Positions 1 to 57,522 of a DNA stretch of 57,522 bases are shown here, one piece after another; position 1 is the stretch's first letter; each line of letters begins with the position of its first letter. The notes beneath the pieces are model-generated. The model was given only the letters and a program-made list of their open reading frames with translations. It was not told the DNA's origin and made no database searches. Source of the stretch: a virus (Duplodnaviria; Caudoviricetes); IMG/VR virus record IMGVR_UViG_3300034075_000013, positions 1 to 57,522 of that record. One strand, 5' to 3'. The position numbers and the translations under genes are program-made.

Positions 1-103
1 GCAGCAACGGGGTTCATTTCTTCATCACCCGTGAAGAAGCGCACGCGTGGTAGCCCCCAGCGCAGAGCGATGGTCGCAGTACAGACCGACAACCAACCGG
101 AGA
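1..103. repeat. Terminal direct repeat (circular overlap) identical to 57403-57505
   Basis: Bases 1-103 match 57403-57505 exactly, implying a ~57,402 bp circle. Confidence 0.95.
76..103 (+). repeat. 28-bp direct repeat GCAGTACAGACCGACAACCAACCGGAGA (contains RBS)
   Basis: Same 28-mer at 56652-56679 and 57478-57505; flanks the pentapeptide gene on the circle. Confidence 0.9.
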
Positions 104-108
104 GCGCG

Positions 109-342
109 ATGCAACGTGACGCGACGAAGAAACAGGCAAAGACCGGCGACCAGATCAAGGCTGGCGACTCTCTCTACAACGTCATCGACGGGGCCTATGT
201 GGGTGACGTGATGAGCGTGCACCCCTACACCGGGCCGCTGCTGGACCTGGTCGGCGCTGGCTCGCAGATCGGCTCTTTCTACGGCGGCATGGAAATGACG
301 TTGCCGGCCGTTTCTTCGTGGCTCGTCGCCACCCCCGACTGA
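109..342 (+). CDS. Hypothetical early protein
   Basis: ATG after GGAGAG RBS of the repeat. Confidence 0.65.
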   Translation: MQRDATKKQAKTGDQIKAGDSLYNVIDGAYVGDVMSVHPYTGPLLDLVGAGSQIGSFYGGMEMTLPAVSSWLVATPD

Positions 343-376
343 TTCCCACCCCCGCCCACTGGATAGGAGAAGAGCG

Positions 377-616
377 ATGCGCTTCCACCTCGTCCTCGTC
401 ACAAAGCGCGGATATGCCTTACGCCGCTCATTCGATGCCAAGTGCATCCATGAGGCTGCGGGCGAGCACTTCCGCGAGTGGGGCATTCGTGGCACTTCGT
501 TTGCGCTGGTGATGCGTGATGCGAGCGGACGGCGCTACAGCTTCAACGACAGCGCGAGCCTGCGTATGCAGCCCTGCGGCATGGAACGCTGCGCCGCTTC
601 TACCCCCACCCCCTGA
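377..616 (+). CDS. Hypothetical early protein
   Basis: AGGAGA RBS, tandem gene packing. Confidence 0.6.
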   Translation: MRFHLVLVTKRGYALRRSFDAKCIHEAAGEHFREWGIRGTSFALVMRDASGRRYSFNDSASLRMQPCGMERCAASTPTP

Positions 617-639
617 CCCACCCAAACGGAGAGAGCGAG

Positions 640-840
640 ATGAGCGAAACGAAAGCGAACAGTCTGCGCGGCGCAATCGTCGCCCGGATGCGCGCCGAAG
701 GTGCGACCTCGGCTGATGACGCCGAGATTGTCCGCACGCTCGCTCCCTGTGTCTGCGGCTCCCTGCTGATCGAGACGGCAAAGCTCCTGCGCGATGGTGG
801 GCAACTGTCCGACGCAGATATCGCAGCCACCCCCGAATAA
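640..840 (+). CDS. Hypothetical early protein
   Basis: GGAGAG RBS. Confidence 0.6.
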   Translation: MSETKANSLRGAIVARMRAEGATSADDAEIVRTLAPCVCGSLLIETAKLLRDGGQLSDADIAATPE

Positions 841-868
841 CCCCCGCCCCACACGCAAAGGAGAGGAC

Positions 869-1096
869 ATGACCTACGAAGAAGAACTGGCATGGGCTCA
901 GGCTGAGCACATCGCCCGCATTGCCGATCTGCGGGACCGCACTCCCGAAGGATTAAGCCGCGCGCAAAGCAACGCCGAGGCTCGCCGCAAGGCTGTCGGC
1001 TTGTCTAGCTCACGCGTGGCGATGTTGGTCAAGGACGCGGGCAGCATCCGTCGCCGCGAAGAAATGCGCGCTGCTGCTACTGGCACCCCCACCTAA
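869..1096 (+). CDS. Hypothetical early protein
   Basis: AGGAGAGG RBS before ATG (MTYEEELAW...). Confidence 0.65.
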   Translation: MTYEEELAWAQAEHIARIADLRDRTPEGLSRAQSNAEARRKAVGLSSSRVAMLVKDAGSIRRREEMRAAATGTPT

Positions 1097-1283
1097 CCGG
1101 AGAGAGAGATTGTTCTTTGAGGTCTTGCGCCTGTTGCTCTGGCTGGCGCAATTTGAAGCGGGCGGCGCGATGCAGCCGCAGAGAGGCCGGGATGCGCGAG
1201 TCGCTACCTGCCAAACCACCACGGCAAGGCCGTGGAAAACGGAGTGGGGTTAGTGGCGCTGACCTCTGACCAGAGCATTTCGC

Positions 1284-1312
1284 AAAGAGCCGCTCTCAGT
1301 GGCGGCTCTTTT
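1284..1312 (+). terminator. Intrinsic terminator (tL-like)
   Basis: AAAGAGCCGC...GCGGCTCTTTT hairpin with T tract. Confidence 0.65.
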
Positions 1313-1340
1313 CAAAGTGACATCACAACAGGAGCCGCGA

Positions 1341-1574
1341 ATGTCGCACATTTTAGAGCAACTGGAAGGCCGGGAACGGCGGGCCGAGTGCCTGCGCGAT
1401 GACATTTTGAACGGCGGTCGCACTGGCTGGCCTCCCGGCATGTTGCAGGACGACTGCCGCAAGTTGAGCCGTTGGCTGGCGAACCGTATCGACTCGCGGA
1501 TGCACGCCAAGCAAGCCGCCTTCTTCGCTGAGTGCGAGGCAGAGGCTCGCAAGGTGATGAGGGGCGCGGTATGA
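1341..1574 (+). CDS. Hypothetical protein
   Basis: AGGAG RBS, ATGA overlap with next gene. Confidence 0.65.
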   Translation: MSHILEQLEGRERRAECLRDDILNGGRTGWPPGMLQDDCRKLSRWLANRIDSRMHAKQAAFFAECEAEARKVMRGAV

Positions 1575-1936
1575 GCGACGACCAATTCTTTGACGGCGGC
1601 TGGTGCTGGATGTCGCACCCCGAATACAACGACGGCAACGCCATCCCGGTAAAGATGGAAGCGGCAGAGGGCGGGCGCTGGTTCTACCCACTCGATCCGC
1701 GCGGCGCATCCGAAGAGGACTGGGACCGGCGCGACAAGCAGTGGGAAATGGTTCAGCCTCCGATGGCCGACCTCGAGCGTGCGGTGGAACTGGACGACTT
1801 GCGCGCCTCTCACCAGAGGCTGAAGGAAGCGCTGGAGACTTGCGTTGCAGCAATAGAGCGCACCCATCACGTTGACGCCGCCGGCCGACTGGCAGCAGCG
1901 GACAAGGCCCGCGAAGCCCTCCGGAGCACTCCATGA
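1571..1936 (+). CDS. Hypothetical protein
   Basis: ATGA coupling on both sides. Confidence 0.65.
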   Translation: MSDDQFFDGGWCWMSHPEYNDGNAIPVKMEAAEGGRWFYPLDPRGASEEDWDRRDKQWEMVQPPMADLERAVELDDLRASHQRLKEALETCVAAIERTHHVDAAGRLAAADKAREALRSTP

Positions 1937-2181
1937 GCCACGCACGCCATGTGAACGTAGCTCGAATGCCAGGCGTAGGCGACTGGTGGACGCCTCCTGA
2001 TGACCCGCCGTGGATTGATTGCGAACTGTGCGACGGCAAAGGCTCACGGATGGTGCTAGACGAGGGATTCAAGCCGTATCGCAGCGTCTGCGAGGCGTGC
2101 GAGGGTTGCGGAAAGCTCGATGCTGAAACCGGCCAGCCATACGACCGCGATGCGCTGCAACGACTGTGTGAAGGAGATTGA
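1933..2181 (+). CDS. DnaJ-type zinc-finger small protein
   Basis: CELCDGKG and CEACEGCG motifs. Confidence 0.65.
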   Translation: MSHARHVNVARMPGVGDWWTPPDDPPWIDCELCDGKGSRMVLDEGFKPYRSVCEACEGCGKLDAETGQPYDRDALQRLCEGD

Positions 2182-2182
2182 G

Positions 2183-2389
2183 ATGAACTGGCAGCCGATT
2201 GAGACTGCGCCGAAAGATGACACGCCGGTTGATCTGTGGCGCGGCGAGCGGAAGGAGCGGGCGGTCAATATGAGGCGAGTAGAGCTTGCGCCAGATAACG
2301 TGTTCTACGACCCGGTGTCGGACGGCCCGTGTGTCGTCAGAGATGCCACGCACTGGATGCCGATCCCGCCGCCGCCGGAGGAGGCATGA
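2183..2389 (+). CDS. DUF551-like phage protein
   Basis: WQPIETAPKD...THWMPIPPPP signature. Confidence 0.75.
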   Translation: MNWQPIETAPKDDTPVDLWRGERKERAVNMRRVELAPDNVFYDPVSDGPCVVRDATHWMPIPPPPEEA

Positions 2390-2493
2390 ACCCCACCGCC
2401 AAAGCCATTCTCGGCGTGATGGTGCTTGTAGTGCTGGGCGTCCTTGCTGCAGCTGCGATTGTCCACACGCTGTCTTGTGAAGGAATGTGCTGA
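2386..2493 (+). CDS. Small membrane peptide (35 aa)
   Basis: Hydrophobic MNPTAKAILGVMVLVVLGVLAAAAIV..., GGAGG RBS, overlapping stop/start. Confidence 0.5.
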   Translation: MNPTAKAILGVMVLVVLGVLAAAAIVHTLSCEGMC

Positions 2494-2747
2494 TGAAAGT
2501 CTGGATTACCAAATACGCGCTTACCGAAGGCATTCTGGAAGTGGACGGCAAGCAGTGCAGAGAAGGAATGATTTCCGTCAAGCCGACGAAGCCGGGCTAT
2601 CTGACGACCTACTTCTACGGCAACGACTGGCACCGCACCAGAGAGGACGCGATTGCACGGGCAGAAGTAATGCGCGCCAAGAAGATCGCCAGCCTGCGCA
2701 AGAGCATCACCAAGATGGAAACGCTTTCGTTCAAGGACGCTGAATGA
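2493..2747 (+). CDS. Conserved-looking phage hypothetical protein
   Basis: MKVWITKYALT... with translational coupling. Confidence 0.7.
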   Translation: MKVWITKYALTEGILEVDGKQCREGMISVKPTKPGYLTTYFYGNDWHRTREDAIARAEVMRAKKIASLRKSITKMETLSFKDAE

Positions 2748-2962
2748 CCCGCCCCAACCTCAAAGCGGTGAAGCCGCCCAAACGCCCGTCGATTGCGCTG
2801 CTGCGCCAGGCGGTCAGGCTCTATCGCAGCGAACACGCCCCGCGCGAGGTACGGAGGGCGAATGCTCGCAAGTGGCTTAGGTCAATCGCAATGCTCGGTG
2901 ACGGCTGGGTGCTCGCCGGCCGGAAGGAAGTGTCGTGGGGCGCGAAAGAGAGGAAAGCGTGA
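2744..2962 (+). CDS. Hypothetical basic protein
   Basis: ATGA overlap. Confidence 0.6.
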   Translation: MTRPNLKAVKPPKRPSIALLRQAVRLYRSEHAPREVRRANARKWLRSIAMLGDGWVLAGRKEVSWGAKERKA

Positions 2963-3408
2963 TGAGCAAGAGCCTTCCTTCGCGCGGCTTTGCTGCAATC
3001 GGCCTGCACCAGCCGAAGAACTCAATCAACGTCGGCTCTGTCCTGCGCGCGGCGCTGTGCTATGACGCCGCTCTCGTCGCCACAAGTGGACGGCGCTACA
3101 GCCGCGCCTCCACTGATACAACGAAGGCATATCGCCATATCCCGCTAGTTCAGGCAGAAAACCTGCGCTCAGCGGTGCCGTTCGATTGCGTGCCGGTCGC
3201 CGTTGACCTGATCGACGGAGCCCGCCCGCTGCAAGGCTATATCCACCCGGAACGCGCGTTCTACGTGTTCGGGCCGGAAGACGGAACGCTCGGCAAGGAA
3301 ATCCTCGGCTGGTGCCGGGATGTGATCTACGTCCCGACGCGCTTTTGCATGAACCTCGCCGCCACGGTCAACGTGGTGCTCTATGACCGACTTGTGAAAA
3401 GGGACTAA
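2962..3408 (+). CDS. SpoU/TrmH-family (SPOUT) RNA 2'-O-methyltransferase
   Basis: Motifs PKNSINVGSVLRAA, VFGPEDG, CMNLAATVNVVLYDR. Confidence 0.85.
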   Translation: MSKSLPSRGFAAIGLHQPKNSINVGSVLRAALCYDAALVATSGRRYSRASTDTTKAYRHIPLVQAENLRSAVPFDCVPVAVDLIDGARPLQGYIHPERAFYVFGPEDGTLGKEILGWCRDVIYVPTRFCMNLAATVNVVLYDRLVKRD

Positions 3409-3410
3409 CC

Positions 3411-3824
3411 ATGGAAACCGTTACCTGCTGCGAGCGCAACGGCTTTGCCGACAAGGCGGAACAGTGCAAGTGCGGCCGGCTTTGTCCTGAAGGCCGCGTA
3501 GACCTGAGCGCGATCCTGACACGCCGAGTCGCAGAGCGCGACATGCTGCGCCAGTGCTGCGCATCGGGACAGGCCGATTCGCGCCAGATCGCCGCGCACA
3601 TCGCAGCCGGTGAATTGCGCCTGACCGAGCAGGACGGCGGTTACGAGTGCGCCCTGCCGATCACGTACTGCGGCCCGGAGCCGAAAGAGCCCACCGACTG
3701 GCAGGCCGTGACGCTATGGGCGGCCGTGATCCTGTGCTTTGCCGTCGTCGTCGCGCTGTCCATTGCCGACCCGCGCGACCTGTCAACCATCTGGCCGCGT
3801 CTTGTGGCGCTGGCTTCGTTCTAG
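3411..3824 (+). CDS. Hypothetical protein with C-terminal TM helix
   Basis: ORF with hydrophobic segment. Confidence 0.55.
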   Translation: METVTCCERNGFADKAEQCKCGRLCPEGRVDLSAILTRRVAERDMLRQCCASGQADSRQIAAHIAAGELRLTEQDGGYECALPITYCGPEPKEPTDWQAVTLWAAVILCFAVVVALSIADPRDLSTIWPRLVALASF

Positions 3825-3834
3825 GAGAACACAC

Positions 3835-4161
3835 ATGAACGCACCCTATGACGCCGCCGACGCGGTAGCAGAAGCAGAGCGCGATGTGTTCCGCGCCGAC
3901 TTCATGCGCGTCGCAGCAGACCCGGACAACCTCGCCTTGCCGTGCGCTTTCGGGCGCGTGGTAAAGGACTACCGCATTGACGGCAACCGCCACCAGACCG
4001 GCGGCGAACTGATCGCAGAAGCGGTGGAGGACAACAACTCGATGCCGCTGGCGATGGGCCTGCTGTGCAGGGCCGCGCTGGGGCAGGACGTGAGCGAGGA
4101 CGCGCGCCGGCTGCTGTCTCGCTGCGCCGTCAAGTGGGCGGAACGCCGCTCGGAACTGTAA
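3835..4161 (+). CDS. Hypothetical protein
   Basis: AGGAGA RBS. Confidence 0.65.
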   Translation: MNAPYDAADAVAEAERDVFRADFMRVAADPDNLALPCAFGRVVKDYRIDGNRHQTGGELIAEAVEDNNSMPLAMGLLCRAALGQDVSEDARRLLSRCAVKWAERRSEL

Positions 4162-4189
4162 ACCGAATTTTCAACCCAGCCACAGGAGA

Positions 4190-5113
4190 ATGATGATGGC
4201 ACTTCGTATTACCCGCGCCTCCGACCCGATCAAGGTTGAGCGCCTGAACGTCTGTATTTACGGCCAGCCCGGAGCCGGGAAGTCCTCGCTTGCCTTCACG
4301 GCAGAGGCCCCGCTCCTGCTGGACTTCGACAACGGAGCGCACCGCGCAGCCAACCGCAAGGACATCGTTCGCGTGACTTGCTGGGGCGACGTTGCCGACC
4401 TGTCGGCGGAAGACCTCGCTCCCTATAGGACGGTTGTTGTGGACACTGCCGGCCGGGCACTGGACATCCTCACCGCCGACATCATCCGCAGGAACCCAAA
4501 ATCGGGCCGTGGCGGGGCTCTGACGCTGCAAGGGTACGGAACCCTCAAGGCGGAGTTTGTCGCGTGGCTGAAGGCCCTCAACAGCTTCGGCAAGGACGTT
4601 GTTCTCGTCGCCCACATGGACGAGCAGCGCAACGGGGACGACATCATTGAACGCCTCGATGTGCAGGGCGGCAGCAAGGGTGAAATTTACAAGGCCGCTG
4701 ATGCGATGGGCCGGGTTGCCGTCAAGGGCGGAATGCGCACGCTCAACTTCAACCCCACCGAAGCGGCTTTCGGCAAGAACCCCGGCCAGCTCGACGCGCA
4801 GGAAATCCCGCACCCCGACAAGAACCCCGAGTTCCTGTCCGGCGTGATCGCCGCCATCAAGGGAAGGCTCAATGCCATGACCGAGGAGCAAGCCGCCGCT
4901 CAGGCCGTGTTGGAAGACTGGCGCGTTATCGTCCGCGAACTGTCCGATGTGTCTGACTTCAACGACAAACTGGCCGGCGTCAAGCAGGCTCCGAAGGCCG
5001 CGCAGGCGTTGTTTGCCGAAGCCGCGAAGCACAAGGGCTACACCTTCGACGCTAAGGCCAAGCAGTACGTTGCGCCGGCCGCGAACCAAGCGCAGGAAAA
5101 GGCGGCGGCATGA
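4190..5113 (+). CDS. Sak4-like AAA ATPase / ssDNA-annealing recombinase
   Basis: Walker A GQPGAGKS, LLLDFD, Walker B VVVDT, VAH motif; adjacent exonuclease. Confidence 0.85.
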   Translation: MMMALRITRASDPIKVERLNVCIYGQPGAGKSSLAFTAEAPLLLDFDNGAHRAANRKDIVRVTCWGDVADLSAEDLAPYRTVVVDTAGRALDILTADIIRRNPKSGRGGALTLQGYGTLKAEFVAWLKALNSFGKDVVLVAHMDEQRNGDDIIERLDVQGGSKGEIYKAADAMGRVAVKGGMRTLNFNPTEAAFGKNPGQLDAQEIPHPDKNPEFLSGVIAAIKGRLNAMTEEQAAAQAVLEDWRVIVRELSDVSDFNDKLAGVKQAPKAAQALFAEAAKHKGYTFDAKAKQYVAPAANQAQEKAAA

Positions 5114-5733
5114 TCGGGATGACCTTCCGCGTATCGGAAGTAGAGAGTTTCCGCCAGTGGCGCGATGACGAGGACGCGGACCTCGAATTGCTGCTGGCCC
5201 GGATGCGCGGACAGACCGAGGCATCCGAGGCCATGCTCGCCGGAACCGCCTTTCACAAGGCGCTGGAAGTGGCCCAGCCCGGCGACGCGGCAACCCTGCA
5301 AGCCTTGGGCTACACGTTCAAGATGATCGGAGACTTTGAGCTTGCCATCCCAGTCATCCGAGAAGTGCGGGCCAGCAAGGCGTACACCGTGGACGACTGC
5401 GCCATTTTGGTGAGCGGGCAACTGGACGCCATCGAAGGCAAGCGGGTAGAGGACCACAAGACCACAGGCCGGTTCGACCCGGAGCGGTATCTCGGCGGCT
5501 ATCAGTGGCGGCTGTACCTCGAAATCTTCGGCGCGAATCACTTCCGCTGGAACGTGTTCGAGATTTCCGCGACCGACGAGCCGCTGACTTGGGAAGTATT
5601 CGCCGCTCACCGGCTTGAGCAGTACCGCTATCCGGGGATGGCGTCCGACTGCGAACGGCTGGTGGCCGACTTGGCGCAGTTTGCGCGCGAGCACTTGCCG
5701 GAACGGGTTCGCCCGCTGGCCTGCGCCGCATGA
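5110..5733 (+). CDS. PD-(D/E)XK exonuclease (Cas4/RecB-like)
   Basis: GTAFH, GQLD, DHKTT, QWRLY motifs. Confidence 0.8.
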   Translation: MIGMTFRVSEVESFRQWRDDEDADLELLLARMRGQTEASEAMLAGTAFHKALEVAQPGDAATLQALGYTFKMIGDFELAIPVIREVRASKAYTVDDCAILVSGQLDAIEGKRVEDHKTTGRFDPERYLGGYQWRLYLEIFGANHFRWNVFEISATDEPLTWEVFAAHRLEQYRYPGMASDCERLVADLAQFAREHLPERVRPLACAA

Positions 5734-6014
5734 GCCTCGTCCGGCAATCCGCCGATCTTGTGAACGAGCGCGGCTCCGTCACCGTGGACGCCCTCCTACC
5801 CTGCTTCCCGGCCCACACCCGCGAGCAAGTGCGCCGAGCCCTCAAAGCGGCAGCGGACATGGGCCTGATCAATGCGCAGCGGCCGGAATCGAAGCAAAGG
5901 CCGCACAGAGCCACGGGCCGCCCGAAAGGCGCGAAGCCGACCGTTTACAAGCCCGTAGTCGAGAGGACATATCGCAGGGTTGCGAGCGTGTTTGAACTGG
6001 CCGCTTTTGCCTGA
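5730..6014 (+). CDS. Putative winged-helix DNA-binding protein
   Basis: TREQVRRALKAAADMGLI helix pattern. Confidence 0.5.
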   Translation: MSLVRQSADLVNERGSVTVDALLPCFPAHTREQVRRALKAAADMGLINAQRPESKQRPHRATGRPKGAKPTVYKPVVERTYRRVASVFELAAFA

Positions 6015-6041
6015 TCCGGTGGCAGCTCACCAAATAGAGGA

Positions 6042-7022
6042 ATGACCATGACACAGAAAAGCGAAGTAGACGAGCGAGAATTGTTTGAAGCGTGGGCGAA
6101 GGCGCGCGGCGGGAGCGTGGACCGCGCTGACAGCGGCGAGTATCGAAGCGCAGCCACCGAGGCGCTTTGGAGCGGATGGCTTGCCCGTGCCGCTGTACCG
6201 AAGATGACAAATCACCTGTACGCAGGAGACTGCCCGGACGAGAACCAGCCGGACGCCTTTGATCCGAATTGCCCGGCTTGTGCCGCTGTACCGGCCCACC
6301 TTGTGCAGCAGCCGACGATACCGGAAGGGTGGAAGCTCGTTCCGGTGGAGCCGACCGAGGAAATGTGGACCGCAGGCCGCGACCCAATCATGTTCCGGGA
6401 TGTGAAGTACCACGTTCCGGCCGAGATGGAAGCGCCGCCGTGGCGCATCAACCCGGCGACCGGCGAGGTCGAGCGCGACAAGAGCAAGGGCACGACCGCT
6501 GTACACGTCTGGCGCGCGATGGTCACCGCCGCCCCACAGGCCGCACAGCCGATGCCTGATGGCGACCCGGCGCCGCCGAACAATCTCCCGCAATGGGACG
6601 AGTGCGCTTTGCGTGTCAGCAATTCCAAGTTCATCGCCCAGCGAGTGGCGGAAGGCGGATATGGAGCCGAGCCAGATTCGATGTTGGCGACGGAGTTGCA
6701 CCGCTTCATCTACGAGTACGACGACGCCGACCCTTACCTCTCCGCGTGGTTCCTGCACCGCCTGGAACTGGTGTTGACAGAGGCGCGCACCGCTGGCGGG
6801 GCGGTGCGGTACGTGCGCAAGCCCGAGGCCGACCGCCGCATCAGCCGCGGCGACGACTTCGCGGGCGATGCTTGGCTCGACATGCACACGGGCGAGACGG
6901 TCTACACCGTTGTCGGATTCGACCGCAACCAGCAGCCGACCATGGTCGTGCAGGACGGTCGCGCCGTGTCCACTGCTGGTGTGGCATTGCCCCGCGAACC
7001 CAAGGAGAACGACCGTGCGTGA
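6042..7022 (+). CDS. Mosaic hypothetical protein (ea/ead-region type)
   Basis: ERELFEAW and IPEGWKLVPVEPTEEM modules typical of lambdoid early genes. Confidence 0.7.
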   Translation: MTMTQKSEVDERELFEAWAKARGGSVDRADSGEYRSAATEALWSGWLARAAVPKMTNHLYAGDCPDENQPDAFDPNCPACAAVPAHLVQQPTIPEGWKLVPVEPTEEMWTAGRDPIMFRDVKYHVPAEMEAPPWRINPATGEVERDKSKGTTAVHVWRAMVTAAPQAAQPMPDGDPAPPNNLPQWDECALRVSNSKFIAQRVAEGGYGAEPDSMLATELHRFIYEYDDADPYLSAWFLHRLELVLTEARTAGGAVRYVRKPEADRRISRGDDFAGDAWLDMHTGETVYTVVGFDRNQQPTMVVQDGRAVSTAGVALPREPKENDRA

Positions 7023-7398
7023 ACTCACCGAAGATGAAGTACTAGCAGCGATTCAATCCTGCGGGCGCGATGTTCGCGGCCGCATCGCACTGACCTACGA
7101 AAGCGGCCCCTACGACATCGACCGGCCGACGATGGTGGCCGACAAGCTGGCCCGCGCCATCCAACGCAAGTTCATCGAAGTGAACGGCATTGGTGGCGTG
7201 GATACGTCGCAAGCGCCGAGCGGCCTCGCACAGCAGCTCGCAACAGCCGTCGAAGCCATCGAAGCCGAGCACGACCCGCTGTGCATGTCGGTGCTGCGCG
7301 GCAAGGCGTGCACCTGTGGCGTGGTGGGCATAGGTGGGCAGACGGTTGCTCCGTCAGACGCTGATAGCAAGACACAGGCAGCAAAGGACAAGCCGTGA
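7015..7398 (+). CDS. Hypothetical protein
   Basis: GTG after AAGGAGA. Confidence 0.6.
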   Translation: MRELTEDEVLAAIQSCGRDVRGRIALTYESGPYDIDRPTMVADKLARAIQRKFIEVNGIGGVDTSQAPSGLAQQLATAVEAIEAEHDPLCMSVLRGKACTCGVVGIGGQTVAPSDADSKTQAAKDKP

Positions 7399-7658
7399 AA
7401 CCTACTGATTTTTGCCGCCGCGTATCCCGCCCGTGGGGTCGTATCACCAAGCACAAGGACGGCGACTACATGGATGGCTCGGTCGTCACGAAGCACGGAA
7501 TCGTTGAGGTGTACTCGCAGAAGGGCGCCCCGTACACGTACATCCAGGTCGTGATCGGCGGCAGGCTCTACGAGCGCACCATCAACAAGGAGTACACCGA
7601 GCGTGGGCTCGTCACTGTCGCCGCACGGTTCGCGGCAGCACTGAAGGACAAGCCGTGA
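7395..7658 (+). CDS. Hypothetical protein flanked by 16-bp direct repeats
   Basis: GTGA coupling; AAGGACAAGCCGTGAA at 7384-7399 and 7644-7659. Confidence 0.7.
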   Translation: MKPTDFCRRVSRPWGRITKHKDGDYMDGSVVTKHGIVEVYSQKGAPYTYIQVVIGGRLYERTINKEYTERGLVTVAARFAAALKDKP

Positions 7659-8014
7659 ACCTCGACACACTACAGAAGATCGCAGAAGCGGCGGAGCAGC
7701 ACACAAGGGCGCTGACCATGACCGGCCCGCGCTGCCCGTGGTACGACGCACCTTCGCTGGTTGCCAAGCTCGAATGCTCTGACGCAGACGCCGAGTTCAT
7801 CGCAGCAGCGTCTCCTGAACTGATGCTGAGCCTGATCGCCATAGCAAGGGCAGCGAAAGCGAGCCTGCAAGCGTCAGACGAGTTCGCCAGCATGTTCGGG
7901 CTAGCCTCCACAACCGAAGTTCTGACAGGCGATCTGGACGGCGACTTTGGCAACTACGAAAAGACCGAAGCCGCCCTTCGCGCTGCTCTGTCCGCTCTGC
8001 CTACTGGAGATTAA
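7655..8014 (+). CDS. Ead/Ea22-like protein
   Basis: DAEFIAAASPELMLSLI motif. Confidence 0.65.
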   Translation: MNLDTLQKIAEAAEQHTRALTMTGPRCPWYDAPSLVAKLECSDADAEFIAAASPELMLSLIAIARAAKASLQASDEFASMFGLASTTEVLTGDLDGDFGNYEKTEAALRAALSALPTGD

Positions 8015-8016
8015 CA

Positions 8017-8292
8017 ATGAAACCTACCGGATACGTTGTGCTTGAGTCCTGTGAGAGCTACGAGCAAGTTCTCACGCTCAAGACCGGCGACGGGCTGCCG
8101 GACGGCGGGATTCTCGCCTGGGCCGACAAGAAGCACATGCGCGTGATCTTCCCGACGCGGCAGGCCGCACGCGCAGCCATCGACAGGACCGAGCACTACC
8201 GGCTGGCGTTCGGATTTGATCTACCGGAGAAGCGCTATTGCCGCGTCGAGCCTATCGCTGCTCTGCCTGCGGGTGAAGGGGCGGGACAGTGA
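8017..8292 (+). CDS. Hypothetical protein
   Basis: GGAGA RBS. Confidence 0.6.
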   Translation: MKPTGYVVLESCESYEQVLTLKTGDGLPDGGILAWADKKHMRVIFPTRQAARAAIDRTEHYRLAFGFDLPEKRYCRVEPIAALPAGEGAGQ

Positions 8293-8458
8293 GCGCCTTC
8301 ACGATTCTCGGCGTGCTGGTCTTCTGGGGCTGGTGCTACGCAGCAGGCTGGTGGCTCGGCTTTGCGCTCGATGTGCTGGTGCCGATCTTCCTGCTCAAGA
8401 AGATGGACCCGATGCTGTCTGGCGTATTCGCGGGCTACATGGAACTGGACTTGAAGCG

Positions 8459-8695
8459 ATGAGCGACCTCTCCCCAACGATGCGCGAAGCACTGGACTAC
8501 GCCAGCAAGCACGGCGGCCTTGTGCGCTTTCCCGGTGGCTACTGGTGCAAGTCGGACGAGACTCAGTGGAACGTCGGATGGCGCAGCTTCAGCACCAGCA
8601 CGGTAAATGCTCTCGTTTCTCGCGGGCACGCTGAGTACACCGAATGGAAGGACGGGCGCAACGGCTCGTTCCCGGTCAGGATGGCGGTGAAGTAA
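8459..8695 (+). CDS. Hypothetical protein (winged-helix-like)
   Basis: MSDLSPTMREAL..., TAATG overlap with next gene. Confidence 0.6.
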   Translation: MSDLSPTMREALDYASKHGGLVRFPGGYWCKSDETQWNVGWRSFSTSTVNALVSRGHAEYTEWKDGRNGSFPVRMAVK

Positions 8696-9165
8696 TGCTG
8701 ACCGCCTCCGAAGTCGCCGCCATGGCTCCGTCCACGATTCTGCTTCGCGCGATCTTTGCCGAGCGGCTAGGCGCGCCCCTGGACGGGATAACGCAATTCG
8801 ACATTGAAGCCGCCCGCGTGAGCTGGGAACTGGATCAGGTGTTCCGCCACATGCGGCAGGCTGGACAACCGTCGCCAGAGGAACTGTACCGCGAGCGGCT
8901 AAGAGCCAACCGGCAGGCAATCCGAGCCAAGCGGGAAGCGGCCAAGATGCGACGCACGCCAGCATGGGCCGACCTGGAAGCGATCCGAGCCTTCTACGTC
9001 GAGGCGCAGCGCGTGACGCGGGAAACCGGGCAGCCGCACCACGTTGACCACATCATCCCGCTACAGGGCCGGCTTGTCTCCGGCCTGCACGTAGAGGGAA
9101 ACCTGCAAGTCTTGTCTGGCGTCGAGAACCAGCGCAAACACAACCGCTTTGAGGTCGAGGAATGA
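8695..9165 (+). CDS. HNH endonuclease
   Basis: HHVDHIIPLQG...SGLHVEGNLQVL...NQRKHN. Confidence 0.85.
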   Translation: MLTASEVAAMAPSTILLRAIFAERLGAPLDGITQFDIEAARVSWELDQVFRHMRQAGQPSPEELYRERLRANRQAIRAKREAAKMRRTPAWADLEAIRAFYVEAQRVTRETGQPHHVDHIIPLQGRLVSGLHVEGNLQVLSGVENQRKHNRFEVEE

Positions 9166-9407
9166 AGACCGAACTTGCCCTGCTCCTGGTCAACGAAGGC
9201 CCAATCATGCCTGCCAAGAGCGTTGCCGATCTGCTTGGCGTTACCGAGCGCACGCTGGAGAACCAAATCTACGCCGAGCGCTGCCCGGTGCCTATGTTCA
9301 AGGTCGGTAGCAAGTACGCGGCCCACGTTTCGGACGTTGCCGCCTACATCGACGCGCAGCGCTCAGCCGCTACGGAATTGCTACAGCAACGCCGGCAGCC
9401 CGCATGA
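9162..9407 (+). CDS. xis: Excisionase-like HTH protein
   Basis: VADLLGVTERTLENQ HTH, immediately upstream of att/int. Confidence 0.7.
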   Translation: MKTELALLLVNEGPIMPAKSVADLLGVTERTLENQIYAERCPVPMFKVGSKYAAHVSDVAAYIDAQRSAATELLQQRRQPA

Positions 9408-9423
9408 ATCCTCACCATTCGCG

Positions 9424-9516
9424 CCAATCCAGCATGGGCGCGGTGCATATCCGCCACGGGCTGAATTGAATGCTTTCCACTGGTGAACCCGTCGCTTTCG
9501 TCCCGCTTGGCTGCAT
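9424..9516 (-). mobile_element. attP with replacement 5' end of dusA (core ~9424-9441)
   Basis: Minus strand reads MQPSGTKATGSPVESIQFSPWRICTAPMLDW then diverges; APMxDW is the DusA N-terminal motif targeted by dusA-associated integrases. Confidence 0.8.
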
Positions 9517-9551
9517 GGAAACCCAGTATCTTGCACATCTATACACTGGCC

Positions 9552-9571
9552 GAGTGCTACAGGAGTGCTAC
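9552..9571. repeat. Tandem GAGTGCTAC repeats, putative integrase arm-type sites
   Basis: 9552-9560 and 9563-9571, between att core and int. Confidence 0.45.
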
Positions 9572-9574
9572 GGA

Positions 9575-10576
9575 ATGGCTTCCATCATCCAGGTCGGCGG
9601 CAAGTGGCGGGCTCAGATTCGCCGCAAGGGCTTCCCGCACCAGACGCAGACCTTCGACACCAAGATTCTCGCCCAGAAGTGGGCGCGCAGGGTTGAGCAG
9701 GAAATCGACCACGGCCGGGCCGGGCAACTTGCCCCCTCCCATGTGACCGTGGGCGACCTGATCGACCGCTACGAGCGCGAGATTGGCCTCGTCAAGCCGT
9801 TCGGGCGAAACAAGGCGGCTACCCTCAAGCTCATCAATGCCGGGCTCGGGAAGGAGTCGATTGCGACCCTGACGCCGGAGCGGATCGTCCGGTACATCAC
9901 CGACGACCGGAAGATTCAAGGGGTGACGGCGGCTATCGACTTGACCTACCTCAAAGGCGTGCTACGGGTCGCGCGGGCGCTCTGGAAGGTCGGCGTGGTG
10001 CCGGGAGTGGTGGAGGACGCCCGCGAGATTCTGAAGTACATGGGGCTGGCGAGCCGGTCCAACGAGCGGGACAGGCGGCCAACAGCGGACGAGCTGGACA
10101 AACTGCGCAAGTGGTTTGCGGCCCGGTCGGAAACCCTGACCGTGGATCACATCGACTTCATCCTGTCGTCATGCTTCCGCCCGCCTAGCGAAGTAACCCG
10201 CCTGCGCTGGGAAGACCTGAACGAGCAGGACAAAACGATCCTGATCCGGGACCGGAAAGACCCGCGCAAGAAGATCGGAAACAACCAGACGGTGCCCCTG
10301 CTCGGGGACAGCTTCGCCATCGTCCAGCGCCAGCCGCGAACCGGGGAATACATCTTCCCGGTGAACGGCAAGAGCTGGAGCAGCCTGTTTCCGCGAGCCT
10401 GTCAGGAGTTGGGGATTGTCGGCCTGGTGCTCTATGACTTGCGCCATGAGGCCATCAGCCGGCTAGTGGAGTCGGGCAAGTACACCATCCCGGAAATGAT
10501 GCTTGTGACCGGCCACAAGGAGCCGAAGCAGTTGATGCGGTACACGCAGCTTCGGGCTAAGGATTTGCACCGATAA
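9575..10576 (+). CDS. int: Tyrosine integrase (dusA-associated type)
   Basis: MASIIQVGGKWRAQIRRKG arm domain; catalytic R (FRPPSE), YDLRHEAISRL, TGHK, MRY. Confidence 0.9.
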   Translation: MASIIQVGGKWRAQIRRKGFPHQTQTFDTKILAQKWARRVEQEIDHGRAGQLAPSHVTVGDLIDRYEREIGLVKPFGRNKAATLKLINAGLGKESIATLTPERIVRYITDDRKIQGVTAAIDLTYLKGVLRVARALWKVGVVPGVVEDAREILKYMGLASRSNERDRRPTADELDKLRKWFAARSETLTVDHIDFILSSCFRPPSEVTRLRWEDLNEQDKTILIRDRKDPRKKIGNNQTVPLLGDSFAIVQRQPRTGEYIFPVNGKSWSSLFPRACQELGIVGLVLYDLRHEAISRLVESGKYTIPEMMLVTGHKEPKQLMRYTQLRAKDLHR

Positions 10577-10607
10577 ACGGCAAGGGCCGGAGACTAAGGG
10601 GAAAACG

Positions 10608-10916
10608 ATGGACACCAGAATCAACGAAGTACGCGAACTAATCGCCGCCGACTTGCTCACCGCCTGCAAGCCTTACCTGAAAGACGGAGAGACTCCGGCC
10701 GAGTGCATTGAACGCCATCGGAAGGACGCGGCAGCGGTGTTCCTGTACTACAACGACGCCCAGCGATGGCGCTACGTCCGCGATCATTGGGACGAAGTAG
10801 GCGGCATCTGCCTACCTGCGCCCGGCAAGCCAGATATGACCGATCCTAAGCGGCTAACGGCCTACGTGGACGACCTCCGCACCATGACCCCTAGCCGGTC
10901 AGACGAGCCCAAATAG
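10608..10916 (+). CDS. Hypothetical protein
   Basis: ORF with RBS; PYLKDGETPAECIER and DAQRWRYVRD phage motifs. Confidence 0.65.
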   Translation: MDTRINEVRELIAADLLTACKPYLKDGETPAECIERHRKDAAAVFLYYNDAQRWRYVRDHWDEVGGICLPAPGKPDMTDPKRLTAYVDDLRTMTPSRSDEPK

Positions 10917-10965
10917 GACTGTGTTTGCATTCATCACTTATTCACAAGTAGCGAAGGAACGGAAC

Positions 10966-11238
10966 ATGATTGAACTGCCGGAACTGCCAGTGCCAGTAGT
11001 TGCACCTTCGACGTTGGTGACGACGGCAAGCGGAACATTTGGTCCGCTTTTCACCGCCGACCAGATGCGCGCCTTCGCCCGCCAAGCAGTAGCAGAGGCT
11101 ATGGAGAGGGCTGCGCAGATCGCGGACAAGTATGCCAAGCGCGATTTCACTTGGGGAAGCGAGAACTCCGACCGCCACCACGCTCAGGCAGATTGGGCGG
11201 AACTGATCGCCGCCGCTATACGGAAGGAAACGCTATGA
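10966..11238 (+). CDS. Hypothetical protein
   Basis: FTADQMRAFARQAV motif. Confidence 0.65.
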   Translation: MIELPELPVPVVAPSTLVTTASGTFGPLFTADQMRAFARQAVAEAMERAAQIADKYAKRDFTWGSENSDRHHAQADWAELIAAAIRKETL

Positions 11239-11417
11239 AACGCGCACTAGACGAAGTCGCGGCCTCGGCCGATGAGCGCCTACGCGGCCCCAAAAACGAA
11301 TCCGAGTGCCCCGACTGTGGCGCCACTGTGCGCGGCTATTTTGACGAAAACGGGCGGCTTCACTTGGAACACGTAAAGCACAGTAGCAACACGTCCGCAG
11401 CCAAGGAGCCCCTATGA
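11235..11417 (+). CDS. Small zinc-ribbon protein
   Basis: CPDCG, ATGA overlap. Confidence 0.5.
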   Translation: MKRALDEVAASADERLRGPKNESECPDCGATVRGYFDENGRLHLEHVKHSSNTSAAKEPL

Positions 11418-11674
11418 ACCTCCCCCCCTTCCCTGAAGGCTTTCTTCCCCGATTCCCCGAAGAACGGCTCATGCTCGTGCAGTGGGGCGAACAGTGCCGG
11501 GCGATGTATAAGGAAGATGCGGAGCGGCTGGACTGGCTAATGCTTCACGTCAGCGGCCGGGAATTGCGGAGACTGAACGTGTGGACCAGCGCCGGATGCG
11601 ACCGCGCTGCTATTGACGCTGCCCGTGGCGCCCAAAAAGAAACCGCCCCCGCCCCACTAGGGGACGAGGGCTAA
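11414..11674 (+). CDS. Hypothetical protein
   Basis: DAERLDWL...RAAIDAA motif. Confidence 0.65.
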   Translation: MNLPPFPEGFLPRFPEERLMLVQWGEQCRAMYKEDAERLDWLMLHVSGRELRRLNVWTSAGCDRAAIDAARGAQKETAPAPLGDEG

Positions 11675-11729
11675 GCCGGCATGTCCGGCAGGAGAGATTA
11701 ATGAGTGAATCTGATAAAGGGGGTGGGGA

Positions 11730-12038
11730 ATGACGTGTATCCGCATGGGGAACGCCATCGTCTGCGTCAGCCCGTGGGGCCGGCTCAAGTTGGGCAACCG
11801 TTACGTGTGGGTTGACTTCCACGAATACTGCGGGCCTAGCTTCTATTGGGACGCGGCCATGACGAAGGTCTATGACCCGGTGGACGAGAGCGATCCCGTA
11901 TGGGATCAGTTCGTCAACTGGCTCGACAAGTACCGCGCCGGCAAGGCAAGGCGGGAGCGCGTCCAAGCCGCTAGAGCCGCCCGCGCCGCCCGTCATTCGT
12001 TATCGCAAGCCTCGCACCTAGCCGGAGGCGGCTCCTGA
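11730..12038 (+). CDS. Hypothetical protein
   Basis: Last + strand ORF before convergence with the late operon. Confidence 0.6.
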   Translation: MTCIRMGNAIVCVSPWGRLKLGNRYVWVDFHEYCGPSFYWDAAMTKVYDPVDESDPVWDQFVNWLDKYRAGKARRERVQAARAARAARHSLSQASHLAGGGS

Positions 12039-12047
12039 AACCCTACC

Positions 12048-12299
12048 TCACCGCGCGAACTTCGCCGCAACAGCCTGAATCGCCGCCCGCAGCCCATAGT
12101 TGAACAACCGGCGCACCGCGTAGCTTCGGGCCACGCTGACGACGGTGAACATAAGTCCGATCCACAGATTCTGTAGCAGGCTGATCCCCATCCCCATCAC
12201 GCCGTTGAGGATGACGAGGTTCATGCAGTAGTTGATCCCGAAGCCCAAAGCGACGTTGACCCATGCCTCGATGAACGAGCCTAGGCGGGTCTGGTTCAC
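12048..12299 (-). CDS. Small membrane protein
   Basis: Two hydrophobic helices; SFIEAWVNVALGF...SVARSYAVRRLFN. Confidence 0.7.
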   Translation of the reverse strand: MNQTRLGSFIEAWVNVALGFGINYCMNLVILNGVMGMGISLLQNLWIGLMFTVVSVARSYAVRRLFNYGLRAAIQAVAAKFAR

Positions 12300-12760
12300 T
12301 TGCCGGCCTCATTCTCAAGCTCGGTCTGTAGGAGCGCCAGAGCCCGCCAAGCCAGTTTTGCCGAGTGCCGCATACCGTCCGAGTCGAAGCGCCCCCTGTC
12401 AATCAGGTGGCGCGGGATGCAATCGGCGTGATCCATGCTCTTGCCTTTTTCCCAGTGCAGCGGCTTTCCGGGATGGTGTTGCTCGTTCCCTGCCTTGGAC
12501 ACCTTCGCCACTTCGGCAACCGCCAACGGGAAGTAATCGAGAACGCCAGTCGTGATCGGGATGTTCTTGCGCTCGGCTGGGTCGGACGGCAGAAGCATTT
12601 CTCGCTTCACCGCCTGAAGCGTATCTGTAGCCTTTTGCGCTTCAACTGTCGCCACTTCGGCGACAACAAAGCCGTCAGCGTCGTGCCGGCGGATCGGGTT
12701 ATCCAGCAGCCTCGCCGCTCTCTCTGATTCAATCTGTCCTGAACCATAGGGGAATGTCAT
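12296..12760 (-). CDS. dATP/dGTP diphosphohydrolase (DUF5664-like) domain protein
   Basis: LDYFPLAVAEVAKVSKAG...W.KG...RHL...DSDGMRH.AKLAWRALALL. Confidence 0.7.
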   Translation of the reverse strand: MTFPYGSGQIESERAARLLDNPIRRHDADGFVVAEVATVEAQKATDTLQAVKREMLLPSDPAERKNIPITTGVLDYFPLAVAEVAKVSKAGNEQHHPGKPLHWEKGKSMDHADCIPRHLIDRGRFDSDGMRHSAKLAWRALALLQTELENEAGK

Positions 12761-12949
12761 GGTCTGCTCCTTTGAATAGCCAGCAGCGTTGTTAAAGATT
12801 CGGGGCACTACTTTTCACAGCTTCCAGCGCACGACGGCCGCCGGACCCGCGAAAGTGCCTACGGTCGCAGGCATAAGCAGCCATGGATCGGTCGTGTAGC
12901 CGATAGCGCCTGCGCTCGTAGGCAGAGCGAGGAATAACGGCCAGCCAGG

Positions 12950-14104
12950 TCATAGGGCCATGCTCATATCGAACCTTGACCGCTGAATCTCACCGTATGC
13001 TCGGTGATAGATGATCGCGTTCATGTCGGATTCCGCCCGGTAGCCTTTGCCAGCCGCCCATGCATCCTGTGGCGGCAACGTGCGGTGAGTCTCGACAACG
13101 CATCCGGGGAACTCTTTGGCCGTCTTGTGGTGGATGTGGCCGCAGTGCCAGACGCGAAACGAGGTTTCGCCCCAGTCCTGTTTGCGGTCGGTCGCCATGA
13201 TGAGCGGAAGATCAGCCGCCTTGGCGCCGTGGCCGTGGTGCGCGCCGAGCAGGTTTTGTCCGAAGCGGTGATACTTGTAGAGCGACGCCCCGAGGTCAAC
13301 GACTACGCGCGGCTCGTTGTGGAAGTAGAACGAGATGGCAAGGGCCAGCGCGAAGGCAGCATCCGGGTCGTGGTTCCCCCTCATATTCCACACAAACACC
13401 CGCTTATGCTTGCGCAGAAGCCGCAGGATGCTATGCACCAACGCCAGCGCCCCCGAGTGCATGACGCGCCCGTAACGGGTGTCTACGTCTAGCCTGTTGT
13501 GGTGCCCGGGCGTTTCATTGGTGCTGTCGTTTGCATGAAGGTAGTCGCCCAAGTTGATTAGGAGTGCGTCCTCTGCGGGCGGTGCCAATGTGGCGAGGTA
13601 ATCGACGGCAGTTTCCAGCGCGTGAGCTGAAATCTTGCAGTCATAGTCCCGCCCGCCCGTCTCGTCACCATCGGCATACATCCCGTGGTGGTGATCGCCG
13701 ATTGGGTACACCGCCAGCAAATCGGCGTTGGTCATGGTCGGCGGCTTGACCGTAGGGGCCTTACCCTTTACGTCCTCCATCAGATCCGTGACGAACTCTC
13801 GCAGCATTGCCTCCTGCTGCTTCTTGTCCGCTGCCGTCTTGACCCATTGAAGGCCGTCGCCGGTCTTTGTGAGCGTAGAGGTTCCGGTGATGGCGAAGCC
13901 GCCCGGGATGCGGTTCACATCCTGGTGCTGGGTGGCGCTTTTCTGCGCCGCCGTCACTTCCAGCGAACGAATCGACCGTTGCAGCGTCCTCGGGTTGATC
14001 CCGAGCGCCCGAGCGGCCCCATTCTCGCTGCCGTGCTTTTCGATGGCATCAAGGTATTCAAGCTGTCGGACGGAGGCCCAACTGCGAAGCTCGGCGTTCA
14101 TCAC
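12950..14104 (-). CDS. Calcineurin-like metallophosphoesterase with N-terminal HTH
   Basis: GDHH, LGD, GNHD, HHGH, GHIH motifs; AARALGINPRTLQR HTH. Confidence 0.8.
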   Translation of the reverse strand: MMNAELRSWASVRQLEYLDAIEKHGSENGAARALGINPRTLQRSIRSLEVTAAQKSATQHQDVNRIPGGFAITGTSTLTKTGDGLQWVKTAADKKQQEAMLREFVTDLMEDVKGKAPTVKPPTMTNADLLAVYPIGDHHHGMYADGDETGGRDYDCKISAHALETAVDYLATLAPPAEDALLINLGDYLHANDSTNETPGHHNRLDVDTRYGRVMHSGALALVHSILRLLRKHKRVFVWNMRGNHDPDAAFALALAISFYFHNEPRVVVDLGASLYKYHRFGQNLLGAHHGHGAKAADLPLIMATDRKQDWGETSFRVWHCGHIHHKTAKEFPGCVVETHRTLPPQDAWAAGKGYRAESDMNAIIYHRAYGEIQRSRFDMSMAL

Positions 14105-14529
14105 GAGCCCTTTAGCTTATGCAGCACGATCTCTCCCCCGCTGCTGGCATCGACCAATGTGGCAATTTCTACCGCCCGCTTTACATTCGCGCCGGCCAGC
14201 ATCGCGCCCAAGGCAGCGTTTCCGCCCGATCCGATGGCGTGAAACCCGCGCTCGATAGGTTCCGGAACGAGGTTGCTGGCCCAATAGAACAGCCCTTCGC
14301 CGTTCAGCACCAGCGCGCAAAAGTTGTCCGCGATCTTCGGCTTCGGAAGCCTCTGGCCGTCCGCGTACCATGTGACAAACTGGCGAATGGAAGCCGCCTC
14401 ACCAGCCCCGCCGATCAGGGCATCAGCGGCACGGTGGACCTTCGTTGAGGGCCACCAACTGTCTGCGGTGGAGGTCATGGAGTCGCAGGCCATGCAACCC
14501 CGTTTTGCGTCAGCGGCGACGGTCGTCAT
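14101..14529 (-). CDS. HslV/proteasome-beta-like Ntn peptidase
   Basis: N-terminal MTT nucleophile, ACDS, K, AIGSGG motifs. Confidence 0.7.
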   Translation of the reverse strand: MTTVAADAKRGCMACDSMTSTADSWWPSTKVHRAADALIGGAGEAASIRQFVTWYADGQRLPKPKIADNFCALVLNGEGLFYWASNLVPEPIERGFHAIGSGGNAALGAMLAGANVKRAVEIATLVDASSGGEIVLHKLKGS

Positions 14530-14810
14530 GCTTCCGGCGCCCTCCGGAGGATCGAAACCGGCAGCATCAACTGATCGCCGTCCTCGAAGATCACAGCAAT
14601 CGCATCGCGCGACACTGGAGCCCAACAGGCCTTCCAGTCCTTGCCGTCGATGACAGCAGAGGCGGCGAGCATCACATCCCTCTGCGGGATAGGAAGCTCA
14701 CACGGCACGGTCATCAGCCGGATCGAGTTTTTCCCGTCAGACGCCAGAAAATCAGCCTGAGCCGAGAAAGCGAGCATGGCGATGCCCGCGCCGACGATGT
14801 AGCGCTTCAT
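14526..14810 (-). CDS. Secreted hypothetical protein
   Basis: Signal peptide ending AQA. Confidence 0.6.
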   Translation of the reverse strand: MKRYIVGAGIAMLAFSAQADFLASDGKNSIRLMTVPCELPIPQRDVMLAASAVIDGKDWKACWAPVSRDAIAVIFEDGDQLMLPVSILRRAPEA

Positions 14811-14890
14811 GGGGTGCCTCCTTGGGGGAATGAGCCGACGAGCGGCAGGGCCTACCGTGGGAACCGAAGGTGCTTACTCGGAAGTCAAGT

Positions 14891-15334
14891 TCAACGCGGC
14901 CAGGCGTCTAAGAGAAGCCTTACATCGCTGGCGTGCGCGTCAGCCGCTCGCGCAAGCTCCGTAAGAAGCTCTCCACTCTCGATGAGTAGCTTTCCGAGGG
15001 CGTCGGCTCGCTGATCTGCGGCGGCGCAGGATTGCGCGCTGGCTGGCTGGGGGGTGCCGATGGTGTCGCGCAGGCGGTCAAGCTCGCTGCGAGCACGACG
15101 ATTGTCAGCAGCAAGGCTATTCGTGCGGGCTGCGGCCAGCTTTGCAGCCTCGTCCGCACGTCTCTGACGAGCGTTTTCAAGCGCGCGGGCCTCTTGATTG
15201 GCGGTCGCTGTTGCTGCCATCCATTCGGTTCGTGCATTGTTCTTTCCTGCCCTGTAGACGGTGAAGTGAGAAAAGGCAAGCGCAGCCACCAGCGCAGCAG
15301 CTAGCCACAGACGGGGCGACAGGAGTGCGAACAT
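14891..15334 (-). CDS. Rz: i-spanin (Rz-like)
   Basis: N-terminal TM plus coiled coil, directly after endolysin. Confidence 0.8.
   Translation of the reverse strand: MFALLSPRLWLAAALVAALAFSHFTVYRAGKNNARTEWMAATATANQEARALENARQRRADEAAKLAAARTNSLAADNRRARSELDRLRDTIGTPQPASAQSCAAADQRADALGKLLIESGELLTELARAADAHASDVRLLLDAWPR
14920..15279 (-). CDS. Rz1: o-spanin (Rz1-like lipoprotein) embedded in Rz; true start probably downstream
   Basis: Lipobox LTAC followed by Pro-rich segment in an alternate frame. Confidence 0.7.
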   Translation of the reverse strand: MPFLTSPSTGQERTMHEPNGWQQQRPPIKRPARLKTLVRDVRTRLQSWPQPARIALLLTIVVLAASLTACATPSAPPSQPARNPAPPQISEPTPSESYSSRVESFLRSLRERLTRTPAM

Positions 15335-15906
15335 CACTGTGCCCCCATGCAGGTCGTGTGGCGCTTCAACTGCCGCGCCCACACTCCCCAGCAGCGCCGG
15401 TTCGGCTTGCCGTCCACCAGGGTGGAGCAGTCATAGCGAAGGATGCCGTCGCGCCCGCGAACCATGCCAGTGCCTTCCTTTTCGCCGGGAGCCGCCTTGA
15501 CCATACGAAACTCCTTGTAGGCTTCGCACGAACCCATGTAGTCACCAGCATTAGCCCGCTGGACGATGTTGGAGCGGCACAGCGCCCCTACCCCGTACTG
15601 GTAAGCAAAGTCTGCCATCAGGTCATACTCGGCTTGGTGCAGGGGAGCGGTGACACAGCGCTTGATCTGGGCGTCGGCCTTCTGTGTGTAGGCCAGCGTC
15701 CTTTGAAGCGCCTCTATCGGATTAGTGCGGTCGCCCATCTGGACCGGAGAGCCGTCTTGGCGAGTCGTCATCCCGAAACCGTAGGTCGGAACGTCGGCCT
15801 TGACCGGAATCACGGCCTCGTCGGTGTAGCCCTCATGCACCGCCAGCCCCACCAGAGCAGCCGCCGACAGGCTCAGCGAGGCAACAACAATGCGGGCGCT
15901 ACTCAT
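15334..15906 (-). CDS. SAR endolysin, T4-lysozyme-like (GH24)
   Basis: N-terminal Ala/Ser-rich hydrophobic SAR segment, HEGY...DVPTYGFG. Confidence 0.85.
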   Translation of the reverse strand: MSSARIVVASLSLSAAALVGLAVHEGYTDEAVIPVKADVPTYGFGMTTRQDGSPVQMGDRTNPIEALQRTLAYTQKADAQIKRCVTAPLHQAEYDLMADFAYQYGVGALCRSNIVQRANAGDYMGSCEAYKEFRMVKAAPGEKEGTGMVRGRDGILRYDCSTLVDGKPNRRCWGVWARQLKRHTTCMGAQ

Positions 15907-16144
15907 CCGGGTCCGCCTTGGCTTTTTCTCTCGCCAACCGCAAGTGTTGAGACTTGAAGTGCCAGTTCATCGCGGTATTCACCACAAAGCCGATGATTGC
16001 CACGATCAGCCCGCCGAAAGCGGCAAGCTCCGTCGCGGTGAATCCGCCCCACAAAGCGACGGCAGCGCCGCCTCTCTCGGCAGCAACCGCCGCCTTGGAA
16101 ACAACGGGGGCGACCACTGCCGCAAACTTGGATGGTTCACTCAT
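15899..16144 (-). CDS. Holin
   Basis: Small TM protein with charged C-terminus upstream of endolysin. Confidence 0.75.
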   Translation of the reverse strand: MSEPSKFAAVVAPVVSKAAVAAERGGAAVALWGGFTATELAAFGGLIVAIIGFVVNTAMNWHFKSQHLRLAREKAKADPDE

Positions 16145-16173
16145 TGCGCGCGGCTCCTATCGCGTCAGGCGTT

Positions 16174-16193
16174 AAAAAACCCGCCGAAGCGGG
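16174..16193 (-). terminator. Intrinsic terminator
   Basis: CCCGC-TTCG-GCGGG-TTTTTT on minus strand. Confidence 0.75.
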
Positions 16194-16285
16194 CTGGTGT
16201 TCCGGGAGGGCATCACTCACCTCAGGTGCGGTAGACGGGGAGCAGCGGCAGCGATGCCGGGGCGGGCTATCCAGGAGTACATGGC

Positions 16286-16741
16286 TCACCTGACTACGAT
16301 GTCGTCAAAGTAAGCCTTGTCCCCGGTGCTTCCCCACGCGGCAGACGAGGCGACGGCAAGCTGAATGAATGTTGTTGTGGTCGTCGCCGTGAACTGGATC
16401 GCCACCGTCGTTAGTGCGCCATTTGCGGACACCGTTTGCTCTGCAAGTTTTACGCCTAGCAAGTCGCTGTCGTAGACAAAAATCCGAGCCGATGCTGCGA
16501 TGGCATTGGCCGCGTCTGCCTCGATGGTCGCTGACAGCCTGTACGTTCGGCCAACTACGGTGCGCAGCGTTTGTCCGGCGTGCTTATTGCTAAGCCCTCC
16601 AATACAAGTGACCGTCAGTCTGCCATCGCCTGCGGCCAACGATACGTTCGCTGTCGGAATCCAGTAAGCTGTACCGTTTGAAAATCTCCCGTTCTTCACG
16701 ATGGGAGGGATTGTCATCAGTAGCCACGCCGCCTTGTTCAT
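16286..16741 (-). CDS. Carbohydrate-binding-module-like protein
   Basis: VKNGRFSNGTAYW...YFDDIVV galactose-binding-like signature; follows the tailspike. Confidence 0.6.
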   Translation of the reverse strand: MNKAAWLLMTIPPIVKNGRFSNGTAYWIPTANVSLAAGDGRLTVTCIGGLSNKHAGQTLRTVVGRTYRLSATIEADAANAIAASARIFVYDSDLLGVKLAEQTVSANGALTTVAIQFTATTTTTFIQLAVASSAAWGSTGDKAYFDDIVVR

Positions 16742-16771
16742 CTTTTCCCCTTGATGCAATACAGCTTTTGT

Positions 16772-18598
16772 TCACACGGCCACGTTGTCAACAGCGCTTG
16801 TCGGGGCCGAGAAGTCGGTAAGCGCCGTGGCTGTGTGCGTGTTGCCTTGTAATACGCACTTGGTCGGGTCGTTGTTCCACTTCTTGATCGGTGTGTATGC
16901 GACATCCGTCGATTCAAAGTGATTGCCGCGTGCTAGAAGCGTGTGCTTGGTTGTGGGCGCGTAGTCGCAACGAATCGCACCGTTGGCCCCTACGCCGTAC
17001 CATTTTGTTGAGTTGAAGGAAGTAACGAACGTCCCCACAATGGAAAGGTCGAACCGGCAGGCGTTAAACCGGGCATCGTTAACGTACATGGAAACATTGG
17101 TCCCTCCAAACTCGTTGACGACATCCACGAACAAGCCGCCGTCGATCACAATTTCCGACCCGGATGAGAGAGCCGACGAGGCGCACCACTTAGCTCCAAC
17201 CGAAGCGCTGGTGAATTTGCAGCTCGGCCCCGTGTAGAGACGGTCGCCCAACAGCGCGGAATACAACGTGGTGTAAAGTGAGATACTGCTTTCGCACACA
17301 CTGACGCAATCAAACCGCTGGCGCATAACGTGGATGCCGTCCACCATCCCGCGCAGCGTGTAGCTAGTTCCGAGTGAGCGCGAGAAGACATTCACCCAGC
17401 CGGAGTCGGCGTGGAATGTGCCGTTTGTGATCACCGGGCGCTCGATCATGAGGCGGTCGATGGCCGAAGTCTCTCGCCCGTCTACGAGAACCCCACCGTT
17501 CGCCGCCCCACAAACGATGTCATCGAACACTGGACGGGCGATGCTCAATTCTGCCGCCCCTCCGGTTATATGAACTCCGGTCGTTATCTTTTGCGCAAAA
17601 CAGTCCTCGATGTTCACCGCTCCATAAGTGCCGGAGCCATCAACTGAGTACGCCACAGGCAAGCGCCCTGCGCCACCGTACATCCTGCACCGCTGCGCAT
17701 TGACCGTCCCTTGAGCGTTGTTTCCCAACCCGAGTACCACCATACCGGCCACACGGCCGGAAGTCTGCCCGGCATTGCCTGCGATGTTGACCCCGACACA
17801 GTCGACAAAATCGACGCTGTTGGTGTTCTCGGCCCAAAATGCGGTGTTGTATTCGGCGGCGCTGTTGTCGCAATAGTGGGGCTCGTCGGTGATGCATCGC
17901 CGGAAAATCACCCTGTCTCCCTTGGTCGCCCCATTCCCCTCGGAGACAAACCCGATGCGCCTTGGCCGGTAGGCGCGGCAATCCTCCGCCAGTGCATCGG
18001 TGCAGCCGCCGAAGAAAAACCCGTCAGCCGGGCCGGCACCGTCCTGTTGGTAGCGGATGTCGCTGGCGAGGCACCTGGCAACGTGCGGGCGTGCGTGCGA
18101 GTAGAAATTGAACCCGGCGTGGATCACGTTGCTCGCGCTCACGTCAATAATCTTTACGCCCGAGCCGCCATCAACCCCGACTCCGGTAGACTTGAAATTC
18201 CCGTCTATGGAAAGGCCGACAAGCGTAAGGTTTGCCCGGCTGGGGTAATACACGACCCCGAACACATTGGTTAAAATTTCCGATCCGGCGAGCTGCTTGA
18301 GGGTCGCCCCGTACCCCCATACATCTACGCGCGGCTGAAATTTCCCCGAGTAGCCAAACGCGAACCCGCAGGGGAAGAGCAGCGCTCTGTTATTGGCATA
18401 CGCGAATGCTTCCGCAGCATCTATCGCCGCCGTGTCGTCCGTCTCCCCATCCCCGACAGCGCCGTAGTGCTTGACGTTGACGAACGGAACAAGGTCAGAC
18501 GTGGCAAACCTCTTCAACACTCCCCCCGTCTCCCCTACTACAGTAGAGGAAGAGGTGGGGGTGGCGGTGGCAAGATCGGAAACGAGTACGTCCGGCAT
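16772..18598 (-). CDS. Tailspike / beta-helix depolymerase
   Basis: VNVKHYGAVGDGETDDTAAI pectate-lyase-3-type start; beta-helix repeats. Confidence 0.85.
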   Translation of the reverse strand: MPDVLVSDLATATPTSSSTVVGETGGVLKRFATSDLVPFVNVKHYGAVGDGETDDTAAIDAAEAFAYANNRALLFPCGFAFGYSGKFQPRVDVWGYGATLKQLAGSEILTNVFGVVYYPSRANLTLVGLSIDGNFKSTGVGVDGGSGVKIIDVSASNVIHAGFNFYSHARPHVARCLASDIRYQQDGAGPADGFFFGGCTDALAEDCRAYRPRRIGFVSEGNGATKGDRVIFRRCITDEPHYCDNSAAEYNTAFWAENTNSVDFVDCVGVNIAGNAGQTSGRVAGMVVLGLGNNAQGTVNAQRCRMYGGAGRLPVAYSVDGSGTYGAVNIEDCFAQKITTGVHITGGAAELSIARPVFDDIVCGAANGGVLVDGRETSAIDRLMIERPVITNGTFHADSGWVNVFSRSLGTSYTLRGMVDGIHVMRQRFDCVSVCESSISLYTTLYSALLGDRLYTGPSCKFTSASVGAKWCASSALSSGSEIVIDGGLFVDVVNEFGGTNVSMYVNDARFNACRFDLSIVGTFVTSFNSTKWYGVGANGAIRCDYAPTTKHTLLARGNHFESTDVAYTPIKKWNNDPTKCVLQGNTHTATALTDFSAPTSAVDNVAV

Positions 18599-18599
18599 A

Positions 18600-18710
18600 T
18601 CAGCTAAAGGAAATGGCCAGCCGGTTGCCATTGGCATCCACGATGCGCAGGCGACGGTCTGTGACGAGATAGGTGGCGTAGATCAGTAGCGCCCGCGTTT
18701 TGGCTCTCAT
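18600..18710 (-). CDS. Small protein (36 aa) preceding the tailspike
   Basis: MRAKTRALLIYATYLVTDRRLRIVDANGNRLAISFS, abuts the tailspike ATG. Confidence 0.4.
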   Translation of the reverse strand: MRAKTRALLIYATYLVTDRRLRIVDANGNRLAISFS

Positions 18711-18726
18711 GGCTGGTCCCGACGTG

Positions 18727-18783
18727 AAAAAACCGCCCTCAGGCGGCTTCTGCTGAATTGAAAAAGCCCGCTCTAGGCGGGCC
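18727..18783 (-). terminator. Two tandem intrinsic terminators
   Basis: GCCCGC..GCGGGC-TTTTT and GCCGCC..GGCGG-TTTTTT on minus strand. Confidence 0.7.
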
Positions 18784-18899
18784 GGTGGTACAGTGGCGGG
18801 GTGGCTGACTATCTGAACGCGCTCATCGTTCGCTCTGGCATAGACCCGATCATGTTGGGCTGGCTCGGCTCTCTATGCGTCTTGGCCGTCATAGACTGG

Positions 18900-21062
18900 C
18901 TACGGGGCGGACCCCGCAAGTAACCCGCCGTAGGCGGTTGCCGGCAGCAGCAACCCCTGCGCTAGCGGCTGACGCTGGCGCGGCATCAGAAGCCCCCCCG
19001 TGAGGTCGAGCGCAGGGCGCTGCAACGCCGATGCAGTCATGTAGTCCAGCGGCCTGGAAACAACCATTTCCCCAGCCGGCAGCCGATTAGCAATCGGCTT
19101 GACGTATTTACTCAGCCCTTGCAGCAGACTCCCAACACCAGCCGCCGTCTTGCTGTTGTTGACCGCAGAACCGCGCGGCTGGAATGTTTCAAAACTGCCG
19201 GTTCGTGCCATCGCTTTAAGCGTTTCAACTTCATCGGCCGTAAAGAACAGTCCGAGCTTGCGGTCGCCGATATCCTTGATCGCGGCCTCCATGTTGCGGC
19301 CCGAGAAATTGCCGGTGATCGTGCGACCGTCCTGCGTCTGCACCGCCCCCTTGCCAACCGCCGATTCGCGCAGCTTCTGCATGATCGCCGTGCGCACGGA
19401 CTCTCTGGCGGCAGCGTTTTGGTTGATGGTCTGCGCGGCTTGTGCCACGTCGTCAAAGCCTGCCGCTTTGCTGATGACGTTGTTTTGCACAAAGGTATCT
19501 GCGTTCGCCCCGCCCAGCGCTCGCTGAATGACCGGAGAACTGTCGCGCCACTGGAAGCGCTGACGGGCAGTATCGCGGGCAAGGTTGGCAAGCGTTGCCG
19601 ACTCCATACCTTCGCCGGTTTCGGTCGCGCCAATGATTGACCTTTGCACCGAGTCCCGCAGACGGTCAAGAGCCCTCGCCTGCGCCGTATTCATCGGGTT
19701 GTAGTTGTAGTTGATCGTCTTGATGAGCATTTCCGCGTCATCAATCGACAGCGTCTTCTGCGGTGGTTTCGGCGTCAGGTCCAGCAACACCTTGCCGGAA
19801 GAATCTACGATGGTTTGCGGCGACTGCGGGGCGGCCTTGGGCGCTCCGTGTGCGTGCGGTGGTGCCGGATCAACAATCGCCTTGAATTTCCTGAGCACCG
19901 CGCTAGGGATTACGTCGTCGCCAAAGTCCTTGAGCGTTGACCTGTAGCCCTCTTTGAGCGCATCGAGCGGGATTGGAAGGTCGCGGCCGGTCGAGTCCCG
20001 GTAGGCCTGATAGGCGGCGCGCACTTGCTGGTTCAGACCGTCATCCCTGGCCTGAATCGCACGGGTCACGGCCGAGCCCTGCCCATAAGGATCGATCGGG
20101 CGAGCGCCGCCCATGTCGTCCACCATGCCGACTAGACGCTGGTTGTTCTCCTGCGCGATCTGCGGCAAGCGAGCACTGCGCTGCCCGGTCGCTGCCGCGA
20201 GACTGGAGGCGTTCTGCTCCTGCGTCACATCGAACGGGTCGAGCGTCAGGCGGGCGCGGGTCGGCGTCAGGTTCAACCGCGTGTAGTCGGCTAGATTGGC
20301 GAGCGCCTGCGGGTTGAGGTCGCCACCCGTGTTCATCGCCTTCGTGACCTGCTCGCGTAGCGCGGCACGCATCGCTGGGTTGATCGTCGCCGGGTCAATG
20401 CCGCTGCTTTGAAGCGTGACATTGATGGTCTGGTCCACCCGCTGCTGAATGAGTTGTTGCTGGCCCGGCATCAGATTGCGCGCCGTGGTAGCAACCTTGT
20501 TGCCGAGAGCCCCGCCGGCCTGAGTCGCCATCCCGCCACCGATGCCGCCAAGCAGCGAAGCGCCAGCCTGCACCATGGGAGAGCCGCCAGCCTCGCGCGA
20601 GGCCCCGCCAGCGGCGCCAGCGCCAGCGGCGGAAGCGAGTTGCTGCGGCATATTGGCCGACAGAAAGGCGCCGGCTTGGCCCATAGCGCCAGGCAGGACG
20701 CTGGCGGCACGAGCGGCGCCCCCAAGCCCACCAGCGCCCGCTACGAGCCGCGCAGCGTCCCCGACAACCCGCTCGTCAGCCGTTTCCGGCTTCGGCAGGC
20801 CGAGCGCGTCCAGCCCGCGCGAGGTCAACTCGCCCAGCGGCAACGTCTTGCCGGTCTGCCAGGTTAGCCGGTCGGTGACGTAGCGCAGCGGTTCCGTGAC
20901 GATCTGCGCCGTGTTCGCCAGCCCTTCCAGCCCATAGCGGGCCGTGAGGCCGATCTGGCGCGGAATGGAATTGATTTCCTTCCCGGCGGACACGGCGACT
21001 GGCTCGTCTTCTAGGACGTAGCGTCCCGCCGCCGGTTCATCTTCTAGGACGTAGCGGCTCAT
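18900..21062 (-). CDS. DNA ejection (internal virion) protein, large
   Basis: Position after tail genes, Gly/Ala-rich helical sequence, P22-like synteny. Confidence 0.65.
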   Translation of the reverse strand: MSRYVLEDEPAAGRYVLEDEPVAVSAGKEINSIPRQIGLTARYGLEGLANTAQIVTEPLRYVTDRLTWQTGKTLPLGELTSRGLDALGLPKPETADERVVGDAARLVAGAGGLGGAARAASVLPGAMGQAGAFLSANMPQQLASAAGAGAAGGASREAGGSPMVQAGASLLGGIGGGMATQAGGALGNKVATTARNLMPGQQQLIQQRVDQTINVTLQSSGIDPATINPAMRAALREQVTKAMNTGGDLNPQALANLADYTRLNLTPTRARLTLDPFDVTQEQNASSLAAATGQRSARLPQIAQENNQRLVGMVDDMGGARPIDPYGQGSAVTRAIQARDDGLNQQVRAAYQAYRDSTGRDLPIPLDALKEGYRSTLKDFGDDVIPSAVLRKFKAIVDPAPPHAHGAPKAAPQSPQTIVDSSGKVLLDLTPKPPQKTLSIDDAEMLIKTINYNYNPMNTAQARALDRLRDSVQRSIIGATETGEGMESATLANLARDTARQRFQWRDSSPVIQRALGGANADTFVQNNVISKAAGFDDVAQAAQTINQNAAARESVRTAIMQKLRESAVGKGAVQTQDGRTITGNFSGRNMEAAIKDIGDRKLGLFFTADEVETLKAMARTGSFETFQPRGSAVNNSKTAAGVGSLLQGLSKYVKPIANRLPAGEMVVSRPLDYMTASALQRPALDLTGGLLMPRQRQPLAQGLLLPATAYGGLLAGSAP

Positions 21063-22582
21063 TGAATTTCAACCCATTTCGCGCCGTTGGACTTGTAGCG
21101 CTTGCCGGTTTGCGTGTCCACGAGCGTCTTGCCAGCATTCGCGGCGCTAGGCATCGGCATCGTAGGGAACGCCTTGGGCTTGGGCGGCTCTGCGTCATTC
21201 CCGGGCTGGTTCAGGTGCGCGTATTTCGCCTGCAGCTTTTCGAGTGTGTCGAGCGCGGCTTTTCGCTGCGGAAGCGGCTTTGTGCTGTCGCCCACCATGC
21301 CAGCCATGGTCTTGTAGTTCTGAACATCAAAGTTCGACTGCGGGCCTTCCATGCGCGGGACGTTGCTTACCATCCAGCCGGACAGGGTTTCAAGTTGAGC
21401 AGCAGCATCGGCGCCGGGAGTGCTCAAGCCAAACAGGTTAGCGCCCTGATCAACAAGCCATCCAGCGCCGCTGTTGGTCGGGCCTTTGTCGAACAGCTTG
21501 CGGGCCTCCGCGATGTAGTTCAGCGTGTCGCGCGAATTCATGGCGCCTTTTTGCATGGTCGCGTCGCGGGCGGCAGCCGCCTTTGCGTCGTCAATGGCTT
21601 GCGTCTTTTCCGCTTCGCTTTGCAGCGGCATTCCTACCGTGGCTCGGGAAGTGCCGCCGATGGCTTTCAACTCCCGATTGAGCGCCGTCAGGTCATTGTT
21701 GGCTCGCTGCGCCGCCGTCTGATCGCCGGTCCTCAGCGCGGCTTGCAGTTGGGCCTGCGCTTTGGTGACTTCCTGATTGAGGATGTCGGCCCGGCCCGCA
21801 TCTGCGCCAGCGGGAACGCCTCCTTGTACCTGCGGAATGCGCATCAGCGCGCCCCGACTGGTCATCTGCGGGGGTTGCCCCTGCGGGGTCACCGTAACCG
21901 GGTCGAAGTTCGCCTTCGCGCTTTCGTCGATGTTGCGATACCCGGCATAGGTGTTCAGTGCGCCAGAGGGAGCCGAAACAACCGGGAGCCCCGTGTTCGG
22001 GTCGATCTGCACCATGGACGTTTGGCCGTTCTGCGAGACGTTCAGTTGCGGCAGGAATCCAGCGCCCAGCTTGTTCTTGTCGTATGCGTAGCCGTTGGAA
22101 ACCTGCATGTCGCGCGAGCCGTGCTTCGCCAGAAGTTCGGAGATCTTCTTGCCGCCGTTGAACAGGACATCGGCCTTGATGGCGTCTTCAGGGATGCCCA
22201 TCGCGCGGGCTTGGGCAATAACGCCACCACCCATCGGGGCGGCACCTTGCGGCATCGTCGGCCCGAAGCCGTCAGCAGACGGAGCGAACGCGCCTGGCGA
22301 CATTCCGCCGCTACCGTACAGGAACGACGTTTGATCAGCCTGCGCCTTTTGGGCGAGTGCGAGCTTTGACTTGCGCTCGTCCGCCTGCGCCTGTGTTTCG
22401 GCTAGTTGTGCTTCCAGCAGCCCGCGCCGCAGTTTGCGGTCCGGCGCTTCCGCGAACACCTGATTGGCGCCCAGCAGCCCGCCAGCCAGGTTTCCGGACA
22501 ACAAGCCAGCGGCTAGCGCCATGTTCGCCTGTGAACGCGGGTCATCACCGCCAGCGCCAAAGAGTTGGTCTAGTAGTCCCAT
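21059..22582 (-). CDS. DNA ejection (internal virion) protein
   Basis: MGLLD start, Gly/Ala/Gln-rich, synteny. Confidence 0.65.
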   Translation of the reverse strand: MGLLDQLFGAGGDDPRSQANMALAAGLLSGNLAGGLLGANQVFAEAPDRKLRRGLLEAQLAETQAQADERKSKLALAQKAQADQTSFLYGSGGMSPGAFAPSADGFGPTMPQGAAPMGGGVIAQARAMGIPEDAIKADVLFNGGKKISELLAKHGSRDMQVSNGYAYDKNKLGAGFLPQLNVSQNGQTSMVQIDPNTGLPVVSAPSGALNTYAGYRNIDESAKANFDPVTVTPQGQPPQMTSRGALMRIPQVQGGVPAGADAGRADILNQEVTKAQAQLQAALRTGDQTAAQRANNDLTALNRELKAIGGTSRATVGMPLQSEAEKTQAIDDAKAAAARDATMQKGAMNSRDTLNYIAEARKLFDKGPTNSGAGWLVDQGANLFGLSTPGADAAAQLETLSGWMVSNVPRMEGPQSNFDVQNYKTMAGMVGDSTKPLPQRKAALDTLEKLQAKYAHLNQPGNDAEPPKPKAFPTMPMPSAANAGKTLVDTQTGKRYKSNGAKWVEIQ

Positions 22583-22584
22583 GC

Positions 22585-23766
22585 TCACCACCACCCCATA
22601 TTCCTGGCGTACTGTCCGGCCCCCATGGCGCCGCCAAGCAGACCCTGCCAGCCCCCGCCCTGCGTTCCGCCGCTGGTCTGCGTGACGTTGTTGCCGGCAG
22701 TGGTGTTAAAGATGCCGTTGGCCGTTTGCAGCGGTTGCCAGCCACCACGAACACCCATGTCGTAGATGTTCGCGCCAAGGCCGAGTTGCTGCATATCGAG
22801 CGAGCGATTGGTGTTGTAGTTCGAGATGTCTTGCCCGCGACCCGTGAGATAGCGGTTCTGCGCGTTCGTCCAGTCGCTGCCATACAGCCCGGCGAGTTGA
22901 CCCTGCAGGCTATCCATGGCGCCTCGCGTGGCAATCCCTTCAGCGACCCCTTGCCGGGAGCCGCCAAGTGTGCCGTTACGGATCGAGTTGGAGCGAATGG
23001 AGTTGAACGCCTGTCCGAGCCCCTGCTGGGTTCTGCGGCCGATTTCATCAGCGGTAGCTGACAGCCACGGCGAGGCTTGGTAGCCACCGAACTGCTGCCC
23101 GAACATACCTTGAGCAGCCGGCCCGCCCAGCGCGTAAGGCGAAGCACCCGCCCCGCCATGCTGCGACAGGTCGTTGATCATGGGGTTGTACCCGCCACCG
23201 TTCGCCGGAGTCCCAGCGTTCGGGCCAGCGTAGACCGCCCCGCCAGCACCGTAAGCCGGGTTCTGCATGGTCGCGGTAGCAGGGGTCGGTGCCGCGAGAT
23301 TGGGCATCGCCGGCAGGTTTGACGCAGGAAGCCCGGTCGCGGTCGGCTGCACCGGCTGCATGTACGGCGCTGGGTTCGCCACATCAGCGCCGTAGATGCC
23401 CTGATACGCGGAAATCTGCGGCGCGTACTGCTGTTCGTAACCCGTCACCTGTTCCGGTGTCCATCCCATCGCGCGGGCCTGCTGATCATCCGTCAGCCCC
23501 ATACCCTGCGTTGCGCCGAGAATGCCCCAGTTGCGCTGATCCACGTTGCCAGGCAACTGCATCAAGGGATCGCTCCATTGCGTGTCGATGTAGTTCTGCG
23601 CGTTCGCCACGCCGTAGCGGTCATTCACGGCGCCAGCGTCCCAGCCGGTCGCGCCAGCCAGGTCGCCAGTGCTCACGCCGTACTGATTCATCGCCGCCGC
23701 GATGTCGCGGTCAGTGGCCTGCGGGTTAGCCGCCAGCCAGGACAGAATCTCTTGTTGCGTCGCCAT
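22585..23766 (-). CDS. DNA ejection / pilot-like protein
   Basis: GTLGGSRQGVAEG motif, GLLGGAMGAG C-terminus. Confidence 0.65.
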   Translation of the reverse strand: MATQQEILSWLAANPQATDRDIAAAMNQYGVSTGDLAGATGWDAGAVNDRYGVANAQNYIDTQWSDPLMQLPGNVDQRNWGILGATQGMGLTDDQQARAMGWTPEQVTGYEQQYAPQISAYQGIYGADVANPAPYMQPVQPTATGLPASNLPAMPNLAAPTPATATMQNPAYGAGGAVYAGPNAGTPANGGGYNPMINDLSQHGGAGASPYALGGPAAQGMFGQQFGGYQASPWLSATADEIGRRTQQGLGQAFNSIRSNSIRNGTLGGSRQGVAEGIATRGAMDSLQGQLAGLYGSDWTNAQNRYLTGRGQDISNYNTNRSLDMQQLGLGANIYDMGVRGGWQPLQTANGIFNTTAGNNVTQTSGGTQGGGWQGLLGGAMGAGQYARNMGWW

Positions 23767-24581
23767 TACCGAATCCTCCCGAACAGGCCAAAGCCGTTGC
23801 CGGCGACTGGCGTATTGAGCAAGCCGCGCCCGACGCGCTGCATATCGTCATAGCCTTGCAGGCCGCCCGGAGCCATCTGGCCGGCGAGCTTGTCGTATGT
23901 CATCTGCAAGAGCCCCGGCTGGCCGTTCGCGCCGAATAGGTACGGGTCCACTCGGGGATCGGTCTTGCGCTCGGAGGTCTGTTCGGTCTTTTGACCCTTG
24001 GCCCCTGCGGCAGCGCCGAGCAGGGTTGCGGCCGGGCCGAGCCATTTAGCGGCGCTGCCTAGCGTGCTGGCGGCACCAGTGGCCCCCGCTGCGCCTGCCG
24101 CGCCAGAGCCGCCAGCAGCACCAAGCGCCGCCAGTTCGGCCTCCGTCATGCCTCCGAGCGCGCCAATCGAGGCGACAGGCTCGGTCGCGCCGAGCGCGCC
24201 ATACCCTGCACCGCCAGCAGCGCCGCCGAACGCCCCGCCCGGCAGCATCGACATCCCGCCAGCCGCAGCAAGGGCCATCAGGAACGTCTGCATGGCGTCG
24301 TCGGTCTTGAACGTGCCTTCGTTGAGGAACGTCCCCTGCGGGTCGTAGACGTTGAACTTGTCCTGCCCCGCCTGCGTTTTGTTCGGGTCGTACTCGAACA
24401 GCGAAGTCATGCCGGTAGCGCCGCCCCCATCCTGCCCCCAACCCTGCTGCGCGTCGGACTGGTACATCCGCCCGCCTTCGCTGAATGGCGTGGCCATGTT
24501 GGGCGACCAGCCAGAGCCGGACGCAGGTTGCGCGTAATACGCTTGGATTCGCGCTAGCAGTTCGGGTGAAAGATTCGCCAT
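23766..24581 (-). CDS. DNA ejection protein (Gly/Ala-rich)
   Basis: Gly/Ala-rich hydrophobic stretch; synteny. Confidence 0.6.
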   Translation of the reverse strand: MANLSPELLARIQAYYAQPASGSGWSPNMATPFSEGGRMYQSDAQQGWGQDGGGATGMTSLFEYDPNKTQAGQDKFNVYDPQGTFLNEGTFKTDDAMQTFLMALAAAGGMSMLPGGAFGGAAGGAGYGALGATEPVASIGALGGMTEAELAALGAAGGSGAAGAAGATGAASTLGSAAKWLGPAATLLGAAAGAKGQKTEQTSERKTDPRVDPYLFGANGQPGLLQMTYDKLAGQMAPGGLQGYDDMQRVGRGLLNTPVAGNGFGLFGRIR

Positions 24582-24597
24582 ACAGGCTCCCTAAATG

Positions 24598-24619
24598 AAA
24601 AAACCGCCCGAAGGCGGCT
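24598..24619 (-). terminator. Intrinsic terminator
   Basis: GCCGCC-TTCG-GGCGG-TTTTTT. Confidence 0.75.
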
Positions 24620-24640
24620 CTCTGTGGTGTGTGACAGTCT

Positions 24641-25009
24641 CTATGCGCCAGAGCCGGTCAAGTCCGGCATCGCGCCGGGCGTCCAGCCGGACCCGCCGAC
24701 GATTTGCACGACTTCCTGACCGGAGAGGTCAAGGGCGATCTTCTCGGCGGCGCGTTCTGCGTTGATCTTCGCGTCCGCCTGCATGTCGTTGAGCAGCCAG
24801 TCGGCGTAGGCGCTGGCTTCCTTGTCGTTGGCCTGCACGTACACGCCGTCACGCGGAATCCAGTACGTCACTTCGTCAGACGATCCAACGACAGCGGACG
24901 GGACCATCACGCCGTCCGGCCGCATCACTTCAGCGGGCGTCTTGACGTTGTCAACGGCAACAATCTGGTTCGTGAATACCGCGTGAGTCAGGAAGTACAG
25001 GAAATCCAT
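24641..25009 (-). CDS. Hypothetical protein
   Basis: GGAG RBS, coding-like composition. Confidence 0.6.
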   Translation of the reverse strand: MDFLYFLTHAVFTNQIVAVDNVKTPAEVMRPDGVMVPSAVVGSSDEVTYWIPRDGVYVQANDKEASAYADWLLNDMQADAKINAERAAEKIALDLSGQEVVQIVGGSGWTPGAMPDLTGSGA

Positions 25010-25052
25010 TCAGCCGCTCCAGTGGTGTAAGGATTTGTACTATAGGCGCTGT

Positions 25053-26399
25053 TCAGCTTCCGCGCAAGGCCGCCACCTCGGCAGCAAGCTCCTGCACCGC
25101 CTTGACCAGCGGGCCGATCAGCGACAGGTGGTTAATGCCCATCTTGCCGTTCGGGTTCGTGAACGCCAGCGCGTCCTTTTGTCCGGCCGGCGTGGCGATC
25201 TCGGCCACCTCTTGCGCGATGAATCCGTGCTGCTGGTAGTCCGGGTCGCTGATGAACCGGAACCGGCGCGGACGCAGCGCCTTCACGAAGGCGAGCCCTA
25301 GCGCCTCGTCCTCGATATCTTGCTTTAGCGTGCGATCGGACGCCGTCTGCAAGATGATGTTGTTACTCGAACAGTTGACCTCGTAGGTCGGAGCCAGCCC
25401 GGTCCCCATTTGCATCGTGAAGCCGGCGCCGCTGGCATTGGCCGTGCCCACGTTGCCGTTCACGATGCGGGTCCAACTGGAGGCGGCATACCCGCCCAAG
25501 GCGCTGGAATCGGCCGCAGTACCAGCAACCGGCAGGTAGACGCCGCTGTGGTTGTGGCTCGATGTAGCGAATGCCGTGGATGCGTTGCCGTTCAGGTATT
25601 GCGCATTGAGGTTGGTACAAAGGGTCCCGTTAGAAACAGGGATCGCGCCATTTGTGTTGCCGGGCACATACCCCATGAGTTGCTGCACGTTGATGGCAAC
25701 CGAGGCGCCAAGCCCGTTGCTAACCTGAATCGCACCATCCACCGTCAGCGCCGGCCCGCCTGCCGTGTTCTCGGCAACTACTGCGGCGGTGCCGACAGAT
25801 GCAGACGTCCCATGCACGCCCGCGGCACTTGATCCAGCAATGCCCTTGACGCCTCCATGAACGCCGGCTCCGGTGCCGGCAACCGCCGCATAGGTCTTGC
25901 CGCCAGAGGATGTAGCTCCGCCGAAGCTGGCCGTTCCCGTAGTGCTGATATCTCCGCTAAACGTCCCGCTGGCAGCGCTCAGCGCCCCCGCGAACGTCCC
26001 CGTAGCCGCTGACAAACTCCCCGCAAAGGTGCCCGTGGCAGCACTGAGCGAACCAGCAAACGTCCCGGTCGCCGCGCTCAAAGAGCCCGCAAACGTGCCA
26101 GTCGCCGCCGACAGCGCGCCGGAAAACGTCCCCGTTGAACCGGTAATGTCGCCCCGAGTCCATGCGCCATTGCGCCGGACGTACTTTCCGGGGCCGTATC
26201 CGGGGTTCCAATCCACCCCATCAGCCTCGATTTCATCGCCGTCCATCGCCTTCGCCGGAGGCGCGTGCAGCACTTGCCGCCGGGTAATCGGCTCCGGCGA
26301 CTCAAGTCCGCGCTTCAGCGCCGCCAGCTCCCCGCGCAAAAACGTAGGGATCAGCCTCGGATCGGACGGGACGTTGCCCGGCTTGTAGATGGTCGTCAC
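25053..26399 (-). CDS. Tail fibre/needle with C-terminal intramolecular chaperone (peptidase S74)
   Basis: SDRTLKQDI...GFIAQEV...LVKAVQEL; 11-aa TGTFAGSLSAA repeats. Confidence 0.85.
   Translation of the reverse strand: MTTIYKPGNVPSDPRLIPTFLRGELAALKRGLESPEPITRRQVLHAPPAKAMDGDEIEADGVDWNPGYGPGKYVRRNGAWTRGDITGSTGTFSGALSAATGTFAGSLSAATGTFAGSLSAATGTFAGSLSAATGTFAGALSAASGTFSGDISTTGTASFGGATSSGGKTYAAVAGTGAGVHGGVKGIAGSSAAGVHGTSASVGTAAVVAENTAGGPALTVDGAIQVSNGLGASVAINVQQLMGYVPGNTNGAIPVSNGTLCTNLNAQYLNGNASTAFATSSHNHSGVYLPVAGTAADSSALGGYAASSWTRIVNGNVGTANASGAGFTMQMGTGLAPTYEVNCSSNNIILQTASDRTLKQDIEDEALGLAFVKALRPRRFRFISDPDYQQHGFIAQEVAEIATPAGQKDALAFTNPNGKMGINHLSLIGPLVKAVQELAAEVAALRGS
25950..26135 (-). repeat. About 5.5 copies of a degenerate 33-bp (11-aa) repeat in the fibre
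   Basis: TGTF(S/A)G(A/S)LSAA repeated with synonymous divergence. Confidence 0.8.
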
Positions 26400-28135
26400 C
26401 GCTTGCCCCCGCCAGTCACGTCCAGATCGCCCGAGCGCAGCAGCAGCGGCGCGGCGGTCGTCGTGGACATCTTCACCGCACCGAACCGGCCAGAGGTCGC
26501 CCGCGCATCAGCGTAGTCCGTGGTGCCGACCGTGTAGGTCGCCGGGCTGGTCCACGTCACTGAGCCATCAGCCGTTTTCGACGAGCCGTGATAGACAGAC
26601 ATGGTGTTGCCCGCAGTGCCGTCCACGTTCCAACGCGAACGCTGGATGAACTTCATGGTGTCCCGATCGCCGAAGTCCATTCCGGTCCTCTCCAGCGTCG
26701 CGGTCACGGAGGTCGTCGCCGCGCTATCGACCATCAGAAAGTCGAAGTCCGAATTCATCAGCATCAGCCGACTGCGCGAGGTCAAGGAAGCGGGCCACAG
26801 GCCGCAGGCCGCGAAGGAAACGCCTTCGGTGCCGGTCGTGACCGCGAACATGTCGAAGATGCCCCACGCGCCAGCGCCGTCGTTGGCTTCCCAATTCCAC
26901 ACCAGCGCCTTGTCGCATCCCTTGGTGCTGCTTGTGGTCGCGTAGAGAATCCAGACCTCAGATTTCTCCGGGTTGACGGTCATGAACACCCGGTCCGGGC
27001 GGTTCGTGATATCGAAGGACGAGGCGAAATACTTGCGGATCACGCCGTCCGCGATGCTGTTCGCGCCACCGCCCTGGTGAATCTTGATGTCGAGGTTCTG
27101 CGTCAAAAACACATGGCCGCGCGGGGTGTCAACGACGCACCACGCCCGATAGAGCCCGTCGTTTCCGGGCAAGCGGGTGACGGAGAACACGTCGATGCCA
27201 CCGACGTACTGCTGGGCGTAGTACGAGTCGGACTTGTAGACGATGTTCGCGTCACCCAGCGGCAGGCTGTCCACCAGCAATCCCGGCGTTTCGGCAAGAG
27301 CCGGGTAGCTGCCGGCCTCGTTGGTGTCGGTGGAGGTAAAAGTAGTCGGGATCGCTCCCGGCTCAGCGGCGTCGGTCCAGTAGACCACCTGCCCGGACAG
27401 CGCAACGAGGAAGTTCTTGTATGGCCTGACGGAAACGCAGGACGCCGGAACAGAAAACGGCACCTGACGCAGCCGCACGGCCGCAGTGCCGCCCCAGTAG
27501 TACAGGCCATCGCTCGGCCCGTACAGGAAGAACACGCCGTTGAGCGCGCCGCCGGTCGGATAGGTCGGCAGGCCAGCGAAGTCGCTCGCCGCCGCCGACG
27601 TGACGACCACATAGGCCCCCACCACCGTGGCATTCGCGGCAATCGTGCTGGTGGTGACGTAGGTGAACTTGTTGACTGCCGTAACCGTGATTGCCACGTT
27701 GGCGACGTTGTAGCCGCTCTCGGTCGCGCCATAAACCGTGACCGTGTCGGCAGTCGAGAGCCCGTGATTTGCCGCCGTGGTGACTTCGGCGAGGTTCGCG
27801 CCGAGCCGGTTGAGCGTGCTGATGGTCTCCGACTTGCGATAGCGCGTGATTTCCGTATGCACCGCAGGCGTTGCGCCGTCGAGGCAATACGCTTTCGTGG
27901 TGTTGCCATACACCGCCATTTGTCCGGCAGTGCCGTAAAACGGGAACAGAAAGGCCCCGCTCGTCGCCGTGATGGTGGCCCCGGTGTTCTTGCTGATGAC
28001 GCCCTCGAACTTCTCGGCGAAGCCCTTGCGGAACCGGAAATTGAGCGCATCAGACAGCCAACCATCGCCCAGCTCGGACGGCAGTAAGTCCTTGTTGACG
28101 CCTTTGTCAAAGGTGATGGGAGCCTTTGCCATCAA
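26396..28135 (-). CDS. Tail hub / packaged-DNA stabilisation protein (P22 gp10-like)
   Basis: GVNKDLLPSEL start, beta-propeller-like sequence, synteny. Confidence 0.7.
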   Translation of the reverse strand: MMAKAPITFDKGVNKDLLPSELGDGWLSDALNFRFRKGFAEKFEGVISKNTGATITATSGAFLFPFYGTAGQMAVYGNTTKAYCLDGATPAVHTEITRYRKSETISTLNRLGANLAEVTTAANHGLSTADTVTVYGATESGYNVANVAITVTAVNKFTYVTTSTIAANATVVGAYVVVTSAAASDFAGLPTYPTGGALNGVFFLYGPSDGLYYWGGTAAVRLRQVPFSVPASCVSVRPYKNFLVALSGQVVYWTDAAEPGAIPTTFTSTDTNEAGSYPALAETPGLLVDSLPLGDANIVYKSDSYYAQQYVGGIDVFSVTRLPGNDGLYRAWCVVDTPRGHVFLTQNLDIKIHQGGGANSIADGVIRKYFASSFDITNRPDRVFMTVNPEKSEVWILYATTSSTKGCDKALVWNWEANDGAGAWGIFDMFAVTTGTEGVSFAACGLWPASLTSRSRLMLMNSDFDFLMVDSAATTSVTATLERTGMDFGDRDTMKFIQRSRWNVDGTAGNTMSVYHGSSKTADGSVTWTSPATYTVGTTDYADARATSGRFGAVKMSTTTAAPLLLRSGDLDVTGGGKR

Positions 28136-28768
28136 TCACCCACTAAAAATGTCAGACTTGGCGCCGGACGGAACGTCATTGCGCATCGGCACCATGGCTC
28201 TGGTGCGGTTCTCGGCCGCCTTGAACGAGGCCACCGCCTTGACCAGCTTGGACTCCCACGTATCGAACAGATCAACGTCGCGGGTGTAGCGAGCCACTTC
28301 CACCATGGACGCAGCTAGGTAGATATCAGGGCGCCGGTCAAGCAGGTAGTTGGTCGCCACGGACCCGGAGAGATTCGACTTCTTGATACAGCGCAGGTAG
28401 GCGGTGTAATTGGCGCTGGCCGGGCAGTCGAACCGGATGTTTGCGCCGTCGATGGCCCAATACGTCGGCTGGTTGTTGCTGGTGTCGTAAGGCAGTTCCT
28501 GCGGCAGCGCAGGCGACAGCGGAACGCGAACCGAGGACACCACAAGCCACAGCGCAATCGGGCTGATGAAGCCGGAGGGCAACGCGACGTAGTTCTGTCC
28601 GGTGGTGAGGGTCAGCGTCTCCTCAGACTCCATGTTCTTGAGGATGAGTTTGTCGTACAGGCGAGCCTCTGCGAGGGTGATGCAGTCCACGATGGCCGTG
28701 GTGAGGTCGGTTCTGTTGGCGAAGTCGGCAATCGCCGCCTTCAACTCGGTGTAGCTACTTAGTGCCAT
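28136..28768 (-). CDS. Head-tail adaptor / tail tubular protein A-like
   Basis: YTELKAAIADFANRTDL...PDIYLAAS signature. Confidence 0.75.
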   Translation of the reverse strand: MALSSYTELKAAIADFANRTDLTTAIVDCITLAEARLYDKLILKNMESEETLTLTTGQNYVALPSGFISPIALWLVVSSVRVPLSPALPQELPYDTSNNQPTYWAIDGANIRFDCPASANYTAYLRCIKKSNLSGSVATNYLLDRRPDIYLAASMVEVARYTRDVDLFDTWESKLVKAVASFKAAENRTRAMVPMRNDVPSGAKSDIFSG

Positions 28769-29074
28769 TTACTTCGCCTTCGGGGGGCGGCCAGGCTTTC
28801 GCTTTGGCGGTTCGGAGACGACTGGCAGCACCAGCGGTGCAACCGGAGCGTCGAGCGGCGCATTGGGAATCGGCTCGGCTTCAGGGACAGACCCGCGATG
28901 CAACAGATCGGACAGCGGCGGATCAAGGCGCATGGACTCGGCCAGCGCTTCCTTGAGCACTTCCTCGGTCGGACGCTCCACCGACCACCCAAGCGATTGC
29001 AACTGCGCAACCTCGCTGGTGCTGTAGGCGTGCATCGCTCCGTGCTTGCCAACCATCCGAACAGGAAATTTCAT
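28769..29074 (-). CDS. Hypothetical head-region protein
   Basis: GW motif and C-terminal KRKPGRPPK. Confidence 0.6.
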   Translation of the reverse strand: MKFPVRMVGKHGAMHAYSTSEVAQLQSLGWSVERPTEEVLKEALAESMRLDPPLSDLLHRGSVPEAEPIPNAPLDAPVAPLVLPVVSEPPKRKPGRPPKAK

Positions 29075-29304
29075 GGTTTCTCCACTTCAACCGGGTAGTC
29101 CCGGTCTGCCCTCTTGTCGAAATAGATGCGGTGGCCGTCCGTGGCCCATTGGCTCGGCGTGCCATAGATGTCAGGACTGCTCGGTAGGTCGGAAATCAGC
29201 GACCACGCGATTTCCTTTCCTTCGACACATACCGCAGCCGGGCGAAAACCGACATAGACGGCCTCAAACCCTTCGGCGAGATTCAATTTGGTTCGCCTGC
29301 GCAT
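29071..29304 (-). CDS. Small protein resembling the central domain of the adaptor
   Basis: TPSQWATDGHRIYFD vs QPTYWAIDGANIRFD in 28136-28768. Confidence 0.55.
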   Translation of the reverse strand: MRRRTKLNLAEGFEAVYVGFRPAAVCVEGKEIAWSLISDLPSSPDIYGTPSQWATDGHRIYFDKRADRDYPVEVEKP

Positions 29305-30056
29305 ATCGGCTTGAGCGACGCTGCGAGTTGCCGCGACACTTTCACAATCTCATGCTCTGGATTGGCGATAAGGGCTCTCAGAAGTCCGCCGCATCGCTCG
29401 GTGAACGAGTTGTTGATCGCAAGGCGGAAGAACACCGCCATTTGCATCGTCAGCATGTACAAATCGGGAGCGGTGACGTACTGCTTCCCGCCACACTCCA
29501 CGATGAAGCGGTAGTCCTGAAGTTCCTGCTCGTCCATGTAGGCGTGCGTCTTATCGGAGTAGCTTCCCTCGCAGCCGTAGAACACCGTTTGCCGGTATCC
29601 AAGCAAGGTCGCCAGGTGGAACGCCACGGTTACAGAACTACAAGAAGCCCAAAGGCCGTTTTCTGTGTCGTTCACCGCGTCAAAGACGGTGATGTCGGCC
29701 CCTTCGAGCGCTCGATATACGTCAGGGTGGCAGCGAGTAGCCAGAAGCGCTTTTTTTGCCCCAACAACGCGCGGGGCGAGGAAATCGCACGGGTCCAGCG
29801 TCAACAGTGTGGATTCAATGCCGCGCTCCCCGAGGAAGCCGCAAGCCCCGTTGATGGCCCAAATGTCGGCGAACTCTCGAATCTCATCGAGCCGTTCCAC
29901 GATAGAAGGCCCGCCGCCGACAACGGCAAGCCTCCTACCGTGGGGCTCTTGTTCTCGCACCTCGGGGTATCCCAGCGACTTTGCATGTGCAACCTGCGCG
30001 AGCAGGTCCTCATGCGACACCGGGACAGAGCCCTCGAATACGATCTTTGCCATCAA
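29283..30056 (-). CDS. DUF115/Maf/MptE-like nucleotide-sugar transferase fold protein
   Basis: LAVVGGGPSI, IWAING, LLGYRQTVFYGCEGSY motifs. Confidence 0.6.
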   Translation of the reverse strand: MMAKIVFEGSVPVSHEDLLAQVAHAKSLGYPEVREQEPHGRRLAVVGGGPSIVERLDEIREFADIWAINGACGFLGERGIESTLLTLDPCDFLAPRVVGAKKALLATRCHPDVYRALEGADITVFDAVNDTENGLWASCSSVTVAFHLATLLGYRQTVFYGCEGSYSDKTHAYMDEQELQDYRFIVECGGKQYVTAPDLYMLTMQMAVFFRLAINNSFTERCGGLLRALIANPEHEIVKVSRQLAASLKPICAGEPN

Positions 30057-30397
30057 GCCGCCGCCATCAGGCCCTTTTCAACCAGTAGAGCAATGATGTT
30101 GTTCACTGCCGTCACCAGCGCGGAAACCGAGGTGGACGAGGTGAACCCGACCACACCAGACACCGACAGGGCGTTGATGGAGAGCGAAGCCGTGTAGGCC
30201 GCTTGGTCTGCACCCGTGGCGCCGTGGAAACCGATGACATCGGCCGCCGCGTCACCGAGGGATGTCGCACCGCTAGACGAGAGCGTCGTAAACGCCCCCG
30301 TGCTGGCGGTAGTTGCCCCAATAGGGGTGTTGTCCACCGTGCCGCCACTGATCCGCTGATCTTCGTAGGCGACGCCGATAGCCTTGGTGTTGGGCAT
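30053..30397 (-). CDS. Head decoration/fibre-like protein (paralogue 2)
   Basis: Shares FHGAT..DQ and ALSVSGVVGFTSSTS...EKGLMAA with the next gene. Confidence 0.6.
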   Translation of the reverse strand: MPNTKAIGVAYEDQRISGGTVDNTPIGATTASTGAFTTLSSSGATSLGDAAADVIGFHGATGADQAAYTASLSINALSVSGVVGFTSSTSVSALVTAVNNIIALLVEKGLMAAA

Positions 30398-30409
30398 CTT
30401 GTGTGCTCC

Positions 30410-30664
30410 TTACGAGGCGGCCATCAGGCCCTTTTCGCGCAGCAGGGCGAGGATCGAATTCAGCTTTTCAACCACGCTCGAAAGCGAGGTCGAGGAAGTG
30501 AATCCAACCACGCCGGAGACCGACAGGGCAGCGATGCTCTGGTCGGCCACATAGGCGTACTGGTCAACCGGCGTAGCGCCGTGGAAAGCGACGAGATCGC
30601 TAGCGTTTTGTCCGACGTGCGCGCCATCCGGGCGGCCATCGGTGAGTTCTTGATACGTTGCCAT
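30410..30664 (-). CDS. Head decoration/fibre-like protein (paralogue 1)
   Basis: Directly after the coat gene; paralogous to 30053-30397. Confidence 0.6.
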   Translation of the reverse strand: MATYQELTDGRPDGAHVGQNASDLVAFHGATPVDQYAYVADQSIAALSVSGVVGFTSSTSLSSVVEKLNSILALLREKGLMAAS

Positions 30665-30736
30665 TTATGGCTCCTAGAAAACGAATGGGCCGAAGCCCCA
30701 AGGTTGGAAACGAAGAAGGCCCCGCAGGGCCTTGGC

Positions 30737-31978
30737 TCAGTTCGTCACTCGGCACGCCCAAGCGGGACGGAACGCCTTGAAGCCGTACAGCACATCAAGA
30801 CGGCACAGGAGTTCGTCGTTGCGGATGTCCGAAGCCATCCACACGCGAATCGAGAAGCCCTCGTTGCGCTTGACCACGCACTTGTGCGAGTCGTCCATGA
30901 TCGGCATGTCGGCCATCACGAACGAGAACGCATCACGGTGATACATCAGCGATTGACGGTAGGCCGTCGAAGCCGCGCCAACAGCCGTCAGGGTCTTCGA
31001 GTTGAAGTCCGTCGTCGCCAGTTGCGCGCCAGTAGACGAGCACACGTTCTGCTTGGCGCCCGTCAGGACAGTCGCCGGGCTGATCGTCATGTCGCCACCA
31101 GAGCCGGTGCCGGCCGTGTTGGTGAACTGCTGGAGGTAGCCCAGGTTCTGCTTCGTTTCCGGGTGGCAGGCGTAGACGCCGTCGATGGTGAACACTTGAC
31201 CCACGGTGTAGGTCACCGGAGAGGCCGTGTCAGCCGACAGGGTCGTGCCGCCGTCCGTGACACCAGCCGCCGCATCGGTCGTGCCGGTCACGTCCGCGCC
31301 GTTGGTCATCGTCCAGGTGCGCTCGTTCTCATAGAAGTCGGCCATCGCGCTACGCTGGTAGTAGCCCTCGACAAACGCCTTCTTGATCTGGTTGTCCGGC
31401 AGGAACAGGCCCTTGTTGCCGGCGACGATGTTCGCCATCGTCACAGAGTCGAGTTGAATCGCGCGGTTCGTGTCCTTCGGAGCCAGACCTTGATTCAGCT
31501 TCGCGCGGGCCAGGCCGAGCGCGTCGATGTTGGCCGTGGTCCCAGCGGTACCGACGAGGTTGTACGTGGCCTTGGTGGCGGTCGTAATGCAGTCGCCGTC
31601 AATACCGGACATCAACACAGCCATCGCCGGTTCGATAAAGCGCTTGGAGAAAGCGCTGACCTGATCCGGGTTGTCGGTGTCGAGGGCAAGTTCCGCAGAA
31701 GTGAAGCGCATGTCCACACCGTCTTGCGTCGCAAGGGTGATGGTCTGCGTGCTCTCGTTCTGGTCCTGAACGTCCATCACACGCGAGCCTTGACGGCGCG
31801 TGTACTGGTTCGGTTCCTTGACCCGGAGGGTGCCGCCGATGCGGCCACCGCCGAGAGACTGCGGCTTGAAAGACTCGTCAAATTGACGGTCCACCGTGGA
31901 GATGAAGGTGGCCTTTTCGTGGGCGATGGCCAGACCTTCCTTGGCAATCATGTCGATTACCTTGAAGACGTTACTCAT
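30737..31978 (-). CDS. Major capsid protein (P22 coat family)
   Basis: IGGTLRVKEP, RLDVLYGFKAFRPAWACR C-terminus. Confidence 0.9.
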   Translation of the reverse strand: MSNVFKVIDMIAKEGLAIAHEKATFISTVDRQFDESFKPQSLGGGRIGGTLRVKEPNQYTRRQGSRVMDVQDQNESTQTITLATQDGVDMRFTSAELALDTDNPDQVSAFSKRFIEPAMAVLMSGIDGDCITTATKATYNLVGTAGTTANIDALGLARAKLNQGLAPKDTNRAIQLDSVTMANIVAGNKGLFLPDNQIKKAFVEGYYQRSAMADFYENERTWTMTNGADVTGTTDAAAGVTDGGTTLSADTASPVTYTVGQVFTIDGVYACHPETKQNLGYLQQFTNTAGTGSGGDMTISPATVLTGAKQNVCSSTGAQLATTDFNSKTLTAVGAASTAYRQSLMYHRDAFSFVMADMPIMDDSHKCVVKRNEGFSIRVWMASDIRNDELLCRLDVLYGFKAFRPAWACRVTN

Positions 31979-32031
31979 TTTGGTTCCTCAGCGCCTCTCG
32001 GCGTTAGAAGCGCCACCCTTGCGGGCAGCAG

Positions 32032-32952
32032 TTAGCGTTTCGTGCGCTCCCGGCGCCACACCGCGTATTCCTGCGGTGTCATGTCGGAAGGGCTCTTGGT
32101 GTTGCTCGCGGCGGCTCCACCAACACGGGTGACCGGCTTGGGAGGCGGTTCCGGCTTGGCTCTTGCGGCTGCGCGCTTTTCGAGGGACTGGCGGTACTTC
32201 ATGCCGTCGTCAATGACTCTGGCAACTTGCGGGTGTTGCGCCAGAAACTGGCCGAGCGCTTGGGTATTCACGCCTTTACTGCGCGTGTACGCCTCCATCG
32301 CCTGGTCCTTTTCCGGGCTCCAGTCCCTGAATTCACGCATCAGAAACGCGCGTGCTTCATCGGTGCGCTTGGCAAGTTCTTGCTGCCGCGCCGACTGCAT
32401 CTGCTGCTGTTTTTGCGTGAGCGAGCCCAGCAACTGGCCGCGAGCGGCTTGGAGTTGGCTAAGCTCGATCAGCAGGGCTTGCGCCCGCTGCGGGTCTTGA
32501 GCACTCAAACTCGCCAAGTCCATTCTCTGGAGTTGAGCGAGCCGCGCATCAACGCCGCGCACCTGCGCGATGTCGTCAATGAGCGCTTGGTGAAGCTGGG
32601 CAGTCTGCTCAAACTGCTGCTTTGCAGTCTCGATTTGCTTGCGCTGCTCGGCTACTTCCTGCGTCTTGCGGGTGTAGTCGCCGTGCCGAAGAAGCGCGTT
32701 CTTCAGCTCGGGCTCAAGGTCTTTCGGGACTTTGAACTTTTTCCCTTCGTACTCTAGTTCCGCGTCTTCTGGCTCGGTAGCCTCTTGGTCGAGGTCCGCA
32801 TCCAGAACAGCGTCGCTGTCAAGGGTTGAGGGGGTCGGTTCGGTTGCCTCGGGTTTCGCGGCAGGAGCCGTGGTCTGTGCCGAGGGGTTGGCTTCGGAGG
32901 CCGGCGCTTGCGCGTTATCGGTTGTCTCCGGTGCTGGGTCGAAGAAAGACAT
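32032..32952 (-). CDS. Scaffolding protein
   Basis: DYTRKTQEVAEQRK motif, coiled coil, upstream of coat. Confidence 0.85.
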   Translation of the reverse strand: MSFFDPAPETTDNAQAPASEANPSAQTTAPAAKPEATEPTPSTLDSDAVLDADLDQEATEPEDAELEYEGKKFKVPKDLEPELKNALLRHGDYTRKTQEVAEQRKQIETAKQQFEQTAQLHQALIDDIAQVRGVDARLAQLQRMDLASLSAQDPQRAQALLIELSQLQAARGQLLGSLTQKQQQMQSARQQELAKRTDEARAFLMREFRDWSPEKDQAMEAYTRSKGVNTQALGQFLAQHPQVARVIDDGMKYRQSLEKRAAARAKPEPPPKPVTRVGGAAASNTKSPSDMTPQEYAVWRRERTKR

Positions 32953-32998
32953 GAAGTCTCCTGAGGGTCGCAATCACTGCGATGCCTGCTCCAATAAG

Positions 32999-33020
32999 AA
33001 AGCCGCCCGAAGACGGCCTT
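32999..33020. terminator. Hairpin terminator-like element
   Basis: AAAGCCGCCCGAAGACGGCCTT. Confidence 0.45.
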
Positions 33021-33291
33021 ACCCAGCGCGGGAGCTGTTCGCGCTTGTGTTCTGTTAGCGCTTAGTGCGTCTTCAGGTAGGCCAGCAGGCTCCCAAGGAA
33101 GAAGCAAACGCTGCCGGCCATGTAGAAGATGAGAATCAGCTTTTCCATGTCAGCGTCCTAGTGGCTGGCCGTTGCGCTCAAGAATCTTCAGAATGTTCTC
33201 TTGCCCCGGAAAGACGACGAAGTTGGAGGAACCAGCCCCAGCGCCACGGGAGCCGCCGTCTAGGTATCGGATACGGTGATACAATTCAATC

Positions 33292-33741
33292 ATGGTCAAA
33301 ACCTCTTGCGCTCAATGCGCCGCGCCGCTGGAACGTCATCCGTACTACATGCGCATGTACGCAAAGACGTTCTGTTGCTCCGACTGTTATGCGGCTTTTA
33401 GACGCACAGGGTCGGTTGATGCCAAGGGCTACAAGGTTGCGTCTGTTGATGGCAAGAAGCACAAGGAACACCGACTTGTCATGGAGGTTCATTTGGGCCG
33501 CGAACTTACGCCGAATGAGGCTGTTCACCACATCAATGGCGACAAGACCGACAACAGGTTAGAGAATCTAGAGGTTGTTGACCATACGAAGCATTCCATT
33601 GAGCACAACCAACTTCAATGGGACTTGGCTTTAGCTGCCGACATGAGGCAGCGCGGGATGCCGCTTCGGGCGATTGCTGCCCTTGTCGGCGTATCTAGAA
33701 CTAACCTTACCAAACAACTGCGAAAGGTAGGAATCGAATGA
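33292..33741 (+). CDS. HNH homing endonuclease (opposite strand within head operon)
   Basis: EHRLVME..LGREL...VHHINGDKTDNRLENL; C-terminal HTH; N-terminal Cys pairs. Confidence 0.85.
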   Translation: MVKTSCAQCAAPLERHPYYMRMYAKTFCCSDCYAAFRRTGSVDAKGYKVASVDGKKHKEHRLVMEVHLGRELTPNEAVHHINGDKTDNRLENLEVVDHTKHSIEHNQLQWDLALAADMRQRGMPLRAIAALVGVSRTNLTKQLRKVGIE

Positions 33742-33998
33742 AGGACAACCGCATTCTAAAACTCGCCGAGCAGTTTGCAGACGTTACGTTCGACACGCGC
33801 GGACGTATAGACATTTCATTCGACGAGATCGGTCTTGCGGCTTTTGTGGCTGCTGTTCGTGAGGATTGCGCCAAGACTTGCGAACAAACTGGGGCACAGA
33901 TATGGCCGGTCAACGGACTAGCAATGCAAGCCGCCATGGCCGTAATGTGTGCCAACGCCATCAGACGTAATCACGAACAGGACAAGCAAGCAGCCTAG
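33738..33998 (+). CDS. Hypothetical protein
   Basis: ATGA coupling with the HNH gene. Confidence 0.55.
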   Translation: MKDNRILKLAEQFADVTFDTRGRIDISFDEIGLAAFVAAVREDCAKTCEQTGAQIWPVNGLAMQAAMAVMCANAIRRNHEQDKQAA

Positions 33999-35035
33999 AG
34001 TGGCACTCCGTTGCGCTCCAGAATGGTTAGAAGCTCCTCATTGCCAGGAAAAATAACCATGTTGCTTGTTCCGCGCTCCCACGGCCTCCCACCAATCCCG
34101 CGCGAGCCACCGTCTAAATACCTGATGCCGGGCATTCCGAGTCGATTGAGCCAATCGGAAGCCCCCGCAGGTCGTCCGTTCATCCGAGCGGCTTGGTTGT
34201 AAAGCTGCTGGCCGGTTTGCTCCACGTCTCCCGCCCAAGGCGTAGTCTGAGCCTTACCGCCCTGCCATGCCGGGGTGAGAAGGGGGAGAATCTCTTTTTG
34301 CTGACTGAGCGGTTTATCCCAATCCAACATCCTCCCCACCATGCTGTCGGGGAGGTCTACTTTGTAGAGCGCGCCCTTGTCGCTGTGCTGAATTTCCTGC
34401 ATCAGCCGCTCATACAGCGCAGCACGCTCAGAGCCGGGCTTGTATTGCCGTGGTAATTGCCCTTTGCCGCCATAAATCACGTCGTCCAACACCCGATCCG
34501 CCACCCCTGACGGCTTCGTTACTCCGTCGAGGTACTTCCCGCCCTCTCTGGCGTTCACCAAGTCCTGAATCTGCTCTCTCGTCAGTCCACTCTTCCCGCC
34601 GAAGTTAAAGCCTCGGTCTGCCGTGAGCGTCGATTGGTACTGCTTCGCCACCTCCGGCGCTTCCGCTAAATACAGCCCATGCCCGTAAGCCTGCGCACCC
34701 TCGCCCGTGCCGATCTTGCTGCTGTCGAACTTGTCGAAGATGTGCGGCGAGCCGTGCCACGCGGTGATCCCCGCCGGAGCCATCCCCAGCGGTCCATTGA
34801 GCATCGCCTGCGCGGCCTGCATCATCGCGCCCTCGTCCGTCACCCGGAACGGCGCTTTCTTGTCCGCGAACGCCTGCGCCATCAAGCCCTGCTGCTCGCG
34901 GTGGTTGTCACCCAAGAGGCCAGCCGTCTGAGCCATCGTCCCCGCAGGATCGGCCAGCAAGCCGCCTGCATGGCGCTTGAGGCGGTCCGCCTGGCTGAAG
35001 ACGAAGGGCAGGACACCAGACAGCAGACCGGCCAT
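33995..35035 (-). CDS. ADP-ribosyltransferase-like (ART-PolyVal-type) protein
   Basis: AWHGSPHIFDKFDSSKIGTGEGAQAYGHGLY...GIRYLD motifs. Confidence 0.65.
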   Translation of the reverse strand: MAGLLSGVLPFVFSQADRLKRHAGGLLADPAGTMAQTAGLLGDNHREQQGLMAQAFADKKAPFRVTDEGAMMQAAQAMLNGPLGMAPAGITAWHGSPHIFDKFDSSKIGTGEGAQAYGHGLYLAEAPEVAKQYQSTLTADRGFNFGGKSGLTREQIQDLVNAREGGKYLDGVTKPSGVADRVLDDVIYGGKGQLPRQYKPGSERAALYERLMQEIQHSDKGALYKVDLPDSMVGRMLDWDKPLSQQKEILPLLTPAWQGGKAQTTPWAGDVEQTGQQLYNQAARMNGRPAGASDWLNRLGMPGIRYLDGGSRGIGGRPWERGTSNMVIFPGNEELLTILERNGVPL

Positions 35036-35037
35036 AG

Positions 35038-35301
35038 TTACACCCGTTCAAGTACCGGCGAGCCGCCAAACCTGCGCTTAGCGTTGCGCATCGCCTCGAT
35101 TTCGTCCCGGCCGTCGATGGTCCCTTGCGCGATCCACTTGACCACGCGCCACCACTTCAGAACTTCCCCGTCCGGCCCGATGCTCGTTTCAGGGATGCGC
35201 TCGCAGTACGGGGCCGTTCTGTAGGCCATCCAGCCGTGAGCGCCGCAGTCGCAGCGCATAAGGCCCGCTCCGGTGGAGCAATCAAGGGCGTGTCTGGTCA
35301 T
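35038..35301 (-). CDS. Hypothetical protein
   Basis: Overlapping tandem ORF. Confidence 0.55.
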   Translation of the reverse strand: MTRHALDCSTGAGLMRCDCGAHGWMAYRTAPYCERIPETSIGPDGEVLKWWRVVKWIAQGTIDGRDEIEAMRNAKRRFGGSPVLERV

Positions 35302-35476
35302 CTAGATTCGCCTCGCGGGGCGCGTTTTCCTCTGGCACGGGCTCAAGCTCAACGCTCGGAGCCTTAAACAGCTTCCCGTAGTGTTGGCACGGAAGAAACC
35401 GGCACACCAGCGTCCGGCCCTCCTGATACATCGCGTGCCCACACTCGCAGAACACGGACACCATGTAGGCGCGCAT
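35282..35476 (-). CDS. Small zinc-ribbon protein
   Basis: CECG...C....C; GGAG RBS. Confidence 0.5.
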   Translation of the reverse strand: MRAYMVSVFCECGHAMYQEGRTLVCRFLPCQHYGKLFKAPSVELEPVPEENAPREANLDDQTRP

Positions 35477-35548
35477 ATCAGGCTCCGATGTAGTAAGCAA
35501 TCAACAGCGCGGCGACAGCGATTACTACGCCAAGCCAGCGGCCATCCA

Positions 35549-38023
35549 TCACATGCCTTCAGGATGCGTTTCAGACATTTCGCCCTGCATCGGCGGTCCG
35601 GCCATCGCGGAGCCGTCAGGCATCTGCTGCATCTCTTGCGGCTCATGCATCGGCACGTCGGCCATGGGGATGTCGCACCCCGGCATTCCCGGCTCTAACG
35701 GCGCGTTGTGCATCGCCTCGCCGGTCGTCTTCATTACCAGCATGTGGAAGGCTTCGGGCGGCAGCGCGGCGGCAAGCACCTTTAGCCGCTCGGTAATGGC
35801 CTCGTAGTCCTTCACGGACTGCTCGCGCTCGGCAAGCTCCAACTCCTGCGCCTTCAGTCGCAACTCGGCTACCTTCACCGGGTCCACCTGCTCGGGGGCT
35901 TGTTGCGCTTCAGGCTTCATGACTTCGGCGCGTCTCGTTTCCGCCTCAAAGCCTTTGATCTTCAGTTCCTCAGCCTTGATCGCAATATCGGCTTGCTTGT
36001 CCTTGACCTGCGCGGTGAGCTGGCCGATCTGCTGCTGAAGCTGTCCAATGGCCTGCTTCGCCTGCCCGTCCTGCTGCTGGAGCATCTGCTGCAGTTGCTG
36101 CACCATCGGGTGAATCTGACCCTGCGCCTGCGGCGGCAGCATCGCTTTGAGCCGTTCCGCAACCTGTTCAGAGCCGGGCCAATCGAGATTCTTCGCCAGC
36201 AGATCGCCAATAAGCGGAGCCGATTGCGGGAAGACACGGATGAATTCCATCATCTGCGTCGCGGCCTCTTCCCTGCGGGTGTTGAAGCCCGGTCCAGCCG
36301 TGACCATCACGTCGTATTTGCCGGTCGTGAGGTCAAAGATGCGCGTCACAGCCTTGAGCTTGTTGAGCATTTCCGTGGGGAGTTGCTGCTGCAATTCAGG
36401 AGGAACAGGGACGAACTTGGGCGGGCCTTCGGTCGCTTGCTCATGAGTCTGGGGCAGGCCTTGCTGCGGCATTCCGGGCACGCCCTGCGGGCTCATCCCC
36501 GGCTGTATGGCCTGCGGCTGCATCGGCCCCATCGCCATCGCCCTCATCCGCTCGATTTCCTGCTCAGGCGCAACGGGCTGGTTGACCGGAACGGTATAGG
36601 TCGAGCCGTCCTCTTGCACGCACCGCAGAATCCGCTCCGTCGTCATCACCCTCGGGATCAGGTCGAGAATGATCCGCCCGCCATGCTCGACAGCGATGTT
36701 CCTGTTCTTGATGAAGTCGTAGGTGGAAGTGTCGCCCTCGCGCTGCCTGGCGATGATCGCCTTGCCGCTGGTTTCGTTGCTTCTTGCGCCCAAAGAGGCG
36801 TCAAACATTCCCATGACGGCCTTCATGTCGTCGGACGCCATCATGGCTTCTTGCATGGCCCCGGCAGGAGGCCCAGCGAAGGGGATACGTGTCGGGGTCG
36901 CTCCGGGTTGGTCCTGAACGATGTCGTATTCGAGGTACGGATAGGCAACGCGATTGGCGTTGGCCCACTTCGCCGCATCAGTGGCGAACATGCCAACAGG
37001 GCCAAGCCACGGCGCTTTCGGCTGCAATCCACCCAGCTCCGCAGACAGGGTGCGCTGATAGTTGTACAGACGCTGGGAGTCCTTCGCCCGGTGGATCAGC
37101 GAAACGAAGTAGCGCTTGCCGTTAACGTTGATCACTTCCCCGTACATCGGGACGACGGGGATGTACTTTCCGAGCCAATCAGACTCTTCCAGTACTTCAG
37201 TGCCGGTAATGAGCCGCTGCTTGACCTTGTGGGTCTTGGAATCGCGCTCACCGACTACCTCCAGCCCTTGCGCGAGGAAATCGTCCTGGTTCTTCAGCCA
37301 GACTTTCTCGAACATCACCGCGCCGTCGCTGATCTTGAGCAACTTGGTCGGGACCTCTTCCCTCAACCACCTTTCAGCGACGCGGATTCTCTTGTCCTTG
37401 AACCAGTTCGCGTCATAGTCGCCGGAGCCAATCTCAAATGACCCGGCCTTGCGGTCCTTGCCCCACTTCGCTTCGAAAGCAGCCTTCGTGTACCAGTCGG
37501 TCACATAGGCGCGGTTCCAGTCGATGCTTGTCGCTTCCTTGCTCTCGAAATCGCCGTACACACTGAATGGGTTCGGGATGCGCTCAAGAAAGATGTCCTG
37601 GTCCCATTCGTCTTCACCGAGATAGTCCACGTTGACGCGGAAGTACCCGAAGCCGCCGTAGATGGCGAACTGAAACGCGGTGTCGTAGACCTGATCTGCT
37701 TGGCTCTGCGTCTCGATGTTGCGGATCAGGTCGGACTGAATGTCGGCAGTGAGCTTGTCTGCCCCGCCTCCAACCGGCTTGACGTTGATCGCGGCCCTGT
37801 TGATCTTGGCGTCGTTGAGGACTTGCTTACCAAAAGCAGGCAGACGGTTGATCGTCAGGCACGGACGGCCCTCGGTCTGGCGCTGGGAAACGTCGTCGTC
37901 GTGCCACTGCTTTTCGAGCAGGGCGAATTCGAGGTCGTCCTGGGACTGTTTGCGCTGCTTGTCCTCGGCGTCGAGGCAGGCAGCGAAGTCCTCCAGGTCG
38001 TCCTTGATCTTGTCTTTTTCCAT
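35549..38023 (-). CDS. Portal protein (P22-like)
   Basis: GRPCLTINRL, NETSGKAIIARQREGD, GKYDVMVTAGP..TRREEA motifs. Confidence 0.92.
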   Translation of the reverse strand: MEKDKIKDDLEDFAACLDAEDKQRKQSQDDLEFALLEKQWHDDDVSQRQTEGRPCLTINRLPAFGKQVLNDAKINRAAINVKPVGGGADKLTADIQSDLIRNIETQSQADQVYDTAFQFAIYGGFGYFRVNVDYLGEDEWDQDIFLERIPNPFSVYGDFESKEATSIDWNRAYVTDWYTKAAFEAKWGKDRKAGSFEIGSGDYDANWFKDKRIRVAERWLREEVPTKLLKISDGAVMFEKVWLKNQDDFLAQGLEVVGERDSKTHKVKQRLITGTEVLEESDWLGKYIPVVPMYGEVINVNGKRYFVSLIHRAKDSQRLYNYQRTLSAELGGLQPKAPWLGPVGMFATDAAKWANANRVAYPYLEYDIVQDQPGATPTRIPFAGPPAGAMQEAMMASDDMKAVMGMFDASLGARSNETSGKAIIARQREGDTSTYDFIKNRNIAVEHGGRIILDLIPRVMTTERILRCVQEDGSTYTVPVNQPVAPEQEIERMRAMAMGPMQPQAIQPGMSPQGVPGMPQQGLPQTHEQATEGPPKFVPVPPELQQQLPTEMLNKLKAVTRIFDLTTGKYDVMVTAGPGFNTRREEAATQMMEFIRVFPQSAPLIGDLLAKNLDWPGSEQVAERLKAMLPPQAQGQIHPMVQQLQQMLQQQDGQAKQAIGQLQQQIGQLTAQVKDKQADIAIKAEELKIKGFEAETRRAEVMKPEAQQAPEQVDPVKVAELRLKAQELELAEREQSVKDYEAITERLKVLAAALPPEAFHMLVMKTTGEAMHNAPLEPGMPGCDIPMADVPMHEPQEMQQMPDGSAMAGPPMQGEMSETHPEGM

Positions 38024-38064
38024 AGTGCTCCGGCGCCTCGCGGCGTTAGGTGCTTTGTCGGGGT

Positions 38065-39390
38065 CTACCCCATCCAACCGCCACGCGGCGGGGGAGTTTC
38101 AGGACGGGGCTTCTTGACCTTCGGCTCTTCGTAGGCCACGCACATAAGCCCGAAAGCGTCAGCGCCGTGACTCGACCAGTCGTGATCTGGCCCAAGGCCG
38201 ATGTTTCGCGCCTCGTCCTTCTTTTCGTGATACCAGCCCAGCGCATCTAGTCCGGGCTCCGTCGATTCTTTGTTGAACCACATCGACGGGAACAGCCGGC
38301 GTCCAGCCTCAATGCGCGCCTTGGCCGCGCCCTTGCCCTGGTTCTTGATGACCTCTACCGGGAAGCCTGCGGCCTTAAAGCCGCTCTCGAAACTCGCGTC
38401 ATGAATCCGGTCGTTTGTCTCGCCGTCATGCGGAAGCCAGATGCTCGCCTTGCTGTATCCGTGATCGCGCAGCCATTGAATATGAGTTCCCAGCGGCTGG
38501 CCCTGCGCCTCGTAGTAGTCAAGAACCCGAATTTCCTTGCCGATGAACTGGGCTATCCAGATCGCAAAGGCGTCTGCCTTGGCCCCAGTGCCGCCAAGGT
38601 CGCAAAAGGCCCGGAGCGTCATCAACGGGTCGGCCGCCACCCGCCCAATCCTGCCCTGCGCCTTCGCCAGCGCTATCGACGTGGCGTAGTACGCGCCCTC
38701 TAGGACCGTGGCGTACCCACCTTCCCAGATGTGGTCGTACTGCTCCGGCTGCTGCCGCAGGCAGTCAAGGCGCTCTTGTTCGAGCACTTCAGGAAACCAC
38801 GGGTTATCGCGCCAATTCGCGCTCACTACTACTGCGCCCGTGGGCAACTCCTTGCCGCGCAGCATGGCGTCAACAGCATCAGTCTTGCGGCGCGGGTTCC
38901 AGTCAAACCACAGCTCGGAAGCGAGCCCCCTGCCCTTGTCCTCCCAGCGGATCGTCGGGCGAAGCAGCGACAAGGACCTGGCCGAAAGGCTCTGCGCCTC
39001 AGCTACCCACGCCCGGTGATAGCCCTCCAGCGACTTGATCGACTCGGCGTTGTGGTCCTGCATCCCCTGAAACGAGATAAGCCCGTCTTTCGGGGTCTGG
39101 ATAACCTCGTTGAAGACCTTGAACCCATCAGCCTCGGTGAGCCCGAACGCCTGTAGTTTGTCCTCAAGCAACCGCTTACTCGACTCCTTGAGCGTCTTTT
39201 GAACCTCGCGGATGCCGACAGACCTCAGCCCTACCCCAGCCTCGCCGGGGAACGCCAGCGCGTCCTCAATCAGCCTTTCCGCGAAGAAGTGCGACTTTCC
39301 GGAGCCGCGCCCGCCGTGCGCTCCCTTGTAGCGGGCAGGCGCCAGCAGCGGCACGAAGACTTCGGCCGTTGGTATCCGAAGCGCGGTCAT
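38065..39390 (-). CDS. terL: Terminase large subunit
   Basis: GGRGSGKS Walker A, WNPR, CDLG, HGADAF nuclease motif. Confidence 0.92.
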   Translation of the reverse strand: MTALRIPTAEVFVPLLAPARYKGAHGGRGSGKSHFFAERLIEDALAFPGEAGVGLRSVGIREVQKTLKESSKRLLEDKLQAFGLTEADGFKVFNEVIQTPKDGLISFQGMQDHNAESIKSLEGYHRAWVAEAQSLSARSLSLLRPTIRWEDKGRGLASELWFDWNPRRKTDAVDAMLRGKELPTGAVVVSANWRDNPWFPEVLEQERLDCLRQQPEQYDHIWEGGYATVLEGAYYATSIALAKAQGRIGRVAADPLMTLRAFCDLGGTGAKADAFAIWIAQFIGKEIRVLDYYEAQGQPLGTHIQWLRDHGYSKASIWLPHDGETNDRIHDASFESGFKAAGFPVEVIKNQGKGAAKARIEAGRRLFPSMWFNKESTEPGLDALGWYHEKKDEARNIGLGPDHDWSSHGADAFGLMCVAYEEPKVKKPRPETPPPRGGWMG

Positions 39391-39851
39391 TCCGGCTTGA
39401 CGATGACGCGCTCAATCTTGGTGTACTGAAGCGGCCCCCCGTCAGGACCAGTCAGCTCCATGTCCTGCTTATCCCGCCACAGTTTGGGCTGTCGGTTGCG
39501 CAGCCACAGGCTCGCAGCAGGCGTATCCGGCGGGTAGTGCTTGGTCAGTGGCGTCTGCACGATTACGTGGTCAACAACGCGGATGTCAACCTCAGGATGG
39601 CTGTACCCTTTGGCTCGGTGGAACAGCGATTCAGCGATTTCCGCGTCCGCAATTTCTTTGCCTCGCGTGATGGACTCAAGAAAGTGAGGATGCGCTGACT
39701 TCCATGCGTTGACGGTTTGCTCGCTCACTCCGAAGAAATCGGCTAGCTTCTTGTCTGTCGCGCCTAGCAGGCACAGCTTGTAGGCTTGTTCGGCATACTC
39801 TTCGCTGTACGAGGTTGGCCGCCCCATCTTGCTTTCGGCGGTCTTGGTCAT
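39387..39851 (-). CDS. terS: Terminase small subunit
   Basis: GRPTSY..., HTH, HYPPDTPAASLWLRNRQPKLWRDK. Confidence 0.88.
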   Translation of the reverse strand: MTKTAESKMGRPTSYSEEYAEQAYKLCLLGATDKKLADFFGVSEQTVNAWKSAHPHFLESITRGKEIADAEIAESLFHRAKGYSHPEVDIRVVDHVIVQTPLTKHYPPDTPAASLWLRNRQPKLWRDKQDMELTGPDGGPLQYTKIERVIVKPE

Positions 39852-39887
39852 AGTGCGATTCCTCTAGGGTTGTTCGCGGGGAGAGGA

Positions 39888-40355
39888 TTAGCGAGGCTCG
39901 ATGGCGTACAGGGCTGCGAGGGTGATGGCGTAGCTCTCGGCATTCCCTGCAGGGGTGTAGCCGGCGGTCGTGCTGATGTAGCCGTACAGCCCTTCGGGGC
40001 CGCTCTTGATATGCTTGTTGTTCTGGTCCGTCTCTACGGAGAGGGTTGAGCCCTTGTCCGCTACCGATCCGAGGGGAATTGAGCAAATCCAACCAGCCCG
40101 ATCCCCTGCCGGAATGTCGAATGCGGCGTTGTCGGCCAGGGCAGACGGGGGTTTCCGGTCGTACAGGTTCAGTGTCATGCTGGTCACTGCACTCCCTGGA
40201 TTGGTCGCCACGTAGTAGTCGAGCTTCGTGGAGGTCAGGATCAACTCGGTATTGGCCGGAATCTGCTTGAAGTGCAGCGTTCCACCGACTACGTCGTCGG
40301 CGGTGTACGGGGTTGCGTTCAGACCGGCGGTGAATTCGACCTTGGCTACTGGCAT
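39888..40355 (-). CDS. Hypothetical beta-rich (possibly virion) protein
   Basis: GGAGG RBS; TPYTADDVVGG motif. Confidence 0.7.
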   Translation of the reverse strand: MPVAKVEFTAGLNATPYTADDVVGGTLHFKQIPANTELILTSTKLDYYVATNPGSAVTSMTLNLYDRKPPSALADNAAFDIPAGDRAGWICSIPLGSVADKGSTLSVETDQNNKHIKSGPEGLYGYISTTAGYTPAGNAESYAITLAALYAIEPR

Positions 40356-40377
40356 GGTGTATGCCTCCAGAAATGAG

Positions 40378-40398
40378 AAACCGCCTCTAGGGCGGTCT
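40378..40398 (-). terminator. Terminator-like hairpin closing the RNA island
   Basis: GACCGCCC-TAG-AGGCGGTTTC. Confidence 0.5.
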
Positions 40399-40409
40399 CT
40401 GTGGGGGTG

Positions 40410-40660
40410 TAGGAGCGTCCATCGGGCTTACCCTTTCGGGCTGGACGCTTGCCGTTCGCCCCGCGCCTGGTGACGGTGGGGCAGTCGCTGAAAGGGAAGT
40501 CGGAATTTGCCCGTTCCGACAAGGGCCAGGCTCCCCTTCATGCCGGGGTGCTGCTAAATAGGCTGGGCAGGACGATTGCGTTTGCGAAGGTGATCGAGCT
40601 GGTATGCCCTCTAGCCGGGCTAGCTCCCTGTTTGCTGCTTTGCTCTCGCTGCCCATGCGG
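40410..40660 (-). ncRNA. Putative structured ncRNA tract (hairpins plus pseudoknot)
   Basis: Consecutive long helices, GAAA tetraloop on minus strand, GCCC/GGGC pseudoknot. Confidence 0.5.
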
Positions 40661-40684
40661 GGGATGCGCCGTGGCGCGTGTCTG

Positions 40685-40822
40685 TTAGGCGTCGGCGCGG
40701 GATAGACCGAAGCGCAGCATCAACCACGCCTTGACCCATTCCAGCGGCGGCGCCGCGTCGTCAATCGCCATGAAGCAGATCGCAGCCTCGGTCTGCTTGA
40801 TTTGCCGAGCACGTTCTGTCAT
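40685..40822 (-). CDS. Small protein (45 aa)
   Basis: AAGGA RBS, MTERARQIKQTEAAICF... Confidence 0.5.
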   Translation of the reverse strand: MTERARQIKQTEAAICFMAIDDAAPPLEWVKAWLMLRFGLSRADA

Positions 40823-40837
40823 GGCGGTCCTTAATGT

Positions 40838-40898
40838 GCTGGGCAAGCGCTCCATGGTGCTACGTGAGCGATGGAGAGTGGTTGAGCGCTGCCCATGC
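40838..40898 (-). ncRNA. Small hairpin RNA paralogous to 40562-40658
   Basis: Same GCATGGGCAG...TGCCCAGC basal stem. Confidence 0.45.
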
Positions 40899-40933
40899 GG
40901 GGTTTAGAACTGAGGTTTTCTCGGTTCTATGTC

Positions 40934-41012
40934 TGGTGTCGGCGGCGGGTCTTGAAGCCGCTCTGCCGCGTTTACTGATGTTCGCGGTCCTCTTCCTGTT
41001 GAGGACGCCGAC
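40934..41012 (-). tRNA. tRNA-like RNA with 12-nt anticodon loop
   Basis: GTCGGCG/CGCCGAC acceptor plus ACCA, D-, anticodon- and T-like arms. Confidence 0.65.
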
Positions 41013-41020
41013 GGGTACTC

Positions 41021-41359
41021 TTAGAGCGATTGCCGGATGCGGCTGAATACGCGATAGGTCGTGCCGTCAGCCCCCATCTCCGCGAGGCGGTTCGCCACAT
41101 CCCGCTCGTCATAGGCGTAGTAAACCTTTGCCATCACTTCGCCAATCGTGTCCTGCACGACGACGTATTCACGCGGCGCGGCTTTCTCGGCCAACGCCTC
41201 CGCGACGATTTCCGCGTAGCCCTCGCTGTCGAACTCGCCCAACGTTTCGAGCTGTCGCTTGTACGCGGGCGGCTCGTCAAGGGCGGAAGTCCGTTCCTCC
41301 GAAAATCGCGTGACAACGTGACGGATCACCGGGCGCACCCGGATTTCTACTTGCTTCAT
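41021..41359 (-). CDS. Hypothetical protein
   Basis: Coding-like ORF. Confidence 0.6.
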   Translation of the reverse strand: MKQVEIRVRPVIRHVVTRFSEERTSALDEPPAYKRQLETLGEFDSEGYAEIVAEALAEKAAPREYVVVQDTIGEVMAKVYYAYDERDVANRLAEMGADGTTYRVFSRIRQSL

Positions 41360-41507
41360 TTGGAGCCTTTCGCTGTCCCCGCAGGGACATTCCGGCTAAA
41401 GGATCGCCATCCATCCGGGCCGGGGCCAGGTAGCGGCGACTTGGGCTGAGTGCCCTTGTTTGGTTAGGGCATTGCCTCGTAAGGCGACGCGCCCAAGCTT
41501 TCGATGG

Positions 41508-41678
41508 TCAGCAAGTGACCTTGTTGTAGTCGGGAATCGGGTTATGCACCCACTGAGGCGGCCACTGGCGGGGCCAATCCACTTGATGAACCGCGACACT
41601 GCGTGGTGCCGCCTCTAGCTTGGCTAGCCGCTCACGAAGTTCGTTCACTTCCTTGCGTAGTTGCTCTAGCTCGGTCAT
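41508..41678 (-). CDS. Small coiled-coil protein (56 aa)
   Basis: MTELEQLRKEVNELRERLAKLEAAP... Confidence 0.55.
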   Translation of the reverse strand: MTELEQLRKEVNELRERLAKLEAAPRSVAVHQVDWPRQWPPQWVHNPIPDYNKVTC

Positions 41679-41680
41679 GG

Positions 41681-41923
41681 TCACTTGCCGTCCGGCCGCT
41701 TGTCCAAACCGCGCTCCGCGAGCAAGGCCGCCAAGTCGTCAACGTGCAGGCAGTCCACCATGCAGGCATAGCTGTTTGGCGCCTGAATGGGCGCGATATA
41801 GCCATTGCAATAGTCGTTCCCCGGTGTGGCGCTGTGCAGCACGCCATAGGCCACAACATCACCGCCGTTCAGCATGACAATCTTGTCGCCGTTGTGTGCC
41901 TCGCGGCCGTTCCTGTAGTGCAT
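41681..41923 (-). CDS. Hypothetical protein
   Basis: AAAGG RBS; MHYRNGREAHNGD... Confidence 0.7.
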   Translation of the reverse strand: MHYRNGREAHNGDKIVMLNGGDVVAYGVLHSATPGNDYCNGYIAPIQAPNSYACMVDCLHVDDLAALLAERGLDKRPDGK

Positions 41924-41948
41924 GGTTTACCTTTCGGTTGGTTGTGTC

Positions 41949-42022
41949 TGGCGTCCGCAGCGGGGCTCTCACCCGCATTCCGCCCCTTTTGTGATGAGCG
42001 GTCCTGGTTGGATGATGCGGAC
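41949..42022 (-). tRNA. tRNA-like RNA with 10-nt anticodon loop
   Basis: GTCCGCA/TGCGGAC acceptor plus GCCA; T arm GCGGG-TGAGAGC-CCCGC. Confidence 0.6.
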
Positions 42023-42103
42023 AGGGATTAGGTGACTAAGCCAGCCATGCCTCATACACCGGACTAATGGCCTGCTTGTGACTGGGATATGAGCTAGAAC
42101 GAC

Positions 42104-42126
42104 AAAGCCCGCGCTTGGCGGGCCTT
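42104..42126 (-). terminator. Terminator-like hairpin after the tRNA cluster
   Basis: GGCCCGC-CAAGC-GCGGGCTTT. Confidence 0.55.
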
Positions 42127-42134
42127 GGGGGTGT

Positions 42135-42210
42135 TGGTTGCGGACCCCGGTATCGCGCCGGGTATCTTCGGGTTATGAGCCCAACGGGTTAACTTTCTCC
42201 CTCGTCCGCT
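42135..42210 (-). tRNA. tRNA-Met(CAU), initiator-like, atypical D/T loops
   Basis: 1:72 mismatch, GGG/CCC anticodon stem, CTCATAA loop, ACCA end. Confidence 0.8.
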
Positions 42211-42215
42211 GTATC

Positions 42216-42657
42216 TGTCGCCCCATGCACGGAATCGAACCTGCGACCTACCGCTTACGCGACGAGTCGCCGGAATAGTCTACCGCTGCCCTTGTTCTTC
42301 GCTTTGTAGGTCGGCGTCTGCGCACGGCAGTTCGGGCAAATCACGCGCAGGTTAGGGCGGGTGTTGTTCTTGTGGTCGCCATCGATGTGGTCAAGCTCCA
42401 ATGGGATTGACGAGCCTCGCCATTCGGCAAGCTCACAAATCCAACAAAACCACCCGCGCTCGCCAATGAGAATCTTCCGGCGAGTGGCGTCGGTCTTGGC
42501 GTTATCCAGATCGGCAACGACATGAAGATGGCGCCCTGCGGCAATGCAGCCGGGGCAATACTTCGTCGCTCCGTTCCGGCCAAGCCATTCGCCACAGTCG
42601 CAAAACCTGGATCGTCTGTTCATTAAGGCGGGTGCTCTGCCACTGAGCTAAAGGGGC
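42216..42657 (-). tRNA. tRNA-Thr(UGU) interrupted in the anticodon by a 366-nt HNH insert (halves 42625-42657 and 42216-42258)
   Basis: 5' half GCCCCTTTAGCTCAGTGGCAGAGCACCCGCCTT plus 3' half GTAAGCGGTAGGTCGCAGGTTCGATTCC... rejoin as loop CTTGTAA. Confidence 0.85.
42255..42623 (-). CDS. HNH endonuclease inside tRNA-Thr
   Basis: CWIC...LELDHIDGDHKNNTRPNLRVICPNC. Confidence 0.88.
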   Translation of the reverse strand: MNRRSRFCDCGEWLGRNGATKYCPGCIAAGRHLHVVADLDNAKTDATRRKILIGERGWFCWICELAEWRGSSIPLELDHIDGDHKNNTRPNLRVICPNCRAQTPTYKAKNKGSGRLFRRLVA

Positions 42658-42662
42658 GTATC

Positions 42663-42739
42663 TGGCTCCAGGGGCTGGGATCGAACCAGCGACCACCTGC
42701 TTAACAGGCAGGCGCTACTACCAACTGAGCTACCCCGGA
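42663..42739 (-). tRNA. tRNA-Asn(GUU)
   Basis: Canonical cloverleaf, CTGTTAA loop, GGTTCGATCCC T arm, GCCA end. Confidence 0.92.
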
Positions 42740-42744
42740 ATGTC

Positions 42745-42816
42745 TGGTGGACCACTTCGGTATCGAACCGAACAAGGATGGCTTGCAGGGCCTTCCTGCG
42801 CCCCTGCGCGCAGCCC
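42745..42816 (-). tRNA. Atypical tRNA (Ala UGC-like, G3:U70)
   Basis: GGGCTGC/GTGGTCC acceptor plus ACCA, T arm TTCGG-TTCGATA-CCGAA, minimal D arm, extended anticodon stem. Confidence 0.6.
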
Positions 42817-42822
42817 GTTATC

Positions 42823-43400
42823 GTTTTTGCCCTGCCTGCCGGTCGCTACCCGGCACCAGCTTTTGCGTGTCCGCTCGCGCATTCCTGCGGCTGGCCGCTT
42901 CGTCGGGGCTTCTTGGCTGGGCAAACGGCTGACGGCTTCCCTCTCTCTGGAGGGTAGCGCGGCGGCTAGTCACTTCCGCCCCGCCGACCGAGCTGACTAG
43001 GCCCGGCAAGCCATCATGCGTTTGCCGCCTCACCGACTGAGGCGAAATAGTTTTGCTCTGCTGGCCCCGGACTAGATGGCGTCTCCCAACGGGCTGCTTT
43101 CAACGCCGCAGACAGAGCAAAGGTTCCTGCGACTGGGTTTGCCTGCTACACAGATGCTTAGCGGCGGTCTCCGTTCCAGCCGTCCCAATCGCAGAACCTT
43201 TACCCTCTCACAAACCGTCGGCGCGCACTTGTCCTTCTAGCGGCTTCCGGCACTCACAACAAGCACCGCGACAGTTCTGATTTTCCTCGCCGGTCTTTCT
43301 CCGGGCTGGGGATTGCGGTCCCGTTTTCTAGAGGCACCTATCCCACGAAGGGTGGCGCCGTGTTGTTGTGCCGAGAACACCTCGGCTTTGTAGGCTCCAG
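42823..43400 (-). ncRNA. Putative large multi-domain structured ncRNA or string of small RNAs
   Basis: ~580 nt without a credible ORF; serial long-range helices. Confidence 0.5.
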
Positions 43401-43402
43401 CC

Positions 43403-43432
43403 TTTTTACCACAGGCTGATCCAGTATGTCAA
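43403..43432 (-). promoter_or_regulatory. Possible sigma70 promoter for the RNA tract
   Basis: Perfect TTGACA, 18-nt spacer, weak TGnTAAAAA -10. Confidence 0.35.
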
Positions 43433-43629
43433 GCGCCGTTCGTCGGTTTTTTGCGGTATTTTTTCACCGCAATGCGAAGGCCAGCGGACAGGTTCCCTTC
43501 CCCGATCCCGCTGGCCTTTTCTACCGTCTCGTCATCCAACATCACGTTGACTCGCCTCATGGGCTCGTCGTTGATGGGAGGTCGGCCCGGCTTACTCCCC
43601 TTGCTTCTCGAACTCTTGGAGGTAGTCAA
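43429..43629 (-). CDS. Small ribbon-helix-helix DNA-binding protein
   Basis: GRPP...RRVNVMLDDETVEKA...NLSAGLR. Confidence 0.6.
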   Translation of the reverse strand: MTTSKSSRSKGSKPGRPPINDEPMRRVNVMLDDETVEKASGIGEGNLSAGLRIAVKKYRKKPTNGA

Positions 43630-44905
43630 TGCACGCCTCCGACCAGCCGTCGATATGGTTCCACTGGCCGTAGCCTACGCCATTCTTGTATGCGGCCACG
43701 TTGATGACGTAGCCTGCGCCATTCGGGGACGGTGCGCGGTCGGCGCTCTGTTCGTCGGTCAGGACAACCAGCCGGCCATAGGCGCGCTCGCGGTTGATGG
43801 CTTCCACGGCCTTACCGAGATACGTCCCGCCGTGCTGCTGGCTCTTGTCGATGGCATCCCGCAGGGCAAAGCCACGACGCGGCGGCACCTGAACGACGGC
43901 ATTGGAAAACGTGAACACCTCGACCGACTCGCACAACTCGCGCAGCAGGATAGCCACTCCGCAGGCCGCATCCAGCCGCGTGATGTCCGACTTGCCGGAC
44001 ACGGCTGAATTCATGGAGCCCGACACATCCAGCAGGACGGCGGTCTTGCCGGACAGCTTTTCTCGGCCCTCGCAGGCGCGCAGCATCATCGGCTCCAGAA
44101 TGTGTTCCCAAGCCGGGACGGCGCGGGCGGCAGCAATGAACCGGAACGGCAGAACACGGGCGATATCGACCGCCGAGGCGTAACCGACAACCAAATCCTC
44201 CGACACCCCAGCCTCGCGCATGTTCCGCAGGTTGCGCAGAAACGCCAGCGCCCCGAGCTGGCCCTCAGACATCAGGCGCTCGAACGTCGCCTTTTTGTCA
44301 GCACCACCAGACAAGGCAACCTCCCACGTATCCGGGGTCTGGAGCTTGCCGTCGATCAGGCGCTTCCACAGCGCGTCCTGTTCGGCGTCTTTCGGCTTGG
44401 CGTGGCACAGGAACAGCACGTCGCGCAGCTTCACCGCTCCGTCGCGGTTGTACTTGGCAAGCGCGTACTCCCCGAACTTGCCGAAGGCGGCGGCAAGGCC
44501 GGTCTTGACCTGCTTGGACAGCGGTTTCTTGCCGTCCTGCCAGTAGATCGCCACGAACTCCGCCAATTCGTCGGCGCGCTGGATCACGTCCGGCAGAAGT
44601 TTCCCCACCAACAGGCGATGCTCCGGCAGGCGAGCCATTTCCCGCGCCAGCAGCATCGGGGCGTGGCGCAGTTTCATCTTGGTACGCGCCTCGAACGCGC
44701 AGGCGGCGACGAACTCCGGGCGGCACTTCGGCACCAGCGCCTTGATACGATCCTCGATGGATGCGCCGGACTCGTAGAAGTTCGATTCCCAAAGCAAGCA
44801 TGCGGCGACGGTACGGCGAAGCTCCTGCTCCGGCGTGATGCGGGCCGCAACTGCGCCCTCCGCAGTGACCGGAGCCGGGTACTTGATCGCCAGATTGGTT
44901 CGCAT
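43592..44905 (-). CDS. rsr: Ro60/TROVE-domain RNA-binding protein (Rsr) with vWA domain
   Basis: IQRADELAEF, FGEYALAKY, LRDVLFLCHAKP, TWEVALS, LRNLRN, LPFRFIAA, MIDAS DVSGSM, LTDEQ. Confidence 0.93.
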   Translation of the reverse strand: MRTNLAIKYPAPVTAEGAVAARITPEQELRRTVAACLLWESNFYESGASIEDRIKALVPKCRPEFVAACAFEARTKMKLRHAPMLLAREMARLPEHRLLVGKLLPDVIQRADELAEFVAIYWQDGKKPLSKQVKTGLAAAFGKFGEYALAKYNRDGAVKLRDVLFLCHAKPKDAEQDALWKRLIDGKLQTPDTWEVALSGGADKKATFERLMSEGQLGALAFLRNLRNMREAGVSEDLVVGYASAVDIARVLPFRFIAAARAVPAWEHILEPMMLRACEGREKLSGKTAVLLDVSGSMNSAVSGKSDITRLDAACGVAILLRELCESVEVFTFSNAVVQVPPRRGFALRDAIDKSQQHGGTYLGKAVEAINRERAYGRLVVLTDEQSADRAPSPNGAGYVINVAAYKNGVGYGQWNHIDGWSEACIDYLQEFEKQGE

Positions 44906-44921
44906 CAGAGCCTCCTATAAA

Positions 44922-45058
44922 TTGCGGGTAACAGACGACGGCGGTCAAACCCTTGCGGGCCATTGCCCTACCAGTTGGGCGACCTGAGTACCTTGCGGCG
45001 CTCAGGACCGGACTCGAACCGGTAACACATGAAGTAACCGCTACCTACAACACCGCAA
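44922..45058 (-). ncRNA. yrlA: Y RNA (YrlA-type, permuted tRNA-like domain), copy 4
   Basis: T arm ACCGG-TTCGAGT-CCGGT, GCAA-capped acceptor-like stem, D arm GCCC-AACTGGTA-GGGC, closing stem; adjacent to rsr. Confidence 0.85.
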
Positions 45059-45064
45059 ACCTGA

Positions 45065-45129
45065 TGGCGGGAACAAACGATTGCAGGAGGTTATCTTCAG
45101 AGGATGAACCTGCGACCTACGCCACGCCA
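45065..45129 (-). ncRNA. Minimal Y RNA (closing stem only), copy 3
   Basis: Same GTG-GCGTAG-[8 bp]-TTCATC...[8 bp]-CGTTTGTT-CCC architecture. Confidence 0.75.
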
Positions 45130-45204
45130 AACTATAAGCGGGGAACAAGCAGCATCACGGATTTTGGCTATCCGGATTAGTGTGTGGAACAGGGGTCATG
45201 GCGT

Positions 45205-45600
45205 TTAGGTGGGGGCGTGTGGAATCGACAGGGCCGCCAAGATGGCGCTCCACCGTTCGCGCAACCTCTCCAAGATGACGTTCCGGTCGCGCTCGCCCAT
45301 GTAGTCCACACGGTCGTAGCCGGTGAGCATCCCGAGCAGCGCATGTGGCGGCTCCACTGGCAAAATGGCCGTTCGGTGCGTCTTGGCGCAGTCCTCGCAC
45401 AGGACGGCCCAGTCGCCCAGATAGCTGAGGCGCATGCCAGCGCGGTGGTTGAGGTCTGGGTCGTCGTACTGCTCCTTGCCGGCGAAGCGGAACGGCGGCG
45501 TGTCGCGGTACTGCGGCGGCCCATCGTCGTAGGAGAGCTGGGCGTCGTAGAAAGCCTTACCCTCGCACACGTCGCACAGGCGGTAGTCACTCAGAGCCAT
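45205..45600 (-). CDS. Zinc-binding hypothetical protein (inside Y RNA copy 2)
   Basis: CDVC...CEDC; GGAGG RBS. Confidence 0.7.
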   Translation of the reverse strand: MALSDYRLCDVCEGKAFYDAQLSYDDGPPQYRDTPPFRFAGKEQYDDPDLNHRAGMRLSYLGDWAVLCEDCAKTHRTAILPVEPPHALLGMLTGYDRVDYMGERDRNVILERLRERWSAILAALSIPHAPT

Positions 45601-45862
45601 CGCGGTGCGCCTCCCATGCCTGCTGCTCTTGGTAGTACGCCTGCTCTTCCTCGTAGCGGCGCTGCTCCTGCTGGCGGCGGACTTGGGCTTGGTAGCCGTC
45701 CACGCACTGCTCCGGCGAGCGGCCCTCCCAGTAGCAGTCCATGGCGCAGTCGGTCGCCCGGTCGGGGTTCAGACCGCGCCTCCACGCCTCGTAGAACACG
45801 TCGTTCTCGAACTCGCGGCGGCGGGTTTGCTCGTCGTTGTCTCGGTCGTTCCAGCGGCTCAT
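45587..45862 (-). CDS. Acidic/Gln-rich hypothetical protein (inside Y RNA copy 2)
   Basis: AAAGGA RBS, overlaps the next ORF. Confidence 0.65.
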   Translation of the reverse strand: MSRWNDRDNDEQTRRREFENDVFYEAWRRGLNPDRATDCAMDCYWEGRSPEQCVDGYQAQVRRQQEQRRYEEEQAYYQEQQAWEAHRDGSE

Positions 45863-46000
45863 GGCATGGTCCTTTCCACACGAATTTCCGGTTTTTGACT
45901 TTTCACCTCAGGCCCTCTTTCAACACGGGAATCCGGAGAGCCCGGATTTTTCACCCAATGAAGAACGTGATACCAACGCCACCGCGAAACCGAAATTCTG

Positions 46001-46132
46001 TGTCAGGGAACAGGCAAAACCGAGGTTTTTAGCGCTCTATCCAACTGAGCTACGTGTCTTGCGACCCGGCCGGACTCGAACCGGCGACCTCTCGATTACA
46101 AGTCGATGAACTCGATTTCTACGCCACTGACA
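46001..46132 (-). ncRNA. yrlA: Y RNA (YrlA-type) retaining an anticodon arm, copy 1
   Basis: TCGA-CTTGTAA-TCGA, GAGGTC, GCCGG-TTCGAGT-CCGGC, GCAA-capped stem, TA-GCTC-AGTTGGATA-GAGC, closing stem TGTCAG/CTGACA. Confidence 0.85.
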
Positions 46133-46138
46133 ACCGCT

Positions 46139-46166
46139 ATTCTATACACACACAATGCGGAGTCAA
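46139..46166 (-). promoter_or_regulatory. Late promoter (pR'-like)
   Basis: TTGACT-16-TAGAAT right after Q; predicted start coincides with the Y RNA 5' end. Confidence 0.7.
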
Positions 46167-46185
46167 TGACCGTTCGTCGGATGGT

Positions 46186-46788
46186 TCACAGCTCCATCCT
46201 CTGCGCAATCGCCTTCATCGCCTCCGGCCCAGCCCGCCCTAGCGCCCGCTCCATTTCCGCCAGCAGCCACCGCGCCAGGTCTACGTGCTCAGCCCGAAAC
46301 TGAGTCTCAAACGGAATCCGCCCCGTCGATTCCTGCCGCGTCCGGTCAAAGCATTTTTGGCAGTTCTTGTCGCCCAGCACGTTGGTTCCTGGAATCTTCA
46401 GTTTTCCATGACCGCCGCAGGCTTTGCAGGCGCTGTGCCGGTGCCACGCCAGACAGCCACGGGCCATGTCGTGCGCCATGACCCTCGTCACCTTGGGCTT
46501 GACGTTCTTTCCTGCAGCCCTACTCCAGACCATCCCGGCGAGGATGCCCACTACCTCATGGGACGCCTTGTTGTCGCCGCTCAGGAGGCGCTGCAGGGGC
46601 ACCGCTAGGGGCGCTTCACGGATCGGGTAGCCCTCGTCGGGGCCGGTCGTCACCCAGCCTGCGGCCAGATGCTTTGCCGCCAGCCCCATCGCGCCGAGCA
46701 CATCGGAGTCGGCGAACGTCGTGCGCTCGTCAACAACGAGGCTTTTCGCGTTGATGGCTACTGCGTAACGCTCCGTGATTGTCGCCAT
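46186..46788 (-). CDS. Q: Antitermination protein Q-like
   Basis: TITERYAVA start, CKACGGHG/CQKC zinc finger, position at end of nin region. Confidence 0.7.
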   Translation of the reverse strand: MATITERYAVAINAKSLVVDERTTFADSDVLGAMGLAAKHLAAGWVTTGPDEGYPIREAPLAVPLQRLLSGDNKASHEVVGILAGMVWSRAAGKNVKPKVTRVMAHDMARGCLAWHRHSACKACGGHGKLKIPGTNVLGDKNCQKCFDRTRQESTGRIPFETQFRAEHVDLARWLLAEMERALGRAGPEAMKAIAQRMEL

Positions 46789-46829
46789 GTGTTGAGTCCC
46801 TGTTGTCGTTGTTGGAGGGGGTCTAGCGG

Positions 46830-47003
46830 CTAGTCCAACTCAACCCGCCGCAAAGCGACAGGCAGAAACGCTTCGCTCCGAAGCTCGTCGCCCACGAACC
46901 ACCAGCAGCTAACAATTCCGTCAACTCTGTCGTTCTGCACCGTCATTGGCGGGCCTCCGCTGACAAGCTGCACCACATCGCCGTCTGCAAACTTCGCGTC
47001 CAT
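46830..47003 (-). CDS. DUF2158/YodC-like protein
   Basis: GDVVQLVSGGPPMTV...CWWF. Confidence 0.75.
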   Translation of the reverse strand: MDAKFADGDVVQLVSGGPPMTVQNDRVDGIVSCWWFVGDELRSEAFLPVALRRVELD

Positions 47004-47030
47004 CCTGTCCTTTCAGCGCCTCTCGCGCGG

Positions 47031-47489
47031 TTAGAACTGAGCGACCGTCACTACCACCATCTTGAGGTCGCGGATTCGCGCCGGCTCTAGGAAGATGTCG
47101 CGCCCGAACTTCTCGGCCTGCTTCTTGTCCACCGTCGCCTTGCGCACGTCGTTGTGCTTCGCCAGCAGATCGGCAATCGGCACCTCGTAGAAAAGCTCTT
47201 GATCCGTCAGGTCTGTCAGTTGCTCGTCGCCGGAAAACAGCACGCGCTTTTCCAGCGGAAGGTTCTCGTTCGGGTCGGCAATGAAAATCTTGACAATGCG
47301 GGCGTTCGACATGGGTTGCTCCTTGGGTTGCGGTTGGTTGATGGCTTGCATCAGGGCTGCGGCCTTGACTTGCTCTTGCAGGAAGTTGTTGGCTCCGCCA
47401 AGCGGCGGGCCTCCGATCTGCTGCATTCGGCGGTCGCCGATCAAAAAATTGTGATCGACGGCGCTACTCATGTAACTGGATGCCGTCAT
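47031..47489 (-). CDS. Hypothetical protein
   Basis: RIVKIFIADP...LEPARIRDLKMVVVTVAQF. Confidence 0.7.
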   Translation of the reverse strand: MTASSYMSSAVDHNFLIGDRRMQQIGGPPLGGANNFLQEQVKAAALMQAINQPQPKEQPMSNARIVKIFIADPNENLPLEKRVLFSGDEQLTDLTDQELFYEVPIADLLAKHNDVRKATVDKKQAEKFGRDIFLEPARIRDLKMVVVTVAQF

Positions 47490-47545
47490 GGATGGAAGTT
47501 CCAATCGCTCTCTCCTTATCTACCCACCGCGAACGTCGCGGCCCG

Positions 47546-48073
47546 TTACGCTCCCGCGCGTTGTGAATCGTTTGCGGACAGCAAGCCAGCAAACGGGCTG
47601 CTGTAGTCCTTCCATGCTCGCTGCTGCTTGATGTAGCCGACATACGATTGGTCAATGCCGTACCTCTCGGCCAGCGCGAAATACGGCTCATCACTCGCTC
47701 GAATCTCGGCTACCTGCTGCGGCGTGACCTTTGCCTTTGCCCGCCGAGCCTTGGCAATCGCAATCACATGATCAAGGTTGTGCTTCCTGCCCTTCTGCAC
47801 GTTCTTGCGCGCCACCTTGCGTATATGGTCCGGGTGGACGCACAGCTCACAGCATTCCGGCTGCACCATCGCGCATTCGTTGCGCTTGATCGGCTTGTCG
47901 TGCGTCAGGTCATAGACCAGCCGGCGAACAGCCACCGTCGAATTGTTGACATGGGTTCTCGGGTCTTTGCCTCCTGTGGCCGACATCGTCCAGGCCAAAC
48001 ACCCGTCGCGCTCGATCACTCGTTCTTCCAGCCACGCGCGGCGCTCTGCGGTAAGCAGGTCTAACAAGGTCAT
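47546..48073 (-). CDS. His-Me finger (HNH-like) protein with C-terminal HTH
   Basis: GCLAW, CVHPDH, LAERYGIDQSYV. Confidence 0.6.
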   Translation of the reverse strand: MTLLDLLTAERRAWLEERVIERDGCLAWTMSATGGKDPRTHVNNSTVAVRRLVYDLTHDKPIKRNECAMVQPECCELCVHPDHIRKVARKNVQKGRKHNLDHVIAIAKARRAKAKVTPQQVAEIRASDEPYFALAERYGIDQSYVGYIKQQRAWKDYSSPFAGLLSANDSQRAGA

Positions 48074-48570
48074 TCCTTGTGTCCTCCTTCGATCCTGTCC
48101 AGCGCCCAGCGCGCGGCTTTGCGGAACCGCTCCGGCTCGCTCTGGTCCTGTGAAATCCGCCGCCACTCGGCTACCTGCAGGATGTGCGCGGCATCGAATG
48201 CGCGGCGTTTTTCGGCTCGCGGCGCTGCGCTGCGGTCGTACCACTCATGACACGGCCGGCAACCAAAAACGCTGCGCTCGTCGCTTTGCTTCTGCGCCAT
48301 TCCCTTGCCCTCGTTCTGATGGCACGCTGCGGTAGACAGCCCGCGCGTGGTCTCGCAAGCCTCCACCGCCAGCAGCAGGCAGCGCCGGCCCTGCGCCATG
48401 TCCAGCAACGCCCGATTCCTGCCGGGCGCATCCTTCGGCACCGCTACCACGCTATCCGCTACAGGGGATGACGCTATCCACCGCTCAGGCTTGGCGAGCG
48501 GGCGCGGCTCTTTCTCGCGGCTCGGCTCATGGAGCAGAGGCTTGCGGCGGAATTGCGAGCGGCGCAGCAT
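48070..48570 (-). CDS. DUF1364/YbcO-like zinc-binding nuclease
   Basis: ACHQNEGKGMAQKQSD...FGCRPCHEWYD. Confidence 0.7.
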   Translation of the reverse strand: MLRRSQFRRKPLLHEPSREKEPRPLAKPERWIASSPVADSVVAVPKDAPGRNRALLDMAQGRRCLLLAVEACETTRGLSTAACHQNEGKGMAQKQSDERSVFGCRPCHEWYDRSAAPRAEKRRAFDAAHILQVAEWRRISQDQSEPERFRKAARWALDRIEGGHKE

Positions 48571-48628
48571 TACTTCAGCAGCCCCGCGATTTCCTTCAGC
48601 AGCCAGACCTTGGGGGCGAACCAGAACA

Positions 48629-49048
48629 TCAAGCGCGCTCAGCGTCGGCTGTGTCTTCATGGAAAACAACCTCCCTCTCTGCGCCGAAAGCGGCGATCAG
48701 CTCCATCAACTCTGAAAGCTCCTGCTTTGACATCCTGCTTGTGGACAACCCCAGAACCACGAAGCCGCCATCAATGCCTGGAACGGCTTGGCACTTCTTG
48801 AGCCCAGCCGTGAAGACCGTCTTCCAGTCCTCCGGCGACAGTTTCTTGCCGTACCAGTCCACTTGCCGGGATACGTCGCCCAACATGGCCCACAGGCGCG
48901 CGTTCTGCTCAAGGGATCGCGTTTCCGGCTTGACCTCCACAACGAGCCGCGCACCAGACATCAGCGTCGGCTTGATGCAGGACGCCCATAGCGACGAAAG
49001 CACGGCATGGGCCTGCTGCGGATTGGCAAGTAGTGCCGTCTGCTTCAC
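48629..49048 (-). CDS. ninB: NinB/Orf recombination protein
   Basis: RSLEQNARLWAMLGDVSRQVDWYG...STSRMSKQELSELMELI. Confidence 0.88.
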   Translation of the reverse strand: MKQTALLANPQQAHAVLSSLWASCIKPTLMSGARLVVEVKPETRSLEQNARLWAMLGDVSRQVDWYGKKLSPEDWKTVFTAGLKKCQAVPGIDGGFVVLGLSTSRMSKQELSELMELIAAFGAEREVVFHEDTADAERA

Positions 49049-49217
49049 AGCGCCACCGCCCCGCTCAGCGCTACCTCGAACAGAGGCAATTCGCGCAGCA
49101 GCGCAAACTTCACCAGATCGCCGTTCGCCAGTTGCCGCGCCAGGCGATCGCGTGCCTTTGCCTCGCTCTGCCGGCAGGTAGGCCCGTACAGCGGCAGCGG
49201 CGGAAGTGGTTTGCTGG

Positions 49218-49379
49218 TCATAGCTTTTTCTCCAGCACCTTGCGGCACTCAGCACAGGTGAACATCAGGCCGCCGTATCGCCCGCCGCGCGTTGGCTTGT
49301 CAGTGCAGCAGCGGCAGCAGTACTTCGTGCCATACGAGCGCTGCGGGGCCTGGCGGTGGGTGTCGGCGGGGATGGTCAT
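49218..49379 (-). CDS. Small zinc-finger protein
   Basis: CRCC...CAEC. Confidence 0.45.
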   Translation of the reverse strand: MTIPADTHRQAPQRSYGTKYCCRCCTDKPTRGGRYGGLMFTCAECRKVLEKKL

Positions 49380-49654
49380 ACAGACGGCCCTCCGAACACG
49401 CGAAGGCGCATCTGCTGCCACCAGGTCAGCGGCTGTTCGCGCTCTTGCTCCAGAGCCTGCGCGGCTTGCCGGATAGCCAGCGCTTGTGCTTTCAGGGCCG
49501 ATTCGCTGCGTTCGAGCAACTGCGCTACCCTTGCGCGGCCGATGTTGCGGGAGTGCCAGCGGTGCAGCACTTCGTGCGGGGCGTCTAGCGGGTCGCAGCG
49601 CTCCAAAGAGCCGGCGATTTCGCGTAGGGTGGTTAGGGCTTCGATGTGGTTCAT
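49376..49654 (-). CDS. Hypothetical protein
   Basis: ATGA coupling. Confidence 0.55.
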   Translation of the reverse strand: MNHIEALTTLREIAGSLERCDPLDAPHEVLHRWHSRNIGRARVAQLLERSESALKAQALAIRQAAQALEQEREQPLTWWQQMRLRVFGGPSV

Positions 49655-49830
49655 GCGGCTTCTTTCGACAGCAGGACAGCGCCCCACACAATGAGAGCTA
49701 CATCAACCGCAACGGTGACAGCGGCAGAGTTGATCGAGCGGGCCGGCTCGATGTGCCCTGCAAGATGCAGCAGCGCCAAAATGGCCTCGCCAAAGAGCAT
49801 CCCAAGCACCAGCGTTACAAAGACCTTCAT
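49651..49830 (-). CDS. Small membrane protein
   Basis: Two hydrophobic segments, AGGAGG RBS. Confidence 0.55.
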   Translation of the reverse strand: MKVFVTLVLGMLFGEAILALLHLAGHIEPARSINSAAVTVAVDVALIVWGAVLLSKEAA

Positions 49831-49973
49831 GCAGCCTCCTTCGGATACACGGCGCAAAGACGCGCCAATTCGTTCCACTCGTCGTAAGCATCAGACGGCG
49901 TGTAGCCCATGCCGATGCGGCTTGCTCCTGCGCAGTACCACAGACCGCTTATGCGGCGGATGCGGGGCTTCAT
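49827..49973 (-). CDS. Small hypothetical protein
   Basis: MKPRIRRISGLWYC...GYTPSDAYDEW. Confidence 0.5.
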   Translation of the reverse strand: MKPRIRRISGLWYCAGASRIGMGYTPSDAYDEWNELARLCAVYPKEAA

Positions 49974-50260
49974 GCGGTCACTCCCAGCCCGCGCAGCGCG
50001 TCGTCCGGGCCGCACGCGATCACCACCGGGCGCCCGCGCCATGCAGCGATCCACTCGACCTGATCCGGCGTCAGCACGCGCCTTGATGGCGGCTTCGCTC
50101 CGTCCTTGCACTCAACTAGCCAAATTTCGCCGCGCCAGCCGCACAACAAATCCGGCACCCCTTGCCCAACCGCCGCGAGGCTCTGCACGGTCACTCCGGC
50201 CGCGCGCAAGGCCGACACAATGGCGTCCTGCGATGCGTCCACTTTTGCCGCGCGCCTCAC
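49970..50260 (-). CDS. VRR-NUC-like / Holliday junction resolvase nuclease
   Basis: GVPDLL...LVECKD...LTPDQ. Confidence 0.75.
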   Translation of the reverse strand: MRRAAKVDASQDAIVSALRAAGVTVQSLAAVGQGVPDLLCGWRGEIWLVECKDGAKPPSRRVLTPDQVEWIAAWRGRPVVIACGPDDALRGLGVTA

Positions 50261-50460
50261 TTTTTCGGCTCCAAGCGGTCGGGGCACGGCACCTTGCCTG
50301 GCGGGACCATCCACACAACGTCAGCGCCGGCCATGTAGTCGCGCACGCCTTCGCTACGCCGAGCGCATTCCTGACACTCGGCCGGTATGCAGGCGAAGTC
50401 CATCGTCGGCGGGATGTACATCTCTCCGGGGCAGCGGGCGATGTCTCGCGGTAGAGTCAT
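50257..50460 (-). CDS. Small Cys-rich protein
   Basis: DIARC...CQECAR. Confidence 0.55.
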   Translation of the reverse strand: MTLPRDIARCPGEMYIPPTMDFACIPAECQECARRSEGVRDYMAGADVVWMVPPGKVPCPDRLEPKK

Positions 50461-51263
50461 GCGGCCTCCCCGAACAGCACGCCGGCCTTGACGTGCTCCG
50501 GTGCCGCGCCCAACTTCTCACGGACCTCTGCGAGCACCTTGGCGTATACGTCGGGGTGCTGGCGGTCGAAGTCGAGGCCAGACCCACGGACGTACTGCCC
50601 GGCGTCCTGCATCCGCTCCGACTTCGGAAGCAGCCAGCCACCGGGGCCGGTCCAGCGACGAGGATCAACGCCATGCGCCCTGAAGTCCTCCCGGGTGACG
50701 TGACCCCTCACCTCCAATGTCGCCACGATGCGTAGGGCCGCGATCTTCCATTTCGTCAACTGCACCGGAGCGCTGGCGCCGGCCTGCACATCGGGCACGA
50801 ACTCCGGCAGTTCGCAGCGTTTCCGTGGGCTCCAGTAGTGCCATCCGCCGTTCCAATGCTCCATGCTGAGCCCAGGGTCAAAGTCAACGCGCTTGTCCAT
50901 CCAACTCGGCCCGGTCGGAGAGAACATTGCCAGACCAAGCGCGGCGCAGAGGTTCATGTGCCCGGAATCCCGCTCCGGAACCAAAATGGCTCGATAGTCC
51001 GGCCCCCTGTCGTGCCAGTGGTCCCAGCATTCCGGTAGCGCCTGCTGCAACACCTTCATGTTGAACTTCAGCTTCGCCTGTACGCCAATCTGCGTCCCGT
51101 CCTCTCCAACAAGCAGAATGTCCCAGCCAGCCGTTTCGGCATACGGCGTCCACTTCGGAACCTCGCGGGCGTGATGTAGTCGGCCAGGACTGCGCTTCAC
51201 CCACTCAATGAAGTCGTTGCAGAGATCAGCCTCAGTGGCGTAGCGAGGCTTCTTTGCGCTCAT
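50457..51263 (-). CDS. PD-(D/E)XK-like hypothetical nuclease
   Basis: E...WDILLV...GVQAK motif. Confidence 0.55.
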   Translation of the reverse strand: MSAKKPRYATEADLCNDFIEWVKRSPGRLHHAREVPKWTPYAETAGWDILLVGEDGTQIGVQAKLKFNMKVLQQALPECWDHWHDRGPDYRAILVPERDSGHMNLCAALGLAMFSPTGPSWMDKRVDFDPGLSMEHWNGGWHYWSPRKRCELPEFVPDVQAGASAPVQLTKWKIAALRIVATLEVRGHVTREDFRAHGVDPRRWTGPGGWLLPKSERMQDAGQYVRGSGLDFDRQHPDVYAKVLAEVREKLGAAPEHVKAGVLFGEAA

Positions 51264-51551
51264 TCCCTCGCCCTCCCACAGCCAGCGCAATGCGGCACGA
51301 AACTCCAATGCGCCTGATCCACATGCGCCATCATTCCGTCGCACACAACAGGGCCGCACGGGCTGTAGCGCGCTTCTGAGCCCACTCCAGCCGCTTCGCC
51401 GCTAACCCGGCCTCGCAGGGCTGGCACTTCGCGCATGTGTGCGACAGGCTGCGTACCGTCCACGCCGGCCCTAGCGCGCACTGCGCAAAGCCCAACTTCG
51501 TCCATTCCTTCGTAGTGCGCTGCGGGGACCAGTGCAGACAGGTGAGACAGG

Positions 51552-51728
51552 TCATCCATGCGTCACCTCGTAGACGCCTCGGGCGGTCATGCGGATATCG
51601 CCAGCGCTGCGAAGCTGGGCGAGAATCCAGTTGCAGGTGCTGCGCGGCCAGCCGGTGATTTCCACGAAAGCGGCAGTCGTCAGCGGGCCGAGGCGGAACA
51701 GCTTGCGGGCGGCTTCGGTGCGGGTCAT
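51552..51728 (-). CDS. Small winged-HTH protein
   Basis: GPLTTAAFVEITGWPRSTCNWILAQL. Confidence 0.5.
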   Translation of the reverse strand: MTRTEAARKLFRLGPLTTAAFVEITGWPRSTCNWILAQLRSAGDIRMTARGVYEVTHG

Positions 51729-52174
51729 GCTGAGAGCCTGTCAAAGCGGTATCCGCCCGGCTTGACGGGCTGAGGCAGGCGAACGGCGGGCCGCTTCATC
51801 AACCCGCAGCGGTGTTGCAGTTCACCGCGCATCCGGTTCTCGTAGGGGACAAATTCCTCCTTCGGATCGGGCTTACAGGCTTTGTCCTCGCTGTCCCAGA
51901 ACTGCACTGCGAAGCCGCGCCAGTCCTCAAGCCTGCGGTTCATGGTCTTGATTTCGTCAATGAACTCGATCAGCCAAACGTGCTCGCGCAGCTTCTGCGT
52001 AATGGCGGGCCAGCGGTCGGAGTGCTGGGTCGCGTGGGCAAGGCAGCACCAGCGCCCGCCCTCTACGCTCATCGTGGCCCGGCAGGGGCATCCGGTCGCA
52101 TAGCAGCGGGAAACGTCTGGTGCCTCAGGCCTTGCCTGCTCGGTGATTTTTTGACGGACGTTTGCGTAGCTCAT
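51725..52174 (-). CDS. Hypothetical replication-region protein
   Basis: Coupled to the initiator; Cys/His cluster. Confidence 0.65.
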   Translation of the reverse strand: MSYANVRQKITEQARPEAPDVSRCYATGCPCRATMSVEGGRWCCLAHATQHSDRWPAITQKLREHVWLIEFIDEIKTMNRRLEDWRGFAVQFWDSEDKACKPDPKEEFVPYENRMRGELQHRCGLMKRPAVRLPQPVKPGGYRFDRLSA

Positions 52175-52956
52175 TGGTTGTATTTCCCTTCAATGACCTT
52201 GACGAAGTTCTGAGGGCGCACCAGCCATTCAAGGTCGGCAAGGAAGGCGCGTTCGCCGGGCTTGGCCCGACATCGGCCAGTCAGGAAGTCGGACTTCGCA
52301 ACGAGTCCAAAGAAGTCGCGGAACCACTCGAACCCCTGCTCCTTCGTGTACTTCTGGTCGGCACAAACCTCGCGCCACCGCTGCCGGAGATATCCCCGGC
52401 GCGTTTCGCTCCACACCTCGACGTGAGGCAGGCTCGGAAGGGTTTCGTGGTAGAGCCCAACGATTGCCTCGTGCGGGCATTCGGGGACTTCGTAAGCCTT
52501 TGGCTGGCCGTCCGGTTCGGCGTCAGCCGGACAAACACCGTTAGGTGTTAACTCATTCCCTTCCCTTCCCTTCCCTTCCCTTCCTCCCTGTGCGTCACTG
52601 GCGCGTGGCTGACGCGTGCCGACGCGTGCCCCACGCGTGGCAGATGGATCGGGAAGTTGGCTCTGGGACTCGCGGGGATTGATGTGTTGGTGAGCCTTGA
52701 AGCTCGGGATGTAGGCGTAGCCCTCCCCGTACAGAATCACCAGCTTGCCGTCCGTCAATTCCTTGCACAGCGCCACAACGTCAACCGAGTCGCCCGGCAG
52801 ATAGCGCAGCTTGAAGGTCGCGGGCTTCCACACCAACCGGCCCTCCTTGTCCGCTTCGCACCACAGCGCCACGTACAGCAACCGAGCCAGAGGCGACAAG
52901 CCAACGATGTCCTCGCTGGTGAAAAACTCCGGCTTGATCGTGCGGATACGAGCCAT
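52171..52956 (-). CDS. Replication initiator (O-like)
   Basis: MARIRTIKPEFF...ADKEGRL; ADLEWLVRPQNFVKVIEGKY. Confidence 0.85.
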   Translation of the reverse strand: MARIRTIKPEFFTSEDIVGLSPLARLLYVALWCEADKEGRLVWKPATFKLRYLPGDSVDVVALCKELTDGKLVILYGEGYAYIPSFKAHQHINPRESQSQLPDPSATRGARVGTRQPRASDAQGGREGKGREGNELTPNGVCPADAEPDGQPKAYEVPECPHEAIVGLYHETLPSLPHVEVWSETRRGYLRQRWREVCADQKYTKEQGFEWFRDFFGLVAKSDFLTGRCRAKPGERAFLADLEWLVRPQNFVKVIEGKYNQ

Positions 52957-53262
52957 CTACAGCGCCTCCCGCTTGGCTACCGCCTCAAGGCGCATCAGCT
53001 CCCAGCGGTCGGCATCACCTTGGGCCGCAAAGCAGCCGGTGCGCTCAGCGCGGGCTAGGGACTGGTCCCTCAGTTGGGCAAACCATGCGATGTGCCGGTC
53101 TAGGGCTTCAATCTCGGCAATGGAGGCAGACTTCCGTAGGACGGCGCTTACCGCATCACAAGATTTGCGCTGATTGGTTGCACCGGCCGGGCTAGGTATC
53201 GTGGAATCTGCCGGAAGATCGCCCGTGAGGCTCGCGGACACAAAAGCAGAGCCGGCGCTCAT
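52957..53262 (-). CDS. Hypothetical protein
   Basis: GGAGG RBS, coupling. Confidence 0.5.
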
Positions 53263-54026
53263 GTCGCCTCCGATGCAAAAAGGGGGTCTTGCTCCGGCTT
53301 GCGGGCAGGGGCCGATTCAAAGAGGGGGCGCTGGGCGTAGGCTTGCTCTATGCGGCGGCAGGCGATGTCGAAATACTTGGGCTCGCGCTCGATGCCCACG
53401 AACGCCCTTCCCCGGTTCACGGCGGCGACTCCGGTGGTCCCTGAACCCATGAACGGGTCGAGGATCAGAAGCGCATCGCCTAGCTGCTCAATGCACCACT
53501 CCATAAGCTCTACAGGCTTCTGCGTCGGGTGCTCCTTACGGTAGGAGAGCACCGACTGCCGGTAGAGCTTGGCGGGGCTTTTCTTGCTGACCCACGCCTG
53601 CTCGCACATGGCAAGCGAGAAGTCCTGCGGCTGCACCTTGTCCCACACAAAAAAGCACTGGCTAGGGGGTAGGTCAAAGTAGTTGCCGCCCCAAATGGCG
53701 TGCAGCGGAGCCGCAGCCAGAACATGCCTCATCAGGTCGCCAGATGGCGCGGCAGCGTCCCAATCCAGCTTTTCGTGCATCTGGCGAACCGGGTTAGCGG
53801 CAATGCCGATCCCGTAAGGCGGGTCAGTAATCACCGCATCCGCAACGAAGTCTTGCGAACCGACGCCCGCGCAAGCCTTGCAGGCCACAACATCAAGCGG
53901 AGAACCGTGGCCGTGGTCCCTGACGCCAGTCCCCGCACAATCTTGGCACCAGCGGAGGCGCGGAAGGATTTCGAGGCAATCCCCGAGGTACAGGGTCGCG
54001 TCACCGATGCGAACCGGCTCCGTCAT
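53259..54026 (-). CDS. Orphan DNA methyltransferase (N4-C/N6-A, beta class)
   Basis: [25 protein letters not shown]. Confidence 0.9.
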
Positions 54027-54394
54027 GCCGCCACCTTCAGTCGTTCAATCTCGGCCTGCAATTCAGCGATCCGCGCATCCTTGGCCCGCTCCTGAAGGTC
54101 GAAGCCGACCCGGAACGCCTCGTACTGGACCGGGGCCAGATTCCCGCAAAGGTTCATTAGCTCGACCCGCTTGTTCGGCGGGAAGTTCCCCCTGCCCTTC
54201 CTGATGCGCGAGAAGTGGCCCTTGTCGATGCCCAGCCGCTCCCGGATAACCTCGTCCGACAGGCGGGACAGGTTCATGCACAGGTTCAGCGCTTCCAGCT
54301 CGTTCCCGCAGGCTTGGATGAACGCACCGGGTACAGGCTGCGGTCCCTTCACGACAGAGAGGAAAGGCATCTCTCGTTGGGAATGGTTGCTCAT
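54023..54394 (-). CDS. CII-like transcriptional regulator
   Basis: [14 protein letters not shown], position after cro. Confidence 0.7.
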
Positions 54395-54601
54395 GGTTGT
54401 TCCTCGTTGACTACGGTTTAGCCAGCAAACGGACCAGACTTCAGCCCATGACGAACGAAAAAGAAAGCGCCCGACCCGAGGGCCGAGCGCAAGGCTCCTG
54501 CGATGGAGCGTCCCTGAGTGGATTCGGCTTCATAGCCGTCGCCCTGCTGCTGGCTAGCGCAGGAGTGGCGTGGCTTGTGATGGTGTGGGGATGACATGGG
54601 G

Positions 54602-55111
54602 CTAGGCTTCTGCGCGCCAAGGGAACCTGTTGCGACCGGCCCCGCGCGCCGCGTTGCAGTCTCGGCAGACCGGCTCGATGTCGGCCGGCTTGAAGTAGTC
54701 CCGGTGGTCGTATTCCTCTGCCTGTGCGCCGCAGTCAACGCAAACGCAATCGGATATCTTTTTGAGCAGACCCGCCTTGACCAGCGCGGCAACGTAGTTG
54801 TGCGCCCGCTGCTGCATGTGAATGACAAGCCCGGAATTACGGCAAGGGAGGCAGTAACGCGCCTTCGCCGGTCTGTCGGAAATGTCTCGCTCGCCGCAAC
54901 ACTCACACAAGCGCGGCCCCATGCTTGGCCGCTGGGCCGCCTCGTTACGCGCCTGCTTAGTCGGCGGCTCGGCCTTGACGCCGTGGCGAGTGAAAAGGAA
55001 TCGCAGCCCCGCCACCGTGTAGCCGGTGCGTCGCCCAATCTCGGTTATGCACACGCCGGCCCTTGCAAGTTCAAGCGCTTGCTGCGCTGTGGGCTTTTCG
55101 CGGCGACCCAT
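54602..55111 (-). CDS. HTH plus zinc/HNH-like protein inserted after cro
   Basis: CVDCG...YDHRDY.KP..IEPVCRDCN. Confidence 0.65.
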   Translation of the reverse strand: MGRREKPTAQQALELARAGVCITEIGRRTGYTVAGLRFLFTRHGVKAEPPTKQARNEAAQRPSMGPRLCECCGERDISDRPAKARYCLPCRNSGLVIHMQQRAHNYVAALVKAGLLKKISDCVCVDCGAQAEEYDHRDYFKPADIEPVCRDCNAARGAGRNRFPWRAEA

Positions 55112-55333
55112 TCAGTCCACCCGATCCGTCTTGCGTTGCAGGGTCAGGCCCAGCACGCGGGCCTCGCACTCTGGTTCGGCCTTCAGCTTCCCCTCCGTGA
55201 TGCGCTGAATCTGAAGCTGGCGAACGTCTGGGGGGAAGGTTTTCCACTGGTAGATGGCCGGGACAGTGATGTCCAGGGCCTTCGCTAGAGCCGCCTCCCC
55301 CTTGAAATGCTTGATGGCTGCGCGAGTTCTCAT
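55112..55333 (-). CDS. cro: Cro-like repressor
   Basis: AIKHF...LAKALDITVPAIYQW...RQLQIQRITEGKL. Confidence 0.85.
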   Translation of the reverse strand: MRTRAAIKHFKGEAALAKALDITVPAIYQWKTFPPDVRQLQIQRITEGKLKAEPECEARVLGLTLQRKTDRVD

Positions 55334-55338
55334 CCCGT

Positions 55339-55379
55339 GTTTATCGCACTAAAGCCGCGCCGTGGCAAGCACAATAAAG
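55339..55379. promoter_or_regulatory. OR operators / pR
   Basis: GTTTATCGCACTAAAG (55339-55354) and GGCAAGCACAATAAAG (55364-55379) match CTTTAG-N4-CTAAAG; TTGCCA-17-GATAAA on minus strand. Confidence 0.55.
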
Positions 55380-55403
55380 CAACCCCGCGTTCCAATCAGG
55401 TTT

Positions 55404-55820
55404 ATGGCGCTTAAAGACCGGATTCAGGAGGCGATGGACGGCTCAACCCCGAAGCTGAGCCGAGCGCAGATCGCGCGGGCGTGCTCCATGACGAACGCAG
55501 CCGTAACCCACTGGCTCAACGGGGAGACTAAGAGCCTAAAGGCTGACAAGGCCCTTGCTCTGGAAGCGGCTACCGGCTACCGGGCAACGTGGATTTTGAC
55601 CGGCAAGGGGTCAAAACGGGTCTCTGAGCCGTTCTGGCCGTTCACCGTGGGCATCGACCGCTACAAGGCCCTCACAGAGCGGCAAAAAGGCTTCGTGGAC
55701 GCCCGGCTACTGCAAGCCGTGGAGGAATGCGAGACGGGTCGCCCGCCCGCTTCTGTCGAGCGCCTGGGCGAAAGCCTTGACGGCGAGCGAACGACTGACA
55801 AAAAACAGGCGTTGAGCTAG
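55404..55820 (+). CDS. cI: CI-like repressor (HTH, no S24 peptidase domain)
   Basis: LSRAQIARACSMTNAAVTHWLNG...WILTGKG; divergent from cro. Confidence 0.8.
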   Translation: MALKDRIQEAMDGSTPKLSRAQIARACSMTNAAVTHWLNGETKSLKADKALALEAATGYRATWILTGKGSKRVSEPFWPFTVGIDRYKALTERQKGFVDARLLQAVEECETGRPPASVERLGESLDGERTTDKKQALS

Positions 55821-55925
55821 TTTTGGTTAAGCAATAGCCTGACTATGCTTTGTGATAGCTGGCAAAAAAGACATGGGCGGTGTTGAATCACCCTGGGGGG
55901 TGTTTTCACACCGAAGGGGACTCAA

Positions 55926-56162
55926 GTGGGTGTTGTGCTTCGCCTGGTCCGCAGTTCGACCAAGCCAACAATAGATACGCTCCAGCAACTGCTGGAATGC
56001 GCGATGCGCGGGGAAGTCGTCGGCCTCTGCATCTGCTTCAAGACGAAAGACGGTCAAGAAAAGGCGCTGTTCACTGGCGTCTACAGCGACCGACACCAGG
56101 CCGCTAGCGCAGCGATGCGCATGAGCGTAAAGATGACCATGAGAGACGACAAGGTTTCTTAG
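55926..56162 (+). CDS. Hypothetical protein in the immunity region
   Basis: AAGGG RBS, coding-like. Confidence 0.55.
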   Translation: MGVVLRLVRSSTKPTIDTLQQLLECAMRGEVVGLCICFKTKDGQEKALFTGVYSDRHQAASAAMRMSVKMTMRDDKVS

Positions 56163-56209
56163 CAGTCCCGCGCCAGCCGGGTCCGCTGGCCCCTGACGAA
56201 GGAGAGCCG

Positions 56210-56539
56210 ATGCGCTTTCTACTGATCCCCGCCCTACTGGTCGCCGGAGGCTGCACCACGCAGACGCCACCCGGACAAGTGAGTAACTACGGCATCTGCG
56301 AGTACACGATGGGCGGCGGGAACAACGCCCTCGTTGCACAGGCTGAGGCCACCCGGCGCGGCCTCGACTGCACCGCCTATTACCCCGCCATAGCGGCCCA
56401 GCGAGCCCGCGAGTCGGCAGCACTGGAGAACGCTGCCAGGTACTTCGCGCCCCGCCCCGCCCCCGTCAGCCCGTTCCCGAGGCAGACCAACTGCACCAGC
56501 CGCGCCGTAGGCAACACGGTTCAAACCGACTGCTGGTGA
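56210..56539 (+). CDS. Lipoprotein (possible superinfection exclusion)
   Basis: Lipobox VAGGC; TNCTSRAVGNTVQTDC C-terminus. Confidence 0.7.
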   Translation: MRFLLIPALLVAGGCTTQTPPGQVSNYGICEYTMGGGNNALVAQAEATRRGLDCTAYYPAIAAQRARESAALENAARYFAPRPAPVSPFPRQTNCTSRAVGNTVQTDCW

Positions 56540-56548
56540 TCCACCTCT

Positions 56549-56575
56549 AGCCCGCCACTCGCGCGGGCTTCTTTT
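56549..56575 (+). terminator. Intrinsic terminator ending the immunity operon
   Basis: AGCCCGC...GCGGGCT-TCTTTT. Confidence 0.7.
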
Positions 56576-56585
56576 CGTCTGAATA

Positions 56586-56638
56586 CCTTACTGGGCTAAA
56601 GGGCTATGCTTTACTTCGGGCTTTAGCGCGCTTAAGCT
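56586..56638 (+). promoter_or_regulatory. pL promoter with OL operators
   Basis: TTTACT(56610)-17-TAAGCT(56633); operators CCTTACTGGGCTAAAG (56586-56601) and CTTTAGCGCGCTTAAG (56621-56636). Confidence 0.6.
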
Positions 56639-56684
56639 TCTCCCCATCGGTGCAGTACAGACCGACAACCAACCGGAGATTTGG

Positions 56685-57455
56685 GTGAAAGTCGAAATCA
56701 AACACTGCTGGACCGGTAACACGCTCTACACGGCAGACGTCCCTGACAACACGCCCAGCGGCATGCAAATGCGCGCGGCATTGGAGCAGGCGACGCAAGC
56801 GCGCGCCAACCTCGCGCGCGCCAACCTCGCGGGAGCCAACCTCGCGCGCGCCAACCTCGCGCGCGCCAACCTCGCGGGAGCCTACCTCGCGGGAGCCGAC
56901 CTCGCGGGAGCCTACCTCGCGGGAGCCGACCTCGCGGGAGCCGACCTCGCGGGAGCCGACCTCGCGGGAGCCTACCTCGCGGGAGCCAACCTCGCGCGCG
57001 CCAACCTCGCGGGAGCCAACCTCGCGGGAGCCAACCTCGCGCGCGCCAACCTCGCGCGCGCCGACCTCGCGGGAGCCGACCTCGCGGGAGCCTACCTCGC
57101 GGGAGCCGACCTCGCGGGAGCCAAGGACGCAGACCTTGTCATCGCACAGACCCGCATCCTGCCCGAAGGCGATTTGATCGGCTGGAAGAAGTGCAACGCC
57201 GGCGTGCTTGTGAAACTGCGCATTCCCGCTGACGCCAAGCGCTCTCACGCCTTCGGCCGCAAGTGCCGCGCGCAGTTCGTTGATGTGCTGGAAGTGATCG
57301 GCGGCGAACTAGGAATCACCGACACGCACGGACCGCGCACGGAGTACCGGGTCGGCCAGCGCGTCACGCCGAACTCGTTTGACGAGAACTGGCAAGACGA
57401 GTGCAGCAACGGGGTTCATTTCTTCATCACCCGTGAAGAAGCGCACGCGTGGTAG
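56685..57455 (+). CDS. Pentapeptide-repeat protein with C-terminal DUF5758-like domain
   Basis: 21 A(N/D/Y)LA(R/G) repeats; IGWKK...RKCRA...ECSNGVHFFITREEA. Confidence 0.85.
   Translation: MKVEIKHCWTGNTLYTADVPDNTPSGMQMRAALEQATQARANLARANLAGANLARANLARANLAGAYLAGADLAGAYLAGADLAGADLAGADLAGAYLAGANLARANLAGANLAGANLARANLARADLAGADLAGAYLAGADLAGAKDADLVIAQTRILPEGDLIGWKKCNAGVLVKLRIPADAKRSHAFGRKCRAQFVDVLEVIGGELGITDTHGPRTEYRVGQRVTPNSFDENWQDECSNGVHFFITREEAHAW
56805..57119 (+). repeat. 21 x 15-bp tandem repeat GCC(A/G/T)ACCTCGCG(CGC/GGA)
   Basis: Direct reading of the sequence. Confidence 0.95.
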
Positions 57456-57522
57456 CCCCCAGCGCAGAGCGATGGTCGCAGTACAGACCGACAACCAACC
57501 GGAGATTTGGGTGAAAGTCGAA

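Follow-up and report, generated by a model that had tools for sequence, protein, structure and literature searches.

A tailed phage was found to carry an HNH endonuclease gene within the anticodon of its tRNA-Thr(UGU) gene, and a related phage carries this tRNA gene uninterrupted. The insertion is real and polymorphic, with the empty allele resting on one contig. We consider it likely that the gene is an intron-less homing endonuclease gene that targets tRNA-Thr(UGU) DNA and leaves a dead tRNA behind. The window, by which we mean the whole stretch of DNA analysed, is a whole virus record of 57,522 nt with 62% G+C and a completeness of 77% as estimated by CheckV. It encodes a P22-like portal, a terminase, a major head protein, an integrase, a Sak4-like annealing protein and an exonuclease. 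The HNH gene is present in the record as a single copy.

The split tRNA gene lies on the minus strand in a small tRNA cluster (Table 1). Read from 45053 to 42139, the order is YrlA-like RNA, Ro-like gene, a gap of about 0.8 kb, tRNA-Ala-like element, tRNA-Asn, split tRNA and CAU-loop unit. The last of these was not called by ARAGORN, and the tRNA-Ala(UGC)-like element had no match in Rfam. Rfam also returned YrlA weakly at 42603-42712, at 21.6 bits where the gathering score is 69; two adjacent tRNA-like units account for this match, which was dropped.

Table 1. Features of the tRNA cluster and its surroundings in the window.
Feature	Position	Strand	Basis and remarks
YrlA-like RNA	44936-45053	-	37 bits (gathering score 69); E 1.4e-6
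Ro-like RNA-binding protein gene	43592-44905	-	phrog_850
Degenerate tRNA-Ala(UGC)-like element, ACCA end	42745..42816	-	ARAGORN only at lowered threshold (-ps90); upstream of tRNA-Asn
tRNA-Asn(GUU), intact, encoded CCA	42663..42739	-	ARAGORN; Rfam tRNA 60.7 bits; directly upstream of split tRNA
5' half of tRNA-Thr(UGU)	42625..42657	-	Direct reading; pairs with 3' half; joint at 42625 set by empty-site contig
Insert, 366 nt	42259..42624	-	Exactly these bases skipped by one X5 contig
HNH ORF, 122 aa plus TAA	42255..42623	-	ORF list; ATG at 42623..42621
3' half of tRNA-Thr(UGU)	42216..42258	-	Direct reading; first 32 nt past the joint present in empty-site contig
Weak tRNA-like element, CAU loop	42139..42209	-	Rfam tRNA, 30.9 bits (gathering score 29); directly downstream of split tRNA

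The tRNA is split between U34 and G35. Its 5' half (33 nt, positions 1-34) consists of the acceptor 5' strand, the D-arm, the anticodon-stem 5' strand and C32 U33 U34. The insert that follows is made up of one leader base (A, 42624) and 365 nt of the HNH ORF, and it lacks untranslated regions and its own stop codon. The last HNH codon is completed by G35 of the tRNA 3' half, and the TAA stop is U36-A37-A38. Since the ORF borrows G35 and its stop from the tRNA in this way, 365 of the 366 inserted bases are coding. Beyond G35 U36 A37 A38, the 3' half continues with the anticodon-stem 3' strand, the variable loop AGGTC, an irregular T-arm, the acceptor 3' strand and GACA. No clear Shine-Dalgarno sequence lies upstream of the start codon, and the GC3 of the ORF is 0.68, compared with 0.73-0.82 in nine phage genes. 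The preliminary description of this DNA had placed an HNH gene precisely in the anticodon of tRNA-Thr(UGU), which was confirmed by reading the minus strand and by removing the insert in silico. It had also taken the insert for the ORF plus a single extra base, with the ATG 1 nt from the 5' half and the TAA borrowed from the anticodon loop, and direct reading agreed with this. The 3' end of the ORF was considered as the decayed 5' half of a second tRNA; this was rejected, as a right-justified comparison by eye gave 9 matches in 33.

ARAGORN reports only tRNA-Asn in the intact window, and it does not see the split tRNA in place even when the intron option is used at the default threshold. When the insert is removed in silico, the program calls a 76-nt tRNA-Thr(tgt) at the default threshold. 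A tRNA was obtained in 27 of the 88 junction combinations tried; with exactly 366 nt removed and the placement of the cut varied, the call was Thr(UGU), Thr(CGU), Ile(UAU) or Leu(UAA). As a control, a 366-nt deletion was slid across 57,036 positions of the window. The deletion produced a tRNA across the joint at eight consecutive positions only (42254-42261), and no false split tRNA arose at the 57,028 other positions. The restoration of a tRNA on removal of the insert is not due to chance.

The body of the rebuilt tRNA was compared with the distinct tRNAs of 78 loci, in which 427 tRNA calls had been made before duplicate removal. It is nearest to phage tRNA-Thr(tgt), which accounts for 18 of the 40 best matches, and its anticodon stem-loop is common to several tRNA-Thr(tgt) genes of other phages. 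The rebuilt molecule retains G1-C72, C2-G71, G35 and U36. Its irregularities are a U6:U67 non-pair, a T-stem with either one additional base or a non-pair, and GACA in place of NCCA, all of which had been described before as slight decay of the 3' half; a C27:U43 non-pair is added here. These features may be decay or may already have belonged to the uninterrupted allele.

Contigs from four public runs (X2, X3, X4 and X5) were aligned to 41400-43600; runs X5-X24 held small shares of the sampled words, and among these X5 alone was aligned. Record 27 of X5, a metagenome contig of 1,037 nt, covers 42625-42931 with 8 differences (a flank about 97% identical) and joins 42625 straight to 42258. It skips 366 nt with no ambiguity at the joint and has its final 32 letters past the joint. 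This related phage therefore has the empty allele, with an uninterrupted CTT/GTAA loop, in a single contig of one run that ends 32 nt past the joint. The contig fixes the insertion between U34 and G35. It also bears out two points of the preliminary description, namely that removal of the insert restores a tRNA with the loop CTTGTAA, as the ARAGORN call had indicated, and that a related phage with an uninterrupted allele might be found; the joint is exactly the one predicted. The borders of the insert show neither target duplication nor repeat (both 0).

The filled allele was recovered in record 7 of X2 and in records 14 and 15 of X3 and X4, which come from two other studies. Contigs of these three runs span both junctions without a single difference, which shows that the arrangement was not produced by the assembly. 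Close relatives are thus polymorphic for presence (X2, X3, X4) and absence (X5) of the element at one exact site. Exact-word searches of viral and genome collections with the 33-nt 5' half returned no match, and neither did exact-word searches with a 26-nt spacer word and a 24-nt upstream word. Among GenBank phages, the only DNA common with the region was tRNA-Asn-like. A search for close relatives through the portal protein found only distant P22-like ones, and loci found through the Ro-like protein (L075-L078) were set aside as not closely related, the tRNA-Thr of L076 being unrelated in sequence. Of the loci reached through an 80-aa neighbour gene (80 of 424 relatives examined), only L172 had DNA in common, at 79%.

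The family to which the HNH protein is assigned is large, numbering 4,317 cluster representatives at E<=1e-10. We collected 155 homolog loci (74 from IMG/VR, 80 from metagenomes and one from a MAG), which correspond to 98 distinct sequences. In 60 of these 98 the HNH gene abuts a tRNA-Thr(tgt) gene, and in 20 it abuts a tRNA-Ile(tat) gene on the opposite strand, whose CTTATAA loop is different by one base. A tRNA is present somewhere in the flank in 92 of the 98, and 11 have no adjacent tRNA. In 35 loci a same-strand tRNA-Thr(tgt) gene follows closely after the HNH gene, and in 22 of them the stop codon of the HNH ORF is part of that tRNA gene; in two of those 22 the borrowed stop is U36-A37-A38, as in the window. 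In at least one locus (L004) the adjacent tRNA-Thr, with a CTTGTAA loop, was miscalled as Tyr by ARAGORN, and in another (L007) the ORF is located between an intact tRNA-Thr and a decayed duplicate of the same tRNA. Most homologs adjoin an intact tRNA-Thr gene and are not inside it. The usual target may therefore be the edge of the gene, with insertion into the anticodon loop as an exception.

ARAGORN in intron mode at -ps85 produced 438 intron calls on the homolog loci, which were mostly noise. With two detectors, about 100 distinct loci yielded two clean split cases, the window and L003, and one more complex case, L085, in which outer tRNA fragments (acceptor pairs 7/7) enclose a tRNA-Thr-like gene and an HNH gene. 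L003 is a 48.7-kb IMG/VR contig in which a tRNA-Thr-type gene is kept from its 5' end up to and including the D-arm and is followed by 7 nt, a 124-codon homolog with 51% identity and the 3' part. The ORF stops at a TAA that leads into the tRNA 3' part. The D arm is intact, the T-arm is perfect, the acceptor pairs 7/7 and the end is ACCA; the anticodon-stem 5' strand is missing. The flanks have nothing else in common with the window. The same kind of site is occupied in an unrelated genome, and L003 is, judging from its sequence, a second, independent case of a nuclease ORF between two tRNA parts in an unrelated phage. Its intact arms could reflect a recent insertion, or flanking tRNA parts that are kept for a function of their own. 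The closest protein, P0002 (55-60% identity, protein sequence only), has a predicted N-terminal extension that resembles a translated tRNA 5' half and ends near the anticodon, just before the Met-Asn start. L091 was also considered as a split tRNA and rejected, as its orphan T-arm appears to be part of a full, odd tRNA.

The HNH protein of the window matches the profiles phrog_10822 (2.4e-22) and phrog_14736 (3.2e-19), both annotated as HNH endonuclease; the match to Pfam HNH_3 (16.5 bits) is under the cut-off of 24.8. A profile built from 34 relatives (alignment A1) matches the HNH domain of ScoMcrA with an E-value of 0.0024. The AF2 model has a pLDDT of 86, with 94-97 in the core. A Foldseek search of the PDB with this model gave nothing at E<=0.001, and the weak top matches were mostly HNH nucleases (9n6b, 5zmm, 3fc3, 5mkw and 3ldy). 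The protein has an N-terminal Cys cluster and an HNH core with a CxxC...CxxC arrangement for zinc binding, in which C60, C63, C96 and C99 do not vary across A1; conservation extends to His79 and Asn91. The complete H-N-H signature is absent, the last position being Arg100. In A1 the corresponding column of 34 sequences holds H in 30, D in three and R in one, and in 103 motif instances from 169 proteins it holds H in 100 and R, D and N in one each. The Arg100 codon is also present in the identical X3 and X4 contigs. In the HNH fold, the last His of the H-N-H motif binds the catalytic metal. Because Arg100 replaces this residue, the enzyme of the window may be impaired; it may even be inactive and unable to home now. 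The substitution suggests a nuclease that is weakened or dead, as might be expected at the degeneration stage of a homing cycle.

By analogy, the closest known systems appear to be T4 SegB and MobE of Aeromonas phage Aeh1. SegB is described as a homing endonuclease encoded in a tRNA cluster, which recognises tRNA T-psi-C DNA and is co-transcribed with the tRNAs, and the segB message is believed to be cleaved right at the stop codon when tRNA-Arg matures (PMC2330249). SegB and the T5 F-TflI/II ORFs are, like the gene described here, nuclease genes of the free-standing type in phage tRNA clusters; SegB further resembles it in that the target is the DNA of a tRNA gene and in that the ORF ends against the next tRNA (PMC2330249). 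SegB is, however, a GIY-YIG enzyme with an intergenic gene, whereas the HNH gene lies inside a tRNA gene and disrupts it. Target recognition has been described for SegB, whereas the cleavage specificity of the HNH family is inferred from gene position only. MobE is an HNH homing gene that lies inside nrdA without an intron or intein, as here (PMC3045599). The split nrdA, however, encodes a protein, and the two pieces of this protein reassemble into an active enzyme. The interrupted tRNA of the window is most likely dead. We know of no way in which a tRNA cut within the anticodon could function. Searches of an open-access collection of papers turned up no account of a nuclease gene lodged, intron-less, in the anticodon loop of a phage tRNA; in PMC3706429 the anticodon loop is mentioned only as an attB border. 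The element is best read as a homing endonuclease gene residing in a phage tRNA cluster, with the distinctions that it lies within a gene, in the anticodon loop, and has no intron.

The homing of this gene might proceed as follows. The cut made by the enzyme, or by a recent ancestor of it, would fall at the anticodon stem-loop of an intact tRNA-Thr(UGU) gene or close to it. The break would then be repaired by recombination with a filled donor, which brings in the ORF, and the conserved tRNA halves would act as homology arms; the Sak4-like annealing protein and the exonuclease of the phage could be placed beside this step. Insertion would destroy the target and so protect the carrier from its own enzyme. 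The split tRNA would be non-functional, and would be tolerated because the host supplies tRNA-Thr. As has been proposed for T4 segB, the ORF may share a transcript with the tRNA cluster, from which tRNA processing releases it. An intron-less homing element directed at tRNA anticodon DNA was one of two readings offered in the preliminary description, and it is supported by the empty allele, by the adjacency of the family to tRNA-Thr(tgt), by L003 and by the lack of a ribozyme.

Other explanations involve the removal of the insert from RNA. Group I introns of bacterial tRNA genes are located in the anticodon loop, that of cyanobacterial tRNA-Leu(UAA) after U34, and some of them carry homing endonuclease genes. 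The insert might accordingly be the remnant of such an intron with an internal homing endonuclease gene, the ribozyme having been lost. The likeness extends to the presence of these introns in some lineages and their absence from others, and the 5' exon here ends in U. They possess a self-splicing ribozyme, however, and in the insert none is detectable and there is no room for one. No intron family of Rfam was found in 5 kb and 521 nt around the insert, with no group I or group II match at E<=10, and Intron_gpI was without a match at this threshold in the 521-nt search as well. These results and the coding share of the insert uphold the original statement that a group I or II ribozyme could not be accommodated. 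The fold of the 442-nt RNA is not unusually stable, being little better than that of shuffled sequence (z -1.67), and no group I match was found in the five homolog loci scanned (L003, L080, L081, L084 and L085). As the insert consists of the ORF and the homologs are intergenic, a degenerate group I intron is extremely improbable. The ORF could also be an intervening sequence removed by proteins, that is, by an endonuclease, possibly the HNH protein itself, and a host RtcB-type ligase, so that a working tRNA-Thr(UGU) is made. In favour of this, the insert falls exactly within the anticodon loop, and once it is removed ARAGORN accepts the rebuilt tRNA; L003 has well-preserved acceptor, D and T arms; and a Ro-like gene and a YrlA-like RNA occur in the same region. 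In Salmonella, Ro and YrlA neighbour rtcB. No RtcB is encoded in the record, however, and the Ro-like gene has its own YrlA-like RNA upstream, which is not this element, so that the link to a Ro/Y system suggested earlier found no support. The introns of archaea and eukaryotes that are spliced by proteins, and split tRNAs, are likewise ribozyme-free intervening sequences in the anticodon region. Such introns are mostly located one nucleotide 3' of the anticodon (37/38) and need a splicing endonuclease and a ligase (PMC4090602), whereas the junction here is 34/35, no bulge-helix-bulge could be drawn around the junctions by eye, and the carrier is a tailed phage with bacterial-type tRNAs. Excision in L003 cannot rebuild a tRNA because the anticodon-stem 5' strand is missing there. 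In the rebuilt tRNA of the window, positions 6:67 and 27:43 do not pair, the T-stem is irregular and CCA is missing. The ORF's relatives are ordinary genes located between other genes, and the empty allele is present at the level of DNA. Protein splicing, the other reading of the preliminary description, is thus very unlikely, and the fuller scheme, in which one transcript yields both the nuclease mRNA and a working tRNA-Thr(UGU) through cutting by protein enzymes of the phage or its host and RtcB-type resealing, is scarcely credible; if true, it would amount to tRNA splicing without a ribozyme in a virus of bacteria.

Two further explanations concern the DNA event itself and the role of the tRNA halves. 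The HNH gene might have been dropped into the tRNA gene by a one-off illegitimate recombination or rearrangement, with no specificity and no homing. The rarity of clean cases, the borders without target duplication or repeat and the apparently damaged active site are consistent with this. On the other hand, an unrelated phage (L003) repeats the layout, the tRNA-Thr-type gene and the TAA that runs into the 3' part, the N-terminal extension of P0002 reads like a translated tRNA 5' half, and the family is strongly tied to tRNA-Thr(UGU). We therefore regard such an accident as unlikely. It is also conceivable, although we are rather doubtful of it, that the tRNA halves are working parts, in that the acceptor/T-arm bracket recruits RNase P and 3' processing and thereby defines, stabilises or throttles the nuclease mRNA. 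The acceptor strands still pair, in six of seven positions here and in all seven in L003, and the minimum-energy fold of the 442 nt pairs the first five bases with the 3' end. The ORFs of the family routinely overlap the next tRNA, and the cut that tRNA maturation is thought to make at the segB stop codon (PMC2330249) offers a precedent. All of the filled alleles seen are identical, however, and offer nothing in which covariation could be read, and a recent insertion explains the intact halves equally well. This role of the halves can hold together with homing into tRNA-Thr(UGU) DNA, which we continue to prefer as the origin of the insertion.

Homing endonuclease genes usually spare the host gene by residing in an intron or intein or between genes. 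In this phage, an HNH gene sits unprotected inside a structural RNA gene while the empty allele still circulates. An intron seems unnecessary where the homing target is dispensable. Standard tRNA finders miss such split genes, which is of concern for annotation. A large HNH family of thousands of clusters is exposed, and the position of its genes points to tRNA-Thr(UGU) DNA as the target. The interest in nucleases of tRNA clusters is widened by a report that SegB amplifies phage tRNA loci and so evades host defence (PMC13096335). The split tRNA-Thr suggests one route by which phage tRNA clusters erode and turn over. Because tRNA sequences are conserved across unrelated phages, an element of this kind would meet its cut site as well as suitable homology arms in many genomes.

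Other tRNA-like units and neighbouring features in the window are listed below.

Features of the window around the split tRNA-Thr
Feature	Position	Strand	Evidence or placement
80-aa ORF	41681-41923	-	immediately downstream of the tRNA cluster
Weak tRNA-like unit, CAU loop	42139-42209	-	Rfam, 30.9 bits
Degenerate tRNA-Ala(UGC)-like unit	42745-42816	-	ARAGORN, at lowered threshold only
Ro-like RNA-binding protein gene	43592-44905	-	phrog_850
YrlA-like Y RNA	44936-45053	-	37 bits, E 1.4e-6; gathering score of 69 not reached

The CAU-loop unit received no ARAGORN call; its T-loop is non-canonical, and a G+C-rich hairpin lies beyond it, near 42100-42125. The degenerate tRNA-Ala(UGC)-like unit has a good T-arm and ends in ACCA. 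Three of the four tRNA-like units of the cluster are thus irregular. On the minus strand, tRNA-Asn and the split tRNA-Thr are each followed by the same spacer word, GATAC (42658-42662 and 42211-42215, respectively), with CA before it. The split tRNA-Thr ends in GACA, which resembles GCCA with a single change.

The 80-aa ORF has no PHROG match and is very widely conserved, with relatives encoded by 424 IMG/VR stretches; the 80 of these that were kept are 73-84% identical. Upstream of one homolog, in a locus that shares DNA with the window (L172), lies a tRNA-shaped RNA (966-1083; Rfam tRNA, 48.4 bits) with full acceptor, D and T arms, in which 56 nt take the place of the 11 nt at the centre of the anticodon arm. 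It received no ARAGORN call. Elsewhere in the window, the YrlA-like Y RNA sits immediately 5' of the Ro-like gene, and a YrlA-like match was also found 5' of the gene in four IMG/VR relatives of the Ro-like protein.

Several loci of other contigs encode homologs of the HNH protein. In three of them, the hairpin GTAGACC...GGTCTAC directly precedes the HNH start codon (L005, 2831-2850; L006 and L009, about 2810-2841), and the purines that probably bind the ribosome are located within it. Hairpins at the start sites of T4 homing endonuclease genes have been described, and this arrangement is reminiscent of them. In L007, the HNH homolog is flanked by an intact tRNA-Thr(tgt) and its decayed duplicate (2717-2791 and 3220-3295), and the stop of its ORF is a TAG at the anticodon position of the decayed copy. 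In L085, two outer fragments of one tRNA (958-980 and 1882-1938), whose acceptor strands pair at 7 of 7 positions, enclose both a tRNA-Thr-like gene (1021-1092, 37.8 bits) and a 203-aa HNH homolog. A tRNA-Thr copy may sometimes be part of the mobile unit.
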